The position numbers were made by a program, and so were the translations under genes. The notes below the pieces were generated by a model, which saw only the letters and a program-made list of their open reading frames with translations, was not told the DNA's origin and made no database searches. This document shows positions 1 through 64,000 of a DNA stretch of 64,000 bases, in pieces. The stretch spans positions 63,267 to 127,266 of the forward strand of contig CAWIQP010000006.1 of NCBI GenBank assembly GCA_963838285.1, given 5' to 3'. Each line of letters begins with the position of its first letter. Within the stretch, counting starts at the first letter, position 1. Origin of the DNA: an uncultured Chloroflexia bacterium. Its GTDB lineage: Bacteria > Chloroflexota > Limnocylindria > Limnocylindrales > CSP1-4.

Positions 1-1
1 C

Positions 2-280
2 CGCGGCGAGTATCTCTGCTCACGCGTCTATGCCGTGCTCAAGCGGCCGGAGCCGTCGGTCTGGCACGCCCGCCGCTGCCTGGAGATCCTGACCGCTGCC
101 GGCGGCGGCGAGGATCACGACCTGGCCGCGGCCTACGAAGCCCTGGCCCGGGCCTATGCCACGAGTGGCGACCGGGCCGTGTCCCGCGGCTGGATCGAGA
201 AGGCACGCGTGGCCCTGGACGCGATCTCCAATCCGAAGGACCGCAAGCCTATCGAGGACGATCTGGCCACGATCGAGTAG
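2..280 (+). CDS. hypothetical protein, C-terminal fragment (5' end lies outside the window)
   Basis: The frame is open from the window edge to TAG at 278-280. The tail reads ...AYEALARAYATSGDRAVSRGWIEKARVALDAISNPKDRKPIEDDLATIE. No family recognised. Confidence 0.35.
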   Translation, partial: RGEYLCSRVYAVLKRPEPSVWHARRCLEILTAAGGGEDHDLAAAYEALARAYATSGDRAVSRGWIEKARVALDAISNPKDRKPIEDDLATIE

Positions 281-331
281 GGCCGGCGCCGCGGATCGGC
301 AATCGGAGGGGCCGGCGCCGGGTTGTCCAAG

Positions 332-369
332 GCATGGGCGGCGGCTGACGGCATGGGCGGCGGCTGACG
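332..369. repeat. 19-bp perfect tandem duplication (GCATGGGCGGCGGCTGACG x2)
   Basis: Read directly: 332-350 equals 351-369. Confidence 0.9.
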
Positions 370-406
370 GAGCGCGTCACCCATGACCTGGGTAGCCGGC
401 TCTTTC

Positions 407-668
407 AGCCAAATGCCGATGGGAATAGCAGGGGGCGAGGCGGCGGTCGCGATCGTCCCGCTCGACCGACCCCGCCCATGGCCAGATTCCGGTGGGGGCG
501 GCACGCGGCCAGGTCGGCCATCGTCGGCACCCTCGGAAACGCCCGGATTCGTACGAACAAGCCCGGTCCGCGGTCTCCGAATGGCCGGCGACGCCGGCTT
601 CGGCACGTCCCGGTCGACCGAACGCGCGTGCAGCCGTCCCCGCGCTACCCGGGCTGGAATCTGGCCAG
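407..668 (-). repeat. copy A of a dispersed element with imperfect terminal inverted repeats (MITE-like or structured-RNA family)
   Basis: On the minus strand it starts CTGGCCAGATTCCAGCCCGGGTAGCGCG (revcomp of 641-668) and ends CTGCTATTCCCATCGGCATTTGGCTGA (revcomp of 405-431). The same two end modules occur at 51797-51998 and 57354-57543. Confidence 0.6.
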
Positions 669-769
669 AATCCCGCGGCGCCCGTCCGCGGCGCCCGGCG
701 CCGCAATCCCGCGCGGCGCCCGTCCGCCCCGCCCCGCGCCGACACGCACCGCTCCCCGCCCCGCGCCGC

Positions 770-3037
770 TCAGTGGCGGAAGTGGCGCACGCCAGTGAGC
801 AGCATCGACGCGCCCGCCTTCTCCGCGGCTTCGATCGCGTCCTTGTCGTGGATCGAGCCGCCGGGCTGAGCGAATGCCGTCACGCCCGCGTCCAGGCAGA
901 CCTGGACCGCGTCGGGGAACGGGTAGAACGCGTCGGAGCCGCACGCGGCGCCTACCAGAGCGTCCGGCCCCTGGAAGGCGATCGCCTTGGCCACCGCCTG
1001 GCGGGCGGCGTCGACGCGGCTGGTCTGCCCGGAGCCCAGGCCAATCTCCATCCCGTCCTTGACCAGCACGATGGCGTTGGAGACGACGCCGCGGCAAAGG
1101 CGCCAGGCGAGATCCAGATCGCGCATCTCGGCGTCGGAGGGCGCACGTGTCGTCGCCAGCTTCCACGTCGACGGGTCGTCCGGGAGAACGTCGGGCGCCG
1201 TGACCAGGACGCCGCCGCCGGCCACTCGGATCGACCCGAGCGGATCCGGCACAGGCGCGGCCACCGCGGAGCCCAGCAGGACATCCTCCAGCAGCCGAAG
1301 GTTCGTCTTCCGGGCCAGGATCGCCAGCGCCTCCGGCGAGTACGACGGGGCCACGATCACTTCCAGGAAGATCGACGCCATAGCCTCCGCGGTGGCGGGA
1401 TCGACTTCGCGGGTCAGCGCCACGACCCCCCCGTAGGCGGAAACCGGATCTCCGGCCAGGGCCGACCGCCACGCCTCCAGCAGTGTCCCTCGCTCCGCCG
1501 CCCCGCACGGGTTGGTGTGCTTGACGATCACGCACGCGGGGCCGCGCAGCTGGCGAGCGGCGGCATCGGCGCCCGACGCGTCCAGTACGTTGTTGTACGA
1601 CAGCGCCTTGCCCTGCAGGATCGTGCCGCCGAGCGCGAACGGCCCGGCCCATTTGCTCGTGCCGGGGCGGCGATAGCGGGCCGCCCGCTGGTGCGGGTTC
1701 TCGCCATAGCGCAGCGTCTCTACCTTCTCCAGGCCCACGACCAGCGTCGGCGGGTACGGGTCGGCGGAGCCCGGGAGACCCGGCTCGTCCGGTAGTTCGA
1801 CGCCGGCCGCGGCCATTCGACCGGGCAGCTCGGCGGCGATTCGCGCGTCGTAGGCGCCGGTGTGGCGGAATGCCTCGACCGCCAGCGCCGAACGCAGACC
1901 CTCCCCCACCCGTCCGTTCTCTTCGAGTTCCTCCAGCACGGCCGAATACCGATCGGGCGAGGTCACGACGGCCACCGACGCGTGGTTCTTGGCCGCCGCC
2001 CGAACCATCGACGGCCCGCCGATGTCGATCTCCTCGACCAGCGAGTCGAACGTGATGCCGGGCTTTTCGGCCGCCGCGGCGAACGGATACAGATTGACCA
2101 CGACGAGATCGAACGGCTCGATGGCGGCCGCGGCGAGCTGCTCGCGATGGCTGGACAGCCGCCGATCGGCCAGGATCCCGCCGTGGACCCGCGGGTGAAG
2201 CGTCTTGACCCGCCCGTCCAGCATCTCCGGGAAGCCCGTGACCGCGGCGACGTCGGTGACCGGCAGGCCGGCCGAGCGCAGCGCCTTCGCCGTGCCGCCG
2301 GTCGACACCAGCTCGAAGCCGAGGCGGACGAGCCCGGCGCCGAACTCGGCCAGGCCGGTCTTGTCGGAGACCGACAGGAGCGCCCGCTTGGGGACAGGCA
2401 TCCACTCGGCCGCCCGGGCGGCGTCGATTCGAACCGTTCGACCGTCCGGCTCGATCGACAGCGCGCCGGCCAGCCACAGCCCCGCCGCCCTCGGCAGCAG
2501 TCGATGCTCGACCGCGTGGATCCGCTCGAAGAGCGTCTCCTCCGTGTCGCCGGAAAGGACGGGCACGGAGTCCTGGACGACGATGGGGCCGCCGTCGAGC
2601 GTGGCGTCGACGAAATGGACGGTCACGCCCGTGACCTTGACCCCGGCCGCCAGGGCGTCGCGCACGGCATGGGCTCCGGGGAACGCCGGCAGCAGCGAAG
2701 GATGGAGGTTCAGCATCCGGCCGGCGAAGGCGGCGAGCATCGCGGGCCCGGTCATGCGCATGTAACCCGCCAGTACGACCAGCTCGGGACCGACGGCCGC
2801 GACCGACTCGGCGAGAACCCGGTCTTCCTCGGCCCGTGCCGCGTCGTCGCCCCGCGGCGCCGCCGGCACGAGGAGCGTCTCGATCCCCTGCTCTACCGCC
2901 CAATCCATGGCGGCGCACGGACGGTCGGCAAAGACCATGACTATCTCGGCGTCGAGCGCCCCACGCGACGCCGCGGCATGAAGAGCACGCAGGTTGCTGC
3001 CGGTTCCAGAAACGCCAACCGCGATCCGATGCGCCAC
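770..3037 (-). CDS. purH: fused PurN-PurH: GAR formyltransferase (aa 1-212) joined in frame to AICAR formyltransferase/IMP cyclohydrolase (aa 213-755)
   Basis: The N-terminal part has PurN motifs (GSGSNL-like GTGSNLRAL, NLHPSLLPAFPG, VTVHFVD). After ...AARAAEW comes MPVPKRALLSVSDKTGL...GGTAKAL...LHPRVHGGIL...FLEVIVAP...AFAQPGGS, which is typical PurH. There is no stop between the two parts; the junction reads TGG ATG at 2399-2404. Confidence 0.85.
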   Translation of the reverse strand: MAHRIAVGVSGTGSNLRALHAAASRGALDAEIVMVFADRPCAAMDWAVEQGIETLLVPAAPRGDDAARAEEDRVLAESVAAVGPELVVLAGYMRMTGPAMLAAFAGRMLNLHPSLLPAFPGAHAVRDALAAGVKVTGVTVHFVDATLDGGPIVVQDSVPVLSGDTEETLFERIHAVEHRLLPRAAGLWLAGALSIEPDGRTVRIDAARAAEWMPVPKRALLSVSDKTGLAEFGAGLVRLGFELVSTGGTAKALRSAGLPVTDVAAVTGFPEMLDGRVKTLHPRVHGGILADRRLSSHREQLAAAAIEPFDLVVVNLYPFAAAAEKPGITFDSLVEEIDIGGPSMVRAAAKNHASVAVVTSPDRYSAVLEELEENGRVGEGLRSALAVEAFRHTGAYDARIAAELPGRMAAAGVELPDEPGLPGSADPYPPTLVVGLEKVETLRYGENPHQRAARYRRPGTSKWAGPFALGGTILQGKALSYNNVLDASGADAAARQLRGPACVIVKHTNPCGAAERGTLLEAWRSALAGDPVSAYGGVVALTREVDPATAEAMASIFLEVIVAPSYSPEALAILARKTNLRLLEDVLLGSAVAAPVPDPLGSIRVAGGGVLVTAPDVLPDDPSTWKLATTRAPSDAEMRDLDLAWRLCRGVVSNAIVLVKDGMEIGLGSGQTSRVDAARQAVAKAIAFQGPDALVGAACGSDAFYPFPDAVQVCLDAGVTAFAQPGGSIHDKDAIEAAEKAGASMLLTGVRHFRH

Positions 3038-3103
3038 GCCTCTGCTCCTCCATGCCGGCCGTTCGGGCGCCCCCGGGCACCGCCGAACGTCACCGGAACT
3101 GCG

Positions 3104-4231
3104 TCACGACTCCGAATAGCGCGCCCCCGGCGCGTCGATTGCCACGACCTCGCCCACCTCCCAGGCGGTCAGACCGTTCTCCGCCAGGCTGGAAACCGCC
3201 GCGCCGACGCCCCCGGAAGGCACGACGCAGACCATGCCGAGGCCGCCGTTGAAGGTCGACCGCAGCTCGGCGTCCGAGAGTCCGCCCAGCGCACCCATGA
3301 GCCGCATGACCGACGGCATCGGCCAGCGGCCGGGATGAACCCGCGCGGCCAGCCCCTCCGGCAGGACCCGAGGCACGTTGCCGGGCAGTCCGCCGCCCGT
3401 GACATGGGCCACTCCCGCCAGGGGCGCGCCCGCCTCGTCGAGCCGGCGCCGAAGCGCGAGGATCGCCTTCGAGTAGATCCGCGTCGGCGTCAGCAATACC
3501 TCTCCAAGGCTGAGGGGAAGCGTCTCCGCCTCGGGCGCCGTCGCCGGTCCCAGGATCCGCCCGACCAGCTCCGCGTAGCCCTCGCCCAGCGGCACCTCCG
3601 TCTCGGCCAGGATGCGCCGCACGAGCGAGAAGCCGTTGCTGTGCAGGCCCGAAGAGGCGATCCCCACCAGCGCGTCGCCCTCCCGGGCGGCCGTGCCGTC
3701 GAGCAGCCGGTCTCGCTCGACGACCCCGACGCAGAAGCCGGCCATGTCGAACTCGTCGGGCTCCATCAACCCGGGGTGTTCGGCCGTCTCGCCGCCGATG
3801 AGCGAGCAACCGGCCAGCGTGCAGCCGTCGGCTATCGAGGCCACCATCGCCGACACGCGCTCGGGGAATACACGCCCCACGGCGACGTAGTCCAGGAAGA
3901 AGAGCGGCTCCGCCCCGGCGCAGACGAGGTCGTCTGCGCACATCGCCACCAGGTCGTGGCCGACGGTGTCGTATCGGGCCAGCGCCATCGCGATGGCCGT
4001 CTTCGTGCCCACACCGTCCGTGGAGCTGACCAGGACCGGCTCGCGCATGCCCCCGGGCAGGGCCATCGCGGAAGCGAATCCGCCGAGCCCGCCGATCACC
4101 TCCGGCCGGGTCGTGGCCGCCACCGATGCCCGCATCAACTCGACGGCTCGCTCGCCGGCATCGATGTCCACGCCGGCACGGCGGTAGGCGTCCCAAGCGC
4201 CGCCCCGCTTGGCACCCCGAGCGTCACTCAT
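3104..4231 (-). CDS. purM: phosphoribosylformylglycinamidine cyclo-ligase (AIR synthetase)
   Basis: YRRAGVDIDAGE...GGLGGFA...STDGVGTK...GHDLVAMCADDL...FLDY...HVTGGG motifs. Confidence 0.9.
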   Translation of the reverse strand: MSDARGAKRGGAWDAYRRAGVDIDAGERAVELMRASVAATTRPEVIGGLGGFASAMALPGGMREPVLVSSTDGVGTKTAIAMALARYDTVGHDLVAMCADDLVCAGAEPLFFLDYVAVGRVFPERVSAMVASIADGCTLAGCSLIGGETAEHPGLMEPDEFDMAGFCVGVVERDRLLDGTAAREGDALVGIASSGLHSNGFSLVRRILAETEVPLGEGYAELVGRILGPATAPEAETLPLSLGEVLLTPTRIYSKAILALRRRLDEAGAPLAGVAHVTGGGLPGNVPRVLPEGLAARVHPGRWPMPSVMRLMGALGGLSDAELRSTFNGGLGMVCVVPSGGVGAAVSSLAENGLTAWEVGEVVAIDAPGARYSES

Positions 4232-5699
4232 GGGGATGCATCGTGGCGATCGCCTCTACCTCTCCCTGCGAGACTGGCTCGCCGGCCGCGTCCTCCAGGA
4301 CGAACTTGTGGCGGGCCGTGTCGTACGGGACCGGCACCGGGTAGCGCCCGTCGAAGCAGGCGAAGCAGAACCTGTCGTACGGCAGGTCGAGCGCCTGCAG
4401 GACCCCGCCGATCGAGAGGAACGTCAGCGAATCCGCCCCGACGAACTCCCGGATCTCATCGACGGAGTGCGTCGACGCGATCAACTCGGTCTCGATCTGG
4501 GTGTCGATGCCGTAGAAGCAGGGGTGGTGGATCGGCGGCGAGCTGATGCGCAGGTGGACCTCGGTGGCGCCGGCCTTCCGCAGCAGAGCCACTATCTGGC
4601 GGGTGGTGGTGCCGCGCACGATCGAATCGTCCACGACGATCAGCCGCTTGCCCGCCACGACTTCGCGCAGCGGGCTCAGCTTGACGGTGACGCCGCGCTG
4701 ACGCATGCCCTGGGATGGCTGGATGAAGGTGCGGCCCGAGTAGCGGTTTCGGACCATGCCCTCGCGATACGGCAGCCCGGAGCCCTCGGCGAACCCGGCG
4801 GCCGCCGGCGCGCCCGTGTCCGGCACCGGCATCACCAGGTCGGCCGCGACGGGCGCCTCCGCCGCGAGGGCGACGCCCATCCGGCGCCGCGACTCGTACA
4901 GATTGCGGCCGAGCATGTACGAATCAGGCCGGCCGAAGTAGATCAGCTCGAAGACGCACAGCTGTTCGTGGCCCACGGCAAAGCGCGTCGAGACCGGATC
5001 CCTGCCCTCCTCGAGGATCACGATCTCGCCCGGCTCGATGTCCCGAACCACCGTTCCGCCGGCCACCTCGATCGCCGCCGACTCCGAGCTGATGAGCCAG
5101 CCGCCCGAGTGCTTGCCCTCGGGGTCGTCCGCCGCCGGCTCGAGCCTGCCCAGGACGAGCGGACGGAATCCGAAGGGATCGCGCACGCCGATGACGCGCT
5201 TCTCGTCGAGAATGGCCAGCGAGTAGGCGCCCTGGACCGCCGGCAGGACCCGCTTCAGCGCTTCGACCGTGTCGCCCGACGGGTCGTCCGCCAGCAGCGC
5301 GGTCAGCAGCTCTGTGTCGGTGGACGCGGCAAGGCGCGACTTGCCGCCCTCCAGCCTTGCGAGCAGCTCGCGAGTGTTCACCAGGTTGCCGTTGTGGCCG
5401 ATGGCGATCGACTTGCCGCGGCCCATCCGGAAGGTCGGCTGGGCGTTCTCCCAGACCGTCGATCCGGTTGTGGAATAGCGGCAGTGGGCGATGGCCAGGG
5501 AGCCGCGCAGGCTGGGCAGCCGCCGCTCGTCGAGGACCTGGGCGATCAGTCCCAGATCCTTGTACAGCATCAGCTGCTCGCCGTCGCTGACGGCCAGCCC
5601 GGCGGACTCCTGACCTCTGTGCTGCAGCGAGAAGACGCCGAGCGCGGCCATCCCCGCGGCATCTCTGCCCGGAGTCACCGCGCCGAAGATGCCGCACAC
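4224..5699 (-). CDS. purF: amidophosphoribosyltransferase
   Basis: MCGIFG N-terminal nucleophile, LQHRGQESAG, GHNGNL, the PRTase motif LIVVDDSIVRGTT, and CFYGID. Confidence 0.95.
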   Translation of the reverse strand: MCGIFGAVTPGRDAAGMAALGVFSLQHRGQESAGLAVSDGEQLMLYKDLGLIAQVLDERRLPSLRGSLAIAHCRYSTTGSTVWENAQPTFRMGRGKSIAIGHNGNLVNTRELLARLEGGKSRLAASTDTELLTALLADDPSGDTVEALKRVLPAVQGAYSLAILDEKRVIGVRDPFGFRPLVLGRLEPAADDPEGKHSGGWLISSESAAIEVAGGTVVRDIEPGEIVILEEGRDPVSTRFAVGHEQLCVFELIYFGRPDSYMLGRNLYESRRRMGVALAAEAPVAADLVMPVPDTGAPAAAGFAEGSGLPYREGMVRNRYSGRTFIQPSQGMRQRGVTVKLSPLREVVAGKRLIVVDDSIVRGTTTRQIVALLRKAGATEVHLRISSPPIHHPCFYGIDTQIETELIASTHSVDEIREFVGADSLTFLSIGGVLQALDLPYDRFCFACFDGRYPVPVPYDTARHKFVLEDAAGEPVSQGEVEAIATMHPHE

Positions 5700-5701
5700 G
5701 G

Positions 5702-8128
<2,427 letters not shown>

Positions 8129-8132
<4 letters not shown>

Positions 8133-8878
8133 GCCCGGGCCTCCGTGATTGCCTTCGGGGCCGGCCGGCCGGCCGCCTCCCAGTCCTTCGCGCTGTCCAC
8201 CAGTGAGCGGATCAGCTGCATGCCGTCGTCGCTGCCCAGGATCGTCTCGGACATGCGCTCGGGGTGAGGCATCAGGCCGGCCACGTTTCCGGCCGAGTTG
8301 CAGACGCCGGCGATGCCCCGCAGCGAGCCGTTGGGATTGGCCGGGTCGTCGGGATCGAAGGCCGGAGAGCCGTTCCCGCGGACGTACCGGAACAGCACCT
8401 GGCCGCTGGTCTCGAGCGCGTCGAGCGTGGCCTCGTCGGCGTAGTAGCAGCCCTCGCCGTGGGCGATCGGGATGCGGATCGGGGCGCCGTTCGCGGCGCG
8501 CGTGAAGGGCGAGTCCAGCCGCTCCGGCTTGATGGCAACGATCTTGCTGGCGAAGCGGAGCGAGCGGTTGCGCAGCAGAGCGCCGGGTACCAGCCCCGAT
8601 TCCGCGAGAACCTGGAAGCCGTTGCAGATTCCCAGGACGTACCCGCCTGCCGCGGCGAAATCCTTCACGCCCCGCATGACCGGCGAGAAGCGCGCGATCA
8701 CGCCGGCCCGGAGGTAGTCGCCGTAGGCGAAGCCGCCCGGCAGGATCACGGCGGAAACGCCGCTCAGATCGGGCGACTCGTGCCACAGCGTGACCGGCTC
8801 GACGCCCGCGACCGCCAGCGCGTTGAGCGCGTCGACGTCCGAGTTCGAGCCCGGAAAGGTGACGACCCCTACTCTCAC
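8129..8878 (-). CDS. purQ: FGAM synthase I, glutamine amidotransferase subunit
   Basis: VVTFPGSN...[13 protein letters not shown]...GICNGFQVL...MPHPER. GTG start overlaps the purS stop (GTGA). Its stop overlaps the purL ATG (ATGA). Confidence 0.9.
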
Positions 8879-9165
8879 TGTCCCGGAGCCTTTCCCGATA
8901 CCGCCGAGGACGTGGCTTCCAGGAGCTCGATCGCGTATGTCTCGATCAGCGGGTTGCTGAGCAGCTCTCCGGCAAGGCCGTCGACTACGGAACGCGCCTC
9001 GGCTTCCGATGCGGCCGTGACCGTGAGCTCGGCCCGGCGCCCGACGCGGACGGCCGAGACGTTCGTGACATTGAGGTGGGGCAGGCTCAGCTCCACTGCC
9101 CGACCCTGCGGATCGAGGATGCCCGGCTTGGGCAGAACGTTGACGGCATACCGGAACTCGCTCAT
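8875..9165 (-). CDS. purS: FGAM synthase PurS subunit
   Basis: 96-aa protein [25 protein letters not shown]..., a PurS-like fold signature. It sits between purC and purQ with 4-nt overlaps. Confidence 0.85.
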
Positions 9166-10124
9166 CGGGCGACCACGTCCTCCTTCAGGTAGCGATCGAA
9201 GCTGGCTCCGCTGATCCGCTCGAACGCTTCCACGTACCGCCGGCGGGTCCCGGCCACGATTTCGGCCGGGAGCTCGGGTCCCGGATAGGTCTTGTCCCAC
9301 GGCTGGGATTCCAACCAGTCGCGCACGGGTTGCTTGTCGAAGCTGGCCTGGGCGCGCCCCGGCTCGTAGGTCGAGGCATCCCAGAAGCGGCTGGAGTCGG
9401 GCGTCATGACCTCGTCGATCAGGATCAATTCGCCGTTGTCCACGGCCACGCCCAGCTCGAACTTGGTGTCGGCGAGCAGGATGCCGGCCTTCTCCGCGAT
9501 CTCGGCGCCGCGCTCGTAGAGGCTGAGCGCCACCTCGTGCACCTTCTCCGCCATCTCGCCGCCGACGAGCGCGACCATGGCGTCGAAGCCGATGTTCTCG
9601 TCGTGGCCGACCTCCGCCTTCGTGGACGGCGTGAAGATCGGGTGTGGCAGGCGATCCGACTCGCGCAATCCCTCCGGCAGCTTGATCCCGCAGATCTCCC
9701 CGGTCCGCTTGTAGTCCTTCCATCCGGAACCGGACACGTAGCCGCGCACGATCACCTCGACCGGCAGCACCTTCGCCCGGCGGCACAGCATCATCCGGCC
9801 GCGCAGCTCTCGTAGGCCTGCTTCGTCGGTGAAGCCAGCCGGCAGCTCGGCGGGATCCGTGCCCAGGAGGTGGTTCTGGACGATGTCGGTCGTATGGTCG
9901 AACCAGAAGCGCGACAGCCCGGTCAGGACGCGGCCCTTGTCGGGGATCGGCGTCGGCAGGACCACGTCGAACGCGGAGAGGCGGTCGCTGGCGACCAGCA
10001 GCAGCCGATCGCCCACCTCGAACAGGTCGCGCACCTTGCCCGAGCGCACGAACCCGCCCGAGGCGTGCAGTGCAGGCCCGGTCGTTCGAGGATCGCCCGG
10101 GTTGGTGGTCTCAGCGCTTGGCAC
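9162..10124 (-). CDS. purC: SAICAR synthetase
   Basis: GKVRDLF...ASDRLSAFD...LPTPIPDKG...LADTKFELG...LIDEVMTPDSSRFW. Confidence 0.9.
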   Translation of the reverse strand: MPSAETTNPGDPRTTGPALHASGGFVRSGKVRDLFEVGDRLLLVASDRLSAFDVVLPTPIPDKGRVLTGLSRFWFDHTTDIVQNHLLGTDPAELPAGFTDEAGLRELRGRMMLCRRAKVLPVEVIVRGYVSGSGWKDYKRTGEICGIKLPEGLRESDRLPHPIFTPSTKAEVGHDENIGFDAMVALVGGEMAEKVHEVALSLYERGAEIAEKAGILLADTKFELGVAVDNGELILIDEVMTPDSSRFWDASTYEPGRAQASFDKQPVRDWLESQPWDKTYPGPELPAEIVAGTRRRYVEAFERISGASFDRYLKEDVVAR

Positions 10125-11445
10125 CTGCGGCCTCCTTTCGAGTCGGGACCAGATCGTCGAGCCGTGCCATCGCCGTGGCCACGTTCCGCAGGAAGTTGCT
10201 CTCGTCGAAGCAGGCGGCCAGGGCTTCGTCGGACAGCCTCGCGGCGACGTCGGGATCGGCGGCGAGCAGGTCGCGCAGCTGGCGGCGCTCGTCGGCCGCC
10301 TTCATCGAGTTGCGCTGGACGACCGCGTACGCGTCCTCGCGAGACATTCCCGCCTCCTCGATCAGCGCCGCGAGCACGCGGCTGCTGCAGTGGAGACCCA
10401 GGCCGCGCTCGATGTTCTCGCGCATACGCTCCGGGCGGACGACCAGCCGCTCCACCAGGCCGCGCGTCTTGACCAGCATGTAGTCGAGCAGGATCGTGGC
10501 GTCGGGGAGCAGCACTCGTTCCGCGGACGAGTGGCTGATGTCGCGCTCGTGCCAGAGCGGCTGATTCTCCAGCGCCGCCGCGGCGTAGCCGCGCAGCAGA
10601 CGGGCCATCCCGGCGATGCGCTCGCACAGGATGGGGTTGCGCTTGTGGGGCATGGCCGAGCTGCCCTTCTGACCGGCCCGGAACGGCTCCATCAGCTCGC
10701 CGATCTCGGTGTGCTGGAGGTTGCGCACTTCGGTCGCGATCCGCTCCAGGCTGCCGCCCGTGACGGCGACCGCGGCGACCAGCGCCGCGTGCCTGTCGCG
10801 CTGGACGATCTGCGTGGAGATCGGATCGCGACGCAATCCCAGGTCGGCCAGTACGTCCTCCTCCAGGTCCGGGTCGAGATGGCTGTACGTGCCCACCGGA
10901 CCGGAGATCTTGCCGGTCGCGGCGTCGTCGATCGCGGCGGCAAGGCGGTCGCGGTCACGCGCGATCTCGAAGGCCCAGCCGGCGATCTTCATGCCAAGGG
11001 TCGTCGGCTCGGCGTGGACCGAATGGGTGCGGCCCATCATCACCGTGTTCGCCTCGGCTCGGGCGCGCGCGACCAGGGCCTCGACGAGCGCGTCGCAGTC
11101 TTCGACCAGACGCGCTCCGGCGGCCTGAAGCTGCAGCGCCAGCGCGGTGTCGAGGACGTCGCTGCTCGTCAGGCCGAGATGCAGGTAGCGGCCCTCCTCG
11201 CCCACGGTCTCCGCGACCTGGCTGACGAAGGCGATGACGTCGTGGTCCGTGGTCTTCTCGATCTCGGCGATCCGGTCGACGTCCACCCGTGCGCGGGACT
11301 CGATGGCACGGAGCGCCGCGGCCGGAACCATGCCCCGCGAAACCTCGGCTCGGGCGACGGCTATCTCGACCCGCAGCATCCCCTCGAAGTGGGCCCGATC
11401 CGTCCAGATGGCGCCCATCTCGGGCAGTGTGTATCGCGGAATCAT
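10111..11445 (-). CDS. purB: adenylosuccinate lyase
   Basis: MIPRYTLPEM...TSSDVLDTA...GRTHSVHAEPTT...GSSAMPHKRNP signature. The ATG at 11445 overlaps the purD stop (ATGA). Confidence 0.9.
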   Translation of the reverse strand: MIPRYTLPEMGAIWTDRAHFEGMLRVEIAVARAEVSRGMVPAAALRAIESRARVDVDRIAEIEKTTDHDVIAFVSQVAETVGEEGRYLHLGLTSSDVLDTALALQLQAAGARLVEDCDALVEALVARARAEANTVMMGRTHSVHAEPTTLGMKIAGWAFEIARDRDRLAAAIDDAATGKISGPVGTYSHLDPDLEEDVLADLGLRRDPISTQIVQRDRHAALVAAVAVTGGSLERIATEVRNLQHTEIGELMEPFRAGQKGSSAMPHKRNPILCERIAGMARLLRGYAAAALENQPLWHERDISHSSAERVLLPDATILLDYMLVKTRGLVERLVVRPERMRENIERGLGLHCSSRVLAALIEEAGMSREDAYAVVQRNSMKAADERRQLRDLLAADPDVAARLSDEALAACFDESNFLRNVATAMARLDDLVPTRKEAAGAKR

Positions 11446-12881
11446 GGGGCGCCGCCTTCGGTCCAGGCCTTCTCGGAGACGGGATCCGGCGACTTCGCGC
11501 TCCCGGGCGCCGCCGCCGGAAGCTTCGCGGCGATGTCGTGGCGGCGCTGCATGCCGGGCCACGTGACGAGATCGGCGGCCCGCTCGGCGTTGGCCCGGGC
11601 GGCCGGGATCGTGGCCCCGAGCCCGACCACCGCCAGAACGCGGCCGCCGTTGGTGCGGAATCGCCCCTCGGCGTCCCTGACCGTGCCGGCGTGGAACACC
11701 GTGGCGCCGGCCGCGGCCGCCTCGTCCAGACCCGAGATCGCGTCCCCCTTGCGGGGCGTCTCCGGGTAGTTCTCCGCCGCCAGCACCACGGCCACCGCGG
11801 CGTCGCCCGTCGTCGGGAGCATCCGCCCGGTCAAACCCAGGGCGCCGGCCGCGCCGGCCAGGTCGCCCTGGGCGGCGCCAAGAAGCAGCGGACCGAGAGG
11901 CACCGCGAGTCGCGGCAGTAGAGCCTGCACCTCGGGGTCCCCGAAGCGGGCGTTGCACTCGATGAGGACAGGACCTTCCGGCGTGAGCATCAGGCCGGCG
12001 TAGAGCGCGCCGCGGAAGGGCGCGCCCCGGCGAGACAGCTCGGCCAGGATGGGCAGGTGGACGACGTCGACGAGCGTTGCGCAGAGGCTCTCCGGTAGAT
12101 CGGGCACCGGGCTGTAGGCTCCCATGCCGCCGGTGTTCGGACCCTTGTCGTCGTCTCGCAGCCGCTTGTGGTCGCGCGCGGGCGGCAGGGCCAGCGCGCC
12201 GTGGTCGTCGCACAGGGCGATCAAGCTCGCCTCGGCGCCGCTCAGCCGCTCCTCGATCACCACCACCGGCCGGGCGGGGTCGCCTTCGGGCAACGCCGCG
12301 AAAAGCGCGACCAGCGCGGCCCGCGCCGCTTCCAGGTCGTCGCAGACCGTCACGCCCTTGCCGGCGGCGAGGCCGTCCGCCTTGACGACGACGCCCCGTG
12401 AACCCGGCGCCTCGACCAGCTCCGCGGCGAAGGCCAGCGCCGGCTCCAGCGCCGTGAAGTCGCGCCCGCGGGCCATTCGGACGCCGGCCGCCGCGGCCAC
12501 GTCGCGGCAGAAGGCCTTGCTCCACTCGATGCGAGCCGCCGCGCGGGTCGGCCCGAAAGTGGGCACGCCCGCGTCCGTCAGCGCGTCGACCACTCCCGCC
12601 GCGAGCGGCGCTTCCGGCCCGACCACGACCAGGTCCACGTCCTCGCGCGTGGCCAGGTCCAGGACCGCGGCCGGGTCAAGCGCCGAGACGTCCGGGAAGC
12701 AGCGGACCTTGGGCTCGTCCGCTATGGCGTCGCTCCCCGGGGCCACGAGCACCGCCTCGACGTCGGCCTCCCTGCTGAGGCTCCAGACGAGGGCGTGCTC
12801 GCGACCGCCGCCGCCCAGGACGAGCAGTCGGGCGGGCCCGCTCAGCGCGGCGTCCTTGCCCGGCGAAGCCTTCGTACTCAC
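11442..12881 (-). CDS. purD: phosphoribosylamine-glycine ligase
   Basis: LVLGGGGREHAL...VVGPEAPL...VVKADGLAAGKGV...GPNTGGMGAY...IECNARFGDPE. GTG at 12881 overlaps the purA stop (GTGA). Has a C-terminal low-complexity tail. Confidence 0.85.
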   Translation of the reverse strand: MSTKASPGKDAALSGPARLLVLGGGGREHALVWSLSREADVEAVLVAPGSDAIADEPKVRCFPDVSALDPAAVLDLATREDVDLVVVGPEAPLAAGVVDALTDAGVPTFGPTRAAARIEWSKAFCRDVAAAAGVRMARGRDFTALEPALAFAAELVEAPGSRGVVVKADGLAAGKGVTVCDDLEAARAALVALFAALPEGDPARPVVVIEERLSGAEASLIALCDDHGALALPPARDHKRLRDDDKGPNTGGMGAYSPVPDLPESLCATLVDVVHLPILAELSRRGAPFRGALYAGLMLTPEGPVLIECNARFGDPEVQALLPRLAVPLGPLLLGAAQGDLAGAAGALGLTGRMLPTTGDAAVAVVLAAENYPETPRKGDAISGLDEAAAAGATVFHAGTVRDAEGRFRTNGGRVLAVVGLGATIPAARANAERAADLVTWPGMQRRHDIAAKLPAAAPGSAKSPDPVSEKAWTEGGAP

Positions 12882-14242
12882 TTCTCGGCCGATCCCGCCG
12901 CCGGAGGCGCCGCCTGGTTCGAGGCGCCTGTCGCCCCGACGGACAGCGGCTTCGGACGCTGCGGCCGGGGCATCCGCTCGATCGTCTGGTGACGCTCCGG
13001 CCCCACCGAAACGAAGCAGATCGGGGCGCCGGAGAGGCGCTCGACCGCATCCACGTAGCGCCTGGCGTTCACGGGCAGATCCGCCATCGAGCGGCAGTCG
13101 TGGATCGGCTCGGTCCAGCCGGGGAAGCGCTCGTAGATCGGCTTCGCCCGCGAGAGCACGTCGGCATCGGAGGGCCACCAGTCGACGCGCGTGCCGTCGA
13201 CCTCGTAGGCCATGCAGATCAGGACCTCGTCGAGGCCGGACAGGATGTCGATCTTGTTGAGCATGATCGAGCTGACGCTGTTGACCGCCACGGCATAGCG
13301 CAGCGGCACGGCGTCGAACCATCCCACCCGGCGTCGCCGACCCGTGGTGGTCCCGAATTCGCGGCCCCGGTCCGTGATCCCCTCGCCGATGGCGTCGGTC
13401 AGCTCGGTCGGGAACGGCCCGGCTCCGACGCGGGTTGCGTAGGCCTTCATGACGCCCAGCACTTCGTCCACCTGAAGCGGCCCGATGCCGCCACCGGTGC
13501 AGGCGCCGCCCGCGATGGGATTGGAGGAAGTCACGAACGGGTAGCTGCCGTGGTCCAGGTCGAGCAGCGTGCCCTGCGCGCCTTCGAACAGGAGGTGCTC
13601 GCCTCGAGCGAGCCGCTCCTGCACGAGCTGCGTGGTGTCGGCCAGGTGGGGCGCCAGGCGGCGGCCCCACTCCGTAGCCTGGGCCACCAGCTCGTCGAGG
13701 TCGAAGCCGTCGACGCGGTGCTGGCGCTGGAGGGTCGCGTTCTTCTCGGGCAGAATCCTGGCCAGCTTGCTCCGCAGCGCGGGTCCGTCGAGCAGGTCCT
13801 CCATCCGGATGCCGATGCGCCAGGCTCTGTCCGCGTAAGCCGGCCCGATTCCACGCCGCGTGGTGCCGACGGCGGCAGCCGCCAGCCGAGCCTCCATGGC
13901 GCCGTCGAGGGCGATGTGGTACGGCATGATCACGTGGGCGTGCTTGCTGACGCGGACGCGGTCCACCTCGATGCCGCGGCCGGCGAGCATGTCCAGCTCC
14001 GAAATGAGCGTGGCCGGGTTGACCACGACGCCGTTGCCGATGATCGGCGTGATGTGCGGATACAGGACGCCCGATGGGACCAGGTGGAGCTTGAAGACCT
14101 CGTCGCCGAGCACGATCGTGTGACCGGCGTTGTCGCCGCCCTGGTAGCGCACCACGGCCGTGACGTGCTCGGCCAGCGCGTCGGTGGTCTTGCCCTTGCC
14201 TTCGTCACCCCACTGCAGGCCGACGATCACGGTGGCGGGCAT
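12878..14242 (-). CDS. purA: adenylosuccinate synthetase
   Basis: VIVGLQWGDEGKGK P-loop, GGDNAGHT, TTRRGIGP, and GTTTGRRRR followed by VGWFD. GGAGG lies 6 nt upstream of the ATG. Confidence 0.95.
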   Translation of the reverse strand: MPATVIVGLQWGDEGKGKTTDALAEHVTAVVRYQGGDNAGHTIVLGDEVFKLHLVPSGVLYPHITPIIGNGVVVNPATLISELDMLAGRGIEVDRVRVSKHAHVIMPYHIALDGAMEARLAAAAVGTTRRGIGPAYADRAWRIGIRMEDLLDGPALRSKLARILPEKNATLQRQHRVDGFDLDELVAQATEWGRRLAPHLADTTQLVQERLARGEHLLFEGAQGTLLDLDHGSYPFVTSSNPIAGGACTGGGIGPLQVDEVLGVMKAYATRVGAGPFPTELTDAIGEGITDRGREFGTTTGRRRRVGWFDAVPLRYAVAVNSVSSIMLNKIDILSGLDEVLICMAYEVDGTRVDWWPSDADVLSRAKPIYERFPGWTEPIHDCRSMADLPVNARRYVDAVERLSGAPICFVSVGPERHQTIERMPRPQRPKPLSVGATGASNQAAPPAAGSAEK

Positions 14243-14316
14243 CTATTCCTCCCCCGAGGGCAGCATCAGGGCTGCCCCGTGCTCGCCCCGGCGGTCTTCC
14301 GATTGAAAGCCCGGGG

Positions 14317-14351
14317 AAACGAAAAGGCCCTCGGCCGTCCGGCCGGGGACC
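14317..14351 (-). terminator. intrinsic terminator-like hairpin plus U-tract 75 nt upstream of the purA ATG
   Basis: Minus-strand RNA: GGUCCC-CGGCC-GGAC-GGCCG-A-GGGCC followed by UUUUCGUUU. That is about 10 GC pairs with small bulges, then a U-run. Confidence 0.6.
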
Positions 14352-14357
14352 TGGGTA

Positions 14358-14503
14358 GACTGCCCCTCCGTCGGAGCCGCGGCTCCTGAGGGAGCGAAGG
14401 TGGTGGTCCGTCTCACGGGGCGAACAGCACGCCTTCCTGGGGCAACGTGGCCTCCTTGGCGATGTTGTCTCTGGAACCCGATGGCGCTCGGCCGTGGGCA
14501 GTC
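14358..14503 (-). ncRNA. candidate structured RNA core (leader, riboswitch or sRNA, class unknown)
   Basis: An 8-bp closing helix GACUGCCC (14496-14503) / GGGCAGUC (14358-14365) encloses several GC hairpins. Examples are GGCG-UGCUGUU-CGCC, CCG-UGAGA-CGG and GGAGC-CGCG-GCUCC. It is flanked by an extended -10 box upstream and the terminator downstream. Confidence 0.3.
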
Positions 14504-14506
14504 GGC

Positions 14507-14515
14507 AGTATACCA
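14507..14515 (-). promoter_or_regulatory. extended -10 promoter element TGgTATACT
   Basis: The minus strand reads TGGTATACT, an AT-rich hexamer in roughly 70% GC DNA, 79 nt downstream of the deoC stop. The -35 region is poor (CCGGAT). Confidence 0.35.
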
Positions 14516-14590
14516 GGCGCGAACGCCCGATCCGGCACCTGTTGCGACCGGCTCGCCCGGCGGCGGGCCGGTCGAGCGAACGTCAGGGCC

Positions 14591-15379
14591 TCAGTACTCG
14601 TCGCCCGGGGTGAGTGTCGCCGAGGGCCCGCGATCGACGACCGCGCGTACCGCTTCGGGACCGCGCGCTCGCCACTCCTCGGCGATTGCCGCGGTCGCGG
14701 TCGCGCCGACCCGGCAGGCGCCGGCGGCGAGCATGCCGAGCAGCGCGTCGAGGGTGCGCACTCCGCCGGCCGCCTTGACGCCCACGCCGTCGCCGACGAC
14801 ACGCCGCATGAGGGCGATCTCGCCCATCTCGGCTCCGCGCGGCGAGTAGCCGGTGCCGTTCTTCACGAACGCGGCCCGCGCCTCGACGGCGACGCGGCAG
14901 CCGGCCTCGACCTGTTGCGGGGTGAGATAGGCGGTTTCGAGGATCACCTTCACCGGCGTCGGGGAGACGGCGTAGACGAGACCGGCCAGCTCGTCGCGAA
15001 CGTAGCCCAGGTCTCCGCCGCGCAGGGCGCCGATGTTGATGACCACGTCGAGCTCGACGGCGCCCTGGTCGACCGCCACGAGCGCCTCCCGCTCCTTGAT
15101 CTGCGAAACGTGGGCCCCGTGAGGGAAGCCGATGACGGTAGTCGGGCCCACGTTGGACTTCCGCAAACGGCCGACCACCAGCGCCAGATCGGCGGGCCGG
15201 CAGCAGACCGTCGCCGTCTCCCATTCCATCGCGACGTCGCAGCCGGCCTCGACGTCGGCGCGAGTCAGTTCGGGCTTCAGCAGGGAGTGGTCGATGATGC
15301 CCATGAGGGCCTTCTCGTCGAGCGTGGCGAGATCGATCGGCGCCCTGTTGGCGAGTCTCACCTTGATGGCTTGCTTCAC
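14591..15379 (-). CDS. deoC: deoxyribose-phosphate aldolase
   Basis: IDHSLLKPE...VCCRP...TVIGFPHG...DVVINIG...KVILET...VKNGTGY...VKAAGGVRT. GTG start at 15379, with GGAG 8 nt upstream. Confidence 0.85.
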   Translation of the reverse strand: MKQAIKVRLANRAPIDLATLDEKALMGIIDHSLLKPELTRADVEAGCDVAMEWETATVCCRPADLALVVGRLRKSNVGPTTVIGFPHGAHVSQIKEREALVAVDQGAVELDVVINIGALRGGDLGYVRDELAGLVYAVSPTPVKVILETAYLTPQQVEAGCRVAVEARAAFVKNGTGYSPRGAEMGEIALMRRVVGDGVGVKAAGGVRTLDALLGMLAAGACRVGATATAAIAEEWRARGPEAVRAVVDRGPSATLTPGDEY

Positions 15380-15390
15380 TGCTGGCACTC

Positions 15391-16581
15391 CTACGATCCC
15401 GAGGCGACTACGGCCAGGGCGTGGCTGCCACCGGCATCGATCGCGATCACTTTGGACAGACCGGCCGGCACGGTCGCCTCGCCGGCCCCGTTCCCGCCCC
15501 AGGCGACGACGGTTCCGTCTGCCTTGAGGGCCACACTGAAGTCGCCGCCGGCCGCCACCGCGACGGCCTTCAGTCCGGCCGGGATGGTCGTCTCGCCGTC
15601 CTGGTTGGTGCCCCAACCCACGACCGATCCGTCGGACTCGATGACGAGGTTGTGGTAGTAGCCGGCCGAGATGGCGGTCACGCCGCTGAGACCGGCCGGA
15701 ACCTTGGCTACGCCGGTGGCCACGTCGGTCGGGTACTTGTCGCCCCAGGCGACCACGGTGCCGTCCTTCAGCAGGGCGAGGCTGTAGTCGTAGCCGGCCG
15801 AAATGTGGGCCACGTTCTTGAGGCCGGTCGGAACGTCGGTCTCGCCGTTGGGGTCGCCGCCCCAGGCCACGACGGTTCCGTCGGCCGTCAGCGCCAGCGA
15901 GTGGACACCCGCGGCCGAGATCTCGACGACGTTCTTCAGACCGGCCGGAGGAGTCGCCTGGCCGTAGGTGTTGTCGCCCCAACCGATGACAGTCCCGTCC
16001 GACTTGAGGGCCAGACTGAACGTGCCGCCCGCCGCGATCTGCGTGACGTTCGTCGCGGCGGCGGGGATCTTCGTCTCGCCGACGTCGGCGTCGGTGGCGC
16101 CCCAGCCAACGACCGTCCCGTCCGACTTGAGGGCCAGGCTGAACTCGTCGCCCGCGGCCACGGCCACGACGCCGGTGAGTCCCGCCGGAACGTCGGTCTG
16201 GCCGGCGCTGTCGTCGCCCCAGGCGACGACCGTCCCGCTCTTGACGGGCGTCGGTGCCGGGGTTGCCGCGGGCGTCGGGGCCGCCGTGGGTGCCGGCGTT
16301 CTGGCAGCGGACGTCGTTCGCGCGGGGGAAGCAGCCGGGAAGCTGCACGCACACGACGGGACGACCGTGGCTCCCGGCGCGAGGGTTGCGCCCGGCGCGA
16401 GGGTTGCGCCCGGCGCGAGGGTGGCATTCGACAGCGGAGCTCCGGAGCCGCCCGGCTGCGACGTCGAATTCGTGAGAGTCGGCGTGGCGCCCGAGCTGCT
16501 GCAGGCGGCCGACGCAACGAGCAGCATGCCCGTCAGCAGGAACCGACCGATCCGGGACACGGCTGGCCTCCTCCTATCCAT
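15391..16581 (-). CDS. secreted/lipoprotein RCC1-repeat (beta-propeller) protein
   Basis: Signal peptide MDRRRPAVSRIGRFLLTGMLLVASAAC, then an Ala/Pro/Thr linker. About 7 repeats follow of the form G.VVAWG.N..GQ..VP.GL..V..I.AG..HSLAL..DGTV. AGGAGG lies 7 nt before the ATG at 16581. Confidence 0.8.
   Translation of the reverse strand: MDRRRPAVSRIGRFLLTGMLLVASAACSSSGATPTLTNSTSQPGGSGAPLSNATLAPGATLAPGATLAPGATVVPSCACSFPAASPARTTSAARTPAPTAAPTPAATPAPTPVKSGTVVAWGDDSAGQTDVPAGLTGVVAVAAGDEFSLALKSDGTVVGWGATDADVGETKIPAAATNVTQIAAGGTFSLALKSDGTVIGWGDNTYGQATPPAGLKNVVEISAAGVHSLALTADGTVVAWGGDPNGETDVPTGLKNVAHISAGYDYSLALLKDGTVVAWGDKYPTDVATGVAKVPAGLSGVTAISAGYYHNLVIESDGSVVGWGTNQDGETTIPAGLKAVAVAAGGDFSVALKADGTVVAWGGNGAGEATVPAGLSKVIAIDAGGSHALAVVASGS
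16373..16424. repeat. in-frame 18-bp tandem repeat x2.9 inside the RCC1-repeat gene (encodes ATLAPG x3)
   Basis: CCCGGCGCGAGGGTTGCG occurs at 16373-16390 and 16391-16408, with a partial third copy. Confidence 0.85.
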
Positions 16582-16920
16582 TGGACATCCTCCTGGGACG
16601 CCGGCTGGCGCACCCGCCGGCTGCGCCGGTGGCCAGCATAGCGCTGTACCCGCTGCCCGGCTCACCGGGCCTTTCTCGTTGGAAGCGCCCACGACGGGCC
16701 CACGGGCAGCGCCGCGCGCCGTCGACCCTTCCTGGTGACTGGCAGGGCCCGCCTCACATCGTGCCTGCGTCCACTTCAGAGCGCCAGTGCCGTCATCCAG
16801 CATGCGGGTTCGCATAAGCCCCGGATGAGTCGCGGTTGATCGCTCGTGAGTAGGGTTCGGCCACCCGCCGTCACAGAGAAGCGCCGCCATCGAGCGGCGC
16901 CGGAATAGGAGAACCGGACC

Positions 16921-17385
16921 GTGAACAAGGTCCTACTGACCGGTCGCCTCACCCGCGACCCGGAACTGCGATCTCTGGCCAGCGGATCGAGCGTCGCCAC
17001 GTTCGCCGTGGCGACCAACGAGTTCCGAGGCAACGGCAAGGAGCGCGCGGAGTATCACAACGTCGTGGTCTGGGACCGACTGGCACAGGTGTGCGGCCAG
17101 TACCTCGGCAAGGGCCAGCAGGTCGCCATCGAAGGTCGACTTCAGACGCGCCAGTGGGATGACGACCGCGGCGCGCGCCACTGGAAGACTGAGGTCGTCG
17201 CCACCTCGGTCGAGATGCTGTCGGGCCGCCACAAGCGCGACTACGAGGCCGAGTCGCTGGCCGGGCAGGCTGCGGCCGACGAGGCCGCAGCGGTCGATAC
17301 GGCGGAGCCGGCCGACGACGACGACACCGACGACGAGCAGCCGGCAACCTCACCCGACGACGAGCAGGTGCTCGTCCTGGCCTGA
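16921..17385 (+). CDS. ssb: single-stranded DNA-binding protein
   Basis: OB-fold signature [17 protein letters not shown]...FAVATN...[12 protein letters not shown]...[17 protein letters not shown]. The acidic tail ends ...DDEQVLVLA rather than D-D-D-I-P-F. GTG start with GGAGAA upstream. Confidence 0.85.
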
Positions 17386-17491
17386 CAATCGGACCCCCGG
17401 GGCGCTGCGCATCACCCCAGGCGCGGCGCCCCGGCCATCCTGCGCAGGTGCATCGCCCGGGCCGGCCGCGCCCCGCGTGGGCGGCTCGGTC

Positions 17492-18367
17492 CTACTCCAA
17501 ACGCAACTCCCCGACGAACCGGGCGAGGACCCGGGAGAGCCGCGGGCCGGCTGCCTCGGCGGCCGCCAGCACTTCCTCGTGAGTCAGCTCCTCCGCCCCC
17601 AGCCCGGCACCGGCGTTGGTCACCAGCGAGACGCCGCAGACGCGAAGACCGCACCAGTGGCCGGCGACGGCTTCCAGCGCTGTGGACATCCCCACGGCGT
17701 CGGCCCCGAGGGTCCGGGCCATCCGCAACTCTGCCGGGGTCTCGTATGTGGGCCCGGTCAGCGCGACGTAGACGCCTTCGGTCAGCGACACGCCCTCGGC
17801 CCGGCCGGCCTCCAGAAGCGCGGCGCGCAGGTCCGCGTCCCAGACGTGGGTCATGTCCGCGAAGCGCGCCCCGAGCTCTTCGGCGTTGGGACCTATGAGC
17901 GGGTGCCGGCCGGTCATGTTGATGTGGTCGACGATGACCATCAGCGTCCCCGCCCCGTAGTCGGGATTCACTCCGCCGGCCGCGTTGGTGAGGACCACGA
18001 TTCCCGCCCCGAGGCGCCGCATGAGCAGCACGGGCTGCACGACGAAGCCGGCGGAGTGACCCTCGTAGAGGTGGAAGCGGCCCTGCTGCACGACCACCGG
18101 CACGCCGGAGAGACGGCCGATCAGGAGCCGTCCGGCATGGCCGGGGGCGGTGGCCGGAGGCCACCCGGGCAGCTCGTCGAAGCCGACCGAACACTCGACC
18201 TCGACGGCATCCGCGAGCCCTCCGAGCCCGGACCCGAGAACCATCCCCACGCGTGGCACCACGTCGGTTCGGCGGCGGATCTCCGCCTCGATGGCGTCGA
18301 GCCTGGCCGGCTGATCGGCCGGCGGAATCTCGCGACCCAGGGCGAACTCGAACCGCGTCTCGCTCAT
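17492..18367 (-). CDS. punA: purine nucleoside phosphorylase (trimeric PunA type)
   Basis: GMVLGSGLGGLAD...GHAGRLL.G...QGRFHLYEG...VLTNAAGG.NP...LTGPTYETPAE...GADAVGMST...VTNAG. Confidence 0.85.
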   Translation of the reverse strand: MSETRFEFALGREIPPADQPARLDAIEAEIRRRTDVVPRVGMVLGSGLGGLADAVEVECSVGFDELPGWPPATAPGHAGRLLIGRLSGVPVVVQQGRFHLYEGHSAGFVVQPVLLMRRLGAGIVVLTNAAGGVNPDYGAGTLMVIVDHINMTGRHPLIGPNAEELGARFADMTHVWDADLRAALLEAGRAEGVSLTEGVYVALTGPTYETPAELRMARTLGADAVGMSTALEAVAGHWCGLRVCGVSLVTNAGAGLGAEELTHEEVLAAAEAAGPRLSRVLARFVGELRLE

Positions 18368-18825
18368 TGCGCGGCCTCGTCCAGATCGGCGGCGTCGAAC
18401 GACAGCGGCAGCAGCTCGCCCAACGTCGCGGCAACGACTACGTCCGAGACGCTCGAGGCCATGAAGACCTGCACCGCCGGCCCGAACTCGGCCAGCAGCT
18501 GGCGGCATATGCCGCACGGGCTCGACGGCTCTCGAGTGGGCGTGACCACTACGCAGGCCCGCACGGCCGTCTCGCCGCCTGCCACCGCCGCGACGATTGC
18601 GCTCCGCTCGGCGCAGATCGTGGCCCCGTAGGATGCCGACTCGACGTTGCACCCGGGGTAGACGGCTCCGCTGCCGCCGAGCACCGCCGCGCCCACCTGG
18701 AATTTGGAATAGGGAGCGCGCGCCCGTCCTTGCGCCTCCAGGGCGACGCGCAGCAGCCCGGCGAACTCGGGCAGGTGCGCCGGCGCCTCCGCCCGGTCGA
18801 TGAACTCGATTCCACTACCCGTCAT
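18364..18825 (-). CDS. cdd: cytidine deaminase
   Basis: PYS.F.VGAA...CAERSAI...PCGICRQ zinc-binding motifs. Its stop overlaps the punA ATG (ATGA). Confidence 0.85.
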   Translation of the reverse strand: MTGSGIEFIDRAEAPAHLPEFAGLLRVALEAQGRARAPYSKFQVGAAVLGGSGAVYPGCNVESASYGATICAERSAIVAAVAGGETAVRACVVVTPTREPSSPCGICRQLLAEFGPAVQVFMASSVSDVVVAATLGELLPLSFDAADLDEAAQ

Positions 18826-18913
18826 CGTCGACACCTCACCGCGCGACCGCCGCTTCCAGTAGTGATAGCTTCTGCACCGACCACCGAGCGAGTGCGACCC
18901 GAGGATACGACCG

Positions 18914-19786
18914 ATGGACGCCAGCGGCCCAAACAAGTCTCCGGCCGGTTCGGTCGGGCGTAGCGCCGACGCTCCGACCGACGAAACCGGGGCCCAGTAT
19001 CACCTGCATCTCTCAGCCGGGCAGATCCCGTCGACCGTGCTGATGCCGGGCGACCCGGGGCGCGTCCTCAGGATGATGGCGACGTGGGACGAGGCCGAGG
19101 AGCTGGCCTTCCACCGCGAGTACCGCTCGGCTCGCGGCGTCTTCAAGGGTGTGCCGATCGGGGCGATATCCAGCGGGATCGGCGCTCCCAGCCTCGAGAT
19201 CGCGGCCCACGAGTTCGCCACGATCGGCGGCCGGACGATCCTTCGAGTTGGCACGTGCGGGGCGCTGCAGGCCGAGATCGAGCCCGGCGATCTCATCGTC
19301 CCCGTCGCCGCGGTCCGGCGAGACGGCACCTCCGATCGCTACCTGCCGCTCGAGCACCCGGCCTTCGCCGATCCCGAGGTGCACATGGCGCTGGTCGAGG
19401 CGTGCGAACAACTGGGCTACCGATACCACGTCGGCGTGGTGTGCAGCGTCGGCTCGTTCTACCTCGGCCAGGAACGCCCCGTCACGGGCGGATTCTGGCA
19501 GTCCGGCGTGGACGGCCTCGTCGACGACCTTCGGGCGGCCGGCGTCGCGTGCCTGGAGATGGAGTGCGCGGCGCTGTTCGTCCTGGCCAGGCTCTTCGGC
19601 ATGCGCAGCGGCGCGGTCCTGGGGGCGGTGGCCAACCGCGTCACGAACGCCTTCGGCGACAACGGCGCGGAGGAGCGGGCCATTCGCGCGGCCAACGAGG
19701 CGGTGACGATCCTCGACGAATGGGCCCGCCTCAAGACGGCCGCGGGCAAGACCAACTTCTATCCTTCGTTGCTCCGGAAGGGCTGA
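18914..19786 (+). CDS. nucleoside phosphorylase of the Udp/DeoD (PNP_UDP_1) family, uridine-phosphorylase-like
   Basis: LMPGDPGR...GIGAPSLEIAAHE...LRVGTCGAL...VAAVRRDGTS...LEMECAALF. Divergent from cdd. Confidence 0.75.
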   Translation: MDASGPNKSPAGSVGRSADAPTDETGAQYHLHLSAGQIPSTVLMPGDPGRVLRMMATWDEAEELAFHREYRSARGVFKGVPIGAISSGIGAPSLEIAAHEFATIGGRTILRVGTCGALQAEIEPGDLIVPVAAVRRDGTSDRYLPLEHPAFADPEVHMALVEACEQLGYRYHVGVVCSVGSFYLGQERPVTGGFWQSGVDGLVDDLRAAGVACLEMECAALFVLARLFGMRSGAVLGAVANRVTNAFGDNGAEERAIRAANEAVTILDEWARLKTAAGKTNFYPSLLRKG

Positions 19787-19845
19787 CGACCGCGGGCGAC
19801 CGCGGGCGGCCGCGGACGACCACGGGCGACCGCGGGCGGCCGCGG
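19786..19845. repeat. 30-bp tandem duplication between the convergent udp-like and permease genes
   Basis: GACGACCGCGGGCGACCGCGGGCGGCCGCG at 19786-19815 repeats at 19816-19845 with one mismatch. Confidence 0.85.
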
Positions 19846-19898
19846 GACCGGCCGGCCCGTGCCGGAACGTCGGTTCGACCCGACCGCGGCCCCGACTG

Positions 19899-20978
19899 TC
19901 ACGTGGCCGATTCGCGCTCGTAGGGCTGTCCGTCGGCGGCCGGGGCGACGCTCCGACCGATCAGGCCCGCCAGGATCACGATCGTGATGATGTAGGGCAG
20001 CGCTTCCCAGAACTCGCCCGGGACGTGCCCCATGAGCTCGCCCAGCTGGCCGGTTGGCGGCGAGATCTGGAGGGAAGTGCTGAGCCCGGTGGCCGACGCG
20101 AAGAGCAGCGCGGCGCCGAAGGCTCCCAGCGGAGTCCAACGTCCGACGATCATCGCCGCGAGGCCGATGAAGCCGCGCCCGGCGGTCATGTTCGCGTTGA
20201 AGTTGTTGGTCTGTTCCATGCTCAGCCAGGCGCCGCCCAGTGCCGCCAGCGCGCCGGACATGACCACGTTTCGATAGCGAAGCCGGATGACGTCGATCCC
20301 GACCGTCTCGGCGGCTCGCGGATGCTCGCCCGCCGCCCGCGTTCGCAGGCCCCAGCGAGATCGGAACAGCATGATCTGCAGGACGATCACGATCACGATC
20401 GTGGTCAGGCCGATGGGTCCCTGCGAAAGAACGGCGTTGATCAGCCAGCCCACGACCGGCAGGTCGGCCACCTGCTGTGGAACCTGGTACGCGGCGAAGC
20501 TGCCCGCGCCGGTCGGAGCCTGGGAAGCGATGAGGGTGTACATGTAGCCGGTGATCCCGGCCGCGCCGATGTTGATGATCGTGCCACTGATGATCTGGTC
20601 CACGCGCAGCGAGATGGCAAGCCAGGCGTGCAGCAGGGCGACCAGCATCCCGACCGCGATGGCCGCCGCCAGGCCCAGCAGGAGGGGCAGCGTCACACCG
20701 AAGAGCGGCAGCGGCGTGCCAACGCCGAGGGCCGCGGAGGCGGCGACGCCGACTATCCAGCCGACGAACGCGGCCGTCAGCATGATCCCCTCGATGCCGA
20801 TGTTGACCACTCCAGACCGCTCGCACAGGACCCCGCACAGGGCCGCCAGGGTGATCGGAACCGCGACCGCGACCGTCGTCTGGGACATATAGCCCAGGTT
20901 GGTGAGCGTGTAGCCGAGGAACTGGAAGACGATGCCCAGGACGGGGATGGCGTCGAGGGCCTGCGGGATGCCGTTCAT
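19899..20978 (-). CDS. ABC transporter permease (BMP/nucleoside-type, NupQ/YufQ-like)
   Basis: Polytopic membrane protein with ...ALCGVLCERSGVVNIGIEGIML.... Overlaps the upstream permease by 4 nt. Confidence 0.85.
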   Translation of the reverse strand: MNGIPQALDAIPVLGIVFQFLGYTLTNLGYMSQTTVAVAVPITLAALCGVLCERSGVVNIGIEGIMLTAAFVGWIVGVAASAALGVGTPLPLFGVTLPLLLGLAAAIAVGMLVALLHAWLAISLRVDQIISGTIINIGAAGITGYMYTLIASQAPTGAGSFAAYQVPQQVADLPVVGWLINAVLSQGPIGLTTIVIVIVLQIMLFRSRWGLRTRAAGEHPRAAETVGIDVIRLRYRNVVMSGALAALGGAWLSMEQTNNFNANMTAGRGFIGLAAMIVGRWTPLGAFGAALLFASATGLSTSLQISPPTGQLGELMGHVPGEFWEALPYIITIVILAGLIGRSVAPAADGQPYERESAT

Positions 20979-22192
20979 GCGACGCCCTCCGAGGTCAGCG
21001 CGGTGCCGGCTTCGACCGACGGCGAGGAGTCGCCTTTCGCCGCTCTTCGACCCAGCCAGCGCCTCAGCACGTTCACCACGAGGAAGACGAGGATGATGGC
21101 CTGGAGCGCGTCCACCAGTTCTGCGGGAACGCCAGCCTGGACCTGCATGGTCTGGGAGCCGGCCCGCATCGCCCCCAGCAGGAGGCCCGCGAAGAGAACG
21201 CCCACGGGGTTGGAGCGGCCGAGCAGCGCGACGGTGATCGCGTCGAAACCGACGGTCGTGTCGTAGCCGGGCTCGATCTGGTGGACGACGCCCAGGAGAG
21301 TCGTCGCGCCGGCCAGACCGGCCATGAGGCCGGCGATCGACATCGTCAGGACGATCAGGCGGTTGGTCTTCATGCCGCCGTAGCGGGCCGCGTCCTGGTT
21401 GGCGCCGGCCGCTCGGATCTCGAACCCGAGCGTCGTCCGGTAGAGCAGGAACCAGACGATCGGCACGGCAAGCAACGCGATCAGGATGCCGAGATGGCCG
21501 CCCCTGCCGAAGTTGATGAGCCCATCGGGGCCGAAGATGATCGGCAGCGCCGCGTTCCGAGTGGTCACGTCGGCGGTGATCGGTTGATGGGCGTTGGGCA
21601 GGACCAGTGGACCGCTGATGGCCCAGTAGGTCACGAACACGAAGACGTAGTTGAGCATGATCGTGGTCACGACCTCGTGGGCCCCGGACGTGGCCTTGAG
21701 CCAGCCCGGGATGAACCCCGCAAAAGCCCCGAACGCCGCGCCGGCCAGCAAGGCCAGCGGAACGGTGATGTAGGAACTCTGGGAAGGGCCGACCACGGTC
21801 GCCACGGCCATCGCCCCGACCGTGCCGAACAGGAACTGGCCGCGTCCGCCGATGTTGAACAACCCGGCCTTGAAGCCCAGTGCCACGCCCAGGCCCGCGA
21901 GGATCAGCGGCGTGGCGTAGACGAGAGTGGACGTGATGCCGTTGGGGGTGGCAACTCCACCCAGCAGGGCGCTGTAGGCGACGATCGGCAGGCCGACGTC
22001 GAAGTTCGAATGGCCGGCCAGGAGCCCGCTGAACATGGTGATGCCCGCAGCTCCGACGAGCAGGGCGAGCAGGATGGCAACGGCCGGCTCCGCGATCGGC
22101 TGAGCCACCGCGACGATGACGCGGACGATGGCCTTCCGAGCACGGGCGACCGCGCCCATGGCTGGCGTGACAGACGCCCCGGAACCGCTCAC
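20975..22192 (-). CDS. ABC transporter permease (BMP/nucleoside-type, NupP/YufP-like)
   Basis: Polytopic membrane protein with ...GLFNIGGRGQF.... 4-nt overlaps with both neighbours. Confidence 0.85.
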   Translation of the reverse strand: MSGSGASVTPAMGAVARARKAIVRVIVAVAQPIAEPAVAILLALLVGAAGITMFSGLLAGHSNFDVGLPIVAYSALLGGVATPNGITSTLVYATPLILAGLGVALGFKAGLFNIGGRGQFLFGTVGAMAVATVVGPSQSSYITVPLALLAGAAFGAFAGFIPGWLKATSGAHEVVTTIMLNYVFVFVTYWAISGPLVLPNAHQPITADVTTRNAALPIIFGPDGLINFGRGGHLGILIALLAVPIVWFLLYRTTLGFEIRAAGANQDAARYGGMKTNRLIVLTMSIAGLMAGLAGATTLLGVVHQIEPGYDTTVGFDAITVALLGRSNPVGVLFAGLLLGAMRAGSQTMQVQAGVPAELVDALQAIILVFLVVNVLRRWLGRRAAKGDSSPSVEAGTALTSEGVA

Positions 22193-23754
22193 GCCAAAGC
22201 CTCCTTCGGGGATGCCGCCGCCTGGCCGCCGGTGGCCATCAGCAGGCCCACGTCACTCTTGTCCGCGGTGCGCCCGTCCAGCTCGGCCACGATCCGGCCC
22301 CGATACATCACGGCGATCCTGTCGGACATCTCCATGACCTCGTCGAGTTCGGCCGAGACGAGCAGCACCGCCGTCCCGGCGTCGCGCTTGGCGATGATCT
22401 GGCGGTGGATGAACTCGATGCTGCCCACGTCAAGGCCCCGAGTGGGCTGGTCGAGGATGAGCAGCTTCAACTCCCGGTCGAACTCCCTGGCCACCACGAC
22501 CTTCTGCTGGTTGCCACCGGACAGCGTCGACGTGGTGGCCCGCGAGGAAGGGGTCCGGATGTCGAAGCGATCCACCTGCGCGGCCGCCGACTCGAGGATG
22601 GCCGAGTCGTTGCGCAGCAGACCGCGCGCAAACGGGGCGCGGTAGTAGCTGGTCAGGACGAGGTTGTCGTAGACGGGGAACGCCAGTATCAGACCGAACC
22701 GATGCCGGTCGCCCGGAACGTAGCCGACTCCGGCCTCGTTCATCCGCCGCGGCGACAGCCCGGTCACGTCCTGCCCCAACAGTGTGACCTTGCCGCCGAG
22801 GCTTCGGCGCAGCCCGATCAGCGCCTGAACCAGCTCGTCCTGGCCGTTGCCGGCGACACCGGCGACTCCCAGGATCTCACCCGCCTTGATCTCGAATGTG
22901 GCGCCGGGGACGACCTCGTGACGGCGATCGTCGGCGACGCGCAACCCTTCGACGCGCAGCACCGGTCCGCCGACGCGCGAGACGCCCCTGTCCACGGTGA
23001 GCTCGACTTCGCGGCCGACCATCAACTCCGCGAGCTCCTCCTCCGTGGTCTCGCCCGGTCGCCGCTCGCCGATCACTCTCCCGCGCCGGATAACGGTGAT
23101 CCTGTCCGCGACTTCGAGGACTTCGTAGAGCTTGTGGCTGATGAAGACGATCGAGCGTCCATCGGCGGCCAGGCGGCGGAGCAGGGCGAAGATCTCCTCG
23201 GTCTCGTTGGGGGTCAGCACGGCCGTCGGCTCGTCGAGGACGAGGATTCGGGCGTCCCGATAGAGCGCCTTGAGTATCTCCACGCGCTGCTGCTGCCCGA
23301 CGGACAGCGAGCCCACCTTCGCGTCGGGATCCAGGTCGAAGCCGAAGCGCGCGGCCAGCGCCCCGATTCGGAGGCTCGCCTCGTGCCGATCCACGAACAC
23401 GCGGTTCGACATCGTCTCGGCGCCGAGGATCACGTTCTCGGCGACGCTCAGTACCGGCACGAGCATGAAGTGCTGGTGGACCATGCTGATGCCCTGGGCT
23501 ATGGCATCGGCAGGCCCGGCGATCTGGATCTGCCGGCCGTCCAGCAGGATCCTGCCCTCGTCCGGGCGAGCCAGCCCGTACAGGACGTTCATGAGCGTGG
23601 TTTTGCCCGCGCCGTTCTCGCCCAGCAGGGCGTGGATCTCGCCCCGGCAGACGTCGAGGTCTATGTGGTCGTTGGCCACCACCCCGGGGTACCGCTTAGT
23701 TATCCCCCGCATCTCGAGAGCCGGCGCGCTCCCGCTCGTGGCGTCTTCCATCAT
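22189..23754 (-). CDS. ABC transporter ATP-binding protein with duplicated ATPase domains (nucleoside/sugar type)
   Basis: GENGAGKTT Walker A, LSVGQQQRVEI signature and ILVLDEPT Walker B. A second domain has LSGGNQQKVV and LLILDQPTRGLD. Start MMEDAT at 23754. Confidence 0.9.
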   Translation of the reverse strand: MMEDATSGSAPALEMRGITKRYPGVVANDHIDLDVCRGEIHALLGENGAGKTTLMNVLYGLARPDEGRILLDGRQIQIAGPADAIAQGISMVHQHFMLVPVLSVAENVILGAETMSNRVFVDRHEASLRIGALAARFGFDLDPDAKVGSLSVGQQQRVEILKALYRDARILVLDEPTAVLTPNETEEIFALLRRLAADGRSIVFISHKLYEVLEVADRITVIRRGRVIGERRPGETTEEELAELMVGREVELTVDRGVSRVGGPVLRVEGLRVADDRRHEVVPGATFEIKAGEILGVAGVAGNGQDELVQALIGLRRSLGGKVTLLGQDVTGLSPRRMNEAGVGYVPGDRHRFGLILAFPVYDNLVLTSYYRAPFARGLLRNDSAILESAAAQVDRFDIRTPSSRATTSTLSGGNQQKVVVAREFDRELKLLILDQPTRGLDVGSIEFIHRQIIAKRDAGTAVLLVSAELDEVMEMSDRIAVMYRGRIVAELDGRTADKSDVGLLMATGGQAAASPKEALA

Positions 23755-23855
23755 CGCTTCCTCGATCGGCGTGAAGCCGGGGCGGATGCAGCGAGCGGGC
23801 CGCGCCGTGAAGGCGCGACCCGCTCGAGAACGTAACAGAAGGCTACCGGGTGTGA

Positions 23856-24977
23856 CTACTGGCCGGTCCAGGTCCCGCACTGGGCGGGGCAGGTCGTGAG
23901 GGTGCCGGCCTTCATGGCCGTCAGAGCCGCATCGAGCTTGCCCTGAAGATCGGACGGATAGGTCACCGAGGTGTTCTCGCTGAGGGGCGCGTAGCCGACG
24001 CCGTTGTTGGCGGCGTTGAACTTCGCGATGCCGCCCTTGGCGGTCCCGCCCGAGATTGACGTGATCGTCTGGTTGACGGCGGCCGAAACGTTCTTCTCGG
24101 CCGACGTGACGATGCACTTGTCGGCGCTCGGATAGGTCAGGTACTCGTCGACGTCCACGCCGATGCCGTAGATGCCGGCGGCGCAGGCGGCGTCGAGGGC
24201 GCCGTTGCCGGTGCTGCCCGCGACCTGGAAGACGACGTCAACGCCCTGCTGGGCGATGAACTGCGTGCTGAAGGTCTTGCCGTAGACCGGGTCGCCGTAC
24301 GCCTTGGTGAGGTCGCCGGTCGAGAACCAGGCCGTCTTGACCTGAATGCTCGACTTGTACGACGCCGCGCCGAGCTGGAAGCCCTGCATGTAACGGACGA
24401 CGGCCGGGTTGTTGTTGATGCCGCCGATCTGGCCGACGACGCCGGTCTTGCTGACCGCCGCCGCGACGATACCGGCGAGGTATCCGGCCTGATCCTCCTC
24501 GAACTGGATCCCGATGAGCTTGGGCAGCAGAGTAGCCGCGTCGCCCTTGCAGGCGAACGTGTCATCCGGGGCGCCGGTCGCGTCCACGCACGGGTCCACG
24601 TCGACGGCGATGAACCAGATGTTCGGGTTGGCCTTGGCGGCGGTGATGGTCGCGTCGCCGAGGTTGAAGCCGACCGTCACGATGATGTTGTAGTTCTGGT
24701 CGACGAAGGTCTGGATGTCCTTCGTGTAGTCCGAGGCGTCGGCCGGAACCACGTAGTTGGCGGTGGCGCCGAGAGCCGCGGCGGCCGCCTTGGCGCCTTC
24801 CCACGAGTACTCGTTGAAGGTGTGGTCCGTTACCGACCCGACGTCGGTGACCACGCCGATCTTCAGGCTCGAACCCGATGCGGCGCTCGGCGCCGAGGTG
24901 GCGCTCGAACTCGAACAGGCCGCCACGAGGGCGGCTGTGGCAAGCAGCGCTAAGGCTGTCCGGAGCTTTCCGGTCAT
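23856..24977 (-). CDS. BMP-family (PnrA/Med-like) nucleoside-binding lipoprotein
   Basis: Lipobox LVAAC, then KIGVVTDVGSVTDHTFNE...GYLAG...VVGQIGG...GIYGIGVDVD. Confidence 0.9.
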   Translation of the reverse strand: MTGKLRTALALLATAALVAACSSSSATSAPSAASGSSLKIGVVTDVGSVTDHTFNEYSWEGAKAAAAALGATANYVVPADASDYTKDIQTFVDQNYNIIVTVGFNLGDATITAAKANPNIWFIAVDVDPCVDATGAPDDTFACKGDAATLLPKLIGIQFEEDQAGYLAGIVAAAVSKTGVVGQIGGINNNPAVVRYMQGFQLGAASYKSSIQVKTAWFSTGDLTKAYGDPVYGKTFSTQFIAQQGVDVVFQVAGSTGNGALDAACAAGIYGIGVDVDEYLTYPSADKCIVTSAEKNVSAAVNQTITSISGGTAKGGIAKFNAANNGVGYAPLSENTSVTYPSDLQGKLDAALTAMKAGTLTTCPAQCGTWTGQ

Positions 24978-25035
24978 ATGGCTCTCCCTGTCATCACGCG
25001 GGCCGAGGTCCTTGGGCGAACCTCCCTATGCAGGG

Positions 25036-25063
25036 AGTATAAGCCGCATCCGCCCATTCGCCA
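25036..25063 (-). promoter_or_regulatory. possible promoter of the nucleoside transporter operon (TGGCGA-16-TATACT)
   Basis: On the minus strand, TATACT lies at 25036-25041 and TGGCGA at 25058-25063, about 60 nt upstream of the BMP lipoprotein ATG. Confidence 0.3.
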
Positions 25064-25127
25064 TCCGGCCGACCGCCGAGACATACGGCGTCCCCTGGAC
25101 CCGGCCTTGACGCCGAGAAGACCGCCT

Positions 25128-26054
25128 TCAGCCGGGCCTGTAGAGCTCGCGGCGATCGAGACCCGTGGCCGCCGCGACCCGCCGGACGGCGTCGGAGCGG
25201 CGCGCTCCACCCTCTATCAGGCGCGCTACCTCGGCCCGGCCGTCGGCCATCGAGGCCTGCTCCTCGCCGGCCGGTCGCTTCCCGGAGTGGCCGGCCGTGA
25301 CCGCCTCGACGACGATCGCGAACTCGCCGCGGAGCGTGATCTCGCCGCCCGCCGCCCTCGCCGCCAGCTCCGCCAGCGGACCGCGCACGACCTCCTCGTG
25401 GATCTTGGTCAGCTCGCGGCAAACGGCCGCCCGCCGCTCCCCGCCGGCGGCGGCCGCGAGGTCGGCGAGTGTCGCCGGAACGCGGGAAGGGGCCTCGTAT
25501 ACGACGCAGGCCCGCTCGTCCGCCGCGATCCGGGCAAGGCGATCGCGCCGCTCCCTGCCGCTCCGGGGCAGGAACCCTTCGAAGCTCCAGCGGGCCGCGG
25601 CGAGGCCGCTGGCTACGAGCGCGGCCAGCACCGCCGAGGCTCCGGGAATCGGTACGACGACGCCGCCATCCGCCGCCCACGCCGCCGCCAGCTCGCCGCC
25701 CGGATCGCTGACGAGCGGCGTGCCGGCGTCGGTCACCAGGGCCAGGTCGCGCCCGGCGCGCAGGTGCTCGATCAACTCCAGCTCGCGACCCCGGCCGCTC
25801 CGCGCGTGGTAGCTCACCAGGGAGGTCGCGATCTCGTACCGCGCGAACAGGCGTCTCGTCAGCCGGGTATCCTCGGCCGCGACCAGCGGAACGCTCTTGA
25901 GCACTTCGATCGCCCGGAAGGAGACGTCGCCGAGGTTGCCTATCGGCGTGGCCACGACGAACAACCGGCCTCGCTCGCCGCCGACCGCGCGCTCCCCGGG
26001 GCCGCCGACCGCGCGCTCCCCGGGGCCGCCGCCGGATCCGGCCGCGCGGCTCAC
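25128..26054 (-). CDS. rsmI: 16S rRNA (cytidine1402-2'-O)-methyltransferase
   Basis: LFVVATPIGNLGD.S.RA...L..V..VAAEDTR...TDAGTP..SDPG...PGASA...FEGFLP...YE.P.R. GTG at 26054 overlaps the nadE stop (GTGA). Confidence 0.85.
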   Translation of the reverse strand: MSRAAGSGGGPGERAVGGPGERAVGGERGRLFVVATPIGNLGDVSFRAIEVLKSVPLVAAEDTRLTRRLFARYEIATSLVSYHARSGRGRELELIEHLRAGRDLALVTDAGTPLVSDPGGELAAAWAADGGVVVPIPGASAVLAALVASGLAAARWSFEGFLPRSGRERRDRLARIAADERACVVYEAPSRVPATLADLAAAAGGERRAAVCRELTKIHEEVVRGPLAELAARAAGGEITLRGEFAIVVEAVTAGHSGKRPAGEEQASMADGRAEVARLIEGGARRSDAVRRVAAATGLDRRELYRPG

Positions 26055-26980
26055 GGCCGGGCCGAACCGGGCCGCCGTCGCGGATAGAGGTAGTCCACGC
26101 CCGTGGTGCGCGGCCCAAGCTTGGCCACCGGCGGAACCTGCCGCTTGAACTCCGAGACGGCGACCATCCGCTTCACCCGTTCCATCTCCGGCCCGGGAAA
26201 GCCCATCGCCAGCAGCTCTTCGTCGGTGCGCCGCTTGTCGATCATCCAGAAGAGCAGCCGGTCGAGCTCGGGGTACGTGAACCCGGCCTCGACCTCGTCG
26301 GTCTGGCCGGGCCACAGGTCGGCCGAGGGCGCCTTGCGGATGATCTCCTCGGGCACCCCGATCGCCGCCGCAACCTGCCGCACCTGGCTCTTGTACAGGT
26401 CGCCGATCGGATTGAAGGCGCAGGCCGAGTCGCCGAACAGCGTCGAGTACCCGATCAGCGCCTCGGTCTTGTTGCCGGTTCCGACGACCAGGCCGCCCCA
26501 CGTCACCGAGCGGTCGTACAGGACGCACATCCGGGCTCTGGCCATGAAGTTGCCGCGCCGCAGCGAAGCCGCATCGCGCGCCAGCTCGCCCCCGGCGCCC
26601 GCCTCACCGTCGCGCCCGAAGTAGCCGTCGACGATCGCGCTGATGTCGACCAGATCGCAGGCACAGCCGAGCCGATCGACTACCAGCCGGGCGTGGTCGA
26701 CCGACTCGGGCGAGGAGGTTCGGTACGGCATCAGCACGCACAGGAGGCTCTCCGGACCGACGGCCTCGGCGACCAGGAACGCGACGAGCGCCGAATCGAT
26801 CCCGCCCGACAAACCAAGCACGCCCCGGCTGAAGCCGGCCTGGCGAAGCTGGTTGCGTATGAAGCCGACCATGACCCGCCGGGCGACGTCGGTGTCGATC
26901 GCCAGCTCGGGCGGCAGCTCGAAGAGCGGGTCTCCTCGATCGTCCCCGTCGCCGGGCCCTGGAGCCGCGCCCGAGGCCAT
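26051..26980 (-). CDS. nadE: NAD+ synthetase, synthetase (ATP-pyrophosphatase) domain only
   Basis: GLSGGIDSALV PP-loop, GNFMARARM, VVGTGNK.E...GY.T.FGD, IGDLYKSQV. Confidence 0.85.
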   Translation of the reverse strand: MASGAAPGPGDGDDRGDPLFELPPELAIDTDVARRVMVGFIRNQLRQAGFSRGVLGLSGGIDSALVAFLVAEAVGPESLLCVLMPYRTSSPESVDHARLVVDRLGCACDLVDISAIVDGYFGRDGEAGAGGELARDAASLRRGNFMARARMCVLYDRSVTWGGLVVGTGNKTEALIGYSTLFGDSACAFNPIGDLYKSQVRQVAAAIGVPEEIIRKAPSADLWPGQTDEVEAGFTYPELDRLLFWMIDKRRTDEELLAMGFPGPEMERVKRMVAVSEFKRQVPPVAKLGPRTTGVDYLYPRRRPGSARP

Positions 26981-27933
26981 CAGGCCGGCTCGGACCCGCC
27001 GGCAGCCGCGCCGGTCCCGGGCGGTTGCTCGGTCGGCCCTTCGGGCGGCTCGCTCGCCTGGTCGATCGCCATCTCGGTCCGCTCGGCGAGGATCCGGCGA
27101 AGCTCGCGCAGATGAAGCTCGGGTCTTTCGTCTCGCAGCAGCGGCAGGCCGATGCGCTCCCGCCGCACGTCGCCGAGCTCTAGGTCCACGAAGTACAGAC
27201 CCTCGTCGAAGAGCGGCGCCGTGAAGAGCGGCTCGCCGCTCGGAGCGATCACCTCGGACCCGCCCCAGAAGCTGATCGTCTCGTCGGTTCCGACGCGGTT
27301 GCAGAAGACCGCGAAGCTGGTGGTGAGCTGCGCGTACGTCCGCATCAGGGTCCGCCACGAAGCGGCCGTGCCCAGCCCCACTTCGTGAATCGCGGCCAGG
27401 TCGCGGCCCGGCGACGACGACACGTTGACGAGGATCTGGGCGCCGTCCAGGGCCAGCGTCTCGGGCACGGCCAGATGCCAGAAGTCCTCGCACACGCCGA
27501 TCCCGAGCCGGACGCCCAGGCGCGAGTCGACCGTTCGCAGCCGCTCGCCCGCCGCGAAGAACCGCCGCTCGTCGAAGAGCCCGTAGGTGGGCAGGAAGAG
27601 CTTGCGGTGGACGAAGCGCACGGCGCCGTCCTCGAGAAGAGCCGCGCTGATGAACAGCCTGTGATCGGCCGCCTCCTCGACGAACGAGACGATCGCCGAC
27701 ATCTCGCCGGCGTCCGCGGCCAGGCTCGCCAGCCTCGGATCGTCCGCCCGCATCGCCACCTCGGCGGCGAGATCCTGCAGCTGATAGCCGGTGAGGCCGA
27801 GTTCCGGGAACACGGCGAGGGCGGCGCCTCCAGCCCGAGCCTCGGCCAGAAGCTCGCGGTGCCGCGCCAGGTTGTCGTCGAGCAGCCCGAGGCGCGGGGC
27901 CAGCTGGGCCAGGGCGATCCGGAGCGGCTTCAT
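26980..27933 (-). CDS. carbon-nitrogen hydrolase (nitrilase superfamily), likely glutaminase partner of NadE
   Basis: IALAQL...FPELGLTGY...HRKLFLPTYG.FDE...GVCEDFWH (the Glu-Lys-Cys triad context). Its TGA shares one nucleotide with the nadE ATG (TGATG). Confidence 0.8.
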   Translation of the reverse strand: MKPLRIALAQLAPRLGLLDDNLARHRELLAEARAGGAALAVFPELGLTGYQLQDLAAEVAMRADDPRLASLAADAGEMSAIVSFVEEAADHRLFISAALLEDGAVRFVHRKLFLPTYGLFDERRFFAAGERLRTVDSRLGVRLGIGVCEDFWHLAVPETLALDGAQILVNVSSSPGRDLAAIHEVGLGTAASWRTLMRTYAQLTTSFAVFCNRVGTDETISFWGGSEVIAPSGEPLFTAPLFDEGLYFVDLELGDVRRERIGLPLLRDERPELHLRELRRILAERTEMAIDQASEPPEGPTEQPPGTGAAAGGSEPA

Positions 27934-27937
27934 GTCG

Positions 27938-29116
27938 CTAGCCCCGGTCCGGCCGCCGCGACCCCGCCGGTTGGGGCACCGTCGGCGCGGTCGCGGACGA
28001 AGATCCGCCCGTGCCTTCGCCGGTGACCTGGAGGCCCTGCTCCGGCGAGCCGTCCACCTCCTCCGCGAAGTGGCAGGCCACGGCGTGACCGCTCGCCAGT
28101 TCGCGCAGCACGGGCGCCTCGGCCACGCACCGTTCCGGGTTGCCCAGCCGCGCTCGCAGCCAGCAGCGAGTGTGGAAGTGGCATCCGGGCGGAGGATCCG
28201 AGGGGCTCGGAACGTCGCCAGTCAGGATGATCCGCCGACGCTTCCGCTCGATCACCGGGTCCGGAATCGGCACGGCCGAGAGCAGGGCCACGGTGTAGGG
28301 ATGGATCGGGCGGTCGTACAGCTCGCGCGAGGTCGCCGTCTCGACCAGACGGCCCAGGTACATCACCGCGATCCGGTCGCTGATGTGGCGGACCACCGAA
28401 AGGTCGTGGGCTATGAACAGGTAGGTAAGTCCGAACTCGCCCTGGAGTCGCTCCAGGAGGTTGATGATCTGGGCCTGGATCGAGACGTCCAGGGCGCTGA
28501 TCGGCTCGTCGGCGACGATCAGATCCGGGTGGAGGGCCAGCGCCCGAGCGACGCCGATGCGCTGGCGCTGGCCGCCGCTGAACTCGTGCGGGTAGCGATC
28601 GCCGTAGTCGGGATCGAGACCCACGGTAGCCAGCAGGTCGCGGACGCGCTCCCGGCGCTCCGACGCGGCCCCGACACCGTGGATTTCCAACGGCTCCGAC
28701 ACGATTCCCGCCGCGGTCATGCGGGGGTTCAGGCTCGCGTACGGATCCTGGAAGATCATCTGCATCCGCCGCCGGACTCCGCGCAGCGTCGAACCTTCGG
28801 CCCAGGTTATGTCCTGGCCTTCGAAGACGATCCGGCCGGACGTCGGCCGGTACAGGCGCAGGATCGTACGGCCGACCGTGCTCTTGCCGCAGCCCGATTC
28901 CCCGACCAGGCCGACGGTCTCGCCCTTCTGGATCGCCAGCGTGACGCCGTCGACCGCGCGAACGTCGCCGACGTGGCGGCTGATGAGGATGCCGCTGTTG
29001 ATCGGGAAGTACATCCGGAGGTCGGTGATCTCGAGCAGCGGCCCGCCCGGCTCGGTGCCGGTCGAGGCGACGCCGGCGGACGCCGCGGTCTCGGGCTGGC
29101 CGGTCACGCCGCTCAC
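27938..29116 (-). CDS. peptide ABC transporter ATP-binding protein (OppF/DppF-like), operon 1
   Basis: [40 protein letters not shown], and the C-terminal oligopeptide-type tail HPYT...CHFHTRC. GTG at 29116 overlaps the upstream stop (GTGA). Confidence 0.85.
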
Positions 29117-30189
29117 GCCACTGCCCCTGTCGGCGCGGCGGCCGGCGCAAAGCCCTCGCGGAGAGGCCGGGCGGCGGTCGCCTCGTCGGGCGTGGCCGGA
29201 TTCCAGCATGCGATCCGATGCGTCGCGTTCGGCCCGGTGGTGACGATTTCGGCGATCTGATCGATCGGTTCGAGGGACGGCATGGCGGTCCAGCAGCTCT
29301 CCACGCGCCAGGCGCAGCGCGGCGCGAACGGGCACCCGACGGGGGCGCGGCGCAGGTCGGGCGGAACGCCCTCGATCGGGATGAGAGGCTCGCCCGGCTG
29401 AGCGTCCAACCGCGGCATCGAGTGCAGCAGGCCGACGGTATAGGGGTGGCGCGGACGGGCGAAGAGATCGGGGGTCGTAGCGCTCTCGACCACGAAGCCG
29501 GCGTACATCACGTTGAGCCGGTTGGTCATGCCCGCAACGACTCCAAGGTCGTGGGTGATCAGGATCACGGCGGTGCCGAGGTCCGCCGCCAGGCGCTGGA
29601 GCAGGTCCAGGACCTGGGCCTGGATCGTCACGTCGAGGGCGGTCGTCGGCTCGTCGGCGATCAACAGCTTGGGCTCGAGCGCCAGAGCGATCGCGATCAT
29701 GACTCGCTGCCGCATGCCGCCGCTGAACTGATGCGGGTAGTTGCGAAGCCTCGTCTCCGGCTGCGGGATGCCGACCATCGTCAGCAGCTCGATGCTGCGG
29801 GCCCGCGCCTGCGACTTGGAAACGCGGCGGTGGGCGCGGATCGTCTCGACCAGCTGCTCCTCGATGGTGAGAACCGGATTCAGGCTCGTCATCGGGTCCT
29901 GGAAGATCATGGCGATCTCCTTGCCCCGCAGGTCGCGCATCTCGGACTCGTCGAGCCGGAGAAGATCCTGGCCCTGGAAGACGACCTCTCCGCCTTCTAT
30001 GTGCCCGGCGGGCTTGGGCAGGAGCCGCATGACCGCCAGGTTCGTGACCGACTTGCCGCAGCCCGACTCGCCGACAAGGCCGAGCGTCTCGCCCTCGTCC
30101 AGGTCGAAGGAGACGCCGTTGACGGCGTGGACTGTCCCGTCGTGGGTCCTGAACTTGACCACGAGGTCGCGGATGGACAGCAGGTTCAT
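29113..30189 (-). CDS. peptide ABC transporter ATP-binding protein (OppD/DppD-like), operon 1
   Basis: [50 protein letters not shown]. Confidence 0.9.
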
Positions 30190-30197
30190 GCCCGTCC

Positions 30198-31091
30198 CTA
30201 TCGCTTCAGCCGCGGGTCGAGCGCTTCGCGCAGCCCGTCGCCCAGGAGGTTGAAGCCGATCGCGCTGATCACGATCGCGGCACCCGGGAAGAAGATCAGA
30301 TACGGGGCGCTCTGCAGGAAGCGCGACGAGTCGGTCAGCATCTCGCCCCACTCGGCAATTCGCGGATCGCCCGGGCCCAGACCCAGGAAGCCGAGCCCTG
30401 CAACGTCGATGATGGCCGTCGCCGCGGCCAGCGTGGCCTGAACGATCAGCGGCGTCAGGGCGTTGGGCATCATGTGCCGCAGCAGTATCCGGACTGGCGA
30501 AGCCCCCATCGAACGCGCGGCGATGACATAGTCCGACTCACGTAAGGCCAGCAGGCTACCTCGCAGCAGCCGGGCGAAGATCGGCGAGTACGAGATGCCC
30601 ACCGCAAGCATGATCTGCACCTCGCCGTGGCCGAGCCAGGCCACGATCCCGATCGCGAGCAGGATGCCGGGCACCGCAAGCAGCACGTCGATGACCCGCA
30701 TCAGGATGCCGTCGATGATGCCGCCCGCTCCACCGGCGATGGCGCCTACCGTGGTGCCGCCGATCAACCCGAAGAAGACGGCGACCACGCCGACGGAAAG
30801 GCTGATCCGAGCTCCGTAGAGGATCCGGCTGAACTCATCGTTCCCCTGGGTGTCCGTACCCATGATGTGAGCCAGGCTCGGGCCCTGCAGGGCGTTGCCC
30901 AGCTGCCCGGGCACGTTGGGGGGGTAGGGAGCGATGATCGGAGCCAGGATGGCGCCAAACACGAAGATCGAGATGAAGACAATGCCCACGATCGCCGGAC
31001 CGTTGCGCATCAGCCTCCGGAAGGCATCGTGCCAGAGCCCACGACTGACCCTCGTGGTCGACGGGACGGCGACGGCCGTGGAAGTGGCCAT
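30198..31091 (-). CDS. peptide ABC transporter permease (OppC/DppC-like), operon 1
   Basis: Membrane protein with an EAA-type loop ...[26 protein letters not shown].... The ATG at 31091 lies 1 nt after the upstream stop. Confidence 0.85.
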
Positions 31092-31092
31092 G

Positions 31093-32097
31093 TCAGCTGT
31101 ACCTGATGCGCGGGTTGAGGAAGGCATAGCCCACGTCCACGATCAGGTTCACCACGAGGAAGATCGAGGCGAAGATCAGTATCAGCGACTGGACGACGAT
31201 GTAGTCGTGGTTCTGGATTGAGCTCACAACCCAAGAGCCAACTCCGTTCCAGCTGAAGACGGTCTCGGTCAGCACGGCTCCGGCCAGAAGCGCCCCGGTT
31301 TCCAGGCCGATGACGGTGGTCACCGGCAGCCAGGCGTTGCGCATGATGTGGCGGTCGTTGACACGCCGGTCGGTGAGGCCCTTTGCCCGCGCCGTCCGGA
31401 CGTAGTCCTCGTTGCTGACGTCGATGACCGAGGCGCGAGTGATCCTGGTGAACACCGCGAGGGGAATGGTGCCCAGTGCGATCGACGGCAGGACCAGGTG
31501 CGAGACGGCGTCGATGACGTACCAGTGCCCGGCCAGGATGCCGTCGATGATCGCGAAGTGGGTGACCGGATTGACGCCGAGGCGAGGATCGTTCTGGCCC
31601 AACGTGGGCAGCCAGTGGAGTTCCACGCCGAAGATGAAGGCCAGGGTGTAGCCCAGGACGAAGACCGGGATGGAGATCCCGAAGAGCGAGATCGCGGTCA
31701 CGACGCCGTCGATCCAGCTGTTGGGGTGGCGGGCGGCCAGCCTGCCCAGAGGGATCCCCAGGCCGATGGCGAAGATCATGGCCCCGATCGTCAGCTCCAC
31801 CGTGCCCGGGAAGCGGATCAGGAACGTGCCCGCGACATCCCGGCCGTCGATGAAGCTCGCACCGAAATCGCCGTGCAGCAGGCGGCCGAGATAGTCCACG
31901 TACTGAACGTAGAGGGGCTTGTCCAGACCTTCCGCGGCCGTGATCTGAGCGACCAGCTGGGGCGTGGCGTGCTGCCCCAGGATGGCCTCCGCCGGTCCCC
32001 CGCCGGGCAGCAGGCGCAGGAACAGGAAAAGGATCACCGACAGACCGAGAAGTACGGGAATTGCGACTAACAGGCGCCGGACGATGAACCTTGCCAC
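31093..32097 (-). CDS. peptide ABC transporter permease (OppB/DppB-like), operon 1
   Basis: MARFIVRRLLVAIPVLLGLSVILF... and ...DYVRTARAKGL..R.V...H.MRNA. Confidence 0.9.
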   Translation of the reverse strand: MARFIVRRLLVAIPVLLGLSVILFLFLRLLPGGGPAEAILGQHATPQLVAQITAAEGLDKPLYVQYVDYLGRLLHGDFGASFIDGRDVAGTFLIRFPGTVELTIGAMIFAIGLGIPLGRLAARHPNSWIDGVVTAISLFGISIPVFVLGYTLAFIFGVELHWLPTLGQNDPRLGVNPVTHFAIIDGILAGHWYVIDAVSHLVLPSIALGTIPLAVFTRITRASVIDVSNEDYVRTARAKGLTDRRVNDRHIMRNAWLPVTTVIGLETGALLAGAVLTETVFSWNGVGSWVVSSIQNHDYIVVQSLILIFASIFLVVNLIVDVGYAFLNPRIRYS

Positions 32098-32214
32098 GCT
32101 GTCAGGAGATTCCTCCGCGGATAGCAGCCCCCCGGGGTCTGGGTCGACCCCGGGGGGCCCGTTTCACCGAATGTTACCGCGCTGCCGGGCGGCCTCGCCG
32201 CGCGACAACGTGCG

Positions 32215-33967
32215 TTACTGGGACAGCCAGACGGTGTTCAGGTATTCGATGCCGTTGCTGGCACCGACGTATCCATGAACCTTGGAAGTGTATGCCCCAG
32301 GCGGCTGAGAGTTCACGATCGGAACCACCGGGAGATCCTGAGCGAGGTCATCCTGGACCTGGGCCCAGTCGGCGTTGGCGGCGTCGGCCGTCGGCTCCTG
32401 CAGAGCCTTCAGCATCAGCGCGTTGGCCGCGTCGTTCTTCCAGCCGAACTGCGGGTTCGGCTTTCCGCCCTGGTACCCGAACCATGCGGTGTACAGGAAG
32501 TTGTCGGCGCCGGCCCAGTCGCAAGTCCAGCCGAAGAGGTACAGCGGCAGCTTGCCGGCGGTGGCGTCGCTGACGTAGCCGCCGTGCCAGTCCTCGGTCT
32601 TGAGGGTGACCGTGAATCCGGCGGCGGTGAGGTCATTGGCGATGGCCGTGGCGATGCCCTTCGGATCGGGCATGTACGGTCGCACGACGTTGGAGGGGTA
32701 GTAGAGGTCGATGTTCAGGGCGGAGCCGGTCACGCCGGAGGCTGTGAGATCGGCCTTTGCCTGAGTGACGCTGTACGCGGGCAGGGTCTCGGCCTTGAAG
32801 CCGATGGTGGCCGGCGGCATGAAGCCCGTCGGCACGTTGCCCAGTCCGGAGTAGAACGCCGTGACGTAGCTCTGCTTGTTCACGGCCTCGGAGATCGCCA
32901 GGCGGACGTTCTTGTTGGCGTAGATGGTCGCCTTGCCGCCAACGCTCTGGTTCATGTCGAGGTTGAGCTGGTTGCAGGACTGGCCGCGATCGATGATCGT
33001 CAGCCCAGCGCCCTGGGCCGTCTTGACGTCAAGCGGCGAGAGCGAGAAGGCCGCGTCGACGGTGCCGGACTGCAGATCCTGCAGGGTGGCGGTTTCGTCG
33101 CCGACGGGCTTGAAGGTGACCTGGTCGAGGTGAGCCGCGTTGGCGGCATCCCAGTAGGTGGGGTTCTTGACCAGAGTGATGTGGTCGCCCGGAACCCATT
33201 CCTTGAAGATGAACGGACCGGTGCCGACCATGTCCTGACCCTGCGGAAGCTGGCCCTGGGCGTACTTGTTGGACGCGATGGGCGTCGTGTCCGCGTTGCC
33301 GGCCTTGAGCGCGGCCGGGCTCTCGATGCCGAAGACGGCAAGAGTCGAGGCCAGCTCGAAGTTGGACTGCGGGGTCTTGAGGGTTATGACGAAGGTCTGC
33401 TCGTCCGGGGCCGCCACTGACGCGACGTTGGAGGCCGTCCCGAAACCGCCGAAGACCGCGCCGTAGTAGTACGCGTTGTCCTGGAGATCACCCTTGGGGA
33501 AGGCCTGCCAGCGCTGGTAGTTGTAGACGACGGCGTCCGCATTGAAGTCGGTGCCGTCCTGGAACTTGATGCCGGTCCGGAGCTTGAACGTGTAGGTCAA
33601 GCCGTCGGAGCTGACCGTCGGCAGGGCGGCGGCCAGAACTGGAACGACCGTGCTGATCGTGCCGGGCTGCAGCCCGAGCAGGCCCTGGACGACCTGGGCC
33701 TCGACGAACAACGAGTTGCCGTCGCTGACGAGCGCCGGATCGGCGAGCACCATGTCGCCGTTGAGCGCGTACACCATGGTCCCGCCTTCGACCGCGGTCG
33801 AAGCCGGAGTTGCCGCCGCGGTCGCCTGGGACGTTACCGCGGCCGTCGGGCGCGGCCTGCGTTGCCGCGGCCTGTGTGGGCGCGGCCGGCGTGGCCGTCG
33901 CCGCGCTGCTGCTGCAGGCAGTGGCGACCATTGCCACCACCGCCACCAATGAGGCTAGACGCTTCAT
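32215..33967 (-). CDS. family-5 (OppA/DppA-like) solute-binding lipoprotein, with signal peptide and mature domain in different frames
   Basis: 33967 downward reads MKRLASLVAVVAMVATAC SSSAATATPAAPTQAAATQAAP. The rest reads one frame over as ...TAAVTSQATAAATPASTAVEGGTMVYALNGDMV...FKLRTGIKFQDGTDFNA.... The span is 1753 nt, which is 3n+1. Confidence 0.75.
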
Positions 33968-33995
33968 CTCACTCCCTTGCTGGTAGTCGCCTTTC

Positions 33996-34040
33996 AGGGG
34001 AACCGGCAGCGATCGCGCCTTCGGCGCGATTGGTTCCCCT
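33996..34040. other. strong GC hairpin between the two peptide-transporter operons
   Basis: AGGGGAACC...ATCGCGC-CTTCG-GCGCGAT...GGTTCCCCT, a 9-bp outer stem and a 7-bp inner stem. No U-tract on the transcribed (minus) strand. Confidence 0.4.
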
Positions 34041-34137
34041 ATCTGGCTGGTGCGCGGCGTCCTGGGCTCAGAGCGCCGCCACGCCGCGTCACCGTACAGC
34101 AGACCGGCCGAACTTGCATAGGCCGTATCCGGAATGG

Positions 34138-35289
34138 CTACTCGGGCGCAACCGCCGTGTCTATGATCGATTGCGCGGCTGCCGCCTCCTGGGCCGCCTG
34201 CGCCGTCGCCTGCTCCGCGAAGTGGCAGGCCACCTGGTGGCCGTCACCCATGATCCGGAGAGGCGGCTCGGTCGCGGAGCATTCGGCCGGATTGCCCAGC
34301 CGCTCACGCAGCCAGCAGCGGGTATGGAAGTGGCAGCCGGACGGCGGGTTGGCCGGCGAGGGTACGTCGCCCTTCAGAACGAGCCTCCGCATATGCACCC
34401 GCGGATCCGGCACCGGTATGGCCGAGAGCAGGGCCACCGAGTACGGATGCAGAGGGCTGTCGTAGAGGACGCTCGTCGTCGCCACCTCGACGAGCTTGCC
34501 CAGGTACATGACGCCGATCCGATCGCAGAAGTACTCCACGACGGACAGGTTGTGGGCGATGAACAGGTAGGTCAGGTTGAACTCCGCCCTCAGATCTGAG
34601 AGCAGGTTGAGAATCTGCGATTGGATCGAAACGTCCAGGGCGGAGACAGGCTCGTCGCAGACGACGAACTCCGGGTCGAGGGCGAGAGCGCGGGCGATGC
34701 CGATGCGCTGCCGCTGGCCGCCGGAGAATTCGTGCGGATATCGGCGCGCGTAATCGCGCCGGAGGCCCACGGCCTCCAGGTAGTCGCCGACGCGCCGATC
34801 TCGGATCGAGCGCGTGCCCCAACCGTTCGTCTTGTCGGCCTGGGCCAGAAGGCCCTCGCCGATGATGTCGCTGATGGGCATGCGGGGGTTCAGCGACCCG
34901 TACGGGTCCTGGAAGATGATCTGCATGCGGCGCCGCATCCGCTTCAGAGGCTGCGACTTCAGCGCCAGGACGTCCTGGCCGGCCATCGAGACGGAACCGC
35001 CGGTCGCCTTCTCCAGCCGCAGGATCGTCCGCCCGAAGGTCGTCTTGCCGCAGCCGGACTCCCCCACGAGGCCGAACTTCTCACCGCGGTAGATCTGCAG
35101 GCTGACGTCGTCGACGGCATAGACGCTGCCGATCTGGTGGCGGAGCACGCCGCCCATGATGGGGAAGTACTTCTTGACGTTCCTCGCATCGACGAGGACT
35201 TCGGCCCCGGTTGATGGGGTGGCGCCTGCGGGCCCGGCGGACGCCGTCGCGGCGGCGGGTTCGGTGGTCGAGTTCATCGCGTCGCTCAC
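34138..35289 (-). CDS. peptide ABC transporter ATP-binding protein (OppF-like), operon 2
   Basis: [44 protein letters not shown]...CHFHTRC. The start is either GTG 35289 (2 nt after the upstream stop) or ATG 35277. Confidence 0.85.
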   Translation of the reverse strand: MSDAMNSTTEPAAATASAGPAGATPSTGAEVLVDARNVKKYFPIMGGVLRHQIGSVYAVDDVSLQIYRGEKFGLVGESGCGKTTFGRTILRLEKATGGSVSMAGQDVLALKSQPLKRMRRRMQIIFQDPYGSLNPRMPISDIIGEGLLAQADKTNGWGTRSIRDRRVGDYLEAVGLRRDYARRYPHEFSGGQRQRIGIARALALDPEFVVCDEPVSALDVSIQSQILNLLSDLRAEFNLTYLFIAHNLSVVEYFCDRIGVMYLGKLVEVATTSVLYDSPLHPYSVALLSAIPVPDPRVHMRRLVLKGDVPSPANPPSGCHFHTRCWLRERLGNPAECSATEPPLRIMGDGHQVACHFAEQATAQAAQEAAAAQSIIDTAVAPE

Positions 35290-35290
35290 T

Positions 35291-36366
<1,076 letters not shown>

Positions 36367-36370
<4 letters not shown>

Positions 36371-37344
36371 TCGCGGCTCCTCGGATCGAGGGCGTCCCGG
36401 AGACCGTCGCCCATGAAGTTGATTCCCAGAACGGTGATCACGATCGCCAGGCCCGGGAACAGCGTCCACCACCAGTTGCCCTGCCCGACGAAGTCGAGGC
36501 CACCGGTCAGGATGTTGCCCCAGGTCGGGACCTGGGCCGGGTCGACGCCGTAGCCCAGGAAGCTGACGAACGCCTCGCCGATGATCACTCCAGCGACGGA
36601 GAGCGTCGTCGCCACGATGATCGGGCTGACGGCGTTCGGCAGGATGTGCCGGAAGATGATCCTCATGTCGCTGACTCCGACCGCCCGAGCGGCGTCCACG
36701 AAGACCTCGGTGCGGAGGCTCAGGAAAAGGCTGCGCACGAGCCGGGCGAGTCCCGGCCAGCCGAGCACAGCGAAAACGATGAGGATGACCCTCCAGTCGC
36801 CGTTACCGATCACCTTGGCGCACCAGATGATCACGAACAGGATCGGCACGCTGAGCATGATGTCGACGATGCGCATCAGCACGTTGTCGATCCAGCCGCC
36901 GAAGTAGCCGGCGATGCCGCCCACGATCGTACCGATGACCGCCGAGAAAACCGACGCGCCGATTCCGATCATGAGCGAGATCCGGGCGCCGTTGACGACC
37001 AGTGTCAGCAGGTCCAGCCGGAGGCTGCCCGTGGTCCCAAGGATGTGGCCCGGGGTGAGCGGGGGGCAGCCGCTGTAGGCGAGCAGGGTCGTGCTGCCTT
37101 CGCAGAGCTTCGACGTGAATGACGGCACGTACTGCGGGTCGTAGGGCAGCAGCAGCGGACCGAATATGGCGATCGCGACCATGCCCAGAAACAGACAGGC
37201 CCCGAAGAAGCCCAGCTTGTGTTTCTTGAAGCGGCGCCACGCGAGCTGCCACTGGTTCAGCGAAACCAGGGCGACCTCGTAGTCCGCGGTCGGTCCACCG
37301 CTGGGCGGCAGCTCGACATCCTCAATGCGGGGGTCCACGCGCAA
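36367..37344 (-). CDS. peptide ABC transporter permease (OppC-like), operon 2
   Basis: Membrane protein with ...VFVDAARAVGVSDMRIIFRHILPN.... Confidence 0.9.
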
Positions 37345-37348
37345 TTCC

Positions 37349-38449
37349 TCAGTCGTACTTCACGCGGGGATCGACCACCGCGTACATGACGTCAGCCAGA
37401 AGGTTCGCGAAGACGACGAATACCGATGAGATGAGAAGGATCCCCATCAGAACCGGGTAGTCGGTGTGCCCCACGGACTCGACGAACTGCCGTCCCATGC
37501 CGGGCCAGGAGAAAATCGTCTCCGTAGCCACGGCCCCGCCGAATATGAACGGAATCTCCAGGCCGATGTTGGTGACCACCGGGAGCAGCGCGTTCCGCAA
37601 TGCGTGGCGGAACACGACGGTCCTCTCAGGAACGCCCTTGGCTCGCGCCGTCTTCACATAGTCCTGGTTGAGCGAATCGAGCATGCTCGAGCGGATGAAA
37701 CGCGAGTCGCCGGCGATGCTGACGAGGACGAGCGTCAACACCGGCAGAGCCAGATGCCTGGCAAGGTCCTGGAGCGCATTCAGCGGCTGCGCACCGACAA
37801 AGGCCCAGTAGTCGCTCGTGCCGAAGACGGGCACGGTTCGAGCGTCCCACATGCCGCTCGCAGGGAACCATTTGAATGGATCGCCCTCCGCTAACAAGGT
37901 GATCAGGATCAAACCCAACCAGAAGGTCGGCAGGGAGTAGCCGATGTAGTTAAAGATCGTCAGGGCGGAGTCGAAAAGCCCGTAGCGACGGACGGCCGCG
38001 TACACGCCCATGACGAGAGCCAGCGTGATCCAGATCAGGTAAGCCGTGCCGGTGAGGATGATCGTCGGCAGAAGCCGGTCGCCGATGACGGCGACGACCG
38101 TCCGGCCGTCATCGATCGAGTAGCCGAGATCGCCGTGCAGGATGCCGTTGTCCCCGCCCGGCAGGCTGATCGACAGGCCCGCGACGTTGAGCGTGCCTCC
38201 GGGCAATGCGTTCAGCACGCCCTTGTCGCCGCACACGCCGAGCCACTTGCAGTACTGCTCCGGCAGCGGATCGGACAGGCCCCATCGATGCTCGAAGGCG
38301 GCAATCTGGGCCTGGGTGATCTTGGGGTTCTGGGCAAAGCGGTCGGCAGGGTTACCCGGCTGCAGGTGCATCAACACGAAGCACACGACCGTGATGCCGA
38401 TCAGGACGGGTATGGCCTGCAGGCTGCGTCTGACTATGTACTTGATCAT
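37349..38449 (-). CDS. peptide ABC transporter permease (OppB-like), operon 2
   Basis: MIKYIVRRSLQAIPVLIGITVVCF... and ...DYVKTARAKGVPER.V...HALRNA. Confidence 0.9.
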   Translation of the reverse strand: MIKYIVRRSLQAIPVLIGITVVCFVLMHLQPGNPADRFAQNPKITQAQIAAFEHRWGLSDPLPEQYCKWLGVCGDKGVLNALPGGTLNVAGLSISLPGGDNGILHGDLGYSIDDGRTVVAVIGDRLLPTIILTGTAYLIWITLALVMGVYAAVRRYGLFDSALTIFNYIGYSLPTFWLGLILITLLAEGDPFKWFPASGMWDARTVPVFGTSDYWAFVGAQPLNALQDLARHLALPVLTLVLVSIAGDSRFIRSSMLDSLNQDYVKTARAKGVPERTVVFRHALRNALLPVVTNIGLEIPFIFGGAVATETIFSWPGMGRQFVESVGHTDYPVLMGILLISSVFVVFANLLADVMYAVVDPRVKYD

Positions 38450-38555
38450 GGATCTCGCTCGTATGTGAGAGAGGGCGGCGGACCTTGTGGGCCCGTCGCC
38501 CTCTCTTGACGACTAGCTGCGGCGACAGATCGCTAGATCAGTCGACGGAGTGGGA

Positions 38556-40382
38556 TCAGCCAACCCACCAGTCGCCGATGTTCCATTCGGCGGCGCTGGT
38601 TGTCGGGTTGCCCGTGAAGTTGTGGAGCTTGGGATTCACGAGCCAGACGTCCTTGCGGTAGTAGAGCGGAAGCTCGTACGTGTTCTGGTCGGAACCGTAG
38701 ATGTCCTGAACGGTGTACATCGCGTCGCGAACCTTCGAGAAGTCGACGTTCGTGAGGACGGTGAGGTATGCGCTGTCGAGAACCGGCAGGCTGATGCGAG
38801 TCACGTTCTGGCCGTCGTGCGGTGGATTGTCGGGAATGCCGACGGTGGTGTAGACCAGGTAGCCGCCCAGCGGATCGAGCGGCGAGACATACGCGAACTC
38901 GGCCACGTCGAAGTTCCCATGGACGCAGGTTGCAGGCGTGTTGTGGCCGAAACGTGCCGTTCCATCCGCCGAAGACGTCAGAAGACAGGCTTGGCGTTGA
39001 CATCGACCTTGATGCCGATCGCCTTCAGCTGCGAGGCAATGAGCTTGAGCGTGTCCTGACGAACCTGGCGGGTCGTGGTGCAGTACATCAAGCTCGAGCG
39101 TCTTGCCGCCCTTGGTCAGGTAGCCGTCGGAGCCCATGGTCCAGCCGGCGTTGGCCAGCATGGTGGACGCGGTGGTCGGATCGGCCGCGGTCGATCCGCC
39201 GAGGTCCTTGTAGTACCAGGTCAGCGGCGAGATGAAGTTGTTGCTGACCGTCACGTTGCCGGCGAGAGGCCCGTTGGCGATGGCCTGGCGGTCGGTCGCG
39301 AGCTTGACGGCCTGGATGATCGTGGTGGCGTCGCCGCCGAACTCGCTCTTGAGCCGGTCGTTGTTGAACGCGTTCAGCTCATAGGTGAGCGAGTCGTGGA
39401 TGACGACCTGCGACTTGTCGATCGAGGCCAGCGACGGGATGTCGGCGTCGTTGAGGTCCTGGCCGAGGTCGTACTCACCGGCCTGGTAGCCGGCGATCAT
39501 CGTCTCGGCATCGCCGTAGTACTTCAGGATGACCGAGTCGAGATACGGCGCATGACCGCCGATGGTCTGCCAGTTCGGGTTCGGCTTGAGGGTGATCTGG
39601 GCGTCGGTCTTGAGATCGGTCGGGATGTACGGGCCGCTGTAGACGCCGCTGGAGACGTTGTCGAGCGGGTACAGCTTGGTCGGGGCATCCGCGACCGAGA
39701 CGGTCGAGATGTAGTGAGCCGGGAGCACCGGGGAGATCAGGCTCAGGTAGCCCTCGTAGATCGCGTTGAAGTGGACCACGCAGGTGGTGGTGGTGCCGCC
39801 GTCAACGCCGGTGATGTTCTCCCAGCCGACGGTTCCGCCGGCAAGGCCGGTATTGGCCGGGTCCATGACCCACTGCCAGGTGGCCTTGACGTCGTCGCAG
39901 TTGATCGGCTGGCCGTCCGACCACTTCATGTTGGGCTTGAGGTTCCAGGTCACGTCCATGCCCGCGCCCTTGAGAACGACACCGCCGTTGTCAACGGTCG
40001 GAACGTTCGAGGCAAGGTCGGGGGCGTACTTCAGGTCCGGAGTGACCGTGAGAAGCCCGTCGAACATGCTGCCGGAGGCTTCGATGTCGGTCTCGGCCTG
40101 GGCGTAGTAGGGATTGAGCGTGTCCGGGAACTGCCACTCGGCTACGACGATGGAGCCACCCGTGGTGGTCGCCGGGGTCGCCTGGTACGTCGAGCCGGTG
40201 AGCCCGACCGTGAAGGCCGTGGGCGATGCGCCCGGGGCGGCACTCGTGGCCACGGGAGCCGCCGTAGGTGTGGTCGTCGTCGGCGCCGGCGCCGTTGTCG
40301 GCGATGGCGTGGCCGTGGACGAGCTACAGGCAGTCGCCACCAGGACCGCGGCTGTGAGAACGCTGATCAGACGTTTACGCAT
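38556..40382 (-). CDS. family-5 solute-binding lipoprotein, operon 2, with a roughly 55-codon internal stretch out of frame (three +1 shifts)
   Basis: Lipobox LVATAC, with clear SBP_bac_5-like N- and C-terminal parts in one frame. Between about 39096 and 38925 the sensible reading steps through the other two frames (YCTTTRQVRQDTLKLIASQLKAIGIKVDVNAKPV, then SDVFGGWNGT) before returning to frame (GHNTPATCVHGNFDVAEFA). Confidence 0.8.
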   Translation of the reverse strand: MRKRLISVLTAAVLVATACSSSTATPSPTTAPAPTTTTPTAAPVATSAAPGASPTAFTVGLTGSTYQATPATTTGGSIVVAEWQFPDTLNPYYAQAETDIEASGSMFDGLLTVTPDLKYAPDLASNVPTVDNGGVVLKGAGMDVTWNLKPNMKWSDGQPINCDDVKATWQWVMDPANTGLAGGTVGWENITGVDGGTTTTCVVHFNAIYEGYLSLISPVLPAHYISTVSVADAPTKLYPLDNVSSGVYSGPYIPTDLKTDAQITLKPNPNWQTIGGHAPYLDSVILKYYGDAETMIAGYQAGEYDLGQDLNDADIPSLASIDKSQVVIHDSLTYELNAFNNDRLKSEFGGDATTIIQAVKLATDRQAIANGPLAGNVTVSNNFISPLTWYYKDLGGSTAADPTTASTMLANAGWTMGSDGYLTKGGKTLELDVLHHDPPGSSGHAQAHCLAAEGDRHQGRCQRQACLLTSSADGTARFGHNTPATCVHGNFDVAEFAYVSPLDPLGGYLVYTTVGIPDNPPHDGQNVTRISLPVLDSAYLTVLTNVDFSKVRDAMYTVQDIYGSDQNTYELPLYYRKDVWLVNPKLHNFTGNPTTSAAEWNIGDWWVG

Positions 40383-40519
40383 CTAGGCGCCTCCCTAAAC
40401 AAGTCCAACCCAACCGCCGAGGCTAGGGCCTTCGGCATTTCGCCCTCCATCAAGGAAAGCCGGGACTCGACATCGCTTGCATCTGGGCTATGGGCATTGT
40501 CGGGCTGTAACTTGGTCGT

Positions 40520-40548
40520 ACTATGCCCAGGCACCGTGCCAGTGTCAA
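40520..40548 (-). promoter_or_regulatory. sigma70-like promoter TTGACA-17-CATAGT upstream of peptide-transporter operon 2
   Basis: On the minus strand, TTGACA lies at 40543-40548, followed by a 17-nt spacer and CATAGT at 40520-40525. It sits about 135 nt upstream of the ATG at 40382, and AGGGAGG precedes that ATG. Confidence 0.5.
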
Positions 40549-40713
40549 ACGATCCATGCCCCACCGTACGATCGTCGAGGGCCGTCCGCCGGCCGGCAAG
40601 CACCGGGCCGACGCCGCCTGACCCCAAGGACTCTACAAATAGGCTCAAGGCGTCGCCCGGTCTGCCTATTACCGCAGCAAAGCGGTCCGAACCAGCCAAT
40701 AGCCCGTATTTAC

Positions 40714-42213
40714 TCAGTCGGGGCACGGGGTCTGGCTTCCCGTCACGGCCCGCCAGCGAAGGTCGGGCTGACGAGCGGCAGTCGCCTCGTCGAGCCTGCG
40801 AACCGGCGAACTATGCGGCGCCGTGTGAAGAAGATCCGGATTGTCGTGGGCCTCATCCACGATGCACCGCATGGCCTCCACGAAGGCGTCGAGGGTCTCG
40901 ATCGATTCGGTCTCCGTCGGCTCGATGAGGAGGGCCTCCTCGACGGTCAGAGGGAAGTAGATCGTGGGCGGGTGGAAGCCGTAGTCGATCAGCCTCTTGG
41001 CCACGTCGAGAGTGCGGATTCCCGTCTCCGCCTTGAGGGTAGCCGACGAGGCCACGAATTCGTGCATGCACGGTCGTGAGAAGGGGACGTCCAGAACGTC
41101 CGACAGGCGAGCCTTCAGGTAGTTCGCCGCCAGAACCGCGTCCTCGCTGACCTCGCGCAGGCCCGACCCGCCGTGGGCGCGGATGTACGCGTAGGCGCGA
41201 ACGAGGATCCCGGCGTTGCCCGCGAAGGCCCGCATCCGGCCGATGCTCGTGGGCCGCTCGCCGAACGTCTCGAGCCGGAACCTACCATCCGGCTCGCGCA
41301 GGACCCGAGGCGAGGGCAGGAACGGCAGCAGCTTCTCCCCCACTCCGACCGGCCCGGCGCCGGGACCACCGCCGCCGTGCGGGGTCGAGAACGTCTTGTG
41401 GACGTTGATATGCATCACGTCGAAGCCGGCCTCGCCCGGCTTGAAGCGACCCATGATGGCGTTGAGGTTCGCCCCGTCCATGTAGGCCAGGGCGCCCGCC
41501 TCGTGGACGGCGTCGAGCAGCTCACACAGACGGGATTCGAAGAGACCGAGCGTCGAGGGGTTGGTGATCATGACAGCGGCCGTTCGCGGACCCAGCGCCG
41601 ACCGGAACGCGTCGACGTCCACGCCACCATCGGGCGCCGACGGGATGGAGATCGTCTTGAAGCCGGCCATCGACGCCGTCGCGGGGTTCGTGCCGTGGGC
41701 CGAGTCCGGGACGAGAACCTCGGTCCGCTCCGCGTCGCCCCGGCTGCGGTGATAGGCCCTGACCATGAGGATGCCGGTCAGCTCGCCCTGGGCACCGGCC
41801 GCGGGCTGGAGCGTCACGGCCTTCATTCCGCCGATCTCCGCCAGGGCCTCCTCGAGCTCCCAGAGAAGCTGAAGCGTGCCCTGGGAGAGCTCGTCCGGCG
41901 CGAGCGGGTGCAGCTCGGCGAAGCCCGGCAGGCGGGCGGCCCACTCGTCGATCTTGGGGTTGTACTTCATCGTGCACGAGCCGAGCGGATAGAAGCCCGT
42001 GTCCACGGCGTAGTTGAGCTGGCTGAGGTTGACGTAGTGGCGGGTCAGCTCCGGCTCGGAGACCTCGGGCAGGCGCGGCCACTCCCGGCGCAGCTGGGCG
42101 GCGGGAATCCGCGCCAGGGCGTCCTTCGGCGGATGCGGCACCTTGCCGCCGCCGCGGCCCGGCCGGGAGCGCTCGAAGAGAGTGGGGCCCAGGCGATCGC
42201 CGGCGGCGGTCAT
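40714..42213 (-). CDS. gcvPB: glycine dehydrogenase (decarboxylating) subunit 2
   Basis: YPLGSCTMKYNP...DSAHGTNPA...NVHKTFSTPHGGGGPG (PLP lysine context). The ATG overlaps the gcvPA stop (ATGA). Confidence 0.9.
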   Translation of the reverse strand: MTAAGDRLGPTLFERSRPGRGGGKVPHPPKDALARIPAAQLRREWPRLPEVSEPELTRHYVNLSQLNYAVDTGFYPLGSCTMKYNPKIDEWAARLPGFAELHPLAPDELSQGTLQLLWELEEALAEIGGMKAVTLQPAAGAQGELTGILMVRAYHRSRGDAERTEVLVPDSAHGTNPATASMAGFKTISIPSAPDGGVDVDAFRSALGPRTAAVMITNPSTLGLFESRLCELLDAVHEAGALAYMDGANLNAIMGRFKPGEAGFDVMHINVHKTFSTPHGGGGPGAGPVGVGEKLLPFLPSPRVLREPDGRFRLETFGERPTSIGRMRAFAGNAGILVRAYAYIRAHGGSGLREVSEDAVLAANYLKARLSDVLDVPFSRPCMHEFVASSATLKAETGIRTLDVAKRLIDYGFHPPTIYFPLTVEEALLIEPTETESIETLDAFVEAMRCIVDEAHDNPDLLHTAPHSSPVRRLDEATAARQPDLRWRAVTGSQTPCPD

Positions 42214-43583
42214 CGGGCGGCCCCCGCAAGTTCCTCGCGGAGCGCCGCGGCGAACGCCCCGATCTCTTCGGAAGTGGTGACCTCCGTGGCGCAGACCAGG
42301 AGCGCGTCGGCGAGCGACGGTTCGTCCGGGAGGACCCGCGCCAGCGGCAGGCCGGCCAGGATGCCACGGCCGAGGAGGCGGGCGTGGACCGCCGAGGCGT
42401 CCGGGACGCGAACGGCGAACTCGTTCAGGTACGGGCCGGGATGCAGCCGCGGGGCGCCGGCGGCGGCGAGAGCCGTCTCCAGCTCGGCGGCACGAGCCGC
42501 GCCCAGGGCGGCCACGTCCCGCAGGCCGTGCGGCCCGAGCGCGGCGAGATACATCGAGGCCGCGAGGGCGCACAGGGCCTGGTTCGTGCAGATGTTGCTG
42601 GCCGCCTTCTCCCGGCGGATGTCCTGCTCGCGGGCGCGCAGGGTCATGACGAAGGCCCGGCGCCCGTCGACGTCCGTGGTCATGCCGACCAGACGGCCGG
42701 GGATCTGGCGGACGAGGGCCTCGCGGCAGGCCAGGATGCCGAGATACGGACCGCCGTAGGCGAGAGGGATGCCCAGCGACTGGCCTTCGCCGGCCGCGAT
42801 GTCCGCCTCGTATTCGCCCGGAGATGCCAGGACGGCGAGAGAGACGGGCTCCACGACCGAGACGAAGAGCGCACCGGCGGCGTGGGCGAGCCGGCCGATC
42901 TCGGCCATGGGCTCGAGCAGCCCCAGGAAGCTCGGGTTGGCGACGACCACTCCGGCGACCGGATGCTCCGGGTCCGCGAGCAGCCGCTCCAGCGCCTCCA
43001 GGTCGGTCGTTCCCGCGGCCGGACCCTCGGCGACGAGCGGGATCTCGTCGGCGGCCAGAGACGCGCCACCGAAGTAGGTGCACAGCGTCTGACGGTAGTG
43101 GGGGTGAACGGCCCGGCTGACCAGCACCCGCTCGCGGCGCGTCGCGCGGCAGCTCATGAGGGCGGCCTCGGCCGTGGCCGTGGCTCCGTCGTAGTGCGAG
43201 GCCGAGACCACGTCCAGGCCGGTCAGCTCGGCCATGAGCGACTGGTACTCGTAGATCGTCTGGAGCGTGCCCTGGCTGATCTCGGGTTGGTACGGGGTGT
43301 AGGCCGTGTAGAACTCGCCCCGCAGGAGCAGCTGGTCGACGACGGCCGGGGTGAAGTGGCGGTAGGCCCCGGCGCCCAGGAAGGCGATCAGATCGACCCG
43401 GTTACGCGCGGCGAGGCCTCGCAATCGGGTCGACAGCTCGGCCTCGGATTCGGGCGGCGGCAGCTTCAGGCCGGAGGCCCGGAGCGACACCGGGATGTCG
43501 GCGAACAGGGCGTCCACCGAGTCAACGCCGATCGCCGCGAGCATTCGGGCGCGGTCTTCGGTCGTGTGCGGGCCATACGCCAT
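42210..43583 (-). CDS. gcvPA: glycine dehydrogenase (decarboxylating) subunit 1
   Basis: FLGAGAY.H..P.VV......EFYTAYTPYQPEISQGTLQ..YEYQ....LTG. Confidence 0.9.
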   Translation of the reverse strand: MAYGPHTTEDRARMLAAIGVDSVDALFADIPVSLRASGLKLPPPESEAELSTRLRGLAARNRVDLIAFLGAGAYRHFTPAVVDQLLLRGEFYTAYTPYQPEISQGTLQTIYEYQSLMAELTGLDVVSASHYDGATATAEAALMSCRATRRERVLVSRAVHPHYRQTLCTYFGGASLAADEIPLVAEGPAAGTTDLEALERLLADPEHPVAGVVVANPSFLGLLEPMAEIGRLAHAAGALFVSVVEPVSLAVLASPGEYEADIAAGEGQSLGIPLAYGGPYLGILACREALVRQIPGRLVGMTTDVDGRRAFVMTLRAREQDIRREKAASNICTNQALCALAASMYLAALGPHGLRDVAALGAARAAELETALAAAGAPRLHPGPYLNEFAVRVPDASAVHARLLGRGILAGLPLARVLPDEPSLADALLVCATEVTTSEEIGAFAAALREELAGAAR

Positions 43584-43625
43584 TGAATCGGCTCCTGCGG
43601 GATCGATCTCGATCGAACGCGCCCC

Positions 43626-44006
43626 TCAGGCTTCGGAGGTGAGCGCTTCGTATGCGGCGGCGTCGAGAAGGCCGTCGACCTGGGCGCGGTCAGCCACTCT
43701 GATCCGGAGCATCCAGCCCTTCCCGAACGGATCGCTGTTGAGCAGCTCGGGCGCGGTGGACAGCTCGGAGTTGGTCTCGACCACCTCGCCGCCCAACGGG
43801 GCGAAGAGGTCGCTGACGGCCTTGACCGATTCGATCACGCCGACGGCGGCGAACTGTGTGACGGCCCGGCCGATTTCGGGCAGCTCGACGAAGACGATGT
43901 CCCCCAGCTGCTCCGCCGCGTAGTCGGTAATGCCGACGGTCGCCAGATCGCCCTCGGCGCGGACCCACTCGTGCTCTTTGGTGTACCGGAGATCCTGGGG
44001 CACCAT
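43626..44006 (-). CDS. gcvH: glycine cleavage system H protein
   Basis: YTKEHEWV...VGITDYA...LGDIVFVELPE...ESVKAVSD (lipoyl-lysine motif). AGGAGGAAG precedes the ATG at 44006. Confidence 0.9.
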   Translation of the reverse strand: MVPQDLRYTKEHEWVRAEGDLATVGITDYAAEQLGDIVFVELPEIGRAVTQFAAVGVIESVKAVSDLFAPLGGEVVETNSELSTAPELLNSDPFGKGWMLRIRVADRAQVDGLLDAAAYEALTSEA

Positions 44007-44078
44007 CGCCAAGCTTCCTCCTGTCGCCGGCCGACGCCGTTCAGCCGGTACGTTCTCCGCCGGAGCCGCGAGCACCGA

Positions 44079-45191
44079 CTAGGCCGGCCTTCGGTAGAAG
44101 GGCAGCGGCACGACCTCGGCCGGGACTCGCTGATCGCGAATGCCGACGGTCACTATGGTACCGGGCTCCGCCTCGGAGGGCGCCACATAGGCCATCGCGA
44201 TCGGCTGGCCCAGCGTCGGAGAGAGAGTTCCGCTGGTGACCGCGCCTGTCCTCCGGTCGCCGGCGAAGACCTCGTAGCCATGACGGGCGATGCCGCGGCC
44301 GCGGACGGCGAGGCCGACCAGCCTCCGGCGGGGTCCGTCGGCGCGGGCCTTCTCCAGGGCGGCACGGCCGACGAAGTCCCCCGTCTTCTCGAGATCCACG
44401 ACACGGCCGAGGCCCGCCTCGAAAGGCGTGGTGTCGGGGCCGAGCTCATTCCCGTAGAGCGGCATGCCGGCCTCGAGTCGAAGGGTATCGCGAGCCCCAA
44501 GCCCTACCGGCACCACTCCATCCGCTTTGCCCGCCTCGAGCATGGCGTCCCACACGATTCCCACGGCCGCGACGTCGACGAAGACCTCGAAGCCGTCCTC
44601 GCCGGTGTAGCCGGTCCGGGCCACCAGCGCCGGGACGCCCGCCACGTGCCCTTCCGCGATCGCGTAGTAGCGCAGGCCGTCCAGCGCCACGTCCGTCAGC
44701 CGCCCGAGCACGCCGGCCGAGCGAGGGCCCTGCAACGCGACAAGCCCCATGGCCAGCGAACGGTCGTCGAGCACGGCCCCGAAGCCCTCGAACCGCGCCG
44801 CCAGGGCGTCGCTCACCGCTGTCGCGTTGGCGGCATTGGCCACGACCATGAAACGCTCCTCGCCCAGCCGGTAGACGATCAGGTCGTCGAGGACACCGCC
44901 TTCGGGGAAGCAGATCATCGAGTAGTGGGCGCGGCCGATCTTTATCTTCGCCGGGTCCGATGTGAGCGCAAAGGCCAGCGCCTGAGCCGCGCCCGGGCCC
45001 TCGACCAATAGCTCGCCCATGTGCGACAGGTCGAAGATTCCCGCCCGGGTGCGCACCGCCCGATGCTCCTCGAGGATGCCGGAGTACTGGAGCGGCATCA
45101 ACCAGCCGCCGAACTCCACCATGCGAGCCCCCAGGGCCGCGTGTCGATCGGCCAGCGGCGTCGCGAGGGGCGCGTCGTGCGACTGAGCCAT
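44079..45191 (-). CDS. gcvT: glycine cleavage system aminomethyltransferase T
   Basis: F.GW.MP.QY......EH.AVR...G.FD.SHMG...ARTGYTGEDGFE...GLGARDTLRLEAG..LYG. Confidence 0.9.
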   Translation of the reverse strand: MAQSHDAPLATPLADRHAALGARMVEFGGWLMPLQYSGILEEHRAVRTRAGIFDLSHMGELLVEGPGAAQALAFALTSDPAKIKIGRAHYSMICFPEGGVLDDLIVYRLGEERFMVVANAANATAVSDALAARFEGFGAVLDDRSLAMGLVALQGPRSAGVLGRLTDVALDGLRYYAIAEGHVAGVPALVARTGYTGEDGFEVFVDVAAVGIVWDAMLEAGKADGVVPVGLGARDTLRLEAGMPLYGNELGPDTTPFEAGLGRVVDLEKTGDFVGRAALEKARADGPRRRLVGLAVRGRGIARHGYEVFAGDRRTGAVTSGTLSPTLGQPIAMAYVAPSEAEPGTIVTVGIRDQRVPAEVVPLPFYRRPA

Positions 45192-45260
45192 CGAGATAGA
45201 CCTCCCGTCTTGCTCCCGGCTCGCAGGCGACCCCCGAGCCGGGCTATCGGGACGCGCGGA

Positions 45261-45707
45261 TCAAACGGCCGTCTGTGGAAGTCGCGTGGCGGCCAGACCG
45301 ACGAGCGAGCGTTCGGTTTCGAAGGAGAGAAGGCCGGCCGCATCGGCGAACGATATCCAGCGGACTTCCTCGAACTCGTGGTCGTGGTCGTCGAGCGAGC
45401 CGCCCGTGGGCTCCATCAGGAAGTAGTGCACGGTCTTGTATATGCGCGTACCGCGCTGGGCAAAGGTGTAGTTGATCGCGTCCAGAGGGCCGGTGATTCG
45501 GACGGCGAGGCCGGTCTCCTCACGCACCTCGCGCAGGGCGGTCTCCTCCAGGGTCTCGCCCGGAATGGGCGTCCCCTTCGGCAGCGTCCAGGTCTGGCCG
45601 TCCTTCTCGCGCCTGCGGCGCCCGACGACGAGCTGCGGAATCTCATCCAGGTAGCGGATGACGATGCCGCCCGCGGAGGTGGCTGTGGCGCGGTTCAACC
45701 TCGCCAC
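45261..45707 (-). CDS. NUDIX hydrolase
   Basis: Nudix box GTPIPGETLEETALREVREETGL. GTG start chosen at 45707; the long N-terminal extension in the ORF track looks non-coding. Confidence 0.75.
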   Translation of the reverse strand: MARLNRATATSAGGIVIRYLDEIPQLVVGRRRREKDGQTWTLPKGTPIPGETLEETALREVREETGLAVRITGPLDAINYTFAQRGTRIYKTVHYFLMEPTGGSLDDHDHEFEEVRWISFADAAGLLSFETERSLVGLAATRLPQTAV

Positions 45708-46021
45708 GGAGCCGCGGCGAGACTCGATCGGCGATCGGCTTGCGCGTGGCCGCCCGCCCAGTGAATGGTCACAGAAGCTCGGACGAGGCCGCTCCGGGAG
45801 GCGTTGGGGCGCGTCGTGACGGGACGCCACCCGGTGACCTGCAGGCCGCCGTGAGACGGGCGAAGGAAGGTGGATCGGGTCTCCGCCCGCTGAAACGAGA
45901 GGCCCGAGTGCAGACCCAGCCGTCGCTCCCATTCATGGCCGGCCGGGCGCGTGAAGTGGGCAGCGGGCCGGGCCGCGAGCCTTGCCGCGATGCTGTGTTG
46001 CATGCGGCCAATCGTACCCGG

Positions 46022-46879
46022 TCAGACGTCCTTTGCAAGCGCGGCCCGTACACGCGCGACTTGCTCCGGTGACAGCGCGCGCCGCTCCTCGGCGATCCGG
46101 AGCTCGCGGCGGGCACCGGCCAGGTACAGGTCCACCACGCCCGGGGCCCACCGCTCCAGGGCCTCGATGTGGGCCCGCACGGTCCCGACGTCGCCCCGGG
46201 TGATCGGCCCCGTGAGAGCGGCGCCGACACCCACGGCCCGCGCGTTTGCCAGGGTCTGCTCCACGAGCCTGCCGTAGACCGCCAGCGAGCCGCGCTCGTC
46301 GAGGCCCGCCACCGCGCCCAGGGTGACAACGGCGTCGAGCAGGGCCACAAGCCCGCCGGAGGCCATGACGGCCGCGGCGTGGTAGGCCGGCTTGGTTCCC
46401 GGCGGCAGGCGAACCGCCACTCCCCCGATCGCTTCGGCGAGATCCGCCAGGAGCCCGATGATTCCGTCGTCGCCCTCGATCGCGATCGTCGAACCCTTGA
46501 GGGCCGCGACCGATCGCTCCACGTCCGCGGTGAACGAGACGAGGGGATGGAAGGCCCCGATGTGGCTGCCCGCGGCGAGCGCCGGCAGGAGGACTTCCGA
46601 GCCGAGCAGGCCGCTCGTATGGACGAGGGCCTGACCGCCGTACAGGCGCATGGACTCGGCCACACCCGGAATCGCGTCGTCGGGCACCGCCACAATGACC
46701 AGCTCGACTTCTTCCAGGATCGCCTCCGGCGCGGCGAAGAGCCGGGCGCCCGGTACGAGGCTGCGGAACGTCTCCCGCCGGACCGGGTCGCGGCTGGACA
46801 CCGCGGCAACAGGCCAGCCGGCGCGGGCGATGGCCACCCCGAGAGCCGTCCCGACGGGCCCGGCGCCCACGATTCCCAC
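46022..46879 (-). CDS. Rossmann-fold / DUF2520-like oxidoreductase-like protein
   Basis: VGIVGAGPVGTALG dinucleotide-binding motif at the chosen GTG (46879), with a C-terminal ...TGPITRGD..TV..H... DUF2520-like part. The start is uncertain. Confidence 0.55.
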   Translation of the reverse strand: MGIVGAGPVGTALGVAIARAGWPVAAVSSRDPVRRETFRSLVPGARLFAAPEAILEEVELVIVAVPDDAIPGVAESMRLYGGQALVHTSGLLGSEVLLPALAAGSHIGAFHPLVSFTADVERSVAALKGSTIAIEGDDGIIGLLADLAEAIGGVAVRLPPGTKPAYHAAAVMASGGLVALLDAVVTLGAVAGLDERGSLAVYGRLVEQTLANARAVGVGAALTGPITRGDVGTVRAHIEALERWAPGVVDLYLAGARRELRIAEERRALSPEQVARVRAALAKDV

Positions 46880-47409
46880 GGCCAGCGCGGCCGACGGCCC
46901 TCTCGACGATCCGCCGCGCGGGCCCGCTCCAAGGTTGGCCTCGGCTACTTCGCCGGGGAGACTCCCGCCGGCGCTCTCGCGCGGATTCACCGACCGCAAG
47001 GCCGGTCCGGAACCGGTTCGACCGCCCGGGTCCCCGATCGGACCGCGGTTCGCATCTCCGCCCCAGGATTTCACGCAGTCTCCCTCCCCGACCGCGAAGC
47101 CGCGGTATCCTTCGACCGGACTCCTGCCGTGGCGGCTACCCCCTGTCGCGTCGTGACGCGGCGGGGCGGCGACCGCCGGCCCGAGTTTAGCGTGTCCCTG
47201 GCGGCAGAGGCGCACCCCCGCCGGGGTTCTGGCGATCACCGGTTCGCGCGGTCCGACGGCCGAGGCCGAGGCGCCGCCGCCAGCACAGCTGGCGTGAGCT
47301 CCACGGCGAGCGCACCCGAGGTGCGCAGACGCGTAGCTCAGGCGGCAACGTGCCAGTTCGGCTGGCCCGAAGATCGGTCGGCTGAACCGGCTGAGAATTC
47401 GAAGGAGTT

Positions 47410-50217
<2,808 letters not shown>

Positions 50218-50330
50218 TCGGCGGACGGCCCGGTCCGCGGCCGGCCCCCTGTCCGCGGCGCGGCCGCATCCGCAGTCAGGCCGAAGCTTCCTCCCGAGCT
50301 ATGGCCGCAGCCGGGCCGGGTCTGCCGCCC

Positions 50331-50418
50331 GAGCCCGGCCAGACCGGATCTGCCGCCGAACCGCGGCCGCAGCCCTGCGGGATCCGCCGCCAGAGCCCGG
50401 CCAGACCGGATCTGCCGC
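50331..50418. repeat. 26-bp direct repeat with 62-bp period between the convergent acnA and reductase genes
   Basis: GAGCCCGGCCAGACCGGATCTGCCGC occurs identically at 50331-50356 and 50393-50418. Confidence 0.8.
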
Positions 50419-50481
50419 ACGAGCCGTGGCGGCAGCCGAGCCCGGGATCGACTCCGACCGAGCCGGCAGGACAGCGCTCTA

Positions 50482-51450
50482 CTAGCTCTTTCGCGGCGTC
50501 TGGCGCTCCCAGCGGTGGGCCCGCAGCTTGACTATCAGCTCGGGCGAGAGAGGCCCGGAATCGCTGGCCGCGGTGTTCGACTCCACGTGGCCGGGCTTGC
50601 GCATGCCCGGGATGACCGCGGAAACGTCCGGGTTCGACAGGATGAAGCGCAGGGCCATCTCCGCCAGCGTCATCCCGGCCGGCAGCAGCGGCTTGAGGGC
50701 ATCCGCGCGAGCCACGGACTGAGCGAGGTTCTCAGCACCGAAGTACCTGTTTCGGAAATCCCCCTCCGGCCAGGTTGACCGCAACGTCAGGCTGCCGATC
50801 AGGCTCCCTTCGTCGAACGGGCAGCGGGCGACGACAGCGACGTTGTTTTCGCGGCAGGCGGGGAACAGCTCGTCCTCGGCCGACTGGTCGAAGATGTTGT
50901 AGACCACCTGGACGGAGTCGACCAGCCCCGAGCGGACGGCCGCGATGCCGTTCCACGGCTCCCGGCGGTTGAGGCTGAGCCCGAACGCCCTGATCGAGCC
51001 TTCCCGCTTGAGCTCCGCGACCGTCTGCTTCAGCTCGCCGCTGGTCAGCCAGTTGTCGTCCCAGACGTGGAGCTGGAGGAGGTCGATCGTGTCGACGCCC
51101 AGATTGGAGCGGCTGATGTCGACGTACTCGCGCACGTACGCGCGCGGGAAGACCTCACCAAAGGGAATGCCCGGACGGCTCGGCCACTCTCGGTTCCTGG
51201 GAGGGACCTTGGTCGCCGCGATGATGCGCTTGCCTCGATGTCCCGCCAGCAGCAGGCCCAGCATCTGCTCGCTGTGACCGTCGCCGTATGACTGGGCGGT
51301 GTCGAAGAAGCTGACGTCCTTCGATACGGCGAGCTGCAGCGAAGCCATCGATTCCTTGTCGTTCGAGCCGGTCCACTCGCCCATGCCCCACATGCCGTAG
51401 CCGACTTCCCCGACCTGCCAGCCGAGCCGTCCGAAGGTCCGATGGCGCAT
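50482..51450 (-). CDS. aldo/keto reductase
   Basis: G.G.WG.G......FDTA..YG.G.SE..LG, then the family's catalytic Tyr and Lys context. GAGGAGG precedes the ATG at 51450. Confidence 0.85.
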   Translation of the reverse strand: MRHRTFGRLGWQVGEVGYGMWGMGEWTGSNDKESMASLQLAVSKDVSFFDTAQSYGDGHSEQMLGLLLAGHRGKRIIAATKVPPRNREWPSRPGIPFGEVFPRAYVREYVDISRSNLGVDTIDLLQLHVWDDNWLTSGELKQTVAELKREGSIRAFGLSLNRREPWNGIAAVRSGLVDSVQVVYNIFDQSAEDELFPACRENNVAVVARCPFDEGSLIGSLTLRSTWPEGDFRNRYFGAENLAQSVARADALKPLLPAGMTLAEMALRFILSNPDVSAVIPGMRKPGHVESNTAASDSGPLSPELIVKLRAHRWERQTPRKS

Positions 51451-51592
51451 CGTCAGACACCTCCTCGCGGGCGACCCGCATCGTCAGGCCAGGCCCCGGC
51501 GGGTCCTGTTGGAGGTTAATGGTAGCGCCCTCGGAGGGCCCAAGGGTCCTGCCCGTCGGCCTCATCCGACGGCGTCGGCGGGGTCACGGTTT

Positions 51593-51796
51593 CCTGTCCG
51601 GGCGTCTCCCGACCGCGGCGGTTGCGTGCGCCTTCCTTCCCACCGCCCGTCGTGGCGTGCGCGGTCCTGTCCGGGCGTCTTTCGACCCGCCCGCGGTTGC
51701 GGCCGCCCCTTTCCGCCGCCCGTCGTGGCGTGGCGTCCTGTCCGGGCGGCTCCCGACCCGCCCGCGGTTTGCGGCCGCCCCTTTCCCACCGCCTTC
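51593..51796. repeat. tandem array of a roughly 72-bp GC-rich unit, x2.8, abutting the 5' end of dispersed-element copy C
   Basis: Units start with CCTGTCCGGGCG at 51593, 51666 and 51737, and each contains CGCGGTTGCG...CCGCCCGTCGTGGCGTG. Confidence 0.85.
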
Positions 51797-51998
51797 TTAG
51801 CCAGATGCCGGCCCCTGTAGCACGAGGCGAGGAGGGTAGACTCGACTCGACAGCCCGATAGCCTGATTCGGCTAACCGGCATCGCCGAATCGGCCTCCGT
51901 AGCCCGATTCCCGAGCTCCGGAGCCGTCCGGCCGGCGGCGACGCCGGCCGCCGACCGGAAATGTCGGCCCGGCGCTACGCCCACCGGCATTTGGCTAA
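51797..51998 (+). repeat. copy C of the dispersed element with terminal inverted repeats
   Basis: The 5' end TTAGCCAGATGCCGG is complementary to the 3' end CCGGCATTTGGCTAA in 14 of 15 positions. Internal GTAGC / GCTAC modules are shared with copies A and D. Confidence 0.6.
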
Positions 51999-52231
51999 CT
52001 CAGGGCAGGAACCGTATTCGGCGCGTGGAGTTCCTGCATTCGGGCGGGGTTCCGGCCGCGCGCACGCTGAGGCTCGCCTACAACACCGGTCGCGGCGGCT
52101 GCGCCGATCGCGGTCAGGGCGCGGACGCTGGCGGGCGGGACGCTGCGCCGGGCGCGGACGCTGCGCCGGGCGCGGACGCTGTCGCGGTGACTGCGCCGGT
52201 CGCGCTCGCTCGCCGGTCGCGCTCGCTCGCC

Positions 52232-52267
52232 GGTCGCGGTCGCGGTCGCGGTCGCGGTCGCGGTCCC
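52232..52267. repeat. hexanucleotide microsatellite (GGTCGC)x5 plus one variant unit
   Basis: Read directly at 52232-52261; the next unit is GGTCCC. Confidence 0.9.
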
Positions 52268-52320
52268 GGACTATCCTGGCCGCGTCAGTGCGGCAGTCGG
52301 GCAACCGCGGCCGCTCCTAC

Positions 52321-52368
52321 CCAGCGACCCAGCGACCCAGCGACCCAGCGACCCAGCGACCCAGCGAC
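52321..52368. repeat. octanucleotide microsatellite (CCAGCGAC)x6, ending 10 nt before the yciI-like ATG
   Basis: Six perfect 8-bp units at 52321-52368, followed by CGAGGCAATC ATG. Confidence 0.9.
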
Positions 52369-52378
52369 CGAGGCAATC

Positions 52379-52696
52379 ATGGCCGAGTGGATCTACTTCC
52401 TGCATACGCCCCGCGAGAACTTCGCGGCGACCATGACCGACGAGGAACGGCGGGTCTGGGCCGAGCACTTCGAGCGTCTCCAGCGGCTCCTCGCGCAGGG
52501 CACGCTGATACTGGCCGGCCCCACGCTGGGCAGGATCAACACCGGCATCGCCATCGTCGAAGCGCCGGACGAAGCGGCCGCACGCCGGATCATGGACGAC
52601 GATCCCGCGATCGCGAGCGGCTTCGCCACCGGCGAGCTACGCGGCTTCAACGTATCGCTCTTACGCGGACGCGACCATCCTGACCAGGGGGCCTGA
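52379..52696 (+). CDS. YciI-family protein
   Basis: 105 aa, MAEWIYFLH...ERLQRLLAQGTLILAGPT...AIVEAPDEAAARRIMDDDP. GAGG lies 6 nt upstream. Confidence 0.8.
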   Translation: MAEWIYFLHTPRENFAATMTDEERRVWAEHFERLQRLLAQGTLILAGPTLGRINTGIAIVEAPDEAAARRIMDDDPAIASGFATGELRGFNVSLLRGRDHPDQGA

Positions 52697-52864
52697 GCCG
52701 GCCCGAACGAGCCCGCCCATTGCCCCGAGGGAACGGCCGACAACCGTTTTCGCACCCGCTTCGGCCGATTTCCGGGCCTCGCACCGGCCCCGCCGCCGCA
52801 CCGGCCCTCGCACAGGCCCCGCGCCGCCGTCCGCCGGTCTCCGGCGCCGAACGCGCTCGCTCCC

Positions 52865-53299
52865 CTACTCCGGTAGCAACTCCTCCACCGCGAGCACGCG
52901 CACGCCGGACGCCTGCAGCGCGGCCAGGGCCGCGTCCGGATCCTCGAAGCGGAAGACGATGGCCGCTTTGCCGCCGCGCGAGGCCGCCCCGAAGTCGTAC
53001 ATGTACTCGACGCCGATGCCCGATTCCTCGATAGCCGCCAGCACGACCGCCAGGCCGCCGGGCTTGTTGTCGACCTCGACCGGCACCACCTCGGTCATGC
53101 GCACGACCATCCCCGCTTCCTCGAGGACCTTCTTGGCGCGCTCCGGGTCGCGGACGATGAAGCGCAGGATGCCGAACTGGGCCGTGTCCGCCAGGGACAT
53201 GGTGAGCAGGTCGATCCCGGCCGCGGCCAGCGTCTCGCATGGCTCGCGGAGTTGCCCCGGCCTGTTCTCCAGGAAGAGTGAGAGCTGTTGGAGCTTCAT
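52865..53299 (-). CDS. ACT-domain protein
   Basis: Two ACT-like halves: LSLFLENRPGQL...L..AGIDL and V.V.NKPGGLA.VL....ESGI.VEY.Y. Lies downstream of the paaK-like gene. Confidence 0.75.
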   Translation of the reverse strand: MKLQQLSLFLENRPGQLREPCETLAAAGIDLLTMSLADTAQFGILRFIVRDPERAKKVLEEAGMVVRMTEVVPVEVDNKPGGLAVVLAAIEESGIGVEYMYDFGAASRGGKAAIVFRFEDPDAALAALQASGVRVLAVEELLPE

Positions 53300-53347
53300 T
53301 GGAGGCCTCCCTCGGCGGAAACCACCCGCCGCTCGACCGTGTGTGTG

Positions 53348-54670
53348 TCAGACGTTGCGCAGATCGGTGACCCGCTTGGCCTTGCCTTCGCTCCGCGCGA
53401 GCGAGCGCGGCCCGACCAGCGTGACTTTCACGCGCAGGCCGAGGATGTTCTCGATCGACGCCTCGAGCCGGTGCTGCAGGGCCTCGAGCGCCCGGATCTC
53501 GTCGGAGAAGACCTCCGGCGTGACTTCGACCTTGATCTCCATCTGATCCAGCCCCACGTCCCGGGTGAGGATGATCTGATAGTGAGGCAGCGTGCCCTCG
53601 ACGCGCAGCAGCGCCGTCTCCACCTGGGACGGGAAGACGTTGACGCCGCGGATGATGAACATGTCGTCCGAGCGACGGCCGATGCGGCGGATCCGGCGCA
53701 GCGTCCGGCCGCACGCGCACGGCTCGGGAATGAGCGACGTGATGTCGCGGGTCCGATACCGGAGCAGCGGCATCGCCTGCTTCGAGAGCGTCGTCAGAGC
53801 GAGCTCCCCTTCGGCGCCGTCGGGCATGACCTCGCCCGTCTCCGGATCGACGATCTCGGGGTAGAAGTGATCCTCGAAGATGTGGAGCCCGTTCCGCTCG
53901 GAGCATTCGATGCCCACGCCCGGGCCGGTGATCTCCGACAGGCCGTAGATGTCGTGGGCGCGGATGCCGCTCTCGTCCTGGATTCGCTCCCGCATCGAGT
54001 CGCTCCAGGGTTCGGCGCCGAAGACTCCGACCCGAAGCCTGGAGAAGTCGGTCTTCATCTCCTTCGCCGACTCGAGAAGGTGCAGGAAGTAGCTGGGCGT
54101 GCAGCAGATCGCCGTGACGCCGAAGTCCTGCATGACCATGAGCTGGCGTTCGGTGTTTCCGCCGCTGATCGGGATCACGGTCGCGCCCAGCGCCTCGCCG
54201 CCGTAGTGGGCGCCGAGGCCGCCCGTGAACAGCCCGTAACCGTAGGCGTTCTGGACCACGTCGCCGCGGTGTATTCCGCAGGCCACGAAGCTCCGGACCA
54301 TCACCTCCGTCCACACGTCCAGGTCGGCCTGGGTGTAGGCCACGACGATCGGCTTGCCGGTCGTTCCCGAGGAGGCGTGCAGCCGAACGATCTCCTCCAT
54401 CGGGCTGGCGAAGAGCCCGAACGGATAGGTGTCGCGCAGGTCGGCCTTGACGGTGAAAGGCAGCCGGGCGATGTCTCCCAGCGAGGCGATGTCCGCGGGC
54501 TTCAACTCGCGCTCGTCCAGCCGCGATCGGAAGAGGACGACGCGATCGTAGGCGCGAGAGACCACCGACTGCAGCCGCTGCAGCTGGATCTCGGCCAGCT
54601 GGGGTCGTGGCAGGTAGTCGGGTGCGCTGACCGGGTGGAAACCGCCCGGCGGGTCGTTCCAGATGCTCAC
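53348..54670 (-). CDS. paaK: phenylacetate-CoA ligase family (PaaK-like aryl-acid CoA ligase)
   Basis: HASSGTTGKP AMP-binding motif, YGLSE, LLRYRTRD, SDDMFIIRGVNVFPSQVE. GTG at 54670 with AGAGGAGG upstream. Confidence 0.85.
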   Translation of the reverse strand: MSIWNDPPGGFHPVSAPDYLPRPQLAEIQLQRLQSVVSRAYDRVVLFRSRLDERELKPADIASLGDIARLPFTVKADLRDTYPFGLFASPMEEIVRLHASSGTTGKPIVVAYTQADLDVWTEVMVRSFVACGIHRGDVVQNAYGYGLFTGGLGAHYGGEALGATVIPISGGNTERQLMVMQDFGVTAICCTPSYFLHLLESAKEMKTDFSRLRVGVFGAEPWSDSMRERIQDESGIRAHDIYGLSEITGPGVGIECSERNGLHIFEDHFYPEIVDPETGEVMPDGAEGELALTTLSKQAMPLLRYRTRDITSLIPEPCACGRTLRRIRRIGRRSDDMFIIRGVNVFPSQVETALLRVEGTLPHYQIILTRDVGLDQMEIKVEVTPEVFSDEIRALEALQHRLEASIENILGLRVKVTLVGPRSLARSEGKAKRVTDLRNV

Positions 54671-54732
54671 CGCAGCCTCCTCTTGTCGGGCACAGGCCCC
54701 GCGCACGGATGGCCGGTGACGACGACCTCCGC

Positions 54733-55257
54733 CTAGCTGATTGTGCCCTGCCCGGCGGCGACTTTTCGGCCCAGTTCGAACGCCGCGTCGTTTACGGCAT
54801 GCAGCCGCTCCGGCAGCGCCGCCCTGACGGCGTCGAGCATCGCCTCGGGCGGCAGGTCCAGGTAGCGGCTGAGGGCGCCGAGCAATGCCACGTTCAGGCT
54901 GCGCTTGTTGGGCAGCTCCGCGTCCGGAATCAGGTCCGGCGAAAGCAGCACGCCGCCCGGGCGGAGCAACGGCCGCGCCACCTCGACCTCCGACGGAGCC
55001 AGGACGACAAGGTAGTCCGCCTCGCCCAGCGGAACCATCGGCGACAGCACGCGGGTCCCGAAGCGCACGTCCGAGCTGACGGAACCGCCGCGCTGGCTCA
55101 TGCCGTGAAGCTCGGACTTCTTGACGTCCAGTCCGGCCCGCAGGGCGGCATCGGCCAGGATGTCCGACGCCTTGATCACGCCCTGGCCGCCGAGACCGGC
55201 AAGGACGACGTTGGTCACGCCGTCGGTCACGTCGCCGCGGCCCTCGTTCGCGCTCAT
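54733..55257 (-). CDS. iorB: indolepyruvate:ferredoxin oxidoreductase beta subunit
   Basis: VVLAGLGGQGV..AS.ILA.AA...G.DV...E.HGM.QRGGSV.S.VR.G. The ATG overlaps the iorA stop (ATGA). Confidence 0.85.
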   Translation of the reverse strand: MSANEGRGDVTDGVTNVVLAGLGGQGVIKASDILADAALRAGLDVKKSELHGMSQRGGSVSSDVRFGTRVLSPMVPLGEADYLVVLAPSEVEVARPLLRPGGVLLSPDLIPDAELPNKRSLNVALLGALSRYLDLPPEAMLDAVRAALPERLHAVNDAAFELGRKVAAGQGTIS

Positions 55258-56927
55258 CGATCCTCCAGAGGCAGGTCGAACGCCGCCTGCTCCGCGGCCC
55301 GGGCTCGGAGTCCGGCCGCCTGCTGCTCCCATTTCCGGATGTCGGCCGCGGCGAGGATGCACGGCCTGCGGGCGACTATGACCGACAGCTCGGGCGCGGC
55401 CAGGCGTTCGAGAAGCAGGCGCTCGAACTCCTCGGGCTCGGCGTAGGCATCGATGACCGTCACGCTCTGGATGCCGATCGCCTTGGCAAGGCCCTCTATG
55501 GAGAGTTTGTTGGTTGGTCCGTGGTCCAGGGATCGACCGGTCGCGGGATGCTCCTGCTGCCCGGTCATCGCCGTCGTGCCGTTGTCCAGCACGATGACGA
55601 CGTGACCGGTCGGGGGCGGGTTGTAGGCCATCTCGACCAGGCCGCCGATGCCGGAGTGGACGAACGTGGAGTCGCCGATGATCGAGACGACGCGTCGCGC
55701 CTCCTCGGGCGGCAGTACGTGGCGCAGGCCCAGGCCAACGCCGATCGACGCGCCCATCGCCACGCAGGTGTCCATGGCCCGGTACGGCGGCAGGACGCCC
55801 AGCGTGTAGCAGCCGATGTCGCCGGCGGCGATGCAGTCGTGCTTCTGGAGAGTGGCGTAGACCGTGTGGTACGGGCAGGCCGGGCAGAGCTCGGGCGGCT
55901 TGCCCCGCGCCGGTGCCGGCTCGGGCGACGTGTCGCCGGCCAGGATGCGGCGGACGCGGGTCACGTCGAGCTCCCCGAAGCGGTACATCTCCGGCTTGGA
56001 TTCCACCGCGATACCGGCGGCTCGGAGCGCGTCGGCGATGACGGGGTCGCCTTCCTCCACTACCAACGTTCGCGCCACTCCGGCGGCGAAGGCCCGAATC
56101 CGCTCCACCGGCAGCGGGTTGACCAGGCCGATGCGCAGGAAGCTAGCGCCGGGCGCCGCCTCGGCAGCGTGGAGATAGGAGACGCCGCTCGCGACGATAC
56201 CGAGCGCCCTGTTGCCCGCCTCGACCCGATTGAGCGGCCCACGTCCGGAGCCCGCCTCCCAGGCCTCTCGCTCGCCCCAGGCCGCAATCTCCGCAAGCTT
56301 GGCTCGAAGTCTCCGGTGCGCCGGACGGGCGTTGGCCGGGATCATCACGCGGCCGTTGATGTCGTGCTCGAAATGCGGCTTCGACGGCGCGGCCGCGGCG
56401 TCCTGTCCGGGCCTCACGATCGACTTGGAGTGGCAGACCCTGGTCGTCATGCGGAACAGGACGGGGATGTGCCATCGCTCGGAGATCTCGATCGCCGCGA
56501 AGAAGAAGTCGTACGCGTCCTGGCTGTCCGCCGGCTCGACCATCGGCAAGCCGGCCGCGATCGCGTAGCGGCGGTTGTCCTGCTCGTTCTGCGACGACGC
56601 CATGCCCGGGTCGTCGGCGGTGACCACGATCAAGGCGCCGCTCACGCCCGTGTACGCCGACGTGAAGAGCGGGTCCGCGGCCACGTTGAGGCCGACGTGC
56701 TTCATCGTCACGAGCGTGCGGGCGTTCGCGAAAGCCGCCCCGAGGCCGACCTCGAGCGCCACTTTCTCGTTGGGAGCCCACTGGGCGTTGCCGCCCAGCT
56801 CGTCGAATGCCTCGAGGATCTCCGTGGAGGGAGTGCCCGGATAGCCCGTGCCCAGGGCCACGCCGGCGTGCAGGGCCGCGAGGGCAACGGCTTCGTCGCC
56901 CGAGAGAAGCTGTCGATCCATGCGCAT
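55254..56927 (-). CDS. iorA: indolepyruvate:ferredoxin oxidoreductase alpha subunit
   Basis: L.G.EA.A.AAL.AGV....GYPGTP.TEI...MKHVGLNVA.DP...SSQNEQD.R... plus the TPP motif GDIGCY.LG...GDSTF.H.G. The start is ATG 56927 (GAGGGG upstream) or 56948. Confidence 0.85.
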   Translation of the reverse strand: MRMDRQLLSGDEAVALAALHAGVALGTGYPGTPSTEILEAFDELGGNAQWAPNEKVALEVGLGAAFANARTLVTMKHVGLNVAADPLFTSAYTGVSGALIVVTADDPGMASSQNEQDNRRYAIAAGLPMVEPADSQDAYDFFFAAIEISERWHIPVLFRMTTRVCHSKSIVRPGQDAAAAPSKPHFEHDINGRVMIPANARPAHRRLRAKLAEIAAWGEREAWEAGSGRGPLNRVEAGNRALGIVASGVSYLHAAEAAPGASFLRIGLVNPLPVERIRAFAAGVARTLVVEEGDPVIADALRAAGIAVESKPEMYRFGELDVTRVRRILAGDTSPEPAPARGKPPELCPACPYHTVYATLQKHDCIAAGDIGCYTLGVLPPYRAMDTCVAMGASIGVGLGLRHVLPPEEARRVVSIIGDSTFVHSGIGGLVEMAYNPPPTGHVVIVLDNGTTAMTGQQEHPATGRSLDHGPTNKLSIEGLAKAIGIQSVTVIDAYAEPEEFERLLLERLAAPELSVIVARRPCILAAADIRKWEQQAAGLRARAAEQAAFDLPLEDR

Positions 56928-57020
56928 ATTCTCGCCCCTCGCCGCCAACGTCGCCCGATGCGCCGCCGGGCGCGGGAATCGGCGGCGCTAATCGCGCCAC
57001 GGTGCGGCGTCCGGCAGTGC

Positions 57021-57166
57021 GGCGTCCGGCGTCCGGCAGTGCGGCTCCGGCGTCCGGCGCCATCCGGCAGCGGCCGGCAGGGCGGCTCCGGCGTCCGGCG
57101 CCATCGGGCGGCGTCCGGCGTCCGGCAGTGCGGCTCCGGCGTCCGGCGCCATCCGGCAGCGGCCGG
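57021..57166. repeat. complex GC-rich tandem repeats built on GCGTCCGGC, with a 57-bp block repeated at 89-bp period
   Basis: GGCGTCCGGCGTCCGGCAGTGCGGCTCCGGCGTCCGGCGCCATCCGGCAGCGGCCGG occurs identically at 57021-57077 and 57110-57166. Confidence 0.8.
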
Positions 57167-57353
57167 CGTCCGGCAGTGCGGCGTCCGGCGCCACCCGACG
57201 CCGCCACAACGGTCCGCGACGGCGCCACAAAGGCCCGCGGCGGCGCCACGACAGTCGACGGCGAAGAAGTGTGGCCAGATTCCAGCCAGGGTAGCGCCGG
57301 GCGAAGCCTGGGCGCTGTCCGGCGCCGCCACAACGGTCCGCGCGACGGGATTC

Positions 57354-57543
57354 TGGCCAGATTCCAGCCCGGGTAGCGCGAGGCGAAGCCTGGGCCTCTC
57401 GGAGCGGGCGGAATCGGCCGGAATCACGTTCGCGACGGCCGGCCCACGCTCGATCGAGCGGTCGACGAAGCCTCAAACCGTGCGATCGGCTCCGATCGAG
57501 CCAGAGGTCCCGACCTCGCGCTACACCCATCGGCATATGGCCA
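57354..57543 (+). repeat. copy D of the dispersed element, with an extra tandem copy of its 5' module at 57272-57298
   Basis: Starts TGGCCAGATTCCAGCCCGGGTAGCGCG and ends GCGCTACACCCATCGGCATATGGCCA. The 34 nt at 57347-57380 equal the reverse complement of 641-674. Confidence 0.6.
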
Positions 57544-57774
57544 AGTTCGGCGTGTCTCGGTCACGGCCTGCAGTCGATTCGGCCCAGACCCGATCAGAAC
57601 GAGCGCGGCGCGGCCAGGGGCGCGGTTCACCAGCTGCGGCCGTCCGCGCGCCGCCGCGCGGTGGCCCGTGACTTCGGCCGCGACGCGCCAACGCGGCCCG
57701 CGCGGGGCGAACGCGGTTCCCGACGTTGCCGCGCGCCAGCGCGCCCCGCGCGCAAACGCGGCCCGCGCGCCAAA

Positions 57775-57867
57775 CGCGCCCCGCGCGGCCGGCGCGCCCC
57801 GCGCGGCCGGCGCGCCTGCGTCTCGGCCGCGCGCCTCCGTCTCGGCCGCGCGCCTCCGTCTCGGCCC
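57775..57867. repeat. two adjoining short tandem arrays, 18 bp x2 then 19 bp x3
   Basis: CGCGCCCCGCGCGGCCGG x2 at 57775-57810, then CGCGCCT(G/C)CGTCTCGGCC(G/C) x3 at 57811-57867. They lie just downstream of the mgsA stop. Confidence 0.85.
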
Positions 57868-57898
57868 GCGCGGGCCGTCCCGCGCCGCGCGAACGCGA

Positions 57899-58381
57899 TT
57901 ACAGGGCTTCCGGCGTCTCCGCTTCCTCGACCCCGGGGATCTCGCGGTCGTTGTGGGCCGTGTAGTCCGGCACGGTCCGCTCGTAGGACCCCGTCATGAG
58001 CGGCGAGGAGATCATGAAGTCGGCCGAGGCCCTGTCGCACGCGACCGGAATATTCCACACGACCGCGATCCGCAGCAATGACTTGACGTCGGTGTCGTGG
58101 GGCTGCGGCTCGAGCGGATCCCAGAAGAAGACCAGGAAGTCGATGCTGCCGTCGGCGATCATCGCCCCGACCTGGAGGTCTCCGCCGAGTGGGCCGGACT
58201 GCAGGCAGGTCACCGGAAGGTCGAGCTCACGTTGGAGCATGGTCCCGGTCGTCCCGGTCGCGACGAGATCGTGCGCGGCCAGCATGCCCCGATTGTATCG
58301 AGCCCACTCGATCAGATCGTTCTTCTTGTTGTCATGGGCAACGAGCCCGATCCGTTTGCGCGGCTTGAGGTCGAGCGTCAT
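57899..58381 (-). CDS. mgsA: methylglyoxal synthase
   Basis: IGLVAHDNKK..L.....Y...L..H.LVATGTTG.....E..L.V..L.SGPLGGD.Q.GA.I..G.ID.L.FF.DPL...PHD.DV..L.R. Confidence 0.9.
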   Translation of the reverse strand: MTLDLKPRKRIGLVAHDNKKNDLIEWARYNRGMLAAHDLVATGTTGTMLQRELDLPVTCLQSGPLGGDLQVGAMIADGSIDFLVFFWDPLEPQPHDTDVKSLLRIAVVWNIPVACDRASADFMISSPLMTGSYERTVPDYTAHNDREIPGVEEAETPEAL

Positions 58382-58465
58382 GGGCGAGTCCTTCTCCGAC
58401 CGCGGCCAAAGGGCCGGCCTGTCTGGCCAAGCATGGCAGGGTTTGGCAAGCGGACCCGCGGAACT

Positions 58466-58523
58466 CCGCCCGCGATCTCGCGAACCGAACCGCCCGCGAT
58501 CTCGCGAACCGAACCGCCCGCGG
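58466..58523. repeat. 24-bp tandem repeat x2.4
   Basis: CCGCCCGCGATCTCGCGAACCGAA at 58466-58489 and 58490-58513, with a partial third copy. Confidence 0.85.
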
Positions 58524-58558
58524 CCAGGCGAACCGGGTCGCCCGCGCCGGAGCCCGGC

Positions 58559-60066
58559 TTAGAGCCTGAGAACCAATCGCATTTGGGCAGCGGCGGTGAT
58601 CCGATCAGGCGTTCGGGATGTCGAGCGGCCAGCGGGCAGCTGAACCGGTCCGCGGGCCATGATCCGCGGCCGGACAGGAGTGGTGGAAACGGCAGTGATC
58701 CCGTTGCGACCCGGGTGCCTCGGGTCAGGTGGCCACGGTGGTCGCTGCCGCTGATCGAAGCGAATGGTCCGCATGAGGTTGTGGGCCAGGGCGAACCAGA
58801 GGAGGATCGCTCTGGCCTTGTCTCGCCCCCGGACCCTGAAGCGCTGCAGACCACGATTGCGGGCGATCGCATTGACGCACTCGGCAGTCGCCGCCCGATC
58901 CTTGTAGATCTCCTTCGCCGCCGGCGTACTCATCCGGGTGCGCCAGGAGGCGAGCGCGGGTGAGTCGGATGGGAGCGGCAGATACGGGTCGCGGCTCGGA
59001 TCCTCGGGCGTGCGGACTGGCAAGTAGAGCGTGGTATCGGAGTCGGGGGCGCCGAACTCCTCGATTTCGGTGTTGGCCAGGAAACCGGCGTCTGCGAGCC
59101 AGGCGCCCGATGCGCGGCCATAGCGGCGGCGGAGCTGGCGGACCATCGGCCCGAGCTGGCCCTGGTCGTTGCCGATCGGGGTCAGTCCAGCCCGACGATG
59201 ACCTGGCTGGCCGTGTCTGTTGCAAGCTGGGCGTTGTATGCGGGTCGCCAGCCGCCGTCGGCCATCTTCATGACGCGAGCCTGCGGATCGGTCGTGGAGG
59301 TTCGCGCTTCCGGAGCTGGCTTGCCGCGTTTGGCGTGGCGCTTCTTTGTCGCCTCGATCTCCGGCAGGTGGGCGAGGGCATGGCGAACACGCTCGGCTCG
59401 CTCTCTCGCCGCCCGCTCTCTTGCTGCGGCCACACGTCGTGTGCTCGCCGCCGGGTCGTCGTCGAGTTCGGCTTTGAGCGCAGCCACGTGGGCATCGGCT
59501 TGGGCGAGGAAGCGTTCGAGCCTGTCGCGGCGGCGATAGCTGGCGGCACCTGCCGCAGCTCGAACCCGGACGCCATCTTGGGCAACCGCGGCAAGGGTCA
59601 CGAGGCCATCGGCCAGGAGCGCCGCGACGCTCTCTGTCAGGAGTCGGTCCAGAACGTCGGCATGCTCGACCCGAAAGGCGGCCAGAGTGTGGTAGTTGAT
59701 ACCGACCCCGCCGGCGAGCCAGCGGTATGCGTCGTGCTCGGCACACAATCGGTCGAGCGCTCTGGCCGAGCCGACGCCTTCGAGGGTCGCATACAGCCAC
59801 AACGCCACAAGAATCCGGGGGTCAATGGGTGGCCGTCCCGGATGCCCTTCCACCGCCTTGATCCGTGCATAGAGCGGGCCCAGATCGAGGCCCTCCGCGA
59901 AGGCCCAAACGAGGCGAGCTCGATGGTCGGGGCCAAGGAGGCCATCGAGATCGACCGAGCGAAGTTCGAGCTGGCCCCGGTTCGGGAGTTGGAGCCGAGG
60001 TGCCCCTGCCGCCTCCTCGCGCTCGTCTGGCTCAATGGGCGGAAGATCGAAGAGGCTGTCGTCCAT
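58559..60066 (-). pseudogene. IS5/IS1182-family DDE transposase, frame broken by one missing nucleotide near 59185
   Basis: The N-terminal frame reads ...PIDPRILVALWLYATLEGVGSARALDRLCAEHDAYRWLAGG...NAQLATDTASQVIVGLD*. The C-terminal part continues one frame over as LTPIGNDQGQLGPMVRQL...AWLADAGF...YKDRAATAECVNAIARNRGLQRFRVRG..KARAILLWFALAHNLMR. The span is 1508 nt, which is 3n+2. Confidence 0.7.
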
Positions 60067-60130
60067 GCCGAGAATCGTAGCTGCGATGCGAACCGCCTGG
60101 GAATCCCTTCAGCCGAAAGATTCACAAGCT
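58563..60130 (-). mobile_element. IS5/IS1182-family insertion sequence (about 1.57 kb) with proposed 5-bp target duplication CTTAG
   Basis: One transposase gene fills the element. The ends AGCCTGAGAACC... (58563) and the revcomp of ...GATTCACAAGCT (60130), which is AGCTTGTGAATC, match at 9 of the first 12 positions. CTTAG occurs at 58558-58562 and again at 60131-60135. Confidence 0.65.
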
Positions 60131-60131
60131 C

Positions 60132-61199
60132 TTAGTCGCCGGCGGCGCGCTGGACCGGCGAATAGAGGTGATAGTTCGCCGCCGCGGCCGCCTGGTTTCC
60201 TTCGTGGACCGCGGCGCTGAGCTGATGGTCGTGGAGGTTCGTGGCGTCGCCCGCCGCGTAGACGCCGGCCACGTTCGTCAGCTGCTGCGAGGTAGCGACG
60301 ATCTGGCCGATGGCGTTCAGCTCCAGCCCGAGCTGCCGCGCGAGGTCGTTCTGGGCCCGCGTCCTCCTCACCGTGTAGACCAGTTCGACCGGGATCCGGG
60401 TGCGAGCGGGATCGTCGAGGACGAGCGCCTGCATCTCGCCGTCCCGGTTCTCGTATTCGGCGACGCCGTGCGGGTGCGTCGCGACGCCGTTCGCGGCCAG
60501 GTCGGCCAGCCGCGCGGCCGGCACCTCGAAGCCCTCCGGACGACCGGCGACGATCGTGACCCGCCTCGTAAAAACCAGCAGGTCCAGCGCGGTCTGGACC
60601 GCCTCTTCGTCGTGACCCACGACGCCGACCTCGCGATCTATCGCTTCGTAGCCGTCGCAGTGGATGCACCAGAAGAGGCTCCGCCCGACGCACTCGTCGC
60701 GCCCGGCGAACTCCGGGAAATGACCGAATACTCCGGTCGCGACGATCACCGTCCTCGCCAGAACCTTCAGCGGGGCGCCCTCGGGGACCTCGCCGAACAT
60801 CCGGGCCATCTCCGCGTCGCGGGGCAGGCTCGGCCCCGGCGCGTGCCCCCAGGCTCCGCCCTCGGGCAGACGCTCGATGACCAGCCGGAACCGGTCGCCC
60901 TCGCGTGTCGCGGTGGCGACGTGGCCGATCAGGAGCCGGGCCCCGTACTTGGCCGCCTGGCGCCAGCCCAGCCGGCGGATGTCGTCGGCAGGTATCCCGT
61001 CCGGGAAACCCAGGTAGTTGTGGATGCTGTGCTGCCAGCGGAAACGGTCGCGCTCGTCGACGAGGAGGACGCTGCGGCGCAGGCGTCCCATGTTGACGGC
61101 GGCCGAGAGTCCGGCCGCGCCGCCTCCGACGACGACGCAGTCGATCTCGTCTGGAAAAGGCCGTGGTGACCCGCTCGGGGAGGATTCGGACGGTTTCAT
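60132..61199 (-). CDS. FAD/NAD(P)-dependent oxidoreductase, thioredoxin-reductase-like
   Basis: CVVVGGGAAGLSAA FAD motif, a redox-type CIHCDG (CxxC) motif, a second dinucleotide motif VGVVGHDEEA, and GVYAAGD. Confidence 0.8.
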   Translation of the reverse strand: MKPSESSPSGSPRPFPDEIDCVVVGGGAAGLSAAVNMGRLRRSVLLVDERDRFRWQHSIHNYLGFPDGIPADDIRRLGWRQAAKYGARLLIGHVATATREGDRFRLVIERLPEGGAWGHAPGPSLPRDAEMARMFGEVPEGAPLKVLARTVIVATGVFGHFPEFAGRDECVGRSLFWCIHCDGYEAIDREVGVVGHDEEAVQTALDLLVFTRRVTIVAGRPEGFEVPAARLADLAANGVATHPHGVAEYENRDGEMQALVLDDPARTRIPVELVYTVRRTRAQNDLARQLGLELNAIGQIVATSQQLTNVAGVYAAGDATNLHDHQLSAAVHEGNQAAAAANYHLYSPVQRAAGD

Positions 61200-61267
61200 G
61201 GCTCAATCATGCACCGACTCGGCCGGGACGGCTGAGCCCCGGGGCGGGCCATGCGACGGCCGCCGAT

Positions 61268-61573
61268 CTACTCGCCCGCTCCGGCAACCCACTCCGAGAG
61301 GACCGGCGACGACATCGTCGGCGAGAACTCCGCGACGTCATACGTCGCCAGACCTTCGAGCGCGAACGGGTCTCGATCCATGTATGTGCGCAGCGCTTCC
61401 TCGGACCCGGCCCGGGCCACGACGATGCCTCCAGTCCGTGGCTCCCGCGGGCCGGAGACGAGCAGCATCCCCGCGTCGTATCCCTCCCGCAGGAAGGCCG
61501 CGTGGCGCGGGACGGCCTCCCCGAACGACTCGAAAGGAGTCAGGAACGTGAGCGTGACGACGAAGTGGCGCAT
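61268..61573 (-). CDS. YciI-family protein
   Basis: 101 aa, MRHFVVTLTF...HAAFLREGYDAGMLLVSGP...IVVARAGSEEALRTYMDRDPF. Confidence 0.75.
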   Translation of the reverse strand: MRHFVVTLTFLTPFESFGEAVPRHAAFLREGYDAGMLLVSGPREPRTGGIVVARAGSEEALRTYMDRDPFALEGLATYDVAEFSPTMSSPVLSEWVAGAGE

Positions 61574-61624
61574 CTCTCCTCCAGCGCGTGTCCGGTGGGT
61601 GGGCGGCTCGCCCGCGCCGAGAGA

Positions 61625-62437
61625 CTAGGAGCGGAGGCCCGCCGGCGGATTGTAGAAATGCGACTTCGTGGCCAGCTCGCCGAAGAGCGCCGTGGGCGTG
61701 AGGCCCGTCAGCTCCCTGATATCGTGGATGGCATGAGCCTGGTCGTAGTAGCCCAGATCGAGGGCGCGCGGCAGGTACGGTCTGCCGGGCTCGAGCGCCT
61801 GCGAGCGCACCAGCTTGTAGGTCCGAACGAGCCGGCCGAACCGTTTGGGGCCGATGCCCGCGGCGGCCGTGAATCGGCGCTCCAGCTGCCGGGGACCGAG
61901 GTCGACCATTCGGGCGACGGCATCGATTCGAACTTCCGCGGCATCCCGGTATAGCGCGGCGATCGCCCGATCGGCGACGGCATCCGGACGGGCGTGCCGG
62001 TCGCGTCGCGCCCGCAGCCAGCCGGCCAGCAGGCTCGTTCGGGCCTCGAACGACCGCCCTTCGGCCAGTCGCTCGCAGAGGCGGGCGATCTCGGCACCCC
62101 ATATCGATGTGGCATCCGCGGTCCCCTCCGGCAGCTCGATTGGGGGCAGCGGCAGCACGTGGCGAAAGGCGCCGGCGCGGAACCGAATCGCGATGAAGTC
62201 GAGGCGGCGGGCGGGTGCCAGCTGAAGCGAACGCGTCCGCATCGCCAGGACGTGGGCGGGCGGCAGCGATCCGTCGGAGATCGAGAACGGCGCACCGACA
62301 TGAAAGAAGATCTCGGCGCCGACGCCCGGCGCGTAGGGCGCCGGTCTCACCGTCTCGTCCGGCTCACCCCGCCAGCCCCAGAATCGATCGACGAGCGGCG
62401 CAAGGTCGGCGGGCGGAGGGCTGGAGAATCGGTCCAC
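61625..62437 (-). CDS. AraC-family transcriptional regulator
   Basis: C-terminal double HTH: ...ARMVDLGPRQLERRFTAAAGIGPKRFGRLVR...ALDLGYYDQAHAIHDIRELTGLTP. GTG start chosen at 62437. Confidence 0.8.
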   Translation of the reverse strand: MDRFSSPPPADLAPLVDRFWGWRGEPDETVRPAPYAPGVGAEIFFHVGAPFSISDGSLPPAHVLAMRTRSLQLAPARRLDFIAIRFRAGAFRHVLPLPPIELPEGTADATSIWGAEIARLCERLAEGRSFEARTSLLAGWLRARRDRHARPDAVADRAIAALYRDAAEVRIDAVARMVDLGPRQLERRFTAAAGIGPKRFGRLVRTYKLVRSQALEPGRPYLPRALDLGYYDQAHAIHDIRELTGLTPTALFGELATKSHFYNPPAGLRS

Positions 62438-62459
62438 GTCGCGATCCCGGCAGCCCGAG

Positions 62460-63695
62460 CTAAGGCTGCCAGAAAACCTGCGTCGCCCCCGCGGTGCCCG
62501 CCAGAGGCGTCGGGTTCGTGCCGTCGGCCCCGACCACGACAACGCCGCTGGAGCTCGCGCTGGACGGATCCGAGGACCCCAGGCAGGCGAGCTTCGATCC
62601 GTCGGGAGACCAGGAGACCCCCGACCACGGAGCATCGACCTGGAAGACCGGCCCGTACACGTCGGTCGCCGCCTTCGTCGCCGGCTTCACCACGACGAGA
62701 CCGCGCTCGACGGTGCTGCCCGAGGTCCGGATAAAGGCCAGCGACTTGCCGTCCGGCGACCAGATGGGGTCGCCGTCCGAACTGCCGACGACGCCCAGGT
62801 TGACCTGCTGAGTGCCGTCCAGGTTCGCAACGAAGGCGTTCGAGAACATGCTGGTGCTGTTGGGGTCGGTGACCGAGTAGGCGAGCTGCGACCCGTCGGG
62901 CGATACCGCCGGCACGCCGAATTGCAGACTCGAGGACGTTATCGCGGTGATCTTGCCGCTGGCCACGTCCACCAGGGTCAGCGGGCCCAGGGCGTTCGCC
63001 TGCCCCCAGCGAGCCCACACGAGGGTCTTTCCGTCGGGCGTCCAGGCGATCGGGCCGATGCTTCCCTCGCCCGTGGCGAGAGTGCGCAGGTTGGTCCCGT
63101 CGGCGTTCATCACCATCAGGTCCTGCTGCATGGCCGACGGGTCGACCTGCGTGGCCGTGCCCTTGCAGAGATCCGCCGTCAACCCGTGGGTCCGCCGGAA
63201 GAAGACGACCTGACTGTCGTCGGGAGACCACCGGAAGTAGTAATCGCCGGCCTTGAACTGGACGGCGCTCGGCGTCGCCGCGCCGCCGGCGGCGGGATAG
63301 TCGGACAGGTGCGGCACGCAGTTCGCGTCCTCGGTGAGGACGTGGATGGCGGTGCCGTCGTGCGACCAGCTCGCCTGCACGGCCTGTGCGACGTCGCGAC
63401 GCCCGCTGCCGTCGGCGCCGACCACGGCCGCCTCGCCGTTCGCGTAGCCGCCCTGGTCGGCCGGCGCCACGAAGTACAGGAGCAGCGTCCCTCCGGCCGC
63501 CGCGGGAGTGACGGCGGGACTAGACGGCACCGGCGTCGGGCTCGCCGTCGGAGCGCGAGTTGGCGCCGCCGCGGAGGCGAGCGGCGATGCGAGCGGCGAA
63601 GGGACGCCGGCCGACGGAGAGACGCCCGAGGCGACGCACCCGGCAAGAGCGATCGGCAGCAGCGCCGCGGCTACCGGGAACCTCAGCGAACGCAT
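62460..63695 (-). CDS. TolB-like/PD40 beta-propeller lipoprotein
   Basis: Lipobox IALAGC, a Pro/Ala/Ser linker, then repeated W(S/T)PDG(K/S).L(A/V) motifs: WSPDDSQVVF, WTPDGKTLVW, VSPDGSQLAY, WSPDGKSLAF, WSPDGSKLAC. Confidence 0.75.
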   Translation of the reverse strand: MRSLRFPVAAALLPIALAGCVASGVSPSAGVPSPLASPLASAAAPTRAPTASPTPVPSSPAVTPAAAGGTLLLYFVAPADQGGYANGEAAVVGADGSGRRDVAQAVQASWSHDGTAIHVLTEDANCVPHLSDYPAAGGAATPSAVQFKAGDYYFRWSPDDSQVVFFRRTHGLTADLCKGTATQVDPSAMQQDLMVMNADGTNLRTLATGEGSIGPIAWTPDGKTLVWARWGQANALGPLTLVDVASGKITAITSSSLQFGVPAVSPDGSQLAYSVTDPNSTSMFSNAFVANLDGTQQVNLGVVGSSDGDPIWSPDGKSLAFIRTSGSTVERGLVVVKPATKAATDVYGPVFQVDAPWSGVSWSPDGSKLACLGSSDPSSASSSGVVVVGADGTNPTPLAGTAGATQVFWQP

Positions 63696-63832
63696 CGCGA
63701 CTCCTCCATCCCTGGCCGGGTCAGGCGCCACCGTCCTGCCTCACGGCAATCATAGAGGCAGAAGCCGCAGCCCCAGACACCGAAGGCCGGCCCTCGAAAC
63801 GGCGAGTCCGGCGCGGCGGATACGGAGGGGAA

Positions 63833-63909
63833 TGGTGGGCGATACTGGACTCGAACCAGTGACCTCGCGGATGTGAACCGCGCGCTCTAACCAGCTGAGC
63901 TAATCGCCC
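63833..63909 (-). tRNA. tRNA-Val (anticodon CAC), CCA encoded
   Basis: Minus strand: GGGCGAU-UA-GCUC-AGCUGGUUA-GAGC-G-CGCGG-UUCACAU-CCGCG-AGGUC-ACUGG-UUCGAGU-CCAGU-AUCGCCC-A-CCA. All four stems are perfectly paired. Confidence 0.95.
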
Positions 63910-63942
63910 ACGAGACCGGGCGCCGGAAGCGCCGGAGGCCGA

Positions 63943-63948
63943 ATTATA
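63943..63948 (-). promoter_or_regulatory. perfect TATAAT -10 box about 34 nt upstream of the tRNA-Val 5' end
   Basis: The minus strand reads ...GGGCCGCTATAATTCGGCC.... No convincing -35 element. Confidence 0.35.
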
Positions 63949-64000
63949 GCGGCCCGATGCCTCGTGCCGGGCGTCGGCGCGGTCGGGCTCGCCGCGAAGC

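Follow-up and report, generated by a model that had tools for sequence, protein, structure and literature searches.

An intergenic repeat family of Limnocylindria-type Chloroflexota with inverted arms spaced in steps of about one helical turn

What is a short sequence with complementary ends doing at three separate places between the genes of one bacterial genome? The stretch of DNA analysed here, hereafter the window (64,000 nucleotides, G+C ~70%), is 99.4-99.8% identical to contig_35612 of ENA ERZ25039480 and belongs to a Limnocylindria-type Chloroflexota genome. A first-pass annotation had reported that three intergenic loci in it share the same two end modules, and had offered as explanations either a MITE-like transposon or a family of structured small RNAs closed by a long terminal helix. 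The shared modules are real. The 26-nt 5' module, GGCCAGATTCCAGCCCGGGTAGCGCG, occurs at 641-666 (minus strand), at 57355-57380 (plus) and, with 2 mismatches, at 57273-57298 (plus), where shuffled sequences lead one to expect 0 occurrences; the 3' module is found at all three loci (408-423, minus; 51980-51995, plus; 57526-57541, plus), and the 34 nt at 57347-57380 are, as had been stated, exactly identical to the reverse complement of 641-674. The three loci are true copies of an undescribed intergenic repeat family of ~190 bp. We refer to them as copies A, C and D and list their parts here; the hexamer types and the octamer distances d5 and d3 are taken up with the geometry of the element.

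57351-57546, minus strand: copy D, full element of ~196 nt, from the two-arm pattern match at 57356-57541 and the arm HMM hits
57351-57390, plus strand: iorA-proximal arm of copy D, the 5' module of the first-pass annotation; nhmmer 31 bits; C-type (palindromic) hexamer CCCGGG
57505-57544, minus strand: distal arm of copy D, the former 3' module; nhmmer 24 bits; G-type hexamer TGGGTG
57443-57451, minus strand: central octamer of copy D, GAGCGTGG(G); d5 = 97 and d3 = 99, that is, 99 nt from one end
57272-57320, plus strand: extra partial iorA-proximal arm beside copy D with ~12 nt of inner flank; nhmmer 16 bits
51795-52000, minus strand: copy C, full element of ~206 nt; arms 51797-51835 (plus) and 51958-51998 (minus)
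476-672, plus strand: copy A, full element of ~195 nt; arms 479-517 (plus) and 631-670 (minus)
403-440, plus strand: extra solo arm by copy A, in direct orientation with 479-517; nhmmer 20 bits and alignment

The strand listed for copy D is the one that bears the central octamer and the G-rich hexamers, and it is co-directional with iorA; copies A and C have no clear central octamer. The limits of two copies had to be redrawn. Copy A had been placed at 407-668, and the locus is real, but the partner of the arm at 631-670 is the internal arm at 479-517, giving a unit of ~195 nt, and the arm at 403-440 is an extra one, the counterpart of the extra arm 57272-57308 of copy D. The latter had been described as a tandem duplication of the 5' module. 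An extra arm is indeed present, in direct orientation with 57351-57390, but the arrangement is not a simple duplication: the arm sits inside a ~21-nt tandem array, one unit of which is the 19-mer GCCGCCACAACGGTCCGCG found at 57200 and 57324, and these 19-mers lie 124 nt apart while the arms lie ~80 nt apart. We considered whether the flanking short tandem repeats are part of the element and rejected this; the MGS-iorA and YCII-AKR spacers are wholly built of such repeats, which are therefore a general trait of the inflated spacers of this genome.

All three copies are intergenic, single and scattered among housekeeping genes. Copy A is flanked by two convergent genes, a TPR fragment (end at 280) and a purN-purH fusion (end at 770); copy C between the divergent genes of an aldo-keto reductase (AKR, 50482-51450, minus) and YCII (52379-52696, plus); copy D between an MGS-like gene and iorA, so that copies C and D stand upstream of AKR and iorA, respectively. 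In function the neighbouring genes in the window have nothing in common. No further copy is present in ~7.5 kb of sequence beyond the window. The window encodes a single transposase, that of an unrelated IS whose terminal repeats differ from the arms, and no integrase.

How far does the family extend? Exact-pattern scans initially yielded two copies outside the window, one in a Limnocylindrales MAG (L001) and one in a metagenome contig (L115). A single-module pattern, GCCAGATNCCNGCCNNNGTAGC, matched at least 113 stretches of genome contigs, L001 alone being genuine among the matches listed; two of the 11 matches in the metagenome scan were genuine (L115, and L125, which is the same as L001), the others being chance matches in coding sequence, and the one match of the arm pattern among viral contigs, on a contig of 41% GC, was also due to chance. 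Relatives of the window's iorA with 80-88% amino-acid identity occur in fen, SPRUCE and MFD MAGs assigned to 'Limnocylindrales/Chloroflexi', and at orthologous loci in L150, L171, L145 and L152 divergent copies lie directly 3' of tRNA-Val(CAC) and 5' of iorA. Over 185,579 species genomes a two-arm pattern derived from the arm consensus returned 29 loci, all in Chloroflexota of this clade, with zero chance matches elsewhere. The family as collected comprises 34 copies from ~14 genomes, all Limnocylindria-type Chloroflexota MAGs. A published description of it was not found; the literature gave analogies only.

The manner of collection bears on what follows. Of the 34 copies, 26 were collected from loci matching a pattern in which about half of the arm columns are fixed and the span is restricted to 174-204 nt. 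How well those columns are conserved, and that no other length classes appear, is for this reason partly built in; the element in L152 and a 171-nt element in L225 were detected by the arm HMM only. The same HMM recognises extra solo arms adjoining five elements (A and D in the window, L220, L241 and L225), and over 1.64 Mb it reveals no arm pair spaced wider than one element and no transposase-bearing partner.

The module measures 185-207 bp and consists of two inverted arms of ~40 bp around a locus-specific interior of ~100-125 bp. The 5' ends and the reverse-complemented 3' ends fit one gapless consensus, and each element is therefore a single ~40-nt motif present in two inverted copies. 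This was the case for the 18 arms of the first nine elements and then for the 68 arms of all 34. The consensus is roughly (A/T)TCnTGCCAnnTGCnAAY-[S-rich 5-6 nt]-TAGCRCGnGGC. Its inner extension includes GAATCGGCC, which had been taken for one of several blocks shared by mosaic interiors; of that description, the lack of conservation of interiors between loci stands, and the block itself belongs to the arm. In most genomes the arm core is near-palindromic, TGCTAAC-N4-6-GTAGCA around an S-rich spacer, whereas the arms in the window have diverged to GCCGAT/CCAGCC...GTAGCG and are not palindromic; on both sides the core is continued by conserved non-palindromic extensions that bring the arm to ~40 nt. 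Arm variants are specific to the genome, for instance TGCCGAT...TAGCGCG in the window and TGCTAAC...TAGCACG in the MAG fen_1079, a pattern that, judged from sequence, would be consistent with co-evolution with a trans-acting protein or with gene conversion.

Do the complementary ends then close an RNA helix? The first-pass annotation had drawn attention to a compensating change, TTAGCC/GGCTAA in copy C against TGGCC/GGCCA in copy D. The change exists, but it does not generalise: complementarity between the two arms of an element (0.61) does not exceed that between arms of different elements (0.63), and across 32 non-redundant copies the variable columns 9, 10, 12, 14, 17, 30 and 34-37 pair as expected from shuffled partners, column 4 being the only one with a modest excess. 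Among arm mismatches G.U and A.C occur in similar numbers (117 and 97). In the absence of arm covariation, and with the change between C and D not being general, the terminal 'helix' is a side effect of having a conserved site twice, in opposite orientations. A convincing 'terminal helix with compensatory change' can thus turn out to be an artefact of two protein sites placed in inverted orientation.

The elements might still be independently transcribed non-coding RNAs of ~190 nt, or hairpins of single-stranded DNA like those of attC sites or REPINs, in which an irregular helix between the arms, interrupted by a conserved G.G internal loop, would close a locus-specific interior. We regard this as distinctly unlikely. 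It would account for the good folding of each copy (z = -4.4 for D and -5.9 for C) and for interiors that differ between loci and are conserved among orthologues, in the manner of gene families, and the S-rich hexamers on one strand are systematically non-complementary, much as the central spacer of integron attC sites stays unpaired, a feature meaningful only for a folded single strand. It does not, however, account for variable columns without covariation and without enrichment of G.U over A.C, nor for the equal folding energies of the two strands (means of -94.5 and -92.1 kcal/mol, no strand preference). RNA folds of 24 copies on both strands show no common structure in the interiors and no consistent structural context for the octamer, the element ends have no conserved promoter or terminator, and orientation relative to the flanking genes is mixed (~7 loci co-directional with both, 6 antisense to both). 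A length step of ~10.5 nt, described below, likewise has no obvious meaning for an RNA. In Rfam the sole match at gathering thresholds is tRNA-Val, and at E<=1 no element match appears in L221, L238 or L229, the best value for copy D being E=1.1, far below gathering; this agrees with the initial impression that the element belongs to no named RNA family, and the proposal of a structured small RNA is not supported by the evidence above.

The likeness to attC is worth spelling out. In attC sites the boxes RYYYAAC/GTTRRRY and L''/L' pair and leave a central spacer unpaired, the sites measure 57-141 nt, and they stand in cassette arrays next to intI. The elements resemble them in having two inverted 'simple sites', each with paired inverse boxes of ~7 bp (...AAC / GT...) around a 5-6-bp spacer, in the mutual non-complementarity of these spacers and in the variable middle. 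They differ in length (185-207 nt), in boxes that beyond AAC/GTT do not fit RYYYAAC/GTTRRRY and show no covariation, in lying outside cassette arrays with no intI nearby, and in the octamer and the phasing.

The dimensions of the repeats are constrained as well. The span from arm to arm falls into three classes, 174-177, 184-189 and 194-197 nt, with nothing between them within the allowed 174-204 nt. The Rayleigh statistic R reaches 0.82 when computed on the span and 0.93 on one half of the element, with a peak at 10.3-10.7 (p~1e-9; 0 of 20000 draws from a uniform null reach it), although the estimate of the period is broad (10-11). Steps of ~10.5 nt fit the geometry of double-stranded DNA, and by our arithmetic the arm-centre distances of ~147, 157 and 168 bp amount to 14, 15 and 16 turns of 10.5 bp. 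A further shared feature, in 26 of the 34 copies, is a central octamer, RAGCGTGR. Its distance to one end (d3) is 99-100 nt in 24 of these 26 and 89-90 nt in the other two, while its distance to the opposite end (d5) takes the values 86, 97, 107 and 118 nt, again in steps of ~10.5 nt; with the octamer held at a fixed distance on one side, all variation in length is on the other.

The two arms of an element are also not equivalent. The arm hexamer exists in a G-type form, AAY-SGGGG-TAGC, and a C-type or palindromic form, AAY-CCSSG-TAGC, and 29 of 32 elements combine one of each (binomial p ~1e-6 against 50%, by our estimate), this discordance alone being informative since the orientation of an element by its hexamers is given by construction. 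With such mixed pairs the G-run comes to lie on the same strand in both arms and the element acquires a polarity, which simple symmetric binding fails to explain. Hexamer polarity agrees with the orientation of the octamer in 21 of 27 copies and is flipped in the remaining 6.

Taken together, spacing by the helical turn and a lack of covarying base pairs speak for a DNA module bound by protein and not for a structured RNA. Conserved arms that do not covary, a free interior, spacing by integral turns and a third fixed site lead us to read the element as a nucleoprotein complex on double-stranded DNA. What could such a complex be? The explanation that we favour, tentatively and at somewhat less than an even chance, is that the repeats are non-autonomous modules derived from a mobile element, with arms synapsed by a putative trans-acting protein. 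A single sequence-specific DNA-binding protein would recognise the arms, the most plausible candidate being a transposase or recombinase whose gene lies elsewhere in the genome. This protein would join both arms over a tight loop of ~14-16 helical turns with the octamer near its apex. Only copies with the arms on the same face of the helix could be assembled, and on this proposal lengths would be quantised while interiors remain free. The family would have spread as a non-autonomous mobile element, with an origin like that of MITEs or REPs and constraints like those on internal eliminated sequences (IES), and would by now be mostly sedentary, subject to occasional gain, loss and local arm duplication. 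This explanation and the four rivals weighed in this text overlap, sharing the mechanism in part.

The nearest precedent for the length comb is found in Paramecium, where the lengths of IES have a period of 10 bp, ascribed to helical phasing of the transposase that binds the two ends of a short loop of double-stranded DNA (PMC3408717). Both kinds of element have conserved ends, unrelated interiors and a comb of ~10 bp. The IES, however, are eukaryotic, bounded by TA and mostly shorter than 150 bp; they number in the tens of thousands, and domesticated PiggyMac excises them, whereas the family shows no excision in the assemblies compared. A bolder version of the mechanism would make the elements substrates of a recombination or excision machine specific to Limnocylindria, either a bacterial analogue of IES or a new phased three-part site for recombination or switching. 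The 40-bp arms would then be synapsed by a dedicated protein over exactly 14, 15 or 16 turns, the octamer would serve as a third site for cleavage, crossover or architecture, and the polarity of the same-strand G-runs would set the direction of the reaction; we consider this rather improbable.

Could the arms themselves be core-type sites of a tyrosine or serine recombinase, which inverts the segment (an 'inverton') or excises it? The arm would then consist of inversely oriented boxes of 6-7 bp, TGCTAAC and GTAGCA, separated by a 4-6-bp spacer, and the near-palindromic core around an S-rich spacer in most genomes has just this form. So short a distance between sites requires phasing, known invertible promoters are of a similar size, in 6 of 27 copies the octamer runs against the hexamer polarity, and the spacer asymmetry is direct in 29 of 32, as expected of excision-competent sites. 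The same direct orientation nevertheless counts against inversion. Inverted or excised forms of copies C and D were absent from the window, ENA ERZ25039480, ENA ERZ25039473, a JGI contig and a Logan contig; orthologues keep their orientation, the arms in the window are not palindromic, and no recombinase gene adjoins any window copy. A recombination substrate of this kind is in our view unlikely.

The favoured mobile-derived module must also be set against a role in the host cell. The arms could be paired operators for a Limnocylindria-specific protein that loops out 14-16 turns of DNA in the manner of the GalR/HU repressosome, with an architectural protein or a promoter element at the octamer, controlling the neighbouring genes or the local structure of the nucleoid. 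Helical phasing with a fixed distance from octamer to arm, arms without covariation, orthologous copies kept in place with arms and interior above the level of the flanks, and the position of copies C and D upstream of AKR and iorA would all be expected of such a module. A 40-bp site cannot, however, arise independently at a dozen loci, so that dispersal by duplication would still be needed; some copies (A; L224/L237) are flanked by convergent genes, a position that offers no promoter for regulation; the genes next to the window copies lack a common function; a sigma-70-like promoter is not recognisable on reading the interiors; and several close relatives have no element at the same junctions. 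We hold a regulatory or architectural module of this kind to be rather improbable. Invertons and the gal repressosome both have inverted protein sites ~110-200 bp apart between genes, require phasing and carry an element at the centre of the loop. The family shares with them the inverted arms, the intergenic position, the phasing and an octamer at the loop centre, and departs from them in that no flipped form was found in the assemblies compared, in having no recognisable internal promoter and in occurring also between convergent genes.

If the module is derived from a mobile element, has it moved? Hits per genome range from 0 in four long-read MFD relatives that possess the iorA locus to at least 12 in fen_1079. 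Empty sites, which the first-pass annotation had recommended looking for, are found at two junctions. The YCII-AKR spacer is 928 bp long in the window, where it holds copy C. Five relatives have 114-119 bp there and another four 218-586 bp, and arm hits are absent from the spacer in at least nine relatives. The junction between tRNA-Val and iorA carries an element in the window, L150, L171, L145 and L152, and lacks it in L179, L139 and L135. Target-site duplications, also suggested as a thing to look for, are not found: the flanks of the 34 copies have no short direct repeat abutting the arms, and although in L152 and L001 the flanks do contain long repeats, these lie at an offset from the arms.

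The interiors were compared within and between genomes. Between loci of one genome (A, C and D; the 12 copies of fen_1079) they show only background similarity in either orientation, which argues against a recent replicative burst, whereas among orthologous loci of different species they are similar (L217/L230, L224/L237/L223, L171/L145), and in two of three orthologous groups arms and interior are somewhat better conserved than the flanks. The retention of orthologous copies across species suggests, on sequence comparison, that the elements may have a function in place and are not purely selfish. The lack of target-site duplications and of a recent burst, the retained orthologues, the hexamer polarity, the absence from the window of a transposase with matching terminal repeats and the bias of collection speak against the mobile-module explanation.

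The earlier comparison to MITEs captures part of this. The family resembles them in being non-coding, intergenic and 185-207 bp long, with imperfect terminal inverted repeats of ~40 bp, in its variable copy number and patchy occurrence among related genomes, with contig breaks at copies, and in the insertion polymorphism between relatives at the YCII-AKR and tRNA-Val/iorA junctions. It differs in the missing target-site duplication, in same-genome interiors that are unrelated and thus lack whole-length homology, in orthologues kept across species, in the central octamer, in lengths quantised by ~10.5 bp, and in that no autonomous partner is seen in the 1.64 Mb scanned.

Repeats of the REP type offer the other natural comparison. 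GTAG REPs consist of a 20-40-bp stem-loop with an unpaired terminal GTAG tag. They are found in Chloroflexi, and their tail-to-tail (TT) dimers have GTAG on the inner side and a spacer that varies from 20 to 100 bp (PMC3733652). The elements could accordingly be REPIN-like dimers of this type, mobilised on single-stranded DNA by a RAYT (Y1/HUH) transposase. Their conserved GTAG faces inward, the hexamer 'loops' have a same-strand polarity, and the absence of target duplication is what an HUH enzyme would leave. We nonetheless hold this to be highly improbable: GTAG lies here within the palindrome stem and is not an unpaired tag, the arms of the window are not palindromic, an arm of ~40 nt with conserved non-palindromic extensions on both sides is unlike a REP, and the helical phasing indicates double-stranded DNA. 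Compared with REP, BIME and REPIN arrangements generally, the family likewise pairs short conserved units in inverted orientation around a variable spacer, conserves GTAG, has single extra units beside the dimers, lies mostly between co-directional or convergent genes and lacks target duplication; it is set apart by a unit of ~40 nt that is only partly palindromic, by the place of GTAG within the palindrome, by a longer and phased spacer (100-125 bp) and by the central octamer.

The family is a new variety of bacterial interspersed palindromic repeats with explicit geometric constraints. REP, BIME, MITE, ERIC and Correia repeats are customarily described by their sequence and hairpin potential; length classes one turn apart, an octamer at a fixed distance and a built-in polarity imply here a defined nucleoprotein complex on double-stranded DNA. 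The hosts are a class of uncultured Chloroflexota that is abundant in peat and soil, and finding the binding protein would provide both a compact phased two-site system of DNA looping or recombination and a marker for the genome dynamics of Limnocylindria.

Two smaller observations concern the motifs themselves. A promoter in the arms was considered and rejected from the sequence, the spacer from TTGCCA to TAGCAC being 14 nt and the sigma-54 pattern GG-N10-GC being broken in copy C. Resemblances of the arm to the 5' end of tRNA, the UAGC motif of retron msr, CIRCE and Noc/ParB sites, and one between the octamer and a DnaA box, are partial, and we base no claim on them.

Solo extra arms, single copies of the ~40-nt motif whose inverted pairs delimit the 185-207-bp intergenic element, are also present in other genomes, where they lie in direct orientation ~50-110 nt from a full element. 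Their coordinates outside the window are as follows:

L220 (a locus from another genome or assembly, as are all L-numbers), 3203-3245, extra arm
L241, 423-463, extra arm
L225, 1-28, extra arm

One shorter element was found in L225 (3046-3216), measuring 171 nt from arm end to arm end and falling outside the three length classes (arm-to-arm spans of 174-177, 184-189 and 194-197 nt).

The spacers that house two of the window's elements, copy D (56949-57898) and copy C (51451-52378), reach ~930-970 bp and are swollen by short GC-rich tandem repeats of many kinds, among them GGTCGCTG in six copies, CGCGAC in five and GCCGGACGCC-type units. The copy number of these repeats varies from assembly to assembly, and the YCII-AKR spacer, the site of copy C, spans just 114-119 bp in five relatives. 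Directly outside one copy C arm lies a perfect 8-bp hairpin, GCAGGAAC-N17-GTTCCTGC (window 52006-52038).

The interval between tRNA-Val(CAC) and iorA, the gene beside copy D, is a tRNA-linked hypervariable islet, its length ranging from ~50 bp to ~8 kb across Limnocylindria relatives with differing gene content (window 63833-63909; loci L133-L211); in the window it carries PD40, AraC-type, YCII, Pyr_redox_2 and MGS genes. The motif GTCCCGTATCATCCGGNCCGGCGG (or GGGTATGATCC), conserved ~60-90 nt ahead of the iorA start in L135, L139, L142, L146, L150 and L171, probably represents a -10 promoter region, and tRNA-Val, too, has a comparable TATAAT upstream. These motifs indicate that ordinary sigma-70-like -10 boxes are in use in this clade; none was seen within the elements.

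Directly upstream of the MGS-like gene, a 1.57-kb insertion sequence (window 58563-60130) is a recent arrival. It is flanked on both sides by the direct repeat CTTAG, and its imperfect terminal repeats (AGCYTGWGAAYC) are unrelated to the element arms. Its ORF is:

58559-59800, minus strand, Pfam DDE_Tnp_1_6

The insertion is missing from ENA contig_35612 (L126/L245), which is elsewhere 99.4-99.8% identical to the window. The aconitase gene, whole in the window (47410-50217, 935 aa), is broken into three ORFs in that contig, and this split and the 16 small gaps counted across 18 kb suggest that the ENA assembly carries uncorrected long-read indel errors.

At 770-3037 (minus strand), one ORF of 755 aa carries Formyl_trans_N (PurN-like), MGS and AICARFT_IMPCHas (PurH) domains together and looks like a fusion of both folate-dependent purine transformylases; it resides within a purine-biosynthesis cluster of purM, purF, purL, purQ, purC and purA.
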